DNA of 59,656 bases, filler included, from Sanchytrium tribonematis (Eukaryota), in assembly GCA_018985235.1 (NCBI GenBank). It is 5 parts of 5 records of this genome, joined end to end, with 100 filler letters (N's around TTAATTAATTAA, not from the genome) between each part and the next. Parts side by side here need not be neighbours in the genome. Positions count along the whole stretch, not along the records: positions 38,913 to 45,769 come from JADGIG010000488.1; 4 more parts are not named here. One strand, written 5' to 3'. A model generated the notes under the pieces. The model did not search any database and had not been told where the DNA came from. It was given only the letters and a program-made list of their open reading frames with translations. Every line of letters begins with the position of its first letter. The first letter of the stretch is position 1. Below are positions 1 through 59,656 of the stretch, piece by piece. Position numbers and translations under genes: made by a program.

Positions 1-219
1 CTTTCTCCAATTTCTTGCTCATCTCAAAGATTTCGACTCAGAAACAGCATTTGTTTTATTTAGCATTTACGAATCTGACATTAAGAAAACACCTAATTCC
101 TACACATCTGACGATTCATCTAATAATATTTTGGATACTTTTGAAATTCCAAGATATTAGACAAGTGGTCTGCGCCGTTAAATGTGTAATTAAGGGATAA
201 AACAAGCTAAGTTTTTAAA

Positions 220-1128
220 ATGGGAGAAATTAAAAATTTGACCTTATCTGATTGTAGACTCTTACAATACACAGAGTCGGGCGTCCTGACTAGCAAAAAA
301 GTAATTGTGTTATTTCATGGGCTATTTTCAGTGGGAGATGCACATGCTCAACACGAGTTTTACAAAAAATTGAATGTCCACTGCATCGCTCAAAATTTGC
401 CAGGTTGGGTACAATCATCACCTTGGCCAAAAAACAAGCCGGTCAAAGAATTTGCGCACGATGTGGATCAAATGTTGAAACATGTCCTTAAGGATGTGAC
501 GAATCACGACATATATGTTATGGGGGGTAGCTATGGCAGTGTCTTCGCTCAGATTGCAGCTGGAAATTTGGAGTATGTAAAACATATGATGATTGTTGGT
601 GGATTTTCATCTTTTTACAGAAACAAAGATTACGCTAAAGGAATGAGTTGGCTAAATTGGATAAGCGTAGGTCCTCCTGGTTATTATTTCACCTTTATTG
701 GGAAAATGATAGCTGCTGGCATAAAAAGTAAGATAAAAACCGAAGAAGGCGCCAGATCAATTATGGAAAAAGCCATGCATCTTAGTGATGAAGACAAGTC
801 TTTATCAAAAGAATGGACCATTCGAACTGGGAAAACATTAGAGGGATTAATTGATAAAATGTCAAAAGATATGATGTTGAGTATGAAGTATACAAATGTT
901 GGTTACCATCAAGTACCAATTTTTATCAACGAAGATTGGGGATTTGACCCAGAAGAAATTAGTTCAAAACACATCAAAATTATATGTGCAAGAAACGATA
1001 AACAAGCCCACATGTCAATGCATGAATGGAATGCCAAGCACTATGAGACTGATCTTGAAATCATTGAAGGCGGTCATCTAGCTGCTGTTTTCACAATTGA
1101 TCAAATGATCGCCGATTTTTTAAAATAA
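220..1128 (+). CDS. Alpha/beta hydrolase fold protein
   Basis: HG oxyanion motif (LFHGLF), nucleophile elbow GGSYG, D in NDKQ, C-terminal GGH. Confidence 0.85.
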   Translation: MGEIKNLTLSDCRLLQYTESGVLTSKKVIVLFHGLFSVGDAHAQHEFYKKLNVHCIAQNLPGWVQSSPWPKNKPVKEFAHDVDQMLKHVLKDVTNHDIYVMGGSYGSVFAQIAAGNLEYVKHMMIVGGFSSFYRNKDYAKGMSWLNWISVGPPGYYFTFIGKMIAAGIKSKIKTEEGARSIMEKAMHLSDEDKSLSKEWTIRTGKTLEGLIDKMSKDMMLSMKYTNVGYHQVPIFINEDWGFDPEEISSKHIKIICARNDKQAHMSMHEWNAKHYETDLEIIEGGHLAAVFTIDQMIADFLK

Positions 1129-1146
1129 ATAATCTTGAAACACAAA

Positions 1147-2331
1147 ATGTTTAAACGACTCGCTTCTAAATTTAATTATAAAGATCCATTATTATTAGAA
1201 AAATTGTTGACATCTGAGGAGCAATTAATTTATGACTCGGCACAGAAATACAAGACAAATTTATTTAAGCGAGTAATTAAAGCAAATAGACACGAAACTT
1301 TTGATGCTTCAATTATGAAAGAAATGGGAGAATTGGGATTCTTAGGGTGTACAATACAAGGATACAATTGCAGTGGAGTAAGCAGCGTGGCGTATGGGTT
1401 GATTGCTAATCAAATAGAATACGTTGATTCTGGTTATAGGTCTGCAATGAGTGTACAAAGTAGTTTAGTAATGCATCCAATCCATGAATTTGGGTCAGAA
1501 CAACTGAAAGAAAGATATTTGCCAAAATTAGCTAGCGGCGAATTAATAGGGTGTTTTGGGTTAACTGAGCCAGATCACGGAAGTGATCCCAGCAGCATGA
1601 AAACAACGGCGAAAAAAACAAAAGATGGATTTGTATTAAACGGAAGTAAAAATTGGATAACCAATTCACCAATTGCAAATTTGTGCGTGGTTTGGGCTAA
1701 TTGCGAATGGGACAATAAAATTAGGGGCTTTGTGGTGGAAAGAAATGACCAAGGACTCACTACTCCAAAAATTGAAGGGAAATTTTCATTGCGTGCTAGT
1801 GTAACTGGAATGATTATGCTTGATAATTGCCACATTCCAAAAGATAGAATTTTGAATGTAGAAGGATTGAAAGGGCCATTTTCATGTCTGAATAATGCAA
1901 GATTTGGTATTGCATGGGGTGCTCTTGGTGCCGCACAAGCTTGCGTGGATACCACCAGAGATTATCTTTTGACTAGAAAACAATTCGGAGTACCACTCGC
2001 TTCATTTCAATTAATTCAAAAGAAATTGGCAGATGCAGTTACTGAAATTACCATTGGATTACAAGCCTGCCATCGTGGTGCACAATTGAAGGATAAAAAA
2101 GACCTTCCTATTGAAACAATTAGTTTGTTAAAGAGAAATTCTTGTGGAAAAGCATTACAAATTTCTAGAGACTGCCGAGATATGTTGGGGGGAAATGGCA
2201 TTAGCGATGAATACCACGTGATTCGTCACGTTATGAACTTGGAAGCAGTTAACACATACGAAGGCACTCACGATATTCATGCTTTGATTCTAGGCAGAGG
2301 TATAACTGGAATTCAAGCTTTTAGTAAATAA
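1147..2331 (+). CDS. GCDH: Glutaryl-CoA dehydrogenase, mitochondrial
   Basis: Acyl-CoA DH motifs [49 protein letters not shown] at 1147 with basic presequence. Confidence 0.95.
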
Positions 2332-2349
2332 CTTTTTTCAATTCGTAAC

Positions 2350-4243
2350 ATGGAGAGTCAACAGCAAAAACCAGTTTCTTTTACCATTGAAAACACACCC
2401 AAAGGAGATAAGAAAGGTACATTCGGGCAGGGTTTTGGTCAAACTGGCACTACCAATGCACCTAGTACATTCAAATTTGGTGATCCTGCGGCTGGCAATA
2501 CCATAAATACAGGTAATGAGCCATCTAAATTTTCAATTACTAATCCCGGTACACAGCCATCCGTTGGCACAAACAATACTAGTGGATTCGCTCAGACACA
2601 ACCTTCTCAAAATAATTTTGGATTTGGACAGGTAAATAATCCACCTGCTTTTGGCCAATCTAACAATACAAGTACTCCAGCATTTGGGCAAACAAACACT
2701 TCTGCCGCGTCCACATTTGGTCAAAATAATAGTACAAATCCAACTAGTCAGCCTCCAAGTTTTTCTTTTGGACAAGGACAGGTTACTGGGAATAGCCAGC
2801 CAACTACAAACTCGACCAGTGGATTTGGTTTAAATCAATCAAAACCCTCCTTTGCAGTGAACACAAATACCACCAACCAATCTTCTGTAGGACAAACTAG
2901 CAACACTAGTGGTAGTTTTAGTTTTGGAAAAAATTCAACATCTAGTGCGCCTCAAACCGCCCCTCCAACCCTTTCGACAAATCTTTCGTTTAGCAAACCG
3001 GGAGAGCAAGCTACAGCCCAAACAATAAAGCCCTCCACTGGGTTTAATTTTGCTCAGCCTTCAGCCTCTTCCAATCAACCAAACTCTGCGTTTACTGACT
3101 CCACCAAATTACATGATCCTCCCAAACCAACCACATTTCAGTTTAACACTAGCGGAACAAACAAAACAGAAACAAATTCAAAACCAGGCGCATTTCAATT
3201 TAATACGACCAGCGCATCGCAACCCTCAACTGATGCTCCAAAAACTACAGGATTTAGCCTTGGTGGTAATGCGGGTACTGGTTTTAAACTTAATATGCCA
3301 ACCTCAAGTAATAGCGCTACTCAACCAAAAACTACGGATTCTACAACCCCTGCACCCACTAGTTTTGGTTTCAACGTTGGTATTAAGCCCACACAACCGT
3401 CTCAATCTGCTCCCGATACGACTCAGCCTACCACAGCTGGATTTAAATTGAATACATCTACGGCTCCTGTATCCGGTGCTGCAAATACTAACAAAAAGGT
3501 AAGTTTCGCGCCAGACACGAAGACATCGGCTCAAATTGACACCCCACTTCATCCTAATCAACTGAATACTCCACAGCCTTTGAATCAACAAGGAATGAAC
3601 AATATGGCTCAAGTTATGAATACAACAAGCCATCTTGAAAAAAGTACTTTGGACCAAATATTACAGAAATGGACACATGATTTAAATGTTCATAAACAGC
3701 AATTTCACTCTACTTGCGAGCAGATTAGGCAACATGATCAACAGCTTATACAGAATCACAAAAGTTTATATGATCTCAACAAATCCCTCAAATCAAGCCA
3801 CAATTTAAAGGGAAAGATTGAAATGGACTTAGAGTACTTAGAAGGAGAGCAAATGGCCTTAATGAAGCAAATTGATCAATATGATCAATTGCTTGTTGAC
3901 TTACTCAAAAAAGACGGTATTCAGCTTGACGCGGAAATAACTGGAAATGCTAGTCAAGGAGATACTCAACGCTTTCAAGGTTTATTACAAGTTCAAAGCA
4001 CAATACACAAATTGAATGAATTAGATACAGAAACTGAACAATTAATGAAGCAAGTCAATACCGTAGATGAAAAAGATCCTGTATTTTGAACTTATTTAGA
4101 TGAAATTAATATTGTCTATATTGAGCGAGCATCTGAACAGCCTCCAAGACCTAGATAAGCAGTGTCACGAGTTGGACAAATCTGTAAAAGATATTAAACT
4201 ACTGCAACAAAAGGTTAATTATCGTGATGCCGAGATGTTTTAG
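2350..4243 (+). CDS. NSP1: FG nucleoporin Nsp1/Nup62; exons 2350-4080 and 4100-4243
   Basis: FG/FxFG repeats then coiled coil (LDQILQKW); splicing gives DP-MKLILSILSEHLNSLQDLD, the expected Nsp1 C-terminal helix. Confidence 0.9.
4081..4099 (+). other. 19-nt spliceosomal intron GTATTTTGAACTTATTTAG
   Basis: GT-AG; removal restores the Nsp1 C-terminus. Confidence 0.9.
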
Positions 4244-4437
4244 TTTATTTAATAAATACTTGCTTTCACTAGAAAGGCTCTCGGATTTTGGCATTCAGAT
4301 ATGAATATTAAAGTAGGATCCACCATTATTAACCACCGCGTTGAGGATCTTTAGATTACCCCTTTATAAACTTTTGAAATTTTGCTTCAAAATAATGGGA
4401 ATCAACGTGAAACGCAAAGTATTCACTTTTAGTTTCC

Positions 4438-4887
4438 ATGACATTAGATATCGAGCTACCATCTTTAAAAGCGGTTTTGAACCACGCCAAAATCGATTTG
4501 AGATTACAGATACCTCCCAAATTTATTAAGAAAGAGGCAATTCATCACCCAATTAAAACTCATGAGAAGCTAAGAAAAGTACTGCTTAGCCATTCTGCTA
4601 TATCCCCTGAAAATTTCAATGCTGAACAATTTGACATAGAGAGTATAGAAAGTGAAAAGTCAGCTCAAGAAAATAGCACCCAGTGTTCCATCTGCTCGAA
4701 AATATTCAAAAATGTTTCTGTTATGAAAAAACATTTGACTAGCGTGCACGGACCGAAGTTGCCATGTGAATATTGTGGCAAAATGTTGAAAGTACATGGC
4801 AGAAAAGATGTCATGAGACAGCATGTGAGCAGGTGTCAAAAATATAGACGGTTGCAAAATCTCAAGGAATATAATCAAACAATTTAA
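4438..4887 (+). CDS. C2H2-type zinc finger protein
   Basis: CSICSKIF...HLTSVH and CEYC...HVSRC. Confidence 0.8.
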   Translation: MTLDIELPSLKAVLNHAKIDLRLQIPPKFIKKEAIHHPIKTHEKLRKVLLSHSAISPENFNAEQFDIESIESEKSAQENSTQCSICSKIFKNVSVMKKHLTSVHGPKLPCEYCGKMLKVHGRKDVMRQHVSRCQKYRRLQNLKEYNQTI

Positions 4888-4937
4888 TTAATCACAAGCC
4901 GCAATAAGTAAATACTGCTAATTGCTATCAATCAGAT

Positions 4938-5399
4938 TTAAATCCGCTTCTGCCTTTTTTTCCGGAAAGCCTCGCGCAATAAGGCTTCTTCTTTTTTGCG
5001 GTCCTCATCAATTGTATCATCTTTGATTAAAGCTTTAGCTTGTGGAGGTTTAGGTAACTTTTTTTCTTTTTTTTCGGGTTCTTTTGGTGCTTTTCGAATT
5101 TGATCCAACAATTTCATTGTTTTACCACTTACTTTATTTTGGGTCCTCAATTTATCTGTGTTTTCTGAAGACTTCATCTTTGAACCTTCCTTTTTTAGCT
5201 GCGCAATAAATCCGCCTTTCCCGCCCAGCAATTTTCCAGAAATTGATATATGTTGGCGATCTTGATATTTTGCTGAAATAGGTGTGCTGTCGTCACGCTG
5301 TAAATTAAAAATTGAGTATAATTGTTTAATCGTCGTAAAATTTGGTAAATTCAGCGTATAAACATTATGATTAATATGTAAATGAATAAAGAGTTTCAT
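4938..5399 (-). CDS. SDE2: Sde2-like ubiquitin-fold splicing factor precursor (short, 153 aa)
   Basis: Ubiquitin-like N-terminus followed by LLGG-KGGF cleavage signature; ATG at 5399. Confidence 0.8.
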   Translation of the reverse strand: MKLFIHLHINHNVYTLNLPNFTTIKQLYSIFNLQRDDSTPISAKYQDRQHISISGKLLGGKGGFIAQLKKEGSKMKSSENTDKLRTQNKVSGKTMKLLDQIRKAPKEPEKKEKKLPKPPQAKALIKDDTIDEDRKKEEALLREAFRKKRQKRI

Positions 5400-5456
5400 G
5401 GAGAACTTTCCCAGTGTAAGTTTGGGCTCTGTTAAACGCAAATTAATTTATTAGCG

Positions 5457-5882
5457 TCAATATTTATGAAATTTAATCCGCCCAGTTTCCTCGTCTTCCA
5501 GTTCACCTTTAAATCTTACATCTGGGTTGCTAGCCGTCCAATATCTTAATCTCCAAAGGGAAGAGTTGGGAACTCTTGTCATTACAACTTTCATACTCAA
5601 TTCATCATCGTCGCCCTTAACCTTGAAATCAACATCGTAAATTCCTTTGACGCTGTTAACAACGCCATCAACCCAAGGAAATAACCATCCTCCAATTCTA
5701 ATATTTTTACCTAAAACATTTTTCAATTCTTCATCATTTTTTATTGCCAACATAACGCTATTAGTCAGTGAACTCTCCGCTCTTTGTTGGTTTCTAAAGT
5801 AAAGAGTGCTGAAATATAATGTTCCTGTTGCTGTAGGAAATACGATATACCAATATGGAAACAACCTACTAGCAAAAGACAT
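5457..5882 (-). CDS. COA1: Cytochrome c oxidase assembly factor Coa1/Tim21-like
   Basis: N-terminal TM then IKNDEELKNVLG...WVDGVVNSVKGIYDVDFKVKG pattern. Confidence 0.7.
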   Translation of the reverse strand: MSFASRLFPYWYIVFPTATGTLYFSTLYFRNQQRAESSLTNSVMLAIKNDEELKNVLGKNIRIGGWLFPWVDGVVNSVKGIYDVDFKVKGDDDELSMKVVMTRVPNSSLWRLRYWTASNPDVRFKGELEDEETGRIKFHKY

Positions 5883-6262
5883 CCGTGTATCACAACTGGA
5901 ATCTTATGAATATTTTCCCAATGCTTAAACCCATACTACATTGGATTAATACTTTGGTCATTCAATAATTACAAAGATGGTTAACATAAATTATGATTAA
6001 AAATATAAATTAAAATCAAGTCATTATGTAGGTGGTAAAATAATTGCATTAATTTACTCTTTCAATGACAATTTGAGAATTTTTCTAGAAAAATGCACAA
6101 TTTTTTTTCCCGAAAGTGGTGGCCGTTAATATGAAATGCGGGTGAATAATATCAAATAGAGGCGACGATTTCGGGTGTCCTTTCCAATTAAGTAACGATC
6201 TACTTTAGACCTGCCATTTTATGGTATAAATTAAGAAGCTGCCCTATATTTATGCAAGAACA

Positions 6263-6538
6263 ATGAATAGACAACGCCAAATTTGGCCTTCCACAATGAG
6301 GGGCAATTTAGACCATACTTGGCCTGAAGTATTTGATTTGGAAGCTGTATTGTACGCACAGGATCAAATTCTGAAATCCTTGCCGAAGCCTATATTCCCC
6401 AAGCAATTGACTCCTGCCCAAGCCAATCTTGAGTCTGTGAGATTAATGAAGCGCCAATTCGGATTTCATGGAAGAAAGACTTCTCATTGCCCAGGTTGTG
6501 GCTGGTGCGGTAGTTCTACTTCTTCCTCTAAATCTTAA
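6263..6538 (+). CDS. Hypothetical small protein, C-terminal HCxxCxxC
   Basis: ATG-started 91-aa ORF with an upstream TATA-like sequence; no family recognised. Confidence 0.4.
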   Translation: MNRQRQIWPSTMRGNLDHTWPEVFDLEAVLYAQDQILKSLPKPIFPKQLTPAQANLESVRLMKRQFGFHGRKTSHCPGCGWCGSSTSSSKS

Positions 6539-6756
6539 CACATTAAAGGTTCTTTATAGATATTATAGAAAGTAAATTACATTATATTAATTCCATTGAA
6601 TCCGAAGTTCTTAAGATTACAATTTGATCTGAAAACCAAACCCATCATGGCTATGGCGAAATCGAATGATTTCTATGGTCCCGTATCACCATATTGCCGA
6701 ATTAACAGGAGCTCAGACAAATTCGTAGAAAAGGGAAGAAACGGTTTTAAGTCATA

Positions 6757-6860
6757 ATGAGTGCCCAAACAGAGAGTAATAACGAAAATAAAGAGTGGCT
6801 GCCGTCCTTAAGTATAGTGTTAAACCACGCAAATATAGACTATAATATTCGATCCCAGCC
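6757..6860 (+). CDS. 5' fragment of a paralog of the zinc finger gene at 4438 (truncated at contig end)
   Basis: MSAQTESNNENKEWLPSLSIVLNHANIDYN vs LPSLKAVLNHAKIDL. Confidence 0.6.
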
Positions 6861-6960
6861 NNNNNNNNNNNNNNNNNNNNNNNNNNNNNNNNNNNNNNNN
6901 NNNNTTAATTAATTAANNNNNNNNNNNNNNNNNNNNNNNNNNNNNNNNNNNNNNNNNNNN
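6861..6960. other. Artificial contig linker
   Basis: 44N-TTAATTAATTAA-44N, stops in all six frames. Confidence 0.98.
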
Positions 6961-9260
6961 AATCCCCTCGTGACCCCTCGTGACCCCCTTGGGTCTACAG
7001 GGTCAAAACTGCTCCCGTCGGAGTATAACCTACAACAGATTCCGTTATAGTTTAATGTACAAATACATTGGTCATCACTGACACAGATTCCATGATCTAA
7101 ATTGCAACCCTTGGAGCAAATTGGGGACCTACAATTGGGAAGGTTTTCTGAACCAGCATTAATTTGACCAGTGGGACACTCAAGTATAGTCAAGGGTATT
7201 TCACAATATATTGAAGACTGGAAATTTGTTCTACTTGAATTAACCTTAATAATGTGTTTTCCAAATTCTGCCAAGATTTTAGGTTTAGCAAGTATGAATG
7301 GTTTGTTGATTAATGGAAAAATGGTTTCTCCCTGGAATGTCACATTTTCGGGTTCTTTGCTAAAAGGCGAGACCACTTCGAGTTTGGCAAGAAATACCGT
7401 TGAAATATCAGACACCAAGAAACTTGGTTGCCCGTAAAAATCTGATAAGGTGAATTGAATCGAAGGCAAATATTGTCCCGCGATTATAGATATTTCTGAG
7501 ACATTTGAGAGTATTTTAAATGGTGGAGATGCAAAAATATCGCCTTGAATCGCTTTCGTATTTTCAAAGTAATTATATTTCATTATGCGTCGGTAATCAG
7601 ATATGTCGCTGTCATACAAAACTGCGCCTCTTTGGGATTGAACAGATCGAAAATTGTTTCCAATAAATTTAAAATCCTTACTTTTCAAGAAAAATACTCC
7701 ACCATTTGACGTGCTGTTGATATTGGTGAAATTTGAATGAAAGACTTCTCCAGAACCGCTTGCTTGTAAGACACTGCCATCTACACCTTGAATATTTTGA
7801 AAATTGCAGAAGTTTATAAGTAGAGCGCCATCTGATATCATTAGGGATGTCCCCTCAATATGATTGAATTGAGTTCTTGTTATATTAAAGTGATCACGTA
7901 TCAAGAACAAAGACCCGGCGATATTTTTAAAATCAGAATCGCTTATGGTTACGTTCCCTAAGCTTTGTGATATCAAAAAACTATTTGATAAGTTTATCTT
8001 TTGAAAAATGCACTTTTGAATATCAAAAATCACCTTTTCTATACCGTCCAATTGAAAGAATGATTTTTCTGATTGAAAGGAATCAGTGACGTCACGGAAT
8101 TCAGAATTTGACAACGATGCAGTTGAGCCTAAAAATCTTGTAAATGGAGACGGCCCATTGCCATAATATAGCGATCGATCATATGAAAATTTAGTTCCAT
8201 AGTCTGAGAACAGAAAATAGGCACCGAAAAAATTTGAGTGTAGTTGACAATTATTAATTCGAATTTCACTAGAGCCGCTATTGTAAATAGCGCTGGAAAA
8301 TGCCCAAGAATTGGAATAGATCAAACTATTTTTGATGATAGTCAGGCTGTTAGAAAAGGCCCCGAGAAACCATCCATCGCTATTTTTGAAAATATAGGAA
8401 TTAGCCAAAACCAATGTACTACTTTGGGAAATTTGAATCATCCTGATACCATTATTGGAATGCTCTGAGACGGAGCAATTTACGAATTGCAGATCGCTTG
8501 TACTTGATAGACTAACAATACTTATCAGACTACCAGTATTATTTCGAATAATTGAGTTTTTCAAGAATCCGCTTGATTGCAGCATCTGAAGTAGCCCAGT
8601 TCTTCCTCCATCATTGTTTTGAAAAGTAGAAGACGCAATCTCAATTGTAGTCGCTGTATACATTCCAAATGAAGAGTCTTGAGAAGATGGAGAAACTGAA
8701 TTTTGCTCAAAATCAACCAAATTAAGTGCAAGATAACAACCATTCATTACCGAAAAAGTGCCAATATTGTTTGCAATTATCGTGCTGAGCATTTCGACTG
8801 TGCTACTCTTACAGTCTACAAACTGATTATTCATAATTTTGTTTCTTGTAAATAACACCAGATTTAAACTTAATTGGGACGAATCATTGATTGTAAAACC
8901 TAATGTGTTATTGCTAATATTGCAGATCTGAAAAGCAATATTGGTTGATACGGCGCTAAAATAAATACTCGACTCAGAGAAATTTGAATTTAAAAAAGAA
9001 ATACTGCCTCCATTTGATTGTATCGAAAAATTGCTCCTAACGATCGCAATTTTATCTAGTTTAAAATACTGCGCTGTTTTGATAACACCAATCCATTTAA
9101 TAGTCGCAGGTCCTACTAATTCTAATTGATCAATATTTAAGCTTTCCTCAATCTCATAAATTATATTATTAGAAAGCTGTATTTTATTTTGGGATCGTGA
9201 TCTTAGTTTTTGAACCAAATCAGAGTTAGTTAATATTCCATATACGAGTGTCAGTAACAT
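6961..9260 (-). CDS. Secreted/membrane beta-helix (pectin lyase-like, GGA-repeat) protein with EGF domain; 3' truncated
   Basis: Signal peptide, N/S/F-rich repeats, NGGVFF/RGAVLY motifs, CSKGCNLDHGICVSDDQCIC; paralog of 9410 gene. Confidence 0.75.
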
Positions 9261-9409
9261 TTGGCCTACTTTCGTTTTTACGAAATTTGGTTTTCACAAG
9301 ATCATCATCCAGACGAAACTCAAAGAGTACAGCATTGCTTGCACTATGTGGATTACAATTAATTAAAAGTGAGATTCATAATTGGAGTTAATGTATTAGG
9401 CCAGAAACA

Positions 9410-12400
9410 ATGTCAATCAATTTGATCATCTATATAATATTTGGACAGATTCAAGACTCGTTAGGAAGAAAATTTAATAGCTTACAGCAAGCCATCGAAT
9501 CAAGAGCAGAAAATTTGTTTTTTATGTCTAAAATAATAGGCAATTGTGACACTTTCATAAATTTTCCTGTAAATATTGTTGGAAATACGCACCAGCTCAA
9601 GTGCGTCGATTCGGGACAAGTGAAATCTAACAATAACCTAAATATCTCTGGACTGGAAATTGTTAATCTCAAAATGGAGTTATCAGGAAACGGGTTTTTA
9701 AAAATCGAAGACAGCAATTTTATTGGAAAATCATCTTTCTCATTTGACGAAAATTCTGCAGCATTTATTAATAACGTTACAATAATCGATTCAAGCATCA
9801 ATTTAGTTGCAGCAAAAATGACCAACTTGCAAATCTCAAATATCGTAGAAGTGAATTCGCAAACATTGTTGATTAGTTCAGATGATTCAAAAATAGCTAT
9901 TCGTGAATGGTCTAGAAAATTTTGCACCGGAAACCTGTTTGAATCAAAAGATAGCTCCTTTATATCAATTTATGGACTAACTTTAGAAAATATGTCATGT
10001 ACTTCGAATAGTGGCAATACTTTAATTGGGACATCCAGGGATACTAGTAATTTTGATATAAAAAATTTAAAAGCGACTAAAATTGATGCATCGGATTGTT
10101 CCATCGCCTTTTTTTCACTTACTTCTAATTCGGCTGGTGCCTTGCAAGATGCAAGTATTGTAGATTCCGTAGGCAGATTTTTATACATGGATGACAACAG
10201 CTATTTGGAATTGAATAACTGTACCATCATTAATCTTTCAGAGTCTAAGAATGAGTATTTAATTTATATGCGAGGCTCTTCCATAATGACAATATACAAA
10301 TCTAAATTTGACTCGACACTTGGAGCGATTTTAATAACAGAATATTCTTCATTAATTGTTAACAGCACCCAAATGTTAAATATGAGAGGAACTGAATCTC
10401 GTAAATATGTGTTCTCCAATTTCGAATTTTCTAAACTTCAATTTAATGAAGTAGGAGTCTTCTACACACAAATGGTGTTGAATTTTGATAACTTTTTGAT
10501 ATCCAGAGGCTCTTCTTATACAAGTTTTAGCAATAGCATTATAACTGGAATGGACTGCACTCAAGTGTGCTTGGATATACAATCAAATTCGCAGCTGCAA
10601 ATATCTGGGAGCTCTTTCGAGGCACTAAAATTCAAAACTTTCACACGGCTATCTGGACCTTATACGCGTACACTGAATATAAGTGGTAATACATACCAGA
10701 GTCTTGATGGAGATAATTTCTATGACGTTTCCAATTCAAAAATATTTTCAGAAAACGAATTTATTAATAGTGCAAAAGTATTCGCATTCTTCAAAATATC
10801 GCAAAATTCCCAGTTTTTTGGTTTGAATCTGACATCTGAATTAGTGGGAACGGAAACTTCCATAGGCTCTGTTATCAATTCTGACAAATCTTTTATTGAG
10901 TTGATTCGATCAAACTTTACAAATAATGAAGCTTTGATAGGAGGAGTATTATTTAGCGTGTTATCTAATTTGAGCTTGCTAAATTGTGAATTTATTTCCA
11001 ATAAAGTTAATGGGGATGGAGGAGCTTTGTATCTGGATGAAAACACGAACTTTTATTCTAATTTGACAAATTTTAAAGGAAATACCGCTTCTCGTGGCGG
11101 AGCCATTTATTTGAATAATACCGAATTACCAAATTCAGACTTTCCTTTTTTTAATAACTCTGCTTTGCAAGGAAATAATATTGCAAGTAGCCCCAAGTAT
11201 TTTCAAATGAGTTTGACTAGAGGAAGAACTATAAATGCGACCATAAAAATTACAGACTTATATAAACAACCAATTGTTGTTCAGTCTTGGGATCCTATAA
11301 TATTATTATCCTTAAAAAGTGAAACCCTAAAATTTTTTGGTCAAATATTGATTCCAGTTACGTCTTCAGAAATTAAACTTAATAATATTCAAGTTTCTGG
11401 AAAGTTGGGTCAGGGAGAAATTCAATTGATAGAAGTTGAGGATGTTGTGAAATTTAATGGTAAAATATTAACTACAGCCAACATTGAAATTGAACCCTGT
11501 CAGTCAGACGAAATAGAAATAACGAATAATGAAATGTATGAGTGTGTAAAAAGTTTTTTATGCTAATGTAGAAATTTGTGAACAAGGCTGTTTGCATGGA
11601 ACATGCTTGGGAAACAATAATTGCAAATGTTTTAAAGAATTTGAAGGTGATGACTGCTCTTTAAGTAACAATCCTGACTACATCGAGGTTAAACTAAATC
11701 ACACTATACCTAACTTATCTTCGAGGCAATTATTTGTAAACTCGATCCAAGATTGGCCAAATTTTAGTAACGCTGAATTTCGGTCCATCGCATTTCGGGA
11801 CCATACTACCATCGTGAAGATGTGCTTGAAAAAAAACAAGTTTAATAATTTTTACGTTGCATTTGATGATTTAACTACTGCCTCGGATGAAAGTCGTTCT
11901 AGATATAATTCTCTTGACGTGATCTCAATTTCTCCGTATTCAGTTACTAGTAATCGTGTACCATTGAACTCAAATTCAATTACTCTAATGGTGCTTAATA
12001 TACTTGTTTCAATTATTGGTCTGGTTCTCTTTTTGTTCCTTTATAGGCAGCGAAATCATTTGGTTTTTAAAACTTCACCCTCTTGGTTATATGGGAATTA
12101 CTTATTTGTTGCTATTTGTATGGCCATGGCCTCCATATTACTATCAGTGGGCTATGTTAAGCTCATGTGCGCTCTTGAGAGTATTTTGTGGGGTATTTGC
12201 ATTACAATACTGACTTTGACTCATTTCTTACATGCAATGGAATTTTATTATCGAAACCAGAATTTAAAATCTTGTGAGCGACCATTTTATCGTCAAAATG
12301 TCAAATTGTATATAATTGTTGGTTGTTTAGCTCTATTTTCTATCACATTTCAAATTTTATTTCACACTATAAAGCGAAATGGAATTATCATTAATGACGA

Positions 12401-13025
12401 TCAATTAATATGCGATTTAGATGACGTTAAGCAGTACGTCTATATTACATTTGCATCAATTCATATCATCATATCAATAATTAATGGTCTTTTATTTTGG
12501 ACTAGCAGATATATGTCTGAGCCAAAAGTGATGGTCGTTATTTCATTCACTTTACCAATTTCCTTGGTGCTGAAAGTAGTTCAATATCAGAGTGGGATTC
12601 TTTCCCAATTTATTTATCTCATGTGTAATTTGCTGGTTTCCATTTCAGTGCTAATTTTTTTCAGCTACAGGTTACACAAGATTTATTATCGAGAATGCAG
12701 AAGTGCATTTGAAAATCACTTTAATTACTCGAACCTTGAAAAGAGCAGTGTGAAGCTTAGTGGTGTGCTACCTTTAAAAAAGTCAAATGGTTTTAAGTGG
12801 AGGCAGTCCCTTATTGAGCTAGTGACAAATCATAATTACCTCGTCATATCTATGGGAGATAAAATGGTTATGTACAAAGATTTCAAAATTATGAGTTTGG
12901 ATGGAAAAACTACTGAGACAAACTGTTTTGAGATATCCACAAGAAAGTCAAAGTATCTCTGTCAGTGCGAGTCAAAAGAAGAGTTGGACATATGGATTAA
13001 TGAGTACCTCAAAATCTCAAATTAA
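9410..13025 (+). CDS. Beta-helix + EGF + 7TM (class C GPCR-like) + PH-like domain receptor; exons 9410-11552 and 11572-13025
   Basis: GGALY/RGGAIY repeats; splicing restores CVKKICEQGCLHGTCLGNNNCKC; seven hydrophobic segments; C-terminal CFEI...CESKEELDIWI. Confidence 0.8.
11553..11571 (+). other. 19-nt intron GTTTTTTATGCTAATGTAG
   Basis: GT-AG, CTAAT branch; joins two ORFs into an intact EGF domain. Confidence 0.9.
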
Positions 13026-13117
13026 ATGTTTCGATAATTCTGCGAGGCTTCTTTCTTGAAGGCAACCAAAAGAAATAAATATAAAGCGATCGTGTTTCAA
13101 ATTTAGGTCTATTTGTA

Positions 13118-16100
13118 ATGAGTCGCTTAGCGTTGGAAAGAGCTCATTTAGATAGTCCAGAAATAAGACAGCAGTTATCGGATGGGCATGATAGAATCAA
13201 ACAACTAAATGGTATTGCTACCAAGCTGAACAATTTAGTCAAGGGTGTAACAAACCACATCGAAGAACTGGGTAACCAATTAACCGAATTCTCTTATGAA
13301 TTGACTGATTTGTTGAATTTTGAGCGAGAAAATTGGTTCACTATGGAGGAAAGAATTTCAACTCCTACCATGTCTGCCAAAAAGGTGACCAATCGTGGTA
13401 ATAAAACCAGTAATGGTGGAAATGCTGTAGATTTATTGTTTAATACGATTTCTAGAATGAATCAATGTGCGCGAAGTATTCAAGATCAAAAAACTAATGT
13501 CGAGAAAATTAGAGACGATATAATTGCACCTTTAAATTCCTTTAGCTCCCAGGTAGAGCAACTAGAGCATGTCAAAGCTCAGGTTGAAATCAATAGGCAG
13601 AATTATGAAATCCAACTTGACAAATTCTGTGGACTTTCAAAAAAAAAAGAAGAGAAAAAAACAATGCACAAAGATCAACTTATCAAAATCACAAATGCCC
13701 AGAACGACTACTTTTGTAGCATAATAGGGTATATGGGCAAGGTAAATATGATGAACCAAAAAGAGGGGCTTTTTTTACTTGCTAAGGGAAATACTTTCTT
13801 ATCTATATTAAGTCAATGGTCAAATCAATCATTCAACTACATTTCATCTGCTAGTCATTCTATCACTGATGTTTATGAGAAGTGTAATCAAGCAGATGCA
13901 GACCGGCCTGTGGATGATCTTGAGCTATTTGTCAATTTAAATTTGGCCAAGCTGCCAAAGTTTGAACAGGACGACATACAAAACGACTCTTTAATATTGA
14001 ATGATAGAGGTTATAAACACGGTTACTTGAGATTTCGTGCAAGAGGTCGAAAAGAATGGAAACGAAAATATTTTTATATTCAGAAACCAGAAGGTTTATT
14101 GATGTGTATTGAAACCGGTGAAAGCAGCATCATGGTCGCTGACATTAAAACATCTATGGTTCAACAAGCTGATATTGATGATAGATATAACACTTTTCAG
14201 ATAATCTGTCCCCCTCATTCTTTAATTGCTCTGCAAGCGGAGTCACAAAAAGATTTGAAAGAATGGATGAAAACTTTTAGGGCAATTCAGCTTAGTGATA
14301 CTGGTTTAGAAAAGCATGAGCTAAATGCAATCAGGGTCTCCACAGAATGGACAGCAGAGATTGAAGATATGTTATCTGCTGCATCAAACGTAGCATCAGT
14401 GATTCAGCAAAATTCTAATTTAGGAAGGAATTCATCGCTTTTGAGCAGAACAAATAAGCATATCGAGCAAGACCATATAAATAGTGTTCTAAAGGAAACC
14501 GAATTGATCAACATGAATGTAGGTTGCTGTGAAATCAAATCTCAAAAGTGGAAAGGGAAACTGGCGACCATATTGGCTTCGGGATACTTTAAACTTTGTA
14601 CACATCCTTCTGAGAAGAAAGAGGAACCAGCAATAATATTAAAGATATCCGATATTCCGATGGAGATGATTATACCAGTGCATCCAAGTCTTTTTGATAG
14701 AAAGCATGTGTTTTGCATCAAGTACGGTACGAAGATTTTTTATTTAAAATGTGATGATGTCGAAAAGTATATAAAATTAAATTATTGGCTAAAACACTTT
14801 TCCATCAAGCCATCCCCAATATTGATCGGGAGTGAGTTCATCCCAGTTAGGACATTACGTCACTTGGTGATAAAATTGATAGATGGGCGAAACTTTTTAA
14901 ACAGAGGAGATTTTTATTGTACAATTAGTATTGATAACATACTATTAGCAAGAACATCATTTATAGAAAACAATCTAGATCTTATCATAAGAGAAGAGTT
15001 TAAATTTGACGAATTTCCTGCTATTAATTTTGGGGTTACAATTTCAGCTTATGATACCACTAGATTTGCTAAAGACCAGAGATTTGGCCGAGTGTTTGTG
15101 AGAGCCTCAAAATTAAAGTCCGAAAAAGAAGAAGAAGACTATTACCAGTTGGTTTCAGGCGAAGACAAAGACGAGGATCTAGCAAGAGTATCTAATTTGG
15201 GTGAAATACACATTAAATGGAAATACCAAGAAATTAATGTATTACCCCTGTCAAAGTATAATCATTTACTATCTCTTATGAATTCATTTGATTATGAGCT
15301 TTTAAAAAGCCTTTACAAATCCGCATTTGATCTAGAACCACTCTCTCACAATTTGTTAATGCTATATATCTCTCAAAATAGAGAAATAGAATGGTTCATG
15401 TTTTTAATCGAATTTGAAACTAAATCAATAGGTTATTTTCACTCACTTAGATTCAAACACTCTTTTTCGTGGGAACTCATTATTGACAAAAGCACTGGAG
15501 ATTTATCTCAAAATAATATGCTTCGATTTTTTAGATAGTTGCGTTGGTGGATTTGTGAAAATGCTAATAGAGAATGACATATATTTAGAAGTAGATCCTT
15601 TAAGAGTTGAAAAGCAAGAAGTTTTGCAACACAATTGGAGCCAGCTAATTGGATTTACTGAGACGTTGTGGTTGAAACTATTTCAAACCAGGAAAGGTAT
15701 TCCTATGAAAGTTGTTTTATTGCTGCAATTCATAAGAGAAAAAGTTACGGAACAACTGAGTGAAGAAAATGCTAAATTTCTATCAGTTAGTGCATTTTTC
15801 TTTTTACGATTAATATGTCCCTCTTTACTTAGTCCTAAGTTATTTAATCTCACAAGGGTTCATCCTTCCCAAAATTGCCAAAGAACCTTGACATTGATAG
15901 CCAAATCGCTTCAATCTCTGGCTAATTTGAGCATTTTGGGTGCTAAAGAACAATACATGAATCCCATGAACACATTTATAGAATCAAAGTTTAATGACAT
16001 GAAGCAATTCTTAATAGACGTGTCGACTTGTGCCACACCAATTCGCCCACCAACTTTGAACATGAATGATGATATCCACACAATTGAATTAGAAAATCAC

Positions 16101-16202
16101 CTGGCTTATTTTCACCATTTTGTGATGAGCTCTGATAAGACTAATATTCATAAAGACCTGATTGCAATCTGCAATAGCATATCGAACTCAACAGAAGATT
16201 AA
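13118..16202 (+). CDS. Ras GTPase-activating protein (BAR-like, PH, PH, C2, RasGAP); exons 13118-15431 and 15451-16202
   Basis: Splicing restores arginine finger SNTLFRGNSLLTK; FFLRLICP motif; PH (KEWKRKYF...LKEWM) and C2 domains. Confidence 0.9.
15432..15450 (+). other. 19-nt intron GTTATTTTCACTCACTTAG
   Basis: Removal restores the LFRGNS RasGAP motif in frame. Confidence 0.93.
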
Positions 16203-16233
16203 TAAACAATTTGATTTAAACTTGAAACATTGA

Positions 16234-17064
16234 ATGAAAGCAATTTCATTAAATCAATTTCCTCAGAATGTTAAATACAATATTAAAAGATATCTAGAAT
16301 TTTGCGAAAACAATCATATCAGCGACAACCTACCATATGAAGATGCAGTAAAAAACGTAATAAAGTTTTTTGAGCTGGAGCTGAAAAATGGGATCGGAAT
16401 TGGAACTATTAATGCACGAAAGTGCGGTATACTCAAGTACTACAACGCTTTGAGAGTCGATGAGAACCCTGCCAAAAGTGAGAAATGTAATCAGTGGCTA
16501 ATTGAACATGGGTTAAGGGAATACAATCGAGGTAAATTTAGGAAATCTGAAAAGCCGAGTCGGACTAATAGCGCAATAGAAATTAAAGAGCGAAATGATA
16601 GTCATCTAGATCTCGTTGACATATGTGAAGAGAACAACAGTGATAAGAATTCAGAAATATTAGAAGATAATTACCATTTAGGATTGTGTAATGTGAGCGT
16701 TGGTGAAAGTCGGTTTGAAAAGGCTCAGAAACTTCTAAATTTCGACCCTTTGCAGATATTGCAGGAAATGCAAGATATTTATTCGGACGAGATACATGGT
16801 TTAACTGAGAAATTGAAATTTTTCGAAGACAAAATGATACAGCAAGATAACTTGATAAACGAATACGAATTATCTATGAAGAATTTACTGCAGACTTTAG
16901 AAAATAAAGAGGCGGATCGAAATGGCAAGGAAAGAAGACTAAGATCAAAAATTAACGACCTTGAATTCAATATTGTGGAGCTTCAAAGAGAAATAAGATC
17001 CAAAAATTCAAAAATTGCAAAAACCAATTTAAATGATTTGCTTCCGCCGCTACGAAATAACTAA
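16234..17064 (+). CDS. Hypothetical protein: integrase core-binding (SAM-like) N-terminus plus coiled coil
   Basis: YLEFCE...VIKFF...GTINARKCGILKYY...ENPA pattern; heptad-rich C-terminus. Confidence 0.5.
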   Translation: MKAISLNQFPQNVKYNIKRYLEFCENNHISDNLPYEDAVKNVIKFFELELKNGIGIGTINARKCGILKYYNALRVDENPAKSEKCNQWLIEHGLREYNRGKFRKSEKPSRTNSAIEIKERNDSHLDLVDICEENNSDKNSEILEDNYHLGLCNVSVGESRFEKAQKLLNFDPLQILQEMQDIYSDEIHGLTEKLKFFEDKMIQQDNLINEYELSMKNLLQTLENKEADRNGKERRLRSKINDLEFNIVELQREIRSKNSKIAKTNLNDLLPPLRNN

Positions 17065-17135
17065 TTTGACAATGCACGTATATATCAAAATAAAAGTCGA
17101 TCGTACTTAAACGTTTCAATTTTCTCCTATTCCAA

Positions 17136-17762
17136 ATGGAGAAAATATCAGAAGATCTGCATGTTCATAAGGTCTACAATCAAATTGCTGGCCATTTTGA
17201 TACAACCAGATTTGCAGTCTGGCCAATCGTAAAGGTTTTCTTCGATTCCATAGATTCCTTCTCAATTGGATTTGATGCAGGTTGTGGAAATGGAAAGTAC
17301 ATGAAGTTGAGAAACGATATCTTTATATTAGGTGGTGACTCGAGCATGGAACTATTAAAAATTTGTAAAAAAAAGACCTTTGAGGTCTTTCATTTGAATT
17401 TGATATCAATTCCAATCCGTCAAGTAGATTTTGTTCTGTGCATTGCAGTCTTGCACCATTTATCTACTCAAGAAAGAAGGATTCAAGTTTTGAAAGAATT
17501 TTACAAAATCTTGAAACCACATGGTCGCTGTCTATTATTCGTTTGGGCCAAAGAGCAGCCTAAATTTAAGGACTCTATTGGGCAAGACATTATGGTCCCT
17601 TGGCACACAAAAGTTGGGAGCGAGATGAAAACATACAAGAGATACTATCACCTTTTCCTTAAGGGAGAATTGGAGTCTTTGGTTTCTCAGATTGGTTTTA
17701 CAATTATTAATAACGGTTACGACAAAGGAAATTGGTACGTTGAAATTTCTAAACCGTCTTAG
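17136..17762 (+). CDS. TRM9: tRNA wobble uridine methyltransferase Trm9/ALKBH8-like
   Basis: HVHKVYNQIAGHF, DAGCGNGKY, IAVLHHLST, RYYHLF. Confidence 0.92.
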   Translation: MEKISEDLHVHKVYNQIAGHFDTTRFAVWPIVKVFFDSIDSFSIGFDAGCGNGKYMKLRNDIFILGGDSSMELLKICKKKTFEVFHLNLISIPIRQVDFVLCIAVLHHLSTQERRIQVLKEFYKILKPHGRCLLFVWAKEQPKFKDSIGQDIMVPWHTKVGSEMKTYKRYYHLFLKGELESLVSQIGFTIINNGYDKGNWYVEISKPS

Positions 17763-17856
17763 TCAATCTTTTTCCTGACTGCAATTATTTGAATAAAATA
17801 ATGTATAATTAGTTTGAAAATAATACAAATACGGGGAAATTGAAAACAAACATCAA

Positions 17857-18720
17857 ATGCAAAATCAGAATGGACTTATTGCAATCAAGCACCCTCAACG
17901 AAGCAAGACTATGTCAATATCGAAGCCAAATTATGTCAAAGTCAAAGTTTTAGGGATTGGCGCATTTGCAAAAGTAGAATTAGTGAGTAAAGATGGCCAA
18001 CAATTTGCCTTAAAATCAGGAGAGGTGCAGAACGAATATAATATACTTAAAAATATACATCATCCAAATATTGTCAAATGCGAACAGTATATACCTCTTG
18101 GAAATTCTGCTGGCTTATTACTTGAGTATGTAAAAGGAGGGGAACTTTTTTGTTTAATTGCTTTTCATTTTAATCTGATGAAGATCGAGTGGATCAATCG
18201 TATTATGACAGATTTGTGTGACGCTGTCTATTATCTTCATGACAATGGCATTGCCCATCGTGATATCAAATTGGAAAATATTTTGTTATACAGTAAAGTG
18301 GATGTTGATTCGAATCCACCAGTTTTTCCATTTTCAATCAAGCTTTGTGACTTTGGTCTGGCTACTTCTGAAGAGAGCAGTACCAAAAATTGTGGTTCAA
18401 AAGAATATGCTGCACCAGAGCTCATTCTACAGCAAGAATACGACCCGAAGCAGACTGACATGTGGTCGATTGGTGTTGTTTGGTATGCGTGTTGCTGTGG
18501 TCAACTACCTTTTGGTGATCAAAATACCCTAGCAAAACAATTTACAGGAAAAAAGAAAAAAATCGAATTTTTAATTACTGGAATATCTTATAGATTTACT
18601 GAATCTAATATTCTTAATGAAACAATGAAAATTGGAATCCAACACCTAATTTGTCATCGTGACAAAAGGTGGAACATTAATAGCTTGAAACTTTTTCTTT
18701 CTGAAAATAAAATTTTGTAA
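17857..18720 (+). CDS. Ser/Thr protein kinase (CAMK group)
   Basis: GIGAFA, ALK, HRDIKLEN, DFG, APE. Confidence 0.9.
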   Translation: MQNQNGLIAIKHPQRSKTMSISKPNYVKVKVLGIGAFAKVELVSKDGQQFALKSGEVQNEYNILKNIHHPNIVKCEQYIPLGNSAGLLLEYVKGGELFCLIAFHFNLMKIEWINRIMTDLCDAVYYLHDNGIAHRDIKLENILLYSKVDVDSNPPVFPFSIKLCDFGLATSEESSTKNCGSKEYAAPELILQQEYDPKQTDMWSIGVVWYACCCGQLPFGDQNTLAKQFTGKKKKIEFLITGISYRFTESNILNETMKIGIQHLICHRDKRWNINSLKLFLSENKIL

Positions 18721-18759
18721 ATTCTTGTTAATATGTTAACCCTAGTTTCATAACTTAAT

Positions 18760-21082
18760 ATGATTAACAACGTTTTACAGAATATATTGTCTGCAAATCG
18801 CGTCCTTATTGACAAAAAGCTTTACTGGCTAAATGGCGTTAAGGCTCCATTGGACTTCAAGGATCCACACTTTTTTGAGGCCAGAGAATTTCTTCGGAAA
18901 TTTGTTGGGTTACAGATAAAATTTGATGTTGTTTACGAAAAAGAAAAAAACATTTACATTGATTTGTACCTGCCAAAATCTGGGGAATTTGAATTGGTCA
19001 ACGCTTATCTTGTTAGACAGGGATTTTGTTCCGCAATTGGAAAAGGATATGAAAACGAGGAAAATTTGGCAAAAATTGAGAAACTCGGAATTCATGGAGG
19101 ATTTTCCGGTATTTCGCCTAAAGAAGAGATTCCGCCTGGTAATAATTTTAACGGAATGATAGAACGAGTTTTGCCCAAATCCGTTTTAATTAGGGCGATA
19201 ATTGACAATAAGCACTTTCTTTTTCAGGCCATGTGGTCTGGTGCAAATTTGAATGACAAAGCTCGAGATTTTTTGGAGTTTTTTCTAATTTTGAAAACAG
19301 TGAGCATTTCAGTTGACTCTAGAGAACCAGCCAGAGTTACGATCAATCACTCAAAGGGAAATGTGAATTTGATTTTAATTGAAAAGGGCCTGGCTACTCC
19401 GGACTTCAGAACTCCTTTAAAGTGGCTGCCTATTGATAAAAAAGACGCCAAAAGAGGCCTGAAATTAACAAAAATATTGCACGCACAAGCTTTTGAGATA
19501 TCTGGGGAATTATTTTATCTTAATGGCATAAGGATCCCTAAGGAAATAGATCAAATTGACGCACAAGATCTTCTACGACCCTTTATTAATCAGTCCTGCT
19601 CTTACACTGAGGAAAAAGTATTAACCATAAATGATCAAGTTAGAAGTTACGGTGTACTTTATATCGAATCGAGGAAAATTTTCCCAGCAAAATTATTGGT
19701 CGAGAAAGGTTTAGCAACAGTTTTTCGACCAAAAAAGGATGAGCAACCTACAAGCATCTATTCAGATTTATTAGAGCTCGAAAGCAAAGCTATTAAAGAT
19801 AAAGTGGGGATTCATAATCCAAATTATAAGCCGCAACCTTACATTGATGCAAATGAAAATTCTTCAAAAGCTAAGTCGTTTCTTGGCCAGCTTCAAAGAA
19901 GCGGTAAAATTCAGGCTGTGGTAGTATTTCAAATATCTCCGACAAAGTTAAAGTTGCGTTTGCCAAAAGAACGATTAGTCGTGATTGCAAGTTTAGCTGG
20001 AATAAGGACGCCATACTCTAAAGTTGGCAACGAGTACAATGCCATTAGCCAAGCAGCTGGTAAATTTGTTAGCAATGCATTAACAAAAGACATTACAATT
20101 GAAATAGAAGATATTGACAAGTCTAATGCATTTACCGTCAATCTTTGGGTACAAACAAATCTTCTTTCTCAGCAATTAGTGGAGTTAGGCTATGCTACTG
20201 TCACTTCAGAGTGTAAATATTATAATACAATTAAAGCAGCAGAGAATATTGCTTCTGCCAAAGGTATAGGACTATGGGCACTAGAGAAGAAGATCGAGGA
20301 CCATACCCCAAGATTGTGGAAAATTCAGATTGAAGGGATTAAATGTTGTGTGACAGAATATAATGGAGAGGGAGAAGGCTTCATTCAAATTGTAAACGAT
20401 GATATACATAAATTAGGTGAAATTACTAATATTTTAAATAACTCCACATTAAATACAGCAAGTACCCTTAATGGATTAGTAGCAGCTAGATCTGAAGATG
20501 GTAAATTTTATAGAGCCAAAGTTATAAAGAAACTAAATGAAAAGGCGCTGGTTCGATTTGTAGATTTTGGAAATGTACTTTTTAATAATATAGACCGAAA
20601 ATGTTCTTCTTTCTGATATCAAAATAATTCCCGAGGAGGTTCCAAAGATTCCCGAGCAAGCCAAGCCATTCAAGTTATCATTCGTAGATTTGCCTGCATT
20701 GCCTGATAGATATGGTGCAGAAAGTGGCAAGAAATTTTCCGAATATATTGGAAAAGATTTGGTAACTGCCAATGTTGATTCTATTCAAAATGGAGTGCAT
20801 AATCTTACGTTTTTCCCAAAAGAATTACCCAATGTTACAATTGACATAAGCACAAAAAAATATGCCGAGTCCATTGGAATGCAGTTCAAATTATCCGTCA
20901 ATGCGATGCTTGTATTTGATGGTCTAGCATACATGAATTCTTTTATATACAAGAAAAGTACATCGCTCGAGGGCTTAGCGGACAAGGAAGAAGAAATTGT
21001 AAAATGTCTAAGCTCTTATCAAGCTGAAGCTAGGAGAAAAAGAAAATTTCTTTGGGAGTTTGGGGACTTTTTGGAATATTAA
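18760..21082 (+). CDS. SND1: Tudor-staphylococcal nuclease (Tudor-SN); exons 18760-20574 and 20594-21082
   Basis: Repeated SN domains, Tudor DGKFYRAKV...FVDFGN-TE after splicing, terminal LWEFGD. Confidence 0.88.
20575..20593 (+). other. 19-nt intron GTACTTTTTAATAATATAG
   Basis: Removal gives the Tudor motif VDFGNTENV and joins the downstream ORF. Confidence 0.92.
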
Positions 21083-21225
21083 TAAATTCATTTTGATAAG
21101 TTCAACTTTTCAAGCACTTGCTTGGCTTTTTCTTGCTCTTTTTTAGCTTTTGATAACTTAATTTTAACATTGTTTAATATTGCCTGGTCCTCCATGGTTT
21201 CAAAGCAATTTTAATATAATGAAAT

Positions 21226-23040
21226 TTACTGATGAGCTACTCTGATGGTGATTCCATCAACCCCACAAAAATTGTGAGATCCTAGGAATGTTGTGTCTAA
21301 TGAAAATCTATGATCGCACGGCTGATACGATGTATTCCCTACCAAAATTCGATTCGTAAGAATTCTGGAGTCTGTACCACTTTTCAATTTTAATACATCC
21401 TGGAGTATTAAAGCACGATTTAAATCACCTCCTCTGGTGGTATTATCTGACCTTAAAGACCCATTCATTTCATTAAAATCTTCTGATTGCTCAATGCCAT
21501 AATCACATCCAGTTACAATACAATCTGTCTTTTTCATATCTTTTGTACAAGCATTTATAAATTGTTTCATTGCAACGAATTGTTTCTCTTTTGTGATTGA
21601 ATACTGTCGAAGTGTTCTTAGATCAAACGAGAAAACGTGTATATTTCTTTCCTCATTTAATTGAAGACGTGCATATAATCCAGCTTTAGACTGGAACTTG
21701 TCGCCCAAAAGCATAGTTTTCTTTAATGACATTGTGTTTTGGCTAATAATAGGGATTTTAGATACAATAGCTAACCCATGATCTGTTGATGACCAAACAG
21801 ACTTTGCGTTGGAACAAGCTACATAAAATCCTTTGGCTTTCAATGTCTGGGTCCACACATCGTTATCCTTTTGTTTGTGCGAGAGCATATGTTGCAAGAT
21901 AACTACTTCAAATGATGGAATCTGTTCCAAAAGAGCCTTTCTATACATCTCTAAGCAATCAGATGACACACTAGAAAAGTTGTAATTTACAATATTTGCA
22001 ATTTTTCTGTTTGATGTATCTGATGCCCTGGAATTAAAAGGTAATGTTGACAGCATTGATATTTGGTCTCTTGATGTTAAAACAGCAGCAGAGTCCATCA
22101 ATTCGTCTTTCGCTTTGAGCTGGGTATTTATAGTCTCAAGATCCATCATTCTCAAGCTTTTAGTTGATCTTCGAACTTCTTCTAAATCTTTTTTCATTGC
22201 CTCCATAGCCTCCGGAACATGTTCAGTAATGAATGGGTGACATAAGGCGTTGTGAATTGTCAAACGCCGTGACGAATCTACGACCAGACTTCGAGATACA
22301 AAATTTTTTGCCTGATTTGAAATATGATCCCAATATGGAGAATCGAACTCGAATTTTCCTTTCAAGATCTGGTTGAATAATTCTGCATTGTTTTCTTCGT
22401 AAAACGGTGGATATCCACAAAGTAAAATATAAGCAATCACTCCAATTGACCACATGTCAACTTCTTTCCTATATCCTTTTCGTCTTAGAACTTCCGGTGC
22501 AACGTACCCAGGTGTACCGCAAGCTGTTTTCATGAGCTGATCCTCATTAAATATCTTGGATAAGCCAAAATCACTTAGCATAATTCTAGAATTTTTGGAT
22601 TTATCATAATATAATAGATTTTCAGGTTTCAAATCACGATGGCAAATTCCAACGGAATGTAGATACTCTACGCCCTTGACAACTTGGTATATCAATTCGG
22701 CAGATTCTTTTTCTGTATATTTTCCTCTTTCAACAATTGAATCAAACAATTCACCACCTGTGACAAGTTCCATGACGAGGTAAATTTTATCTGACGTCTC
22801 AAACATATCATAGAGCTTAATGATATTTGGGTGTTCTACTTTCTTAAGTATCTCTATTTCTGATTGAATCATAGATTCTTTTCCTTTACATTTTGCTCTA
22901 TCGATAATTTTAATAGCAAATAATTGTTTTGTTTGCTTATGCATTGCTTTTTTAACCTCTGAGAAAGCACCTGTTCCTAATGTTTGAAGAAAATCATATT
23001 GGTCCAGTTGCCCAGAAAGGTTCAAATTTTCTCGACTCAT
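21226..23040 (-). CDS. CaMKI-type kinase fused to a degenerate EEP (sphingomyelinase/DNase I-like) domain
   Basis: GTGAFSEV, HRDLKPEN, TACGTPGYVAPE; C-terminal NYN...ILQH...GLAIVSKIPI...KAGLYA pattern. Confidence 0.85.
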   Translation of the reverse strand: MSRENLNLSGQLDQYDFLQTLGTGAFSEVKKAMHKQTKQLFAIKIIDRAKCKGKESMIQSEIEILKKVEHPNIIKLYDMFETSDKIYLVMELVTGGELFDSIVERGKYTEKESAELIYQVVKGVEYLHSVGICHRDLKPENLLYYDKSKNSRIMLSDFGLSKIFNEDQLMKTACGTPGYVAPEVLRRKGYRKEVDMWSIGVIAYILLCGYPPFYEENNAELFNQILKGKFEFDSPYWDHISNQAKNFVSRSLVVDSSRRLTIHNALCHPFITEHVPEAMEAMKKDLEEVRRSTKSLRMMDLETINTQLKAKDELMDSAAVLTSRDQISMLSTLPFNSRASDTSNRKIANIVNYNFSSVSSDCLEMYRKALLEQIPSFEVVILQHMLSHKQKDNDVWTQTLKAKGFYVACSNAKSVWSSTDHGLAIVSKIPIISQNTMSLKKTMLLGDKFQSKAGLYARLQLNEERNIHVFSFDLRTLRQYSITKEKQFVAMKQFINACTKDMKKTDCIVTGCDYGIEQSEDFNEMNGSLRSDNTTRGGDLNRALILQDVLKLKSGTDSRILTNRILVGNTSYQPCDHRFSLDTTFLGSHNFCGVDGITIRVAHQ

Positions 23041-23230
23041 TGAATGCTGAAAGTGCAAGCAATGGGCCGTTGAGAATTTATGTTAAAAATCAATTTCAAA
23101 CAGCGAATCGATAGATAGCATCAAAGCCACTTAATAAGCCATTATTCTTCGCGTTACCCAATTACTTATATTGGTGGCAAGTAATTCAAAGCTATTTATT
23201 AAAGATTTAAAAAAGAAAAGTGATTTTAAA

Positions 23231-24995
23231 TCAAGGCCTCGACGATGATGATTTTTGAGATGCCAAGGATTCCTGAGAATTATTGGTATATAAAAGCTTG
23301 GCCTTTCTGGCAGTAAGTTCGTCTAATTTCCGCTTGCATCGTTTCTCTAAAATCGGAATTTCATCAATATCTATAATATCTTTTCCAAAAATTTGCTTTT
23401 CATAGTCAATTACGATATCCACGACATCGGAGTGAATTAATGGATAGAGTCCCACAATCTTTTCATGTATTCCACTTTCTCCGCTTATTAGAATTTTCTG
23501 TTTGGTGAGATTTCTATCCTTAACAAAAATTTCAGAAACAATGTCTTTTGATGGTTTGCGGCTGTTTATATATGCCGACTCCGCAACATAGCCAGATTCC
23601 AGTCGAGAGCTAGCTGAACTGTGTTTTGAAAGCCTCGATCTTGTCGAAGCGGAATCAATTTTATCACTTTTTTCAGGAGAAATTAAAGGACTAAGAGTTT
23701 CCATTTTTGGCGAAACCAATGCCTCTGAATGGCTTAACATTTGGGTCTGAATGGGCGCTGGACTTATAACAACTGTGCTGCTATTCGTATGTTCAGAATT
23801 TGATGATCTCGTACTTTTTATATCAACAATTTCAATATATTTTTGTAAAGGAGTCTTAGCCTGAGGATTGTTTAAATACAACTCTGGTTTCATTACTTCT
23901 AGAAAAAAAGCTAGATAAATATAATATACATGGAAACCTGTGGTCATACCTCCAGGCTTTTAGAGCTAATAAAACTGTATTCATAACACTCTCAGATACA
24001 ATGCCCAATTTACCATAATCAGATTCGTGGAACTGGAGCAACGTATCGAATCTGTCAATACTTTTAAGCAATTCGATGTCGCTTGGGTGCTCTTGCAAAT
24101 CCGATGATCCTAAAAAAACCCAGTCTATCCATGATTTTAATACAGGTACATCCTTTTCAACTAAAAACTTCCGCCCTATACTTAGACAGTCCCCATGATA
24201 TATATTGTGAAGATTCGACTTTCCAACTTTTACTCCATTTACAAAGGTGCCATTTGTACTTCCATCTTCGACCAAAATCTCATATTTACCACCGGCTTGC
24301 CGTCTTCGTCGTATTCTACAATGGAAGTGCGAGACCTCTTGAAGTTTAATAACATGATCAGCACTGGGGTTTCTACCTATTTGAAAATCGTCTCTAAAAA
24401 CAAATATTTTATCAAAGGTTCCTTGAACGACGGGAGTCAAAGTACACCAAACTTTCTTCTTCCCTTTTTTGCTAGAATCTCCTCCTATTTTTTTCAAAAT
24501 AGAGTCTTTAAATCTAGACATAGAGCTCGAGCTTCTAGGTCTTCGATCGTTATCAGTGATAGGCTCCGTAAAGCTTCTCGATCTGTTTGTCCCTTGGCTT
24601 TCAAAGCTAATACCACTTTGTTGACTTTGGCGACTCTGCTGGCTTTGAAGTGAATGATTCGATGCCGTTGTGTTGTTAGATTCTGAGCTTGTCTTATCTT
24701 GAAGTTCAATACCATTAGGGTTTTTCAAAAATTCCTCAATGGCATACTTAATAGGGTAACATGGGCCCAATGAATTGAGATCCAATTCTTTATGACAGAC
24801 CGGACATTGCCGCTTGACTTGTGGTTGATCTGGATCATAATCACCTTTCAACCACTTCACTATGCTGGATTTATCAAACATATGCCCACATTTTGATATT
24901 TGTGGTTCTTTCATTATTTCCATACTTATAGGACAGATGAACATCTCTGGTATTGCTTGCTGAAATGTTACTGGTGACGGATTTGAAATGGACAT
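23231..24995 (-). CDS. U-box/RING + FHA domain protein; exons 24995-23930 and 23910-23231
   Basis: FICPISMEIMKEP..CGHMF...CPVC; FHA IGR..SHFH..STNGT; ORFs joined by intron removal. Confidence 0.85.
23911..23929 (-). other. 19-nt intron GTATATTATATTTATCTAG
   Basis: GT-AG; joins the 379-aa and 238-aa ORFs in frame (RFPSFFLEVMK). Confidence 0.82.
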
Positions 24996-25211
24996 GAAAA
25001 GAGTGGCTTGTAATTACAAAATTCGATGTGTGTCAAGTTAAGAAGATATAGATAACACCCGCTGCATTTTAAGGTGATAAATTTGAAGGCCTCATTCTAG
25101 GATGAAAATTAATTTAGGCAAGCAAAACAAGGGACTTTGGTGAAGCAATCGCCAATCAACTGAGTTCTCGATAGTTTTTTATGATGTGGACAATCCATAA
25201 CTCAGTAATTA

Positions 25212-27434
25212 ATGTCTCAGAAAACTTTTAATGAAAAAATATTGGAACTCAAGAGAAGGAAATCGCAAGTAGCTGTTTCAGAGGATGATTTCCAATTGAC
25301 GAATAAAATATCCCAACGATCTTTGGTCACTTTGGTGGATCAAAACTCCATGATTAGTAGCTCCACAATCTCTTCTCTGGACGAAGAGTTTATAGCCACT
25401 GAGGATCGTAGTTGTAAAACTGAGGAAAAATCAGCCATTTTACAAGTTATCGATAGTTATCTCGAAGAAATTGAATTAGAACTAAGCGCTATTTACAGTG
25501 AAAGTCAAAGCGAGAATTCTCACGATTCTCCTATCAAAGCGCCGGAAAATAGGCTAACAAACGAATTCTCCATTGTTACCAAGGGCGAGGGATACGTGAT
25601 CAATACCACAGAAATAAAGGTTCCAAAAGCAGATCTTGTATCCATGGTAAAATATACTAGTTACGATCAATTGCAGAGTCAACTAAATTACCCATATCCG
25701 AATTCAGTCAATTACGAACGTTTTTCTCACCAATCAGGCGAGTTATCCCTAATAAGTAATTCTGAGTTTGAAGAAGTTCCAATATCGAAGGCTGGTAGTC
25801 CAAGATACATGAGCTCAACTTCTAGATATTTCGAAACGGAAGAGGATGAGACTGATAGCCATAGAGATTCTAATTCTTCAGCACAAGATATTTTTCCGAA
25901 TACAAAGCCAAAACGCGCAACATTGGAGGATTCAAGCAATTTCTCTCATCAACTTTTAGAAAATCCAACCAGATTTTTAATGAAGAAGAAAAACAATAGT
26001 CGATATCCAAATTGGATGATTATAATCGGCGTATTTATGCTATTATTTTGCATTATATTGGCAATCCTTGTTCCAATTTTGAATTATAAAAAGTCTTGCT
26101 ATAACAATTTGGATCGATGTCGAGACGATTTTTTGGCAAAATGTAAGTCGCAGCTCTCATGTTCACCTGACTCGGTATTGGCAGCAACAATGGAGGGATG
26201 TCGATGTATTAAGGTGACTTGTTCGTGTCTTGATTCTAATTGCTCAACAAAATTTGTAGATCCTTCCATAATTAACAACAATACAAATGTAAAGCAACTA
26301 TCTAGTTCGATAGAATTCCTAGATTGGGGTTGCTCAAGTCAGGCAAAATTATTTAATTTAAAATCCGATTTTGAAAAGTCAGTTCTTGCATTTTATTCCT
26401 CAATATCACCTAATATGACACTAATATCAAGCCTTTCGTCTAAATTGATAACAAATACCAATGAAACATTGATTTTTGATGATTTTAAAATTGATTTTGT
26501 TAAAAAAACAATTAATTTTCAAGGTAATAGCAATGAAAGCACAAGCAATAGGTTTAATTTCGCACTTGAACCTCTAATGACGAGCGTCTACTCAAAAGCC
26601 ATCAAGTTGTCTGAATTAAAAAGCAATTCCTTACTAATCTTGTTCCAGGATCTGGGTTTAAATAGCGAGATATTAAGTAATTTCAAGTACAACTTTCTAC
26701 AGAGCAATATTCTATTATCCGTAAATCCAAATGAAATGCTGAGTCAAACAACAACTATGGCTGAGTATCTCACCACAGATCCAATTTTGCACCCATCCTG
26801 CATTTCGGACAAAAGCGTTTTTACCAATTTAAGCCCTTTTTTTCCAGACTTCAAATTTGAAGACTGCAATTTGAGACCACATTTCGGAACTTTCAATTGG
26901 AAAAGAATCAGAAGTGGAGATGTCCAAGGGTCCTTAAAGCAGCTAGGCATGTTTGTGTCGTCATCCAGATTTAGATCGGTTGTAACCACTGTCGATCCTA
27001 ATGATCCAGAAAAAAATAGCCAAAATACCATCGGATTTGTGGATCACATGGATCATGTTATCTTTGATTTCTTTGTAGGTTTAAAGAAAGAGGATGCTAT
27101 AGCATTGATAAAATTTGTTTTGGAAGGTGATCCAGGAGAGATGTTCGATAATTCCTTGCCAAAATTCTTATACACATTAATATTTGATAATTTGAAACCA
27201 GCAGATGCTGATGCTTACGCAGTTTCACTTACTACAGATGGTGCACCTAATTCGTCTCTTTTAATATCCAGCAGTTCATTAATTCAAGCTCGAAATAGTT
27301 TGAAAAATATCAGCAAACCACTAATTCTTACATATAAGAATGAATCTGCTATTGATTCTCCAAAATTTGACGGAATCTGGCAAAATCTCAAACAAAATTC
27401 ACCAGAAAATGTTTGGGCAAAAATAAATAATTAA
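25212..27434 (+). CDS. Type II single-pass membrane protein, Cys-rich lumenal region
   Basis: 740-aa ORF; acidic/Ser N-terminus, TM WMIIIGVFMLLFCIILAILVPIL, Cys cluster. Confidence 0.7.
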   Translation: MSQKTFNEKILELKRRKSQVAVSEDDFQLTNKISQRSLVTLVDQNSMISSSTISSLDEEFIATEDRSCKTEEKSAILQVIDSYLEEIELELSAIYSESQSENSHDSPIKAPENRLTNEFSIVTKGEGYVINTTEIKVPKADLVSMVKYTSYDQLQSQLNYPYPNSVNYERFSHQSGELSLISNSEFEEVPISKAGSPRYMSSTSRYFETEEDETDSHRDSNSSAQDIFPNTKPKRATLEDSSNFSHQLLENPTRFLMKKKNNSRYPNWMIIIGVFMLLFCIILAILVPILNYKKSCYNNLDRCRDDFLAKCKSQLSCSPDSVLAATMEGCRCIKVTCSCLDSNCSTKFVDPSIINNNTNVKQLSSSIEFLDWGCSSQAKLFNLKSDFEKSVLAFYSSISPNMTLISSLSSKLITNTNETLIFDDFKIDFVKKTINFQGNSNESTSNRFNFALEPLMTSVYSKAIKLSELKSNSLLILFQDLGLNSEILSNFKYNFLQSNILLSVNPNEMLSQTTTMAEYLTTDPILHPSCISDKSVFTNLSPFFPDFKFEDCNLRPHFGTFNWKRIRSGDVQGSLKQLGMFVSSSRFRSVVTTVDPNDPEKNSQNTIGFVDHMDHVIFDFFVGLKKEDAIALIKFVLEGDPGEMFDNSLPKFLYTLIFDNLKPADADAYAVSLTTDGAPNSSLLISSSSLIQARNSLKNISKPLILTYKNESAIDSPKFDGIWQNLKQNSPENVWAKINN

Positions 27435-27474
27435 ATGATTTATTTTGTGTGGAGGGAATTTTTGTTTTTGAAAA

Positions 27475-28398
27475 TTAAACTTTTTGAATACTTTTCTTCG
27501 TGAATCCACTTGTTTGACTTACTGACGAGATAGATGAAGCTGTTGATATTCTTCTACGATTTCTCAATGAAGGAATGATGGTATTCACGCACCCAGAACA
27601 CGACAATGATAGAATGCAGAGCAAACCCACAAAACTTAACCAGAGAGACGCCCCAGTAGTAACCTTAACATCGTCCCATATATTTGGACTCGTATCAACA
27701 TAACTCTGGAGTCTAACAATGACAAATGCCCACATAATCAAGACAATAATAGCTGCTATGGAAGCCAGGGTCGCCAGAACAGTTGCCGCAAAATTGATGA
27801 TTTTTGCATTGTTAAAAATCCCTAAAGCAAACAAAACTGTTGCAAAAACAGTTGTGAAAAATATCCAATAGTACATTGACTCGATAGCGATGAAAAAGGA
27901 ACCAGACTTATCAAACATTGCACTATTGAACATATTGGTGGTCAAGGTAGTGTCAATTATCTGACCAACCGATACTAACGTTTTTTGACTTTTCAATGCA
28001 ATTTTGGGATGCACGCACTGAACTATTTGATTCGTTTCATAAACTGAATCTCTCTCGTCAATTTCGTATGCCGGTATATTCTGTGAATCCCAAAGCCTGT
28101 AAAAAGATGAGTCTCTTCCAAATTTGTAAGCAAACATACACCAGTTTCTTAATGAAAATGTGATTTGATTCGGAGGTACTTCAAGGGATTGAACACTATC
28201 AAGCGGATTCACATTAAATAAATTTGAATTACTCCACATAGTCAAAGGATCCATCATAGTCGATTCGAATGACCTACACAGTTTTACAAAGTACCAATTT
28301 CGAATGCCCGGAAGATTTACACCTCCCATTATCGTCAACATCCATATTATAATCGCGACAGTTCCTAGCACAACATTGATAATTGACATGGCTTTCAT
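27475..28398 (-). CDS. SUR7/PalI-like tetraspan membrane protein
   Basis: One N-terminal TM, loop with FSLRNWC, three C-terminal TMs, GASLWL. Confidence 0.65.
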   Translation of the reverse strand: MKAMSIINVVLGTVAIIIWMLTIMGGVNLPGIRNWYFVKLCRSFESTMMDPLTMWSNSNLFNVNPLDSVQSLEVPPNQITFSLRNWCMFAYKFGRDSSFYRLWDSQNIPAYEIDERDSVYETNQIVQCVHPKIALKSQKTLVSVGQIIDTTLTTNMFNSAMFDKSGSFFIAIESMYYWIFFTTVFATVLFALGIFNNAKIINFAATVLATLASIAAIIVLIMWAFVIVRLQSYVDTSPNIWDDVKVTTGASLWLSFVGLLCILSLSCSGCVNTIIPSLRNRRRISTASSISSVSQTSGFTKKSIQKV

Positions 28399-28572
28399 TA
28401 TAATATTGACGACAAGAGAATGCTTGTCTAGATAATTGATTCAAGGGGTTTGTAGTCAGACGTGATTGGAGGTGTAACCAAATTTCTGTAACACAAATTG
28501 GACACTAATTGTTTCACTCAGTTACACCAATTTCCGGTGCCAACATTGTAGAAATAGATACCCCTGTAATCC

Positions 28573-29019
28573 ATGTTCTTCTCTTTGCTATCGATCCACA
28601 GTTACAATCCCGGAAACAGCTACAATCAGCAGCGATCTCCTGGTTATTCCTACAGTGCTTCTCCCGGTGAATATAGCTATAGTGGCCAACAATCGTATTT
28701 TTCATCTGGTAATAAATATGGTCGAGCAAGACCATCGACTTCTGGGTATGTTGGATACAATTCAAATCCCTCGTATTTAAACCCACCACGATTTGATACT
28801 CCAAAGGGATTCGAGAATGTAGAACCAACTAAAACCGTTAACAAACCGGATGCGACCTCAAATGATAGCGAACCTTTTGAAGATGATTCTTCAGTTGAGA
28901 CCGAATCCAGTGAGACTGAGACTGAGATTGTTTTTATCAAAAAAGCCACCAAAGGGAAAAATTCGGGCGCTTCAATCTATAGTTTCTGCGGTGCAATTTT
29001 AATTTCTTTCTTTTTATAA
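28573..29019 (+). CDS. Small secreted, probably GPI-anchored protein
   Basis: Hydrophobic N-terminus, S/Y/G-rich then acidic, C-terminal NSGA + hydrophobic tail. Confidence 0.65.
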   Translation: MFFSLLSIHSYNPGNSYNQQRSPGYSYSASPGEYSYSGQQSYFSSGNKYGRARPSTSGYVGYNSNPSYLNPPRFDTPKGFENVEPTKTVNKPDATSNDSEPFEDDSSVETESSETETEIVFIKKATKGKNSGASIYSFCGAILISFFL

Positions 29020-29089
29020 TAAAAACATTTTAAATTTGGAATTTTGGCCTCAGAAATTTCTATCAAAAATTCGTGGCTTAACATTTTGT

Positions 29090-30848
29090 ATGTCTTCCAC
29101 AGATTCTAAACTTCCATTGCTTCCAGGTAACAAAAGAATTGGGCCATACATACTAGGAAAAACATTAGGCATTGGCTCAACAGGTCGCGTTAAATTAGGC
29201 ATTCATCATAGAACAAAAGCAAAGGTAGCGATAAAAATAGTCCCAAAATATCCTTCAAAGAAAGGAAAGTCAGACCAATCTGCTTATTTTAAAAAATTAG
29301 AACGCGAGATTACAATTATGAAATTAATTAGACACGATAATATTATGACTTTGCATGATGTTTACGAAACTAAGGATGAATTATTTTTGGTAATGGAATT
29401 GGTTGAAGGCGGTGAATTATTTGATTATCTGGTTAAGAAAGGTAGGCTTGGAGAAGATGAAGCCCGAAAATTTTTTCAACAGATGCTACTTGGACTTGAT
29501 TTCTGCCATCGACATTTAATATGCCACCGGGACCTAAAACCAGAGAATCTTTTATTAGATGCTGAAAAAAATATTAAGATAGCAGATTTCGGAATGGCAA
29601 GATTTCAACACAATGGGAAAATGCTTGAAACAAGTTGTGGGTCGCCACATTATGCATCTCCTGAAATAATCAAAGGAATAAAGTACGATGGGCCTGCAAG
29701 CGATATATGGTCCAGCGGAGTTATATTATATGCTTTGCTCTCAGGTTCACTGCCGTTTGATGACGACAATATCCGCCGCCTTTTAGCAAAGGTGAAAGCT
29801 GGAATATACCAGCTACCAGAACATGCATCTTTGGAAGCTCAAGATTTGATACAAAGAATGTTGGTCATTGAGCCAAAAAGACGTATCACTATTGAGGAAA
29901 TATTTAGCCATCCGTGGTTCACAGCAAATGGGAAGGAATTAATTGCAAGAACCCAGATACCCAAAGAAATCCAAGAAGTTGAACCAGTTGATGAAATCGA
30001 TTCCGAAATTGTTAAGAATCTATGCTTTCTGGGGTGGGAAGAATTTGAGTTGATTGAATATTTGCAAAGTCCAGATAAAAACATAGAAAAAATATTTTAC
30101 ACACTGCTTAACGAACGGAAGAAACACCCATTCTATCAAATGGGTTCTGATGATGATTTAGAGTCCGCAGTTGATGATGCATCTCCAAGAAGAAGAATCA
30201 CAAATCAAGGCGATGTTTTCAATGCATTACGAAGAAGGAGCGACGTACACAATAGTTCTCCAGATATTTCTAATTCATCTTTGCCAACAAGCTCATCCAA
30301 CAATGTCGATTTGTCGAAATCAAATCCGCATAAACATAGACTTAATATACAAATTCCAACTACCTCGGAGCCAAATATTGCCCAAAACCCATCAACGCCA
30401 TTTCACAGAGAACACATAGATGCAGCTCAATATCCTGGAACTCCGATTATAACAGAGACACCGAAGAAGACCTGGGTTCCAGATATGTTTACTTTTAACA
30501 AAGATCTGCCAACAGTATTAATTATTGACGTAGATTTTCGCTGTGACTTCTAGTGGCGGACCCGACGATGTGATTAAAAAAGTTAAATCAATATTGAATA
30601 ACATGGGCTGTAAAACCCAGCCTGGTAGAAAGCATGGATTGAAGTGCAAGCAAGATTCGGATATTAAATTTAAAGATGATCCTAAGCCTCTCAAATTTAG
30701 AGTTGAAATAAGCTCGCGCCCACCTAGAGAGACTGATATGCAAATAGATCAGTTATACATCACATTTCAATTACAAAGCGGATACCTTGAACAATTCAAA
30801 CAACTAAATGATCATTTTACAGAAGTTTGGAATGTAAATAAACAATAG
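29090..30848 (+). CDS. Gin4/Hsl1/BRSK-type kinase with KA1-like tail; exons 29090-30514 and 30534-30848
   Basis: GKTLGIGSTGRVKLG, LETSCGSPHYASPE; C-terminal LKFRVEI...ITFQLQSG. Confidence 0.9.
30515..30533 (+). other. 19-nt intron GTATTAATTATTGACGTAG
   Basis: GT-AG, TTGAC branch; links the kinase to its KA1-like ORF. Confidence 0.88.
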
Positions 30849-30984
30849 ATTTCTTGTCATTCTTGACCTGGTGATATCTCTGCTTGCCTGAAAGAAATTC
30901 GCGTTTCGGTATTTTGTTTCACTTTCTGATTGGGCAAAGCTCAAGTTATGGAGAATCATCAATTCTAGAACATCGCATATTAGA

Positions 30985-31137
30985 ATGTCTTCTCATAAAT
31001 CTTTGAGAGTCAAACTTCATCTCGCAAAGAAAGCTAAGCAAAATAGACCTTTACCATATCTAGCAAGAACAAAATTGGGAATGCGCTACAACAACAAGCG
31101 AAGAAATTGGAGACGTACTAAGACTAAGATCAATTAA
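30985..31137 (+). CDS. RPL39: 60S ribosomal protein L39 (eL39), absent from the ORF track
   Basis: [50 protein letters not shown]. Confidence 0.93.
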
Positions 31138-31229
31138 TAAATGCATCGCCATGTTCTATAATCCTCTATCATTTGCTTTCTCTGAATCTATGATGTTTAA
31201 TCTACTTGAGGATTTTTCAAAACGTCCCC

Positions 31230-31720
31230 ATGACCCTAAAAGCATATCTTGATCAATTAATTCCATATAAAGCACAGCGTTGGACCACATTTGGACTGTT
31301 GATTACATTATTCCTAATCAGAGTGTTCCATTACCATTTATTCTACATCTATTTGTATGCATTAATGATATATATTTTGCAACTTTTCCTTTTATTCTTA
31401 AGCCCGAAATTTTTATCAGAACCTGACGAAACGCTCCCGATAACCTCAAATGATGATGAATTTAAACCTTTTGTTCGCAAATTACCAGAATTTCAATTTT
31501 GGATTCGAATTACAAGTGGTACTCTGTTGTGTAATTTATTGATAATTTAGGCTGCATTATATCGCTATTCCCAGGCTTGGATGTTCCAGTTTATTGGCCA
31601 ATTTTGGTTGTTTATTTTTTCCTTCTATTATTTTTAACATTGAGAAAGCAAGTTCAACATATGATTCAATATCGATATGTCCCTTATACAATAGGCAAAA
31701 AGAAATACAATACGAAATAA
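31230..31720 (+). CDS. RER1: Rer1 Golgi-ER retrieval receptor; exons 31230-31530 and 31551-31720
   Basis: EFKPFVRKLPEFQFW; spliced exon gives LDVPVYWPILVVYF...HMIQYRYVPYTIGKKKY. Confidence 0.93.
31531..31550 (+). other. 20-nt intron GTAATTTATTGATAATTTAG
   Basis: Removal restores the conserved Rer1 C-terminus. Confidence 0.92.
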
Positions 31721-31741
31721 TAAAAATGAATCACAATATAT

Positions 31742-34700
31742 TTATTCCAAAGTAATTTGACCACGAGCCAAGCCCTCCAATTGTTCCGGATGGGTGGAAC
31801 TGTCAACCAATTGTCGAAACACACCATCTTTCTTGTCCAATAATGCGGCCGGACTGCCATATTCAACGACACATCCTGCATCCATCACAAGCACTCTGTC
31901 ACTATCAATAATAGTGTCCAATCTGTGGGCAATCGTGACCACAGTCTTATCGGCAAACATCTCTCGGATGACTTTTTGAATATGTCTGTCAGATTTAGCG
32001 TCGATTCTGGAGGTTGCTTCATCCAAAACTACGATTCTACACTCAGACAATACAGCTCTTGCAATACAAAGCAACTGCTTTTCGCCCGCACTTAATTGGT
32101 TAGTCAAGATTGTATCCAATTTTTCAGGAAACGCTTTTATCTTCTCAGTCAAATTCATCTTATCAAGAACTCTCCATAAATCTTGCTCCGTAAATTCGTT
32201 CAAAGGATCCAAGTTGTATCTCAAGGAAGTTGTAAATGTGACTGGTTCTTGAGGAATGATAGCAATGCTACTTCTTAAAACTTTCAAGGGAAGTTTGTCG
32301 CATTGAAATTCATCCAATGAAATGTGTCCTCGAAATCCATCAACGATTCTGAATAAACTAGAAATAATGGTGCTCTTTCCTGCACCTGTTCGTCCCACAA
32401 CACCCACCTTTTCACCAGGTTTAACATCAAAACTCACGCCTTTTAATATAGGATCCCCATTTTCTTCATATTTCAGCCAAAAGTCATCATATATAATTTT
32501 GCCTGTAAATTTTGGAGCCAAAGATTTGTCTTCGGCGGTGTCAATTTCCTCCACGGCATTGTCCCTAATGAACATATGAGATTGGCCCGCTTGTAATCCC
32601 AACAAACCATCACTGAAGGCTTTAACAGTCCATTGTAGAAAAACCAGTAGTTGAAGTGCATTCGACAAAGCAAGTCCAAGGTTAGAAGGATCGGTTTGAA
32701 ACAAAAAAGCGAAACAGGTGGCACCAAAAATGTATAGTGACACCCAAATATCAACGTAAAAACCACGGAAGCATTCTAATAAACCCAAAGCTAGTGCATA
32801 TTGATGGTTTCCATCCATTATACGATACAAAGTATGAGTAAATTGAGTGGAAGATCTGAAAATTCTGACACAAGCAATACCGTCAACAGTGACGTTCAAA
32901 TGGGTGTAGATTTCAGGGCGGGTGCCCAATTCCTTACTTAATAACGTATCATAAAGATTCTTTGTAAAATATTGGACGCTCAGGGCAAGTACGATCGCTG
33001 CAATAGACAATGTCCAAGTCCAAGGAATAAAAGCAATTGTCATACCCAAACCTCCTAAAGAAAGAGGCAGAAATTGCAAAACTTTAAAAAAGCTTTCAGG
33101 CATTTCGTCGTCCAATGCATATATGTCTTTGGAAAATGCTCCGATGGTAATTCCGATTGGATTGACCTCAAAATATTTCATCCTGGACTTAAATATAGTA
33201 TCAATACTAGTTTTGTGGATAGACTTTGCACGGCTACTCGAAAATCTTGAAAACACATAACCTCTTGAGAAAACAAATATTCCAAAGGCGGCCATAAAGA
33301 TCAAATAGTATAATGCATACTCATTTGAGGAGAGACCTGGAATCGCTTTCTTACCCCAGACTCGAACCCAGTAATCACTTCCCAAACGGATTCCATGAGT
33401 AAAGAAAAACAAAAATACCATTGCGGCAAAAGAGAGCCTGATTTTCTTATTCCCTAAATAAAATCCAACCGCTTCTCCACTCTTGATTTTCAACTCATCT
33501 TTATCTTCTTGAGGAACAAGAACTTGGTCATCTCCTTCTTCTTCGTCTTCACCGTGACTCGTAAGTTGACTCTTTAACGATCTCCAGGTTTGCGAAGGAT
33601 AGTTATAACTTCCACCAGTCGACCTCATTGCCAAAGATGACCTTGTGGTCAGTTGTATACTTCTAGAAGTGTTTCCACTATGCGCGTACTTTGCATAATC
33701 TGGCACCTCCAAATCATTTTCAGGACCTTCATATTCAAATTGCATACCCGAATGTTCTTTATAAAATTGTTGGAAAGCAGGGTGCTTCGTTGCTTCATTG
33801 GTGACACCATGACACGCAATTTTACCATCTTTCATTAAAATGACATAGTCAACGTTATTGACCTGTTGCAAGTTATTTGTAACGAGCAATACAGTCCTTT
33901 TCTTTAGAAACTTCTTCACACACTCGTCAAATATATGCTTACCTACTTTTTGATCCAAAGCGCTGAGAGGATCGTCTAGAAGGATCAAGTCACTATTAGC
34001 GTATACAGATCTTGCCAAGCTAACTCGCTGCCTTTGACCTCCAGATAAATTTGCTCCACCTTCATGTACGAACTAAATAAATATGAATCTACCATATTTT
34101 CGCCCTCTGCAAACATTTCCAAATCAGTTTTAAGTCCACACGAATGGATGACTTGCTCAAGACGCTTTGCACTAAACGGAGCACCAAGTAAAATATTTTT
34201 CTTGATGGTTTCCTTCAAAAGCCAAGCCTCTTGAGGACATAAACTGACGGATGAGGTTACATTTCTGGTACCAGATACTTTTTTCATTTCACCAGAAATT
34301 GCGTTTAATAAACTCGACTTTCCCGATCCCACATCTCCAACAATAGCCACTAGAGTTCCATGTTTAATTTTTAAATCTTCAATTTTTAATTTGAAGGACT
34401 TCTCTTTGTTCCAAGTAAACTCTGCCTCTTTAATATCAATATCGAATTCTTGATGAGTTTCAGCACTTTCTGGCGCATCAATTTCATCATATGCTAAAAA
34501 TCGCTCGATATTTTCCATTCCTTTTATAGCACCAACAAAATCGGTGATTGCATTAGGTAGAAGCAGAAGTGGGTACCTTAATGAATTGAATAAATTCAAG
34601 CAAGTAAAAGAAACAATCGGACTAATAGTTCCACCAAGTAGCTGAAAAGTCCAGAGTGTGATCCAAACAGTGAAAACTGGGAATACAAACACAGCCGTAT

Positions 34701-35556
34701 AATTGCATGCTCTCAGGATCATTTTTTTCAACATCAAGTCTTCTTCACCTTTTCTGTCTTTTTCGATGTCATTCTGGAAATGATTTTCCCAAACATAAAA
34801 CTTAATCAACTTCATCACAGGAAGAACTTCCACTACTTTCTGAACTCTGTTCAATGTCAAAGAAGTTACTTTGTCAATAGTTTTAGCTACAACTGCACCA
34901 ATCCAGCCATTAATAGGTAAGAAAATGAGCAACATTCCGATTGCTGGCAATACCGCAACACCAACAAGTGAGCTTCCCAAAGCAAAGATCGCAATGACTT
35001 CAAAGGGAGCTGTCCATAACACATGAAAACTTTGGACACCTTGAGCTACGCTAGGAATATCAGTTGCAACAATTGTGACTGTGTCTGTAATAGGTTCACT
35101 AGCCAAAGTTTTGAGTAGCTTTGAGTATACCAAGCTAGTCAAAGCTGCCTTAACTCTAACCGAATGCTTAAATGATAAGTAATTCATGTAGTGAATAGCA
35201 AATGTAGCACCTAGACAACAGATTAACATAAGTGCAGCCCATGTATAGGATGTTATCCCATACTGTTCAACTCCAGACCCAGCATTTAACAGTCCTAGAA
35301 AAACCCAATACGTTGCTGTCCAAGTGAATAAACCCCAAATAATTTTAAGAAATCCGAAAAGCAATAGCTGCTTACCATTATACTTCAATAACCAATTCAA
35401 CAATGCTTTTTTTCCAGGAGTAAATGAGTACACAGGTGCGCTGGCTGAAGTTGACAAGACTTCTTGTGGAAGCCTTAACCTTGCGTTAGGATTTTTCATA
35501 AGTCGAAAAACCTGACCGAAGAGCCATTTCGAGGTTATTGAAATAGCCTTAACCAT
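31742..35556 (-). CDS. ABCC/MRP full-size ABC transporter; exons 35556-34093 and 34072-31742
   Basis: Two TMDs; Walker A GDVGSGKSS and GRTGAGKST; splicing restores EGGANLSGGQRQRVSLAR; start codon uncertain. Confidence 0.92.
34073..34092 (-). other. 20-nt intron GTAGATTCATATTTATTTAG
   Basis: Removal puts the LSGGQ signature in frame with NBD1. Confidence 0.92.
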
Positions 35557-35897
35557 CAAAAGACTCAAGTAGAAGATTATCGATGGAAATGCAGCTATTT
35601 ATACTTTTATCAGCCAATCATAAATCTTAATACCAAAAGGAGATTGATTGCTGTTGATTGGACGACGCTCTGATAAGCCAATCATGGGAATTCAATTTAC
35701 TTTTTCTGGGTAAATCATAGACATCAATTGGCTCTTGACTAATTTTTTTGGATTGCCAAGACACGATTACCTTGCTTTTGTTTGAAAGTAAATTTTTGGA
35801 AACAAATCACCTACTCCTCATATTTTTTATCTTTTTCATTCGGCTATTGGACAGTCCTCGTGATCTTTTATATCCATAACAAATACCTCCTTCAATC

Positions 35898-36365
35898 ATG
35901 TCCGATCACGAATTCGAAGCCGTAGACAGTGGTGCATCAAAGACCTACCCAATGCAAGCTAGTGCCTTGCGAAAGAATGGCTTTGTTGTAATTAAAGGTA
36001 GACCTTGTAAAATTGTCGATATGTCTACTTCTAAAACTGGAAAGCATGGGCATGCTAAAATTCATATGGTTGCTGTTGATATTTTCACTGGAAAAAAATA
36101 CGAAGATATCACTCCTTCTACTGCTAATATGGATGTTCCTCATGTATCCAGAAGTGAGTATACTTTGATTGATATCGATACTGATGATGGATTTTTATCA
36201 CTAATGGAAGCCAATGGTGACACCAAGGATGATATCAAGTTGCCAACTGACGATTTGGGTAAGACATTACAGGCTGATTTTGACAATGGAAAGGAAATAT
36301 TGGTAACAGTTGTTGCTTCAATGGGTGAAGAAGCTGTTGTCTCTTACAAAGAAGCACCAAAATAA
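35898..36365 (+). CDS. eIF5A: Translation factor eIF5A
   Basis: Hypusine motif [12 protein letters not shown]. Confidence 0.98.
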
Positions 36366-36427
36366 TAAATTAGATGCACATTTTATTCAAGACTTGTACT
36401 TTTATTTGAAACAAGGTAAATCCCTTG

Positions 36428-38009
36428 ATGAATTCCTCTATTGCAGTGGACCTTAAATTAAGTTGCCAGGGTCTTAAAAACAAAGACACATTCAGTAAGA
36501 GCGACCCATATATCGTGGTGTTCGAAGATTCTCGGATATTGGGGAAGACCGAAATAATCAAAGACAATTTATCCCCTGCGTTTACCAAATCCATTCAGCT
36601 GGATTATTATTTTGAAAAGGTGCAAAAGCTTCATTTTGAAATTCGTGATGATGATGGGAATGAAAAGTATGATCATCTGGGAGAAGCTAAAGTGGTGCTC
36701 TGTGACATCGTCACTGCAGGACCTGATGGGTTTGAGGTGCCAATTTTGATAAATGGAAAATCTCACGGAAAGCTAAAAATCAAGGCCCGAGAAATCAAAA
36801 AAGAAATGTTAAATGCATATGTAAAATTTTCTTTGAGTTGTACAAAATTGGATAAAAAAGATTTATTCGGAAAAAGTGACCCTTATTTACTTTTGTTTAA
36901 AATTGACAAAGATGGAAGTTTGAACAAGGTTCATAAAACTGAAATAATCAAAAATACGTATGATCCAAATTTTCAGTCATTTAAATTACCACTTTCTGAT
37001 GTCGGCGAGGAAAAAGTACGACTGGAATGTTGGGATTGGGACAGAAGCTCCAAGGATGACATAATCGGTGCATGTGAATTCAATATGCAAGACTTTAAAA
37101 GTAAGGATGAGTATTCAGAGATTGAACTCTTCAATCCTACAAAAAAGAGTGGCAAAAGAGCCGGAATTTTGATAATTAAAAAAATTTATATACATAAAAA
37201 TTGGTCATTTATAGACTTTATACAATCTGGTACGCAATTGTGCTTCTCGGTAGCAATTGATTACACTGCAAGTAACGGGGAAATGGACAAACCAGGATCG
37301 TTGCATTATGTTGGTTCACAAAATCAACCTAGCCAAGTTCCCACTTTATATGAACAAGCAATACAAAGTATTGGAGGTATTTTAGAATATTATGATAACG
37401 ATAAACAGTTTCCATGTTATGGATTTGGTGCCAAATTTCCAAATGGAAAAGTGTCTCATGATTTTCACTTAAATTTTAATGACAACGATCCAAATGTTTT
37501 AGGTGTTCCAGGAATTTTAACTGCTTATCGAAATTGTCTAATGAATGTCAGGCTCTTTGGTCCTACGGTAATATACATTAACATAGAATTGCGCACCTAT
37601 TATTCGCAAGATGATTAGTGTATGCAAACAAGAAGGAAAAGGTGCAGAGAAGTATTTTATTCTATTGATTTGTACAGATGGGGAATTAACAGATATGGAT
37701 GAGACAATTGAGGCAATAGTCGATGCTTGTGGAAGTCCTTTATCAATTGTGATTGTAGGTATTGGAACCGCTGATTTTGGAAAAATGAAAGTATTGGACG
37801 GTGATGAGGAAGGACTTAAGGATAAAAAGGGTCGGGCAGCCTCCAGAGACATTGTTCAGTTTGTTGCCATGAAGAATTATATGGATTTAAATGCCATAAA
37901 TGTACAGCTGCCCAGTGATTTACTAGCTGAGGTTCCAAAACAACTTCTTGACTACATGCAATTAAGAGAAGTAGGTCCAGTTTTTGAATTACCACCTGGT
38001 GAATTGTAA
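36428..38009 (+). CDS. Copine (C2-C2-vWA); exons 36428-37567 and 37587-38009
   Basis: Two KSDPY C2 domains, AIDYTASNG, spliced GPTNCAPII, RDIVQFV. Confidence 0.93.
37568..37586 (+). other. 19-nt intron GTAATATACATTAACATAG
   Basis: Restores the copine GPTNxAPII motif. Confidence 0.93.
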
Positions 38010-38011
38010 AA

Positions 38012-38383
38012 TCATGACATAAATTTATTGTTTAAACGGAAATTTTCTTCTGGTTCGTCTATATATGGTCGAAGAATATCTCGTAATTCTTCCAAATAAT
38101 CTTCTATAGTTACAACTCTTCTGTGAATTTCTCTTCTGGACTGCCTTAATTGTGATAACATCTTTGTCGACTGACGAACAACTCTTTCGTGGGTATAATT
38201 CGATGTATTTGTATCATAATATTCTGCAAGTTCCTGTTTTAATATTCGCAAGCTTGAGGGCTTCATGAAGAACAGGCAATTGTTTGAACAGGGGTTAAAT
38301 AATGAATCTTGATTGATTTTTTGGTTTGATTGGTGTTTAAAATATGATAAAGGCGATGTCAGGGCTCGTGTTTGATTGCCCAA
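38012..38383 (-). CDS. Hypothetical protein, start uncertain
   Basis: ORF with helical C-terminus; no family recognised. Confidence 0.35.
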   Translation of the reverse strand: MGNQTRALTSPLSYFKHQSNQKINQDSLFNPCSNNCLFFMKPSSLRILKQELAEYYDTNTSNYTHERVVRQSTKMLSQLRQSRREIHRRVVTIEDYLEELRDILRPYIDEPEENFRLNNKFMS

Positions 38384-38477
38384 ATTATTAGCCAGCTCTA
38401 GATCTGATGTGACACTCGAACAGACATTTCAGACAATGAAAATTACAAATACATACCATGCAGGTAAGTCATAATCA

Positions 38478-38812
38478 ATGACTGACTATCAATCTTTCAA
38501 GTCCCAAACCAAAGAAGAAAACTCTATGGATAATTTAAAGAATGATCCCATGGTCAATAATATATTGAGCGGAATAGACGATTCCTCGAATCAAATTAAA
38601 GATTCGAATTTGAGAACTACAAGTCCAAATCTATTAGCAATACCCCTATCTCCGACTCGAAATAATATCAACAATAATCTTAAAGGTGATGCGAATGATC
38701 AGCAGCATCCTAATGCTGGAGGGGGATTGAATAACAACACATTTGAATTAATAGATTCCGACCCTCGTTCATCTGATATGAATGTTATATTTATTAATGA
38801 TACGTTGCAGTG
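38478..38812 (+). CDS. Hypothetical Asn-rich protein, truncated at contig end
   Basis: Open frame running to the linker; no motif. Confidence 0.35.
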
Positions 38813-38912
38813 NNNNNNNNNNNNNNNNNNNNNNNNNNNNNNNNNNNNNNNNNNNNTTAATTAATTAANNNNNNNNNNNNNNNNNNNNNNNNNNNNNNNN
38901 NNNNNNNNNNNN
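38813..38912. other. Artificial contig linker
   Basis: 44N-TTAATTAATTAA-44N. Confidence 0.98.
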
Positions 38913-39458
38913 TCGTTGCTCGAATTGGATCAATGGGAGTAGAATATCAGTGATTTGACCACCTACAACACGTCCCTTCTCATTATACTTGACATTGAAG
39001 AGTAATCCACTATTTGGAGCAGATTTGGTAGTAAATGCTTTGAAAATGGTTAATGATGCTTGTAATTTAGAGTGCACCTTCTCATCTCTCTTGGTTGCTT
39101 GTAGAGGTGCGCCTAATTGACATAAATAATCTAGGGAGTGTTCTAAAACCAATTGTTTCCCTTGAACATCCTGGCCATTCAAGATAATAGACTGGTCTTT
39201 GCCGGTTCTGCGTAATCCGAGATAGGCTCTATTTAACAATGTGAATAAATGATCATCTAGCCACTTATTCCCCGTGCTATCTTTGTATCCTTTGAGATAA
39301 TCACTCGAATCCGGGATTTGGGTGATTCCACTGGCGAGTACCACTCTGGTACCTACTCCAATGAATGAGTTGGGATTGGATTTCAACTGTAATGCCACTT
39401 GTTCCTTGTTGATTTCATTCAACTGCAGCAAATTAGAACATTTTTTGTTCTTTGGCAT
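38913..39458 (-). CDS. Myosin motor-like N-terminus, probably of a class V/VII chitin synthase (truncated)
   Basis: LNRAYLGLRRTGKDQSIILNGQDVQGK resembles chitin synthase myosin-like domains, with a degenerate P-loop. Confidence 0.65.
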
Positions 39459-39955
39459 TTGTCAGAGGGGGAAGAGACGGTGATCTGATCACGTTCGATG
39501 AAAGGAGAGACACGATCCAATCATGTGTACAGGGGATGAGTTGATAACGTATGATTGATGGTAGAAATGAAACCTATAGGTTCGATCACGTTGATTCATT
39601 GGTGAAGAAATGATAAACTGAAATTGGATGGCGCAATCCATTATTTTAGAGGGTGTTTCAATGATTATTTGTACCATTTTGAGGTATCACAGGCCATTAA
39701 TAGGACTACAATGTGTGAAATGACAATATTTTGACATGAAATGAGTGATCCTTGCACATTATGAACGGTATGATCACTTTGTCGCAATTTGGAGAGTTGG
39801 GTGCGTCATGATGAGTCACAATACGGTATTCTGTGTAACATGGTATACATTAAATAGTTTGTGACCTAAATAAGACTCGCTGACCTATTATTCCTGTTTT
39901 AAATGCGATCAAAGATGATTAAAAGTCGATTTAATCTCCGTGAAACTACAGTCAA

Positions 39956-40569
39956 ATGTCTCGAGTTCAATTGTTGGGATGGATCAATGGAATTACTGGT
40001 GCGAATTGCACAAAGATAGAAGATTTGGGAAAAGGGGATGTCTATTTACAATTATTTGCAGCTTACTTCCCAGAAACACCTATTGCAAAAGCCATTATTC
40101 GACCAAATCAAGAATACCAATATCGTCAAAATTGGAAATACTTGCAAATTATATTTGATAAATACCAAATACCAGTAGCTGTGAACGTTGAGAAGCTTGT
40201 AAAGTGCAAATTTCAAGATAATGTGGAATTCTGCCAATTGGTGAAGAAGTTTCTAGATGGGGAGAATGCAAATCCATCTCCTCGTGTGACTCATGAATCC
40301 GCTAGCAGTGTATCTAGCACACGTATTGAAATACTCATCTAGGTCAACGAAACACTTCTAAACCAAGCAGAGCCAATAGTGGTGTATCTACTAAAGAAAG
40401 AGAGACATTAGCAGCATTAGAGCAAGAAAGAGACTTTTATTTCTCAAAATTGCGTGAAATTGAATTATTATGCCAATCAGTCCCCAAAACTGAATTCGTT
40501 GATCAAGTATTGGAAATCATGTATAAAACACAAGAGGGATTTGCAGGTCCTGATGAAGAAACCTTTTAA
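39956..40569 (+). CDS. BIM1: EB1/Bim1 microtubule plus-end binding protein; exons 39956-40322 and 40343-40569
   Basis: CH domain MSRVQLLGWIN...KFQDNVEF; spliced LEQERDFYFSKLREIE and EETF tail. Confidence 0.94.
40323..40342 (+). other. 20-nt intron GTATTGAAATACTCATCTAG
   Basis: Removal joins the CH domain to the EB1 C-terminal domain. Confidence 0.92.
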
Positions 40570-40624
40570 TAAATGGATTTCTCCTAACCATCTAAAAAGT
40601 TCTCCAGTCCACCTTTGAAACAAC

Positions 40625-41281
40625 ATGTTGAAGGAAATTCTTTTGACCACCGTGGGTGTCTTCACCATTTTAATCACCATCCGATATAGAAATAACGCGG
40701 TCAAACCATCTAAATCCAACAAGAAAGACCCCCCTACTGACTCTACAGACTTGGGAGCGAATCTCTCTATGGATTGGTCTACGATTCTCCCAGACGCGTT
40801 AAGCGAGTCCAAGCAAATATATACGGATGTTGACCATTCCTCTAACTCTGTACATTCAGGACATTCAGTGAATCACCCATCGAATCATTCAGATCAACTG
40901 AATCGAGTCAATAGACAAAACAAATCAGCAAACCATTCTAGATCCAGTTCACGCTCATCCAAGCAATTTAAAGGCAAGGTACGTTGTAAATACTTTCCAG
41001 ACTGCAAATATGACAAATGCGTCTTTCAAACAACAGTTCCAAATGACCCTAAAAATCCTCAATTTTGTGATTTCTGGCATCCTGACATCAAATGCAATAA
41101 AAACAACGAGTGCCAATATGAAAACCATTGCATGTTTTACCATGACAAGGACTTTTTAATTGAAAATAGACCATTTCACGCGTCTAAATCAACTGGCGGT
41201 AAACGAGTGCAATCTCTTGAAGTATTATTAGCTCAAAATGCAGACTTGAGCAAACTAAATGATCCGTATGTGGATTTATAA
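40625..41281 (+). CDS. N-terminal TM protein with CCCH-like zinc fingers
   Basis: Hydrophobic N-terminus; CKYFPDC...C, CDFWH, CNKNNECQYENHCMFYH. Confidence 0.65.
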   Translation: MLKEILLTTVGVFTILITIRYRNNAVKPSKSNKKDPPTDSTDLGANLSMDWSTILPDALSESKQIYTDVDHSSNSVHSGHSVNHPSNHSDQLNRVNRQNKSANHSRSSSRSSKQFKGKVRCKYFPDCKYDKCVFQTTVPNDPKNPQFCDFWHPDIKCNKNNECQYENHCMFYHDKDFLIENRPFHASKSTGGKRVQSLEVLLAQNADLSKLNDPYVDL

Positions 41282-41458
41282 TAAATGCGATTTATTAGTT
41301 GTTAAACAGTCAGATTTCCCATTAACCAATCAAAATGAGATCAAGTTGATTGGCTAGCCAAAGCATCTAGCAAGAAATTAATTAAATGAGATTGGTTAAT
41401 AATTAATCAGTAAATCTTGCTTTCCTATTTAAATGGAACCAGCACCCATTATTACCAG

Positions 41459-41833
41459 ATGCTTTCTTTCTTCACAATCTCAGCAGTTCCATCATATTCA
41501 AAAACAGATACTATAGTTGTCAAAACGTATGGTAAGCCAAAGCACATTGTCTCAAAACAAATTGTTCCCAAACTCGACTTGTACTGTGCTGTATCGCAAT
41601 GGACCAAGAGCCTTTTTTGTACCAACTACTCCGATCAAAAGAAATGGTATAAAATTCAAGTCAGTAACGTCGATTTTGTTGCAATTGATGTGGATAATGA
41701 TCATAAAGTATGCGCATATATATTATTTTCAAAGGGTAACCCTGATGAATTGCCAGCTTATACTACAAAATGTTTTACAATCCAAGGAAACAAATTCAAT
41801 GGAACAGATGCTGCAACACAAATTCCAAAATAA
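41459..41833 (+). CDS. Small secreted Cys-containing protein (family member 1)
   Basis: MLSFFTISA signal; paralog at 45585-45769 supports that it is coding. Confidence 0.7.
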   Translation: MLSFFTISAVPSYSKTDTIVVKTYGKPKHIVSKQIVPKLDLYCAVSQWTKSLFCTNYSDQKKWYKIQVSNVDFVAIDVDNDHKVCAYILFSKGNPDELPAYTTKCFTIQGNKFNGTDAATQIPK

Positions 41834-41846
41834 AACAATTTGCCAT

Positions 41847-43579
41847 TTATTGCGTAATTCTTTCCATCATCTCTGTATCCCATCCTACTATTTTGATATG
41901 TTCAATAGAGGTAGGAAATTGAAAATTAAATGCGTCTTTTTTCAATGATTCAATATTCCCATTCATCAAATACTGTCTCCAAATCAAATCAAATCCGGTG
42001 TGTTTATTTTCATCCACATGTCCCATTTCTGGAACATTAGAGCGTAAACCATTTACAAATACATCCACAGTATCTAAATGCAATGGCTTGTGGTCTAAAT
42101 ACTTTCCCAAATCCAGCAACATCTTGAATTGATCCTTGCTCTTTTTCGATTCCAAATAAAATGCTGTAACACGCTTTAAATACTCATTATAAAGTAATAC
42201 AAACAAGACATCTTGCCTCAATGCTTGATAAGCTCTGTGAGTGAATTTTGAAATCAATTTCTCATGAACTGTCATTTGAAACAATTTCACATTTTCAGTC
42301 AAATAATCCAAAATACACATCATTTGGGATGAACAACATGGATATTTAATAGTATCCAATGCAGAATAGATCATATTGCTAATATCTTTGACATATTTCT
42401 TGTTTGATTTGACATGTTCCTTGTTGAAATATTCCAATAATGATTTAATGCAAATGGGATGCAATTTAACATTATTCGCTAATTGCACTCTTATTTCCTC
42501 GTAATGCATCCATTTACATGCATGTTGAACAAATGATTCTGCGATCATGGCATAATCTGGATCTCGATCTTGAGATGCTTGATTTAATAATTTCACATAT
42601 TTCTTGAAATAATGACCATTTTCAGACATTTCATTTAAAATCTGGGGTTGTTCATCTACTTTACGGTACATGTACTTGTCACATACGCTAATTGTGAGTC
42701 TGTAGTCCATCAATACTTGCTGCATGACGCCTACCACATCTCTGAGAAAATCCAATTCACGGCAATAAATATCGTAATTATCATTACATCTAATGATTCT
42801 CATATAGTGCTTGTCAATATCATACTCTTCCAATGTTGTTTGTAATTTATTGAAAATATGGGCATCTAATTGAACTAAAATCAAGTCTCCAATGAGTGAA
42901 ATAATGTCAGATCCAGTGGGAATTCTAAATGTAACACTGTGATGTGACATTCTCTTACTGCTGTATCAAGCGCAACAGCCCATGATCTGGAGGCTGTATT
43001 GTTTTGAGAATCTTGAAAATTTTGATTCGCTTCTTGAATATTCTTAAATGTCAAAGAGTCCAACATATGGGTGTAGACTGAGCCATAGAAGTTGCGTATG
43101 TCAAATCTACAGGTGTAACGACCTGCGAATGAATCTGTCAATTCTTTTCTATATTCCTTGATACCATCATTGCTGGTAGAAAAGAGATGAAAAATCTTTC
43201 TTGATTCTTTCCAAGCCGTTGTAAGACTTTGAGGATTTAAAGATATATCATTGGTGCTTAAACACTCTTCCATTTTCTCGCAAAGCAACTTGTACTTAAA
43301 GGGATGGATTAAATACATGAAAATGGGAGTGTCTTTGTATTTGTAGTGGATAAATGGGATTGGACGAGTAAAACTAACTTCTGATTCATTTTCCTGAACA
43401 ATATTTTTAGTCTTAAACTTGTTTGGCATGACATTTGGAAAATAATAGCCCTTAAATTTAAAATTCACCTGTCCACTTGAAGAAGCAGCTTTAGCATCAA
43501 GGTGATTCCAGAGATCTATTTTAGAATCATGGTGCTTCAGTTCTAAAATTGGTGGAGATGTTGATTCATCTGATGACAT
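41847..43579 (-). pseudogene. Bacterial Abi/UG-type reverse transcriptase homolog, frameshifted near 42945, degenerate active site
   Basis: GYYFPNVMP, HPFKY, FDIRNFYGSVYTH, LDTAVREC/(fs)/HSVTFRIPTGSDIISLIGDLIL, RCNDNY at the YxDD position, helical C-terminus; about 576 aa if rejoined. Confidence 0.75.
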
Positions 43580-43612
43580 TTGAGGAGAACAAAGAAGGTT
43601 TTAAAAAATAAT

Positions 43613-44911
43613 TTATTTCTCAAAAATACATCTCATTTCAAAGCTTTTTCGATTATTTTCCAGTTCTATTGGTAATTTCTTTTTGAAATCATGTAAATCT
43701 ACTGCTTTATGACCTAATTCTAGTGAATCAAACCATAATATATCACCAAATTGCATTTTATCCCAAATACACAAATCATGTTTCTGTCTACCAAAATGTA
43801 AAAATGGGTCATTATGCGTCAATTTACGTTGTAATCCCAAATCACGTTTAAAATCAGCTTCAGTTAATGGTTTTTTCATAAATCCCAGTGGATAATTAGA
43901 AACGGGTCCATTTTGAAGAGGCGCCCATAAATTGACCATTGTAAATTGTTGTCTGACATCTTCAGCAGATTTTTGCATAAATGGTTTCCAATAATTGACC
44001 ATCTCGTTATATTTCTCTAAATAAAGTGGATTTGTGGGGTCTTTTTGCAAATAATACATCAATTGCTCAATTTGAAAATCAATATTGACTCCAAATCGTT
44101 CTCTTAGTGCTGGTGCACCATCAATATGGTACGGATTCCCTAAATACCCTGCATAGTTAGATTGTGATGCAATGCTACCAGGATTTGGTGGAAATCTGAA
44201 ATTGCCACTCGTACAAAGCACTTTTTTGTTAAATTTAATTTTCAATAAATCACTAATAACGAGTCCCAATTGGAAATTCAAATGCTCGGTCTCGCTCTTA
44301 ATCGTGTGGTCTTTTCTATTATAGTCATAGTCATCTACATGATGCTTGATTTCTGCCAATATTTTCAATAATTGCAATTCCAATTTCCTAGATGGATTGG
44401 ATTCTGTTCGTATGGCTTGATTGAGTCCATCTCTATCTCTAAATCCGTCTTTATATGTATATTTAAATGCTTGTAGGACATCTCTATAAGAAATAGCCTC
44501 AAATTTATCAATTAATAAATTGGATGGATTGATATTTGGATCAATATCTACTAAAGTAATTTGCCGATGCTTGATATCAGTCTCATCAGGATTCTGTTGA
44601 TGGTGGATTGTAAATAAGTCTGATTTAATGGGATCTTTAATGACTGGATTATTAAAATCTGAATTTTCAAATTTTGGCAATGATCTTAAAAGGGGCTTCG
44701 TGGATGATGTTGCGTATAATCTCGAATTTCTTGATTTGGAATATCTAGCAGTGCGGTACATGACATCACTGTCTGGTAACTGACGAAATGAGCCAGTTCT
44801 CTGTGGTACTGAGGGTTGATTCAATGGAAGAATACTAGATTTTAAAGGGCTGCTCTGAGAAATATGCGTAATATCAAATGCATTCACAATACCTATTAGT
44901 ATTTGAATCAT
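43613..44911 (-). CDS. CmcJ/NvfI/AsaB-like 2OG-Fe(II) oxygenase with long N-terminal extension
   Basis: HID, VNLWAPL..PVSNYPL, MQFGDILWFDS, HKA, RKSFEMR. Confidence 0.7.
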   Translation of the reverse strand: MIQILIGIVNAFDITHISQSSPLKSSILPLNQPSVPQRTGSFRQLPDSDVMYRTARYSKSRNSRLYATSSTKPLLRSLPKFENSDFNNPVIKDPIKSDLFTIHHQQNPDETDIKHRQITLVDIDPNINPSNLLIDKFEAISYRDVLQAFKYTYKDGFRDRDGLNQAIRTESNPSRKLELQLLKILAEIKHHVDDYDYNRKDHTIKSETEHLNFQLGLVISDLLKIKFNKKVLCTSGNFRFPPNPGSIASQSNYAGYLGNPYHIDGAPALRERFGVNIDFQIEQLMYYLQKDPTNPLYLEKYNEMVNYWKPFMQKSAEDVRQQFTMVNLWAPLQNGPVSNYPLGFMKKPLTEADFKRDLGLQRKLTHNDPFLHFGRQKHDLCIWDKMQFGDILWFDSLELGHKAVDLHDFKKKLPIELENNRKSFEMRCIFEK

Positions 44912-45250
44912 TAAAAAGATGGACTTGTACGCTTATAAATGGACCATGACGAGATATCAATTACCAAATATTTAATCATGTAAAAGATTGATTGGTCAAC
45001 GTTGCAGGGGAATGTATAAAATGATGTTATAATTTTGCACTGCAAAATAATGGCGAGATATTGCTCAAGGATGATCTTTTGATGACTCATCACGCCATGT
45101 CGATTTGAAACGATTATCTGCCACAAATGACTCGATTTGTGACCTGGAGATTGAAATTGACACCCTACATGGTATATCAATTTGCCACTCAGCCACATGT
45201 CTATAAAATGTGCCCTACTTAATAGATCGAAGCCCATCTGCAATCAAAAC

Positions 45251-45592
45251 ATGTTGAATTTGCCATTTCCAGAAAGAACTTATGAAGACAGATATTTGAC
45301 CCCATCCCAGCCTATTGTATTACAGAATAGTGATGAATATAGGGAATTATATCAGTATTATGAGCAATTGTGCTGTTTGATGTTGGATGAGGATCCTTAT
45401 AAAATCGATTGGTCAGAGATTCGAGAATTGGCCGCTATGAAAGAAACCTTAATAGACTATGTGTTGAATGTTGACAGGAGTTTGTCATTGCCGGAAGTGA
45501 TGGGCATGATGTATCATTACAGTGAACAGCTTAAAGTGGTCATCCGAAATCGATTAGCCGAAGAAGCAGCAATAAATGCAAGTTTTACTTAG
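45251..45592 (+). CDS. Hypothetical protein
   Basis: ATG ORF with protein-like composition; no family recognised. Confidence 0.5.
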   Translation: MLNLPFPERTYEDRYLTPSQPIVLQNSDEYRELYQYYEQLCCLMLDEDPYKIDWSEIRELAAMKETLIDYVLNVDRSLSLPEVMGMMYHYSEQLKVVIRNRLAEEAAINASFT

Positions 45593-45769
45593 GAATTTCG
45601 GCTGCATCCTTTTTACCATTAAATGTACCATGGATGGTAATACATTTAGATGTATAGGATGGCAATTCATTCTTATTTCCAGCACCAATTAATTGTAATG
45701 CACAAATCTGGGGAGAAATAATTGATAATGAATCTACCTCATCAAATGGCATTTTAAACCATTCTTTGG
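45585..45769 (-). CDS. 3' end of small secreted protein paralog (family member 2), truncated by contig end
   Basis: KEWFKM...ICALQL...GNKNELPSYTSKCITIHGTFNGKKDAAEIPK* vs KKWYKI...VCAYIL...GNPDELPAYTTKCFTIQGNKFNGTDAATQIPK*. Confidence 0.8.
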
Positions 45770-45869
45770 NNNNNNNNNNNNNNNNNNNNNNNNNNNNNNN
45801 NNNNNNNNNNNNNTTAATTAATTAANNNNNNNNNNNNNNNNNNNNNNNNNNNNNNNNNNNNNNNNNNNN
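45770..45869. other. Artificial contig linker
   Basis: 44N-TTAATTAATTAA-44N. Confidence 0.98.
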
Positions 45870-46047
45870 ACGGGGTGGGAATCCCATGTGCTGTAGCTTT
45901 TGCCTTTTTTATTCATGACTTTGGCATATCGGTTTGACATTTAAGGCTATCGATTTCACATTTTGCACATCTGGGTATGTACCCAATCAAATACTACCGT
46001 CACGCCGTTTGTTTATTCTATATAAGGCGGACGAACATCGTATACTC

Positions 46048-46575
46048 ATGGACAACACTGCTACACATACCACTACAAAAATGTGCGACACTGCAACTCA
46101 ATGCGAGATACTAAAAGTCTCATGGCTACGTAAGCTTATGAATGCAACCAAACGAAAAGCAAGAATGATATTGAATAAGCAAAAAGTTGGAAATGTCACA
46201 AATATAAAAGAATGCAACCAACCTCCAAATCATCAAAGTCAAGATATGGAGAATATTAAAAATTTAAATACGATTCCCGAGTTTCCACAAGGCTTGTTGG
46301 ATTTGAAATTAGTATCCCCAGCCAATAAGATTGTAAAAACAACTTATTATCCACAAAATGTGGTTGCTCGTTCAATTTTTAAAAACAAAGACAAGTTCTT
46401 GAATGAAATTCAACAATTTCAATTTAACAAATTAAAAAGTGTCAGCATTGTGAAAAAGAGATCCTTTTTAAAGTCAAACGAAGAATTTGGAGCATTGAGA
46501 AAAAGGCTACAAACCATCAGGACTCGTGCATGCACCAATGACTCGTGTGCCTCACAGTCAAGCGATTGGAATTAA
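46048..46575 (+). CDS. Hypothetical protein with WH2/WCA-like C-terminus
   Basis: FLNEIQQFQFNKLKSV, GALRKRLQTIR, terminal SDWN; TATA-like sequence about 28 nt upstream. Confidence 0.5.
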   Translation: MDNTATHTTTKMCDTATQCEILKVSWLRKLMNATKRKARMILNKQKVGNVTNIKECNQPPNHQSQDMENIKNLNTIPEFPQGLLDLKLVSPANKIVKTTYYPQNVVARSIFKNKDKFLNEIQQFQFNKLKSVSIVKKRSFLKSNEEFGALRKRLQTIRTRACTNDSCASQSSDWN

Positions 46576-46618
46576 TTTGGTCAAAAATAAATTTTTTAAG
46601 AATAATTTATCCAAAACT

Positions 46619-47854
46619 TTACTGAAGAGCCTCATCAATAATCTGAACTGCAGATTTAATTTCATCTTCTTTAATTAGTAATGGAGGTGCAAATCGAATG
46701 ATACTAGACTTAGTAGGTCTAGTGATAAGTCCCAATTTTTTTAACTTTATGCAAAAATTCCAGGCGTCTATATCTGGCTGCAATTCTATAGCGTTCAGTA
46801 AGCCCTGTCCCCTAATATCTACTATTTTGTCGCTTTTAATTTTTTTTAATAGAGATCTAAAAAATTCGCCCATTTGTAATGCATTTTCACTCAAATTCTC
46901 ATTGATAACAACATCGAGGGCAGCCATACTTACGCGACAACCTAAAGGGTTTCCCCCAAATGTACTTCCATGAGTTCCAGGTGTAATTACGCTCATTACT
47001 TCATCGTCGCCAAGAACTGCTGACACAGGTACCACCCCACCATTAAGGGACTTTCCAAGTAATACCATGTCTGCTTTTATATTATCGTGGTCAATGCAAA
47101 GCATCTTGCCCGTACGTCCGATTCCTGTTTGTATTTCGTCTGCAATAAATAAAATATTGTATTTCGTGCATAATTCATTCGCTTTTTGCAAATATCCTTT
47201 AGGAGGTACAATAATTCCCCCTTCACCTTGTATCGGCTCCACGATAAATGCTGCGGCTGTTTTTTGATGTTCTCTGAAGCATTTTTCCAAGTCACCAATA
47301 TTTCCGTATCTGACTGGGGAGTTTGTGACAGGGCAGACTGCATTCACATTTGGATGCAGCGGCCCAAAATGCGTCGTTGCTAGTGGGTCGGTAGATAATG
47401 AAATTGATCCAATTGTCCTTCCATGAAAATTGTTTGTCGCTCCAATAATCAAGGCTTTGTTATTTGGTACCTTTTTCTTTTCATAAGCCCATTTACGTGA
47501 TATTTTGATGGCAGTTTCTACAGCTTCAGTTCCCGTATTTGTAGGCAGCACTTTCTCATAACCAAAAATTTCACTCAATTTTTTTTCGTAAGGACCCAGC
47601 TGATCATTATGAAAAGCTCTACTGGTCAGTGTTAGTTTTTCAATTTGGTCCTTTACTGCTGCAATTATTTTGGGATGACAGTGTCCTTGATTAACAGAAC
47701 CGATTCCAGACAAGAAATCAAAATATTCCTTGCCGTCTGTGTCATACACGTAAATGCCTTTACCTTTGGAAAGCATTACCGGAAGTGGTTTGTAGTTATT
47801 TGCACCATATTTGGCTTCCAATTGAAATAAATGAGAGGCTTTTTGTCGCAGCAT
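46619..47854 (-). CDS. OAT: Ornithine aminotransferase
   Basis: NQGHCHPKI, FHGRT, EPIQGEGG, DEIQTGIGRTG, LGKSL, HGSTFGGNPL. Confidence 0.95.
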   Translation of the reverse strand: MLRQKASHLFQLEAKYGANNYKPLPVMLSKGKGIYVYDTDGKEYFDFLSGIGSVNQGHCHPKIIAAVKDQIEKLTLTSRAFHNDQLGPYEKKLSEIFGYEKVLPTNTGTEAVETAIKISRKWAYEKKKVPNNKALIIGATNNFHGRTIGSISLSTDPLATTHFGPLHPNVNAVCPVTNSPVRYGNIGDLEKCFREHQKTAAAFIVEPIQGEGGIIVPPKGYLQKANELCTKYNILFIADEIQTGIGRTGKMLCIDHDNIKADMVLLGKSLNGGVVPVSAVLGDDEVMSVITPGTHGSTFGGNPLGCRVSMAALDVVINENLSENALQMGEFFRSLLKKIKSDKIVDIRGQGLLNAIELQPDIDAWNFCIKLKKLGLITRPTKSSIIRFAPPLLIKEDEIKSAVQIIDEALQ

Positions 47855-48383
47855 GTTTTAAAATATGTTAGACAGGAAAGGTAATTTAGTGCATTTTAGA
47901 TGCTACAAGGATCTGGGTACGTGAGAATTAAAAAAAATTTATGTTGCGCCAACAATGTACAGCTGTCAATTTACCCATGCTTCTAGCGCTGCCGAAAAAT
48001 CCGTTATATTTTTCAAGCTATAATTTGATTTCCGAACTGATTGGCTGAGAGCACGTGTTATTTTGACATATCCTATTTTATGAAAGAGTTTCAGAAGCTT
48101 AAAGGAAGCGTTTAATTTGTTAAAATGGTAAGATTCGTGCTGGATTATCACATAGATCATCTGTTAACTACTGATGATAACCGCTCCTAGATGACACAAC
48201 TCCCTAATTTAGAATCGTTAATCTTTATTTTATCAAAAAGTAAAATCTTGATATGTACAAACTCTAGCAGTGAAATATCACTTTAAGTAATTTGTATGTG
48301 ATATTTTAGAGTTATTTCGGATCTTGGCTATTCTTAAGTTTTTTAAATAAAACTTCCTTACCAAATGTTAAAAATATTTCAAT

Positions 48384-49115
48384 TTATTGCTCCTTTGGCA
48401 TTGCATTTAATATGTGGTCAATAACATCCGTTACACCTACTGAGTCCTTCAAATTTGTGACTTGAACAGGCCCATTATCTCTCATGACCAGTGCGTCTTG
48501 AACCATCCTTTTTAAATCACACTGAACATACTCAGCAATATCCGACTTATTTATCACAAGAAGATCAGACTCGCATATACCTGGACCTCCTTTTCTAGGT
48601 ATTTTATCACCACCACTTGTATCGATCACGTAAATAATAAAATCTGCTAGTCTACGCGAGAAACTTGCCGCTAAGTTGTCACCACCACTTTCGATTAATA
48701 ACAGCTGCAGCTTGAATTTCTTTGACAAATCTTCTGCAACTGTCAGATTCATAGTAATGTCTTCACGTATAGCAGCATGAGGGCAGCTACCTGTTTGAAC
48801 AGCAACAATTTTGTCTTTATCTAAAGCCATATGTTTTTGTAAAAACTCACCATCTTCTTGAGTGAAAATGTCATTTGTAATTACTGCCATATTGATGTCA
48901 TCTTTTAGTGTTTGACACAATCGCAACGCTAAAGCTGTTTTTCCACTTCCGACTGGTCCTGCAATTCCTACAGTGAATGCTCTTTCAGAATAATCTCTGT
49001 CAATTGGTTTTGGTCTTGTGGTATATTGGCCACGGGTTAGCAAATCATGCGAGTGAGTATGCTCGTGCGAATGTTGGTCGTGATTTGTTGCTTGGACAGA
49101 AAATGGTACTTGCAT
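48384..49115 (-). CDS. ureG: Urease accessory GTPase UreG (eukaryotic, His-rich N-terminus)
   Basis: GPVGSGKT, CPH, ESGGDNL, GGDKIPRKGGPG. Confidence 0.96.
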   Translation of the reverse strand: MQVPFSVQATNHDQHSHEHTHSHDLLTRGQYTTRPKPIDRDYSERAFTVGIAGPVGSGKTALALRLCQTLKDDINMAVITNDIFTQEDGEFLQKHMALDKDKIVAVQTGSCPHAAIREDITMNLTVAEDLSKKFKLQLLLIESGGDNLAASFSRRLADFIIYVIDTSGGDKIPRKGGPGICESDLLVINKSDIAEYVQCDLKRMVQDALVMRDNGPVQVTNLKDSVGVTDVIDHILNAMPKEQ

Positions 49116-49363
49116 TCTTAAGGGGAATTTTTTTATAAAAAATTAAACGATTAAACCGATAATATTTTCAATCTCATAAATTAAAAATAATTTTGAGTAT
49201 CTATATGAGGATCTCACCCCGATTGAAAGACAGTTACCCAAATTTTTTTGCCATGAATAACGCTTTACTGCGGACAAATTCTACCATGCTCAAGGGCTTG
49301 AAATATTTTAGATATTTTTTGCCGATATAAAACAAGTCACTATAAAAAGGTCACTATATCAAT

Positions 49364-52300
49364 ATGATAATCAACTTAACATCAATAATATTTCTAACGA
49401 TTCTATTATACATCATTACTCAAAAAAGTCCACAAGACAGTGCTTATTATGCAGAGGGGAAAACAAGTAATCTAGATCGTAAAACAACAAAATTCAAATA
49501 TGTTTACGCAATATTACTATTTATAATCTCAGCACTAGAATTTTCAAAAATGAATAGGGCAAATATTTTATTAGGATTTATAGTATTAACATTGAGTTTG
49601 ATTATACTTTTTTACCAATTTGCATCTCATAAAGTAGGAACCCTATTTTTAGCATCAGTAATTCTCATTTTACAGAGTGCATATACCATATTCTGTAATA
49701 AGTCGGTTGGCTATTTGAGACCAATACAATTCACAGAATTTGCAATATCATGTATTTTTGGCGTTTTTTCAATTCAACATTGGTGCTTTTATGGGCATAA
49801 ATACTCAACAGTAGACAATAGCAGCCTTCAAGAAAAACCCATGCGGGAGCTTGATGCTAGCATATTTGAATTAGCTACATTTAAGTGGTGTTCGCCACTT
49901 TTGGAAGCTGGTTATAATAATTCATTGAACATGGAGGATATTTGGGACTTGAATCCTGCAGATAAAGCTGAAACCAATGCAAATATTTATAAATCAATCA
50001 AAATATATTACCCTGATACTAGGTTTGTTTTCAAATTATATCATTCTGTCAAATATATTTTAATTGAGCATGTTGCTTTTGCCATTTGTGGTGCTTTATT
50101 AACATTCAGTGGACCGTTTTTCTTGAATAGAATATTAAATTACTTGCAAAGTCCTAATTCATTGCCATGGCAATCTCCCTATATTTATTTGATTTTTATG
50201 TTCTCCTTAGCAATATTTAAAAGCGCACTAGATGGTCGTGCGTACTTTTTGGGTAGGCGGATCGGAATTCGAATACATGCGATTTTAATTGGTGAAATTT
50301 ATGAAAAAGCACTCAGAAATAAATCCACTCAGGTGCACTGCGAGAATGCAAATGGCAGCGAAATTGAACTAACTCCTGGTGAAGTTATTAATTTAATGTC
50401 TATAGACGCTCAAAAATGTTCAGACTATGCGTGTTATTTGCGAAAGCTAATCACAACACCAATGCAAATTGTAATTTGTACAATTGCGCTATTTACATAT
50501 TTGGGATGGCCTGGATTATGTGGGATTTTACTCATGTGTATTATAATTCCTTTTCAAAAATGGCTTGCGCGAATCTTAAAATATCAGCAACAACATCTGA
50601 TGAAAAAAACAGACAGCAGAATTACCAAAATGAATGAAATATTGCAAAGTATCAGAATCATCAAATTTTTTGCCTGGGAAAAGAAATTCGAAAAATCTCT
50701 GCTTGAGACAAGAGAAGATGAGTTGAATTGTTTAAGAAATTTCTTGCTGACTGTTGCATTAATGACAATAACGTACCATGCGATTCCTATTTTGGTCAGT
50801 TTGTTAACTTTTGTGACATATGCGAAGCTTGTTGGAGGTATATTAACCGCAACAAATGTTTTTACCACAATTTCTTTATTCTATACGCTACGAATGCCAT
50901 TTTACGATTTTCCAGACCAATTTGTAAAATTTTTCGAGACTAAAGTGAGTGTTGAAAGGATATCAAAATTTCTTGAACAAAATTCGCCGCAAGAACAATT
51001 TGGAGAAGATTACATCGGATTTCAAGATGCTTCCTTTAGCTGGCAAAATGGAATGTCGCAAGATAATACTGGATTTGCACTAAGCAATTTAAATATCAAA
51101 TTTCCTAAAAACAAACTCACTGTAATTATAGGTCCTACTGGTTCGGGAAAGTCTTCTTTACTTAATGCTCTGCTTGGAGAAATGTGCATATTGAGAGGCG
51201 AGTATTCCCTTTCCAAAACATCTGAAGGAGTTGCATATGTTCCTCAACAGGCCTGGTTGATAAATGCTTCCGTTAAAGACAATATCACCTTTAAAAATGA
51301 TTACAACGATGACAAATACAAAAAGACTTTGCACGACTGTGCCCTTATTAAAGATTTGAAAATACTGAAAGGCGGCGACAGCACCGAAATAGGAGAAAAG
51401 GGTATAAATCTATCTGGAGGTAAAATTATTTTACTTAGGTCAAAAGCAAAGAATAGCATTGGCAAGAGCTCAGTATAGCGATAAAAGAGTAGTGCTGTTA
51501 GACGATGTCTTGCGTGCAGTAGATCCCCCAACTCAAAAACATTTATTCAATAATTGTATTATGAATGGATTAGCGCATAGAACCAGAATTTTGATAACTC
51601 ACTCTGTGTCGTTGGTTTTGCCTAAAGCAGACCATATAATTGTGATGAGAGATGGGGAAGTGTTTGCTCAAGGCAATCTTGAAAAAATTAGAGACGCACT
51701 AAGCACTGAGGATCTCAAGCTATATGAGATACCTTCCACAGATTTATCAACAAACATGGATTTGAAATTTTCTAAACCAGATCAAGACAAAATTTGTTCT
51801 CTGAAAGAAAATAATATTAATTTTAAATTAATACAAGAAGAGGAAAAAGCAACTGGCGAACTGAAATGGAGCGTCTATTTATATTACTTATCGGTGTCTG
51901 GTGGATTTATCGTTTGGGTCTGTCTCGTTTTGGGAAATTTACTATCTCAATTAATGAATATCGGGCAAGACTATTGGCTTAAAAGGTGGGCCACAGCGTA
52001 CATATCAGTTAATTCATTTAATGATGATGGTTTAGAAGAGAAGAACACTGTGGATGTCGACTTTTATATGATTAGCTATATTGCAATAGGACTCGGGAAT
52101 ATTTTAGTTCAACTACTTTTTTTGGTAATACAATTTTTTGCTTCCATTAAAGCTTCTAGAGAAATACACAAAGTCCTTTTACAGCGAATTTTACGAGCCC
52201 CTGTGTCATTTTTTGACAAAACACCGCTGGGTAGAATTATTAATCGATTTTCGAGCGATATTCAGGTTGTAGATAGGGAAATAAGTTCTGTCTTAAGCAA

Positions 52301-52719
52301 CTATTTATACGATGGAATTGGTGCAATTAGCATTTTGTTTTTAATAAGTTCAATTACTCCTTTATTTTTAATTGCTGTGATTCCAATAATATTTATGTTT
52401 TACCATGTCTCATCTTATTATCTGAAGACATCCAGGGAACTTAAGAGATTAGACAGTATCACCAAATCACCAATCTATGCTCAATTTAGTGAAACGCTCG
52501 CAGGATCTCATGTTATTCGAGCATTCCAAGTGGAGTCAGAATTTATTGCACAAAATTATATCAAAATTGATACAAACCATCGCGCGTACTTTTATTTGTG
52601 GGTTTGCAATAGATGGTTACAAATAAGGACTGATTTTCTCGGTGCTGTTGTTGTTCTTTGTACGGGGCTAGCAATTTTATTGAGCAGTGGGGAAATTGAT
52701 GCTGGTTTAGAAAATTTCA
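49364..52719 (+). CDS. ABCC (Ybt1/Bpt1-like) transporter, 3' truncated; exons 49364-51419 and 51439-52719
   Basis: TMD0+TMD1, GPTGSGKSS, spliced GINLSGGQKQRIALAR, FFDKTPLGRIINRFS. Confidence 0.92.
51420..51438 (+). other. 19-nt intron GTAAAATTATTTTACTTAG
   Basis: Interrupts the LSGGQ signature; removal restores it exactly. Confidence 0.95.
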
Positions 52720-52819
52720 NNNNNNNNNNNNNNNNNNNNNNNNNNNNNNNNNNNNNNNNNNNNTTAATTAATTAANNNNNNNNNNNNNNNNNNNNNNNNN
52801 NNNNNNNNNNNNNNNNNNN
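52720..52819. other. Artificial contig linker
   Basis: 44N-TTAATTAATTAA-44N. Confidence 0.98.
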
Positions 52820-52894
52820 GAAATATATGCACTTGAAATATATGCACTTGACGAATATGCACTTGAAATATATGCACTTGACGAATATGCACTT
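52820..52894 (+). repeat. 15-bp tandem repeat x5 (GAAATATATGCACTT / GACGAATATGCACTT)
   Basis: Unit order A-A-B-A-B at the contig edge. Confidence 0.9.
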
Positions 52895-53017
52895 GAAAAA
52901 TGTGAGCTCAAAAAGTAAAATATTATTTCAGAAAAAATTCTGCAAAAATTTCTATTAAACGAAAAAATATTTTTGAGAAACTTGAAAAATTACGACTCCT
53001 TGAAACAAATATTATAT

Positions 53018-53038
53018 AAACCCCAAACCCCAAACCCC
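53018..53038 (+). repeat. (AAACCCC)3 telomere-like repeat
   Basis: Direct reading. Confidence 0.7.
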
Positions 53039-53040
53039 AT

Positions 53041-53589
53041 TTATTGAAATAGCATAAATAAGGTCATAATCAATTGTAATCCGATTTCCAAGATAGACCC
53101 TCCGCTATTTTTCTTATTTGGTACACTGGTCTGCAATGTATCGTTTCCTAATGCCACATGAAATCCAATTTTATCATCGTGCTCATTAATAGCATATCTC
53201 ACATCTCCACTGTTTATATTCCCTTTCCAATAAGCACCCATAAATGCATTTTCAACATTCTTTGTAAATCCACCCTTCAAATCCATTGGTCTTTTAATCA
53301 CAGCATGAAAACCATTGTTTAAAATTGTCTGATTTACAATCTCATATTTCTGTAATTGATAAACAGGTCTTTTAAATCCACTTGCAATTCTAGAACTAGT
53401 GATTAGTTTTCCATTATATTTCCATAAAATTAATACATCTCCCTCCATGGAGGAACCCACTCCAAATCCAACCCATCCATTGATTTGACTTGATATTTGA
53501 ATGTATAATTCATTATTATTAGTAGATAATGTCCAACAGACTGATTTTAAACAGGTTTTAGCATGTAGAAATAAAAGAAATAAAAACAT
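53041..53589 (-). CDS. DOMON domain protein, secreted/GPI-like
   Basis: Signal peptide, GWVGFGVGSSMEGDV, distal H, hydrophobic tail. Confidence 0.8.
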   Translation of the reverse strand: MFLFLLFLHAKTCLKSVCWTLSTNNNELYIQISSQINGWVGFGVGSSMEGDVLILWKYNGKLITSSRIASGFKRPVYQLQKYEIVNQTILNNGFHAVIKRPMDLKGGFTKNVENAFMGAYWKGNINSGDVRYAINEHDDKIGFHVALGNDTLQTSVPNKKNSGGSILEIGLQLIMTLFMLFQ

Positions 53590-53813
53590 GACGACGTCGT
53601 TGAATCAAAATAAATCAAATCCCGAATTATTGACCACGTGCTTGGTCATTCATGACGTTTTAAAACGACGGTATCGTAGTTGGTTGCTGAAATTGCAACA
53701 ATTAAGAAATTCTCCTTTTCATTCAAGTGGGTGACGTCACAAATGCCAATGGTTAGTCATTTTCCATCTGCCATCTGCAGCACCATGTGGCGAAGTGAAA
53801 CAATTAGTAGTTG

Positions 53814-54587
53814 ATGCTGTCTACCATCATTATCGCCAGCTTATCCAGTTTAATCAACGTATGCGGCATCCTTTATACCATTTATTTCTTAAAAATAACA
53901 AAACCCATTAAATTAGCCATTTTCATATTTACTTGTGCCATACTCACACATTTCTCACTAGAATTGATTAATATATCCAAATTAATGGCACTCTTAACTG
54001 GTGGCGTATATAATATTGTGTTTATTGGCACTTATATCGCATATCGAGAGAGAATAAAAGCATTAGGGATGAGTATTGACAAATTAGAAGATATATTAGT
54101 AAGATACACCATACCATTCTATTTATTCGTTGCATTTGGTGTCAATTTAGCAGGATTATTCAGATTTTTAGAAATATTTGGAGATTTGTATGTGATTTTG
54201 GCGACAATATTTTTAGTATTTTCATTAATATACGAATGCATGCTATTTTATATACTGATACGGAAGATTGACTACTATTTTGAGTATCGAATCACATTAC
54301 GGCACTTGCTTATTCAGAAATCTGTGATTTTATTTGTTATTTTAATGTTGATTTGTTTGGCGACTTTGATACTGAATATTATATTTGGAAGTGGCCCCTT
54401 TCAGCTTATTGAAGGACATTTAAGGACATTGACATACACACTACGCGTTATTGTAATTATGATATTTTACAAAGATGTCAAGGAGAAATTTGATGCTTTG
54501 AATGCCAGAAGTTATTACTCCGACTCAAAAATCAAATTGAGTACTGTAGACTTGAGTGAGCATAATGAAATGAATGAAGATGAATAA
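53814..54587 (+). CDS. Multi-pass (about 7 TM) membrane protein
   Basis: Six to seven hydrophobic segments. Confidence 0.65.
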   Translation: MLSTIIIASLSSLINVCGILYTIYFLKITKPIKLAIFIFTCAILTHFSLELINISKLMALLTGGVYNIVFIGTYIAYRERIKALGMSIDKLEDILVRYTIPFYLFVAFGVNLAGLFRFLEIFGDLYVILATIFLVFSLIYECMLFYILIRKIDYYFEYRITLRHLLIQKSVILFVILMLICLATLILNIIFGSGPFQLIEGHLRTLTYTLRVIVIMIFYKDVKEKFDALNARSYYSDSKIKLSTVDLSEHNEMNEDE

Positions 54588-54697
54588 AAGCAATTGAAAC
54601 TAAATTTTGAAATGGTCTCAGAATTTTTATTGAGCCAATAAAAATTGATCTTGTGATGTCTGTGCGTGTATATAAGCCATTTGACGCCCCATATCGA

Positions 54698-55267
54698 ATG
54701 TTATTACGTGTAGTATTCTTGATTACTTGTATATTCGCTCAAGTATCTACAGATTGTGCAGCAGTTGTCTCCATGGCGCAACAAGCTCATTTTGATATTG
54801 CTCAACCAGATGAATATGTTAAATTATCAAACAACTGTTGTACTTCCCGTACAATTGAGTGCGATGCAGTTCCATTACGTGTGATGATGATCAATTGGAA
54901 AGGACTTGGACTCAGTGGAAGTATTTCAAACGCTGTTTTACCTGATTTGTTGGAAATTTTTGATATTTCTAATAACAAATTAACAGGTAATTTACCAGCA
55001 CTTCCAGCTAACATGATCTTTTTCTGGGCAAGCAACAATTTACTAACTGGATCAATCAGCTATATTCCACCAAGAATGTACTATTTTTATGTAGATTCAA
55101 ATCAATTCACTGGAAGCATCAGTTTTCAAAAACCAATTAAATTAGACATTCACAACAACCAATTTTCATCATTGTTCATCAATAACACTAGAATTTTAGT
55201 GAGTTGTGGTATTTCTACGAATAGTATTTCTCAAGTGAATGCCAATTTGTACCCAATTTGTCAATAA
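54698..55267 (+). CDS. Secreted leucine-rich repeat protein
   Basis: Signal peptide, Cys cap, xNNxLTG repeats. Confidence 0.85.
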   Translation: MLLRVVFLITCIFAQVSTDCAAVVSMAQQAHFDIAQPDEYVKLSNNCCTSRTIECDAVPLRVMMINWKGLGLSGSISNAVLPDLLEIFDISNNKLTGNLPALPANMIFFWASNNLLTGSISYIPPRMYYFYVDSNQFTGSISFQKPIKLDIHNNQFSSLFINNTRILVSCGISTNSISQVNANLYPICQ

Positions 55268-55359
55268 ATCAAATAAAATATTAAAATGCAACATCTTTTT
55301 CATCTTTAATTTTTAAAATTTTGAAAAATTTACAAATCTTCCTCCTCGTTTGAAGTAAA

Positions 55360-55809
55360 ATGACAGATAGTGATCTGCAGCAACTATTAGATGGCGTATT
55401 AGATGAATTCGAAAGTACCAATACAAATACAACAACGAAAAATGAACAATCTTCTCAGAAATCTATCTCTAATATTATTGATGAATCGACTACAAAAATG
55501 AATGACGATCCATTATTAGATGAATTATCAGAGATGTTTGCCAATGAACAACTTGCAGATGGTTTAGAAGATCTGATGAAGCATTTACTGACCAAGGATA
55601 TGCTTTATGAGCCACTGGAGGCTTTGAAAGAGAAATATACTGATTTAAATGACGACAAATACAAAGAACAATTAAGATTAGTCAAGGAAATGTTGCATGC
55701 TTTTGATCATGGTCAAGATGATAAAATACCAAAATTGATTGAAGAAATGCAACAACATGAAATGCCTCCTGAATTTAATGATTTTAGCGACGGATGTCCG
55801 ATGCAATAA
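55360..55809 (+). CDS. PEX19: Peroxin Pex19 (compact)
   Basis: LQQLLDGVLDEF, LLTKDMLYEPL, MQQHEMPP, CaaX CPMQ. Confidence 0.9.
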   Translation: MTDSDLQQLLDGVLDEFESTNTNTTTKNEQSSQKSISNIIDESTTKMNDDPLLDELSEMFANEQLADGLEDLMKHLLTKDMLYEPLEALKEKYTDLNDDKYKEQLRLVKEMLHAFDHGQDDKIPKLIEEMQQHEMPPEFNDFSDGCPMQ

Positions 55810-55823
55810 ATGAAATAGATTTA

Positions 55824-56114
55824 TTAAACTGTTTGTCCTTCAGATCTACCTGGTTCTTTTGCATCAATTAGCATTTCTTGACACAAATCGTGTGCTTTAT
55901 GCAAATATTCTGCCAATTCTCCTTGACCAGATGGAAATTCCCCATTTTTCTCAAATCCGCCTTCTTTATATTCCTCATCAACTTTATGCAATAAATTTTG
56001 GATCTTACCGACTTCTTTCGTTGTATATAATCCATCCTTGCGCAATGTCGTGATTTCATTCATGCATTTCTCTACTCTGTGGTATAATGGTTGCAATTGT
56101 TTGTCAACTGTCAT
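55824..56114 (-). CDS. Cub1/DUF2408-like single-repeat protein
   Basis: LQPLYHRV...IQNLLHKVD...GEFPSGQGEL pattern. Confidence 0.55.
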   Translation of the reverse strand: MTVDKQLQPLYHRVEKCMNEITTLRKDGLYTTKEVGKIQNLLHKVDEEYKEGGFEKNGEFPSGQGELAEYLHKAHDLCQEMLIDAKEPGRSEGQTV

Positions 56115-56306
56115 GGGAATGTGATGCGTGATCCTTTAAAACGACCATCTAATTTTTAGACAGTTAAAAAGAGGCCGTTCTATTTTGGCGTCACTCAAAA
56201 TGGACACGTGATCCCCGTGTCATTTGAAATTGTCAATGACCAATCACGAGTTTGTCATGAGAAATTTGCGTCCATATATAAATAAATGGGATTTGCAACA
56301 TTGTAA

Positions 56307-57419
56307 ATGGATTTCACCATTGCTTTATTTTTATTCATCCACATTATTACATTCACTTCTTTAATGCTTTATTTTATGAACAGAGAAGTAAAATTGATAA
56401 AACAGACTCAACCCATCTTAACGTGCGTATTTATCATCTTTATCTGGCTATTCATGACATTAATATTGATTCGAGACTATGATTTAAACCCATTTCCAGT
56501 CATTCATTGCTTTATTCAACCCTATATTCTATTTTCCATGATTTATCGCATTTATACCCACATTAAAAAGCATTCTTGGGATATTAAGATGCAACAAGCT
56601 CATAATACACCATTTCATTACAAATTACATCAATATTTCCATCAATATTGGCTAAAATCAAAAAAATCAAGAAAATCCACATTTAGTGAAATTACCGTCA
56701 GAACATTCAATAATCAGCCAAATGCTGTCATGAAATGGACATGGGTCATCAACTGCATTATAATTGTAATCGCATCTGTTCTAATGACCATATTTTACGT
56801 CTATAATGTCCAATATTTACTATTTTGTGACTTGCTTTTATTTTCCACCCTATTTATAATAAATTTACTGGGCTGGCTCATATTGCCACGCCCATCACAG
56901 TTGGAATGCATATTACAAAGCTGTTTGAGCATGGGAATGATAATTTGGATGTCGTGCATGGAATATCAATTGGCGCAATATCTGTTTTATGGCATGATGT
57001 GTGTGTTTTTCTATCTACATTTACCATTAATGAATGCATGCTGCCACACTAAGCGCATTGGAAAAACAGGGGTCACCCAAACAACTTTACATGAAATTTT
57101 AGAATGTCCAGAAACGTATGAAGTCTTTAGATATTCAGTATGCATGGATTTCTGTAAGGAGAATATCATGTTTTTAGAAGGACTACAACGGTTAAAATAT
57201 CTGGAAAATGATGACGAATATTTGGCAGCAAAGCATCTCGTGAATTTATACATTTCATACAACTCTGAATTAGAATTAAATTTGCCAAATGAAATCAAAT
57301 TAAAGATATTACAAAGCCATCATCGTAATTATGGAGTGTTTGTGGAAGCAGAACAACATGTCAAGCAATTATTAATCCATAATAATTTGCCAAAATTCCT
57401 GGCCAAGGTTAATAAATAA
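56307..57419 (+). CDS. Multi-TM protein with C-terminal RGS domain
   Basis: About 7 TM segments; FCKENIMFL...YISYNSELELNLP...VFVEA. Confidence 0.85.
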   Translation: MDFTIALFLFIHIITFTSLMLYFMNREVKLIKQTQPILTCVFIIFIWLFMTLILIRDYDLNPFPVIHCFIQPYILFSMIYRIYTHIKKHSWDIKMQQAHNTPFHYKLHQYFHQYWLKSKKSRKSTFSEITVRTFNNQPNAVMKWTWVINCIIIVIASVLMTIFYVYNVQYLLFCDLLLFSTLFIINLLGWLILPRPSQLECILQSCLSMGMIIWMSCMEYQLAQYLFYGMMCVFFYLHLPLMNACCHTKRIGKTGVTQTTLHEILECPETYEVFRYSVCMDFCKENIMFLEGLQRLKYLENDDEYLAAKHLVNLYISYNSELELNLPNEIKLKILQSHHRNYGVFVEAEQHVKQLLIHNNLPKFLAKVNK

Positions 57420-57443
57420 TATCAGATATATCATATATATTTA

Positions 57444-58849
57444 TTATACAAGAATCATCAATAAAATGGCTGCAAAATACTTTACATTTGCACTTGATGA
57501 CGTGGTTTGTGTAGCCATGGCTGATTTAATCTCATCAGAATGCGCGGATGCCCAATTTAAGATACTTTGATCGATTGTCTTGTCTTTTACAGCCTCTTTG
57601 GTTGACGTGGAAGTCATAGATGTCGTTGTAGATGTAATACTGGTAGAATTGCTCTAAATGAGTAATAAAAAACCATTGAAACCATATTGGTACCAGCTGG
57701 AGGGATCTGGTTGCCATCATCATTCTGTTCGTGATGTGATTCATCATCAGTTGCCATGGCTTCTGCATGCGTCCATGTTTTGGAAGTTTTCTCCACGTTT
57801 GAAGAGTAACTCATTGAAGTCCATGATTTGCTAGTCCAGGTAATGGACTGAGATGACTGAGTAAAAGCCAAACTGGAACTAGAAACACCATCTTGAGTGC
57901 TAGAGATGCTTTGGGAAGTTCTGATAGAACTAGTTGCTAAAGTACTCGATTCTTTTGGGTTACAAGCTTCTTGGGAGAATCCATGGCAAACAAACTCCAA
58001 ACAGATCATGATTTTAGTAAAAGTGACGTTTCTTTGCTCATTTTGGATTCCAAATCTGAAAAGCAATGAAGTCGCGTTTTCGCTTGCTATTCTCATTCCC
58101 AAACTTAATTCGTCCAATGTTGGGAAGTATTGTTGTTGTTTATCATCAATTACATCCATACCGACAAATGTACTAGCAGATACCTCCATTTCTTCCTTTG
58201 AAAAAGTCCCATCTTTAAATTCCATGAAAAATCTTACCAACTGAGGATCAATCATGATTGGAGATCCATCATCTTGTAATTCTACTTCAAATGTAGCAGA
58301 GCCATCCAAATTTTGGATGAAATATTCCGCGCACACCAAATTACTTTGATCGAATTTTTTCAATTCTTCATCACAAACACGAAATCCGCTGCAATGATCC
58401 AGATCATGAGCATCTAAGTCACATAATTCTGCTCTATAGATCCCCAATTCATCAAATGCAGTGGTGTTAAACACGTCAAATTCTAATAAAATGTGATTTA
58501 ATCCCCCAGATGTCATAATATCAGTCACATTCACATCAATTCCATTTTGTAGCTCCTCAATAGTAGGTAATTCTGGAATAGCTTCACAGTCATTATCCCC
58601 ACACACTTTTACTGCAGTCAAATTCACGTTTTCATAGTTTCTAAAGTTATAAATCAACTTATACTCTCCAGAATAGAATGTATGAAGACCAGTGGCGACA
58701 CTTTTAAAGTAGTTTTGAACAAAACCCGTAGCAACCAATTCAGTTGTTTCTACTTGATTTTGTGTCAATTTCACTGGATTTTTCTCACAAATCGACAAAG
58801 GTCTGACAGATTCTGACATTAATCCATTCAACACTGTAATAAACAACAT
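57444..58849 (-). CDS. Secreted Ser/Thr-rich GPI-anchored protein; exons 58849-57674 and 57653-57444
   Basis: Signal peptide, internally duplicated globular region, S/T stalk; splicing adds SNSTSITSTT...SSSANVKYFAAILLMILV*. Confidence 0.75.
57654..57673 (-). other. 20-nt intron GTTTTTTATTACTCATTTAG
   Basis: Matches the intron consensus; removal continues the S/T stalk into a GPI signal. Confidence 0.85.
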
Positions 58850-58950
58850 TTAGAAACTGGGGACACGCTTTCTATTTATATTCAGACGTGTTATTATTAA
58901 TCCAATCAAATGGATTTCTAAGCAACGTGTGTTGAAACATGTCAAATATT

Positions 58951-59499
58951 TTATTGTTTTCCATTTTCAAGAATTTGATCCACCGACCATTGATCATATG
59001 GATCCAATCCATAATGAATTGCAATAATTTTACCATTTTTAATCATAATTTCCATTGGTAATTGATTTTTACCCGCTTCATCCCCATTTCTTTTATATGA
59101 TTTTACCAAACTCAACCCTTCTTTAACAACTTTTAATATTTTAGGATGTAAAAATGCAGTTTTACTCGCTGTAAATGCCCCTAATTCTTTATAAAGTAAT
59201 TTATCAGGATCAGCAATAAATTCCAATTCTGATGCCCATTCTGCTGTTCCCTGATTCTCTAAAATGACATCTGCTGTAGAATGAAATACAAATAATGATC
59301 TGATGCCTGCATTTTTAATATCTGGTATTCTAGAAGATAATAGTTTTAAATAAACATTACAAATAGGACATCCAGAAAATCGACGTAACACCAAATGAAT
59401 GATTTCATTAGATTTAAACAAGTCAATCTCATCATTTTTGACTGTTTTCAACTCATTTTTAGGGAATTGATCACCAACATGAAATTTCTCAACTTTCAT
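58951..59499 (-). CDS. AhpC/TSA peroxiredoxin-like (PRXL2-type) protein
   Basis: RRFSGCPIC, FHS, IADPDKLLY, YDQWSVDQIL. Confidence 0.85.
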   Translation of the reverse strand: MKVEKFHVGDQFPKNELKTVKNDEIDLFKSNEIIHLVLRRFSGCPICNVYLKLLSSRIPDIKNAGIRSLFVFHSTADVILENQGTAEWASELEFIADPDKLLYKELGAFTASKTAFLHPKILKVVKEGLSLVKSYKRNGDEAGKNQLPMEIMIKNGKIIAIHYGLDPYDQWSVDQILENGKQ

Positions 59500-59625
59500 T
59501 CTGTTTCAAAAATAATCTGAAAATAATTATAGTAATTTCAAATTGTATATTCCCGATCACTGTTTATTTTTAGCAATACCCACTTGCTCATCCAAATATG
59601 CTTTAGCAGGCATCTCAAATCTCAA

Positions 59626-59656
59626 ATGAATGTAGAGAAATTTCATGTTGGTGATC
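59626..59656 (+). CDS. 5' end of a divergently oriented paralog of the AhpC/TSA gene
   Basis: MNVEKFHVGD vs MKVEKFHVGD. Confidence 0.75.
   Translation, partial: MNVEKFHVGD

What the first reader, a model, noticed from the sequence alone, without database searches (positions are those of the whole stretch)
41847..43579. Bacterial Abi/UG (antiphage)-type reverse transcriptase embedded in a eukaryotic contig
Seen: two overlapping minus-strand ORFs together give, in order, GYYFPNVMP, HPFKY, DIRNFYGSVYTH, LDTAVREC, (R)IPTGSD-ISLIGDLIL, RCNDNY and a helical C-terminal region, about 576 aa in total. Established: DIxxFYxS(I/V)YTH, GIPxG and RYxDD plus a C-terminal helical domain typify bacterial AbiA/AbiK/Abi-P2/DRT-type RTs rather than LINE, LTR or telomerase RTs. 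I see no endonuclease, RNase H or integrase. The same contig carries EB1 with a 20-nt intron and a myosin-like chitin synthase fragment, which argues against simple bacterial contamination. Inference: a horizontally acquired defence-type RT family in this eukaryote, with possible intact copies elsewhere in the genome.
Basis: partly seen in the sequence, partly recalled or inferred. Interest (0 to 1): 0.88.

Follow-up and report, generated by a model that had tools for sequence, protein, structure and literature searches.

The report
Bacterial antiphage RT family in fungi
A fungus-like microbe carries, among its ordinary genes, a relative of bacterial anti-phage reverse transcriptases (Abi-P2/DRT4 type) that is frameshifted on one allele and whole on the other, and it belongs to a small family, also present in two sanchytrid fungi, that has lost three DNA-synthesis residues but keeps the residue pair DRT4 uses to cut RNA, so it likely acts as an RNA-cutting or sensing protein rather than a normal DNA polymerase.

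Summary
Confirmed, and more than reported. The two ORFs are one class 1 UG/Abi RT gene (RT plus alpha-Rep) in a fungus-like genome with 19-20-nt introns; its codon use matches the host's. The one public run holds both alleles: the window's is frameshifted, the other reads as one open 576-aa frame with a canonical ETxGIPxG motif. Nearest relatives are four sanchytrid proteins and three unassigned metagenome proteins. All 8 form one clade (100/99), sister to Abi-P2 (98/94, 98/92; AU tests not decisive). A member's model matches DRT6, Abi-P2 and DRT4 at Z 20-22. 'CNDN' is not decay: xxDN is fixed in 8 of 8, the fingers Arg is lost in 8 of 8 and the palm Lys in 6 of 6, against 32-33 of 33 bacterial rows. 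DRT4's RNase His/Asp pair is kept (His 8 of 8; Asp/Glu 8 of 8). Best reading: an old bacterial transfer, now likely polymerase-crippled and possibly an RNA-cutting defence or death effector. Function is untested. My paper searches found no report of the family.

The parts
41847..43579 (-). Class 1 UG/Abi RT-family gene (RT fingers/palm plus C-terminal alpha-Rep helical domain); frameshifted allele in the window, one 576-aa frame on the second allele
42947..43579 (-). N-terminal part (frame A): fingers, motif A R-F-D (D149 equivalent at 43102-43100), Y-T-H (H160 equivalent), L-D (D192 equivalent)
42926..42944 (-). Allelic break: a cluster of indels and substitutions that shifts the frame and spoils the ETxG motif in the window allele; canonical in the second allele
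41850..42923 (-). C-terminal part (frame B): IPxG, motif C, motif D/E region, alpha-Rep domain with family motifs DY, HP, QxxxIL
42774..42791 (-). Motif C read R-C-N-D-N-Y: first Asp kept, second Asp is Asn, Tyr lost; the DN is fixed across the family
   Evidence: this stretch lies in a contig shared by both alleles
43613..44911 (-). Upstream neighbour, weak match to the CmcJ/NvfI oxidoreductase family; 33 nt separate its stop from the RT ATG; one X1 contig spans both genes
   Evidence: E 1.4e-4, far below cut-off; record 4: 43056-43942
41414..41833 (+). Small Cys-containing ORF downstream of the RT; an inverted paralogue lies at 45585-45821 (-), so the pair brackets the RT block
   Evidence: (74% over 109 nt)
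39956..40569 (+). EB1-like host gene (identified by eye; weak CH_2 hit) with a 20-nt GT-AG intron at 40323-40342; marks the eukaryotic context

Best explanation
This is a chromosomal gene of a fungus-like eukaryote, frameshifted on one allele and whole on the other, that belongs to a eukaryote-held clade of class 1 UG/Abi (Abi-P2/DRT4/DRT6-like) reverse-transcriptase proteins, likely gained once and long ago from bacteria, and it likely no longer works as a normal DNA polymerase but is predicted to keep the back-to-back oligomer and DRT4's His/Asp RNase site, so it would act as a nucleotide- or nucleic-acid-gated RNA-cutting defence or cell-death effector. Shown: the gene, both alleles, host-like codon use, family membership, fold of a family member, the fixed loss of D241 (to Asn), R75 and K274 equivalents, and the kept D149, D240, H160 and D192(D/E) equivalents. 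Inferred: the single transfer (about 0.85), a crippled polymerase (about 0.7), an RNase/defence role (about 0.4-0.5 given the rest). Proposed working: the subunits pair through the ETxG segment as DRT4's two trimers do, which brings the His residues together at the RNase site; the relic palm (two Asp plus family-invariant Lys/Arg) binds a nucleotide or nucleic-acid end as the switch in place of self-made ssDNA; RNA cutting then arrests the cell. The frameshifted allele is a null that segregates in a divergent haplotype block.
For: Alleles. pN/pS between alleles is 0.37 on 34 of the 41 SNPs (the 40 listed minus six at or beside indels), with a synonymous excess at p 0.005, so the protein was under purifying selection for most of the alleles' history. 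Host integration: GC3s 0.29-0.30 against 0.26-0.35 in 13 host ORFs; codon index 0.71 and 0.76 against 0.67-0.76; all 30 depth bins covered, no loose ends. Family: of 10 hits among 1.84 billion representatives, one is self, three are sanchytrid, three are metagenome family members, one is a bacterial DRT4 and two are repeat artefacts; a fourth sanchytrid copy carries a ubiquitin-like domain. Tree. Fold of P0007 (pLDDT 85.8): DRT6 Z 21.9 (rmsd 3.9, 387 aligned), Abi-P2 21.0 (3.8, 379), DRT4 19.8 (4.5, 388), AbiK 16.7; G2L4 11.5, AbiA 11.3, and R2, telomerase and retron 9.7 or less. Residues: D241 is D in 33 of 33 bacterial rows and N in 8 of 8 family rows; R75 32 of 33 vs 0 of 8; K274 33 of 33 vs 0 of 6; H160 33 of 33 and 8 of 8; D192 D in 5 and E in 3 of 8. 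DRT4 needs D149/D240/D241, R75, N271/K274 and Y125 for synthesis (PMC12783706); H160+D192 form its RNase site at the trimer-trimer interface (bioRxiv 2026.10.21.760695). Predicted homodimer of P0007: score 0.75, best of 3 controls 0.00, runs share at least 66% of contacts, pLDDT at least 72. The mark was reached by 21 of 30 solved pairs and 0 of 23 single chains (eukaryotes 17 of 29 and 0 of 30). The interface holds the H160 and E202-T203-H204 equivalents; E202/H204 form DRT4's inter-trimer contact.
Against: No activity or expression data. H160 and D192 are kept in all 33 bacterial class 1 rows, including families with no reported RNase, so they may be structural; 3 of 8 family rows have Glu for Asp. 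K173, a DRT4 inter-trimer residue needed for defence, is kept in 31 of 33 bacterial rows and 0 of 8 family rows. In DRT4 the RNase depends on DNA synthesis, so a polymerase-dead version needs a new switch. The sister group is Abi-P2, which is a trimer in solution. The dimer pass may come from memory of solved DRT4/AbiK hexamers, and it and the fold are for P0007 (21% identical to the window protein), not the window's own protein; the good model used an alignment holding 19 bacterial rows. One Asp-to-Asn change left Ty1 RT with slow polymerase activity (PMC2148107 abstract). AU tests did not reject family+DRT6 (p 0.118) or a place outside class 1 with DRT8 and group II RT (p 0.073). Three of the 8 'eukaryotic' rows come from metagenomes of unknown host. 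X1 may be the window's own source, and its contigs hide small bubbles.
Confidence: 0.4

Rival explanations
1. The family is still a nucleotidyl transferase with a rebuilt active site: slow or Mn-dependent untemplated synthesis, or addition of one or a few nucleotides to a protein or RNA, with family-invariant basic residues standing in for the lost Arg and Lys.
For: D149 and D240 equivalents are kept in 8 of 8; family-invariant K80, R144 and R158 (second-allele numbering) and Lys at the DRT4-78 position in 7 of 8 lie in or near fingers and palm by alignment. Ty1 D211N keeps polymerase activity, 223-fold slower and Mn-preferring (that D211 is the second Asp of YxDD is recalled).
Against: Three residues nearly invariant in bacteria are lost together, as is the Tyr of YxDD in 7 of 8. 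No Tyr aligns with DRT4 Y125 or Abi-P2 Y61 in any family row; Ser or Thr priming is not excluded.
Confidence: 0.25
2. A domesticated pseudo-enzyme: an oligomeric scaffold or nucleic-acid-binding protein with no catalytic activity and a non-defence role.
For: Polymerase residues lost; K173 lost; H/D may be structural; one copy has gained a ubiquitin-like domain; at least three deep paralogous lineages at 20-51% identity.
Against: An unusual active-site pattern (RFD...DNY[DE]) is held invariant at 20-30% overall identity; a null allele segregates, which fits a dispensable conflict gene better than a core scaffold.
Confidence: 0.2
3. The gene is cargo or the engine of a selfish or viral element of these fungi, not a host gene.
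For: The RT block is bracketed by two inverted paralogues of a small ORF and is far more heterozygous than its left flank (89 vs 5 differences); multi-copy in Amoeboradix (3 copies).
Against: No endonuclease, integrase or transposase seen next to it; depth fits one locus with two alleles; two viral-contig scans with sub-family alignments gave no relative (close relatives only); Abi-type enzymes do not copy templates.
Confidence: 0.08
4. A recent bacterial insertion that is decaying, or a chimeric or contaminant join.
For: The window allele is frameshifted and lacks YxDD; the sanchytrid assemblies come from amplified, decontaminated material (PMC8371127 passages); the 41513-41571 step is not bridged by any of the 8 contig pieces listed (24 not shown).
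Against: The second allele is open; DN is shared by 8 of 8 relatives; codon use is the host's; purifying selection between alleles; even depth and no loose ends; nearest relatives are eukaryote-labelled.
Confidence: 0.04

Closest known systems
Abi-P2 (PDB 7r08; Figiel et al. 2022, PMC9508834)
   Same: Sister group in both trees (98/94 and 98/92); best PDB sequence hit for the family profile (E 6e-23); same RT plus helical fold (Z 21.0).
   Different: Abi-P2 rows all have RYRDD, the fingers Arg and the palm Lys; the family has xxDN and lacks both; no Tyr61 equivalent; the family is a separate clade on a long branch and sits in eukaryotic genomes.
DRT4/UG15 (PDB 9vdo, 9l9s, 21ou) and DRT6/UG12 (9wy8)
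   Same: Best PADLOC hits; shared N-terminal YFP..P and HP motifs; fold Z 19.8 and 21.9; H160/D192 RNase pair positions kept; predicted dimer uses the E202/H204-equivalent segment.
   Different: NCBIfam Drt4 score 42 bits against a 450 cut-off; D241, R75, K274, K173 and Y125 equivalents lost; family+DRT4 clade rejected (p-AU 0.022); no phage SSB trigger is expected in a fungus.
AbiK / AbiA
   Same: Class 1 architecture (Z 16.7 and 11.3).
   Different: More distant in sequence; AbiK is more distant in the tree and AbiA was not in it; no HEPN domain seen.
rvt genes (UG37), the known UG-related RT family of eukaryotes (PMC9226505 passage)
   Same: Chromosomal, non-retroelement RT-like genes with patchy eukaryotic distribution and a bacterial link; precedent for such a gene living in fungi.
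   Different: rvt has an N-terminal coiled coil per that passage, and is much longer with an intact motif (recalled); UG37 is not among the PADLOC hits of the window ORFs or of the family members, though I did not check that the library holds such a model; rvt was not in my tree.
TERT/PLE, linked to class 2 DRT10 (PMC12632851 passages)
   Same: A eukaryotic RT with a proposed origin among bacterial defence RTs.
   Different: Other UG class; RNA-templated; structural match only Z about 9.6 over the RT core.

Membership tests
UG/Abi class 1 RT | N-terminal RT fingers/palm with class 1 motifs (DIxxFYxSxYxH, LD, TxGIPxG) | tested here: met
   the TxGIPxG motif is whole on the second allele
UG/Abi class 1 RT | C-terminal alpha-Rep helical domain in place of the thumb | tested here: met
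   P0007 model aligns over 380-390 residues with DRT6, Abi-P2 and DRT4; window ORF B matches the family profile to position 406; the window protein itself was not folded
UG/Abi class 1 RT | Placement inside class 1 in an RT tree | tested here: inconclusive
   nested with Abi-P2 and DRT3b at starred support, but AU p 0.073 for a place outside; retron, LINE, LTR, TERT, PLE, rvt and AbiA rows were not in the tree
UG/Abi class 1 RT | Intact catalytic triad D...xxDD | tested here: not met
   second Asp is Asn in 8 of 8 family rows, Asp in 33 of 33 bacterial rows
UG/Abi class 1 RT | [quoted passage not shown] | not testable with these tools
   needs purified protein; residues argue against it
UG/Abi class 1 RT | Homo-oligomer (trimer or dimer of trimers) | tested here: inconclusive
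   two-copy model of P0007 passed (0.75 vs best control 0.00) but may reflect solved relatives; trimer not tested (size cap)
DRT4 (UG15) | Score above the NCBIfam Drt4 cut-off / inside the DRT4 clade | tested here: not met
   42 bits (ORF A alone) vs 450; p-AU 0.022
DRT4 (UG15) | Priming Tyr125, dNTP-binding R75 and K274 | tested here: not met
   0 of 8, 0 of 8, 0 of 6; R75 and K274 columns agree in the independent HMMER alignment
DRT4 (UG15) | RNase pair H160 + D192 | tested here: met
   His 8 of 8, Asp 5 and Glu 3 of 8; also present in all 33 bacterial class 1 rows, so not diagnostic of activity
Abi-P2 | Inside the Abi-P2 clade with RYRDD and a Tyr61-type primer | tested here: not met
   sister, not nested (Abi-P2 alone 99/95 and 98/97); motif and Tyr absent
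LINE/LTR/telomerase RT | Best sequence and fold match to these RTs; EN, RNase H or IN domains | tested here: not met
   none among the 12 PDB sequences at E 0.01 or better; R2 and TERT are listed at Z 9.7 or less against 16-22 for DRT6, Abi-P2, DRT4 and AbiK; no such domain in either ORF
rvt (UG37) | Phylogenetic grouping with rvt, N-terminal coiled coil | not tested
   no rvt sequence was in hand; the RT motifs begin at residue 46, which leaves no room for a long N-terminal domain

The most novel reading that the evidence does not exclude
The first eukaryotic class 1 Abi/DRT family: early-diverging fungi took up a bacterial abortive-infection polymerase, switched off its DNA synthesis, kept its interface RNase, expanded it into paralogues and use it as an innate-immune or cell-death effector, with null alleles segregating as in other conflict genes. 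It would also imply that the His/Asp RNase is the ancestral effector of class 1 Abi RTs in general.
Probability: 0.3. Interest if true: 0.92.

Novelty: new variant of a known kind. Interest (0 to 1): 0.8.

Why it matters
The main survey of UG/Abi RTs removed eukaryotic hits before analysis (PMC9226505), and these proteins miss Pfam RVT_1 (0 of 7 relatives, nor the two window ORFs), so the family is easy to overlook. It adds a reverse-transcriptase system to the short list of antiphage genes that crossed into eukaryotes. It is also a natural experiment: evolution removed the polymerase residues and kept the RNase-site residues, which makes it directly testable whether DNA synthesis and the toxic output of Abi/DRT class 1 enzymes can be separated, a question left open for AbiK and Abi-P2.

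Tried and rejected
No whole genome is held, so paralogues in this organism were not searched beyond the window (tblastn of the window: no second copy). Intron rescue of the frameshift: 18 GT/GC-AG candidates restore a frame, but each removes or spoils a conserved motif and none looks like the host's 19-20-nt AT-rich GT...TAG introns; rejected. Second-allele contigs as a separate paralogue: rejected because shared stretches (depth 43-59) are no deeper than the flank (67). Word-index protein searches with single ORFs found only self or nothing. Single-ORF PDB searches found nothing. Pattern scans of metagenome contigs, viral contigs (64, 65) and the first genome-contig scan (54) found no relative; these find close relatives only, so the DNA context of the three ENA proteins is unknown. 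GTDB searches (401, 133 and 400 genomes, overlapping samples from one phylum), plasmids and phages (55, 56, 60) gave only xxDD-type RTs among those fetched; other phyla are thinly sampled, so the donor is not identified. The ESM Atlas gave no answer. No RNA holder was listed. The first structure model (8 rows, pLDDT 52) was poor, though it ranked the same families first. P0008 and P0010 were dropped as repeat artefacts; P0013 as a near copy of P0009; L026, L021_2486 and L035_57 were left out of the tree; the two group II rows and DRT8 were also left out of the 33-row residue count. Earlier scan findings: none bore on this. Supplements were not read; a eukaryotic hit could be listed in tables of PMC12632851 or PMC9226505.

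Full report
Observation. The two minus-strand ORFs and every quoted motif are present. ORF A matches PADLOC Drt4 at E 2.5e-13 and ORF B matches AbiP2 at 6.2e-7. NCBIfam Drt4 hits ORF A at 42 bits, far under its 450 cut-off, and Pfam RVT_1 hits neither. The window is gene-dense and eukaryotic, fungus-like by gene content read by eye, with 19-20-nt introns. No whole genome is held. I did not try to name the organism; its two ORFs are in EukProt as separate proteins.

The break is allelic. One public run holds the stretch (X1, contigs only, possibly the window's own source). Laid on 38913-45769 it covers all 30 bins at depth 41-94 with no loose ends, and one contig spans the RT 5' half and the upstream gene. 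At the ORF junction there are two contigs: one identical to the window (depth 31) and one with 15 substitutions and a net frame change (depth 23). Applying those differences gives one open frame of 576 codons with a canonical ETxGIPxG motif, and the junction bubble alone is enough to open it. Whether the four bubbles lie on one haplotype is not shown. RCNDNY lies in a contig shared by both alleles that shows one synonymous difference; such contigs can hide small bubbles, so raw reads are needed. Between alleles pN/pS is 0.37 (34 SNPs, p 0.005). Codon use falls inside the range of 13 host ORFs. Contamination, a chimeric join or simple decay are therefore unlikely.

A family. phmmer of ORF A over 1.84 billion representatives gave 10 hits: self, two Amoeboradix gromovi proteins, one Sanchytrium tribonematis protein, three ENA metagenome proteins of unknown host, one bacterial DRT4 and two repeat artefacts. 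A profile search added a third Amoeboradix copy with a ubiquitin-like domain. Whether these are orthologues or paralogues of the window gene was not resolved; identities to it are 20-26%. A profile of the 7 relatives scores the second-allele protein 221 bits and the best bacterial protein 87.

Placement. With 36 bacterial reference RTs typed by PADLOC (the two group II-type rows had no PADLOC type and are my label), the 8 family rows form one clade (100/99), sister to Abi-P2 at 98/94 under LG+G4 (44 rows, 245 columns) and 98/92 under C20-PMSF (39 rows). AU tests reject family+DRT4 (p 0.022) but not family+DRT6 (0.118) or a place outside class 1 (0.073), so the sister is favoured, not settled. 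Retron, LINE, LTR, TERT, PLE, rvt and AbiA were not in the tree. The family profile finds 12 PDB sequences at E 0.01 or better: the first ten are class 1-type entries (Abi-P2, DRT4, DRT6, AbiK and one unnamed RT), then a Cas6-RT-Cas1 and a maturase. The AlphaFold model of P0007 (pLDDT 85.8, pTM 0.89; alignment of 28 rows, 19 bacterial) matches DRT6, Abi-P2, DRT4 and AbiK over nearly its whole length at Z 16-22, with AbiA at 11.3 and all other RTs at 11.5 or less.

The active site. The reference L008 carries the same residue numbers as E. coli DRT4 in the papers. Across 8 family and 33 bacterial class 1 rows: D149 and D240 are kept in all; D241 is Asn in 8 of 8 (Asp in 33 of 33); R75 is hydrophobic in 8 of 8 (Arg in 32 of 33); K274 is lost in 6 of 6 long enough (Lys in 33 of 33); Y238 is kept in 1 of 8; no Tyr lies at DRT4 Y125 or Abi-P2 Y61; K173 is lost in 8 of 8 (31 of 33). 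H160 is kept in 8 of 8 and D192 is Asp in 5, Glu in 3. In DRT4, D149/D240/D241 bind the metals, R75, N271 and K274 position the dNTP and Y125 primes (PMC12783706, parts 1-3 of 9 read). H160 and D192 form an RNase site between the two trimers (bioRxiv 2026.10.21.760695, passages and sections 3 and 6), and the RNase is dNTP-dependent (bioRxiv 2026.10.27.754916, parts 1-2 of 5 and passages). I did not see the primary RNase paper that both cite. AbiK D247N, the first Asp, is dead, and Abi-P2 primes on Y61 and is a trimer in solution (PMC9508834 passages). Ty1 D211N keeps slow activity (PMC2148107 abstract), so DN alone does not prove a dead enzyme.

Oligomer. Two copies of P0007 gave score 0.75 against a best control of 0.00 (runs share at least 66% of contacts, pLDDT at least 72; mark reached by 21 of 30 solved pairs and 0 of 23 single chains). 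The interface is symmetric and includes the H160 and E202-T203-H204 equivalents, the segment DRT4 uses between trimers. Like complexes are solved, so this shows likeness, not binding.

How it likely works. Shown: gene, alleles, integration, family, fold, residue pattern. Inferred: one old transfer from a bacterial class 1 gene near Abi-P2, loss or strong weakening of DNA synthesis, and retention of the oligomer with the His/Asp site as an RNA-cutting effector gated by nucleotide or nucleic-acid binding in the relic palm (0.4). Rivals: an altered transferase (0.25), an inert scaffold (0.2), a mobile-element gene (0.08), decay or artefact (0.04). The weakest link is that the His/Asp pair is universal in class 1, K173 is gone, and DRT4's RNase needs DNA synthesis.

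Novelty. Nine paper searches listed no report of class 1 UG/Abi RTs in eukaryotes; 'sanchytri' with 'reverse transcriptase' gave 0 papers. The UG/Abi survey removed eukaryotic sequences and names rvt (UG37) as found in eukaryotes (PMC9226505 passages). Term look-ups in PMC8371127, PMC12632851, bioRxiv 2022.12.12.520048 (127), bioRxiv 2026.02.16.706125 (128) and PMC8632793 showed no such family in the passages displayed; supplements were not read, and the library lacks most subscription papers. Verdict: a real, apparently undescribed eukaryotic variant of a known kind; interest 0.8.

Noticed in passing
window 40323-40342, 37568-37586, 51420-51438, 20575-20593, 15432-15450: The host has very short spliceosomal introns of 19-20 nt (GT...TAG); two are confirmed because their removal restores conserved motifs (copine GPTN, ABC LSGGQKQR). 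That is near the shortest known (recalled).
   Followed up: partly
window 41513-45769 vs 38913-41513: A strongly heterozygous block (89 allele differences in 4.3 kb) abuts a nearly homozygous one (5 in 2.6 kb) in run X1; no genome-wide baseline, and contigs hide isolated SNPs.
   Followed up: partly
window 41414-41833 (+) and 45585-45821 (-): Two inverted paralogues of a small Cys-containing ORF with a hydrophobic start bracket the RT, the CmcJ-like gene and ORF 45161-45592; higher depth and a contig that loops back at 45649 suggest more copies. No Pfam hit.
   Followed up: partly
window 43613-44911 (-): Orphan gene with a weak CmcJ/NvfI oxidoreductase match, directly upstream of the RT on the same strand; could be a second acquired gene.
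   Followed up: no
P0014 (Amoeboradix gromovi), residues 481-544: A family member with a ubiquitin-like domain after the alpha-Rep region (Pfam E 6.7e-9).
   Followed up: no
family alignment: Family-specific invariant Arg two residues before the motif A Asp (0 of 33 bacterial rows) goes with an invariant Asp/Glu two residues after the motif C Asn; possibly a cross-strand salt bridge beside the altered active site (inference).
   Followed up: no
window 40619-41281 (+): ORF with an N-terminal hydrophobic stretch and several CCCH-like zinc-finger motifs (by eye; no Pfam hit) between EB1 and the RT block.
   Followed up: no
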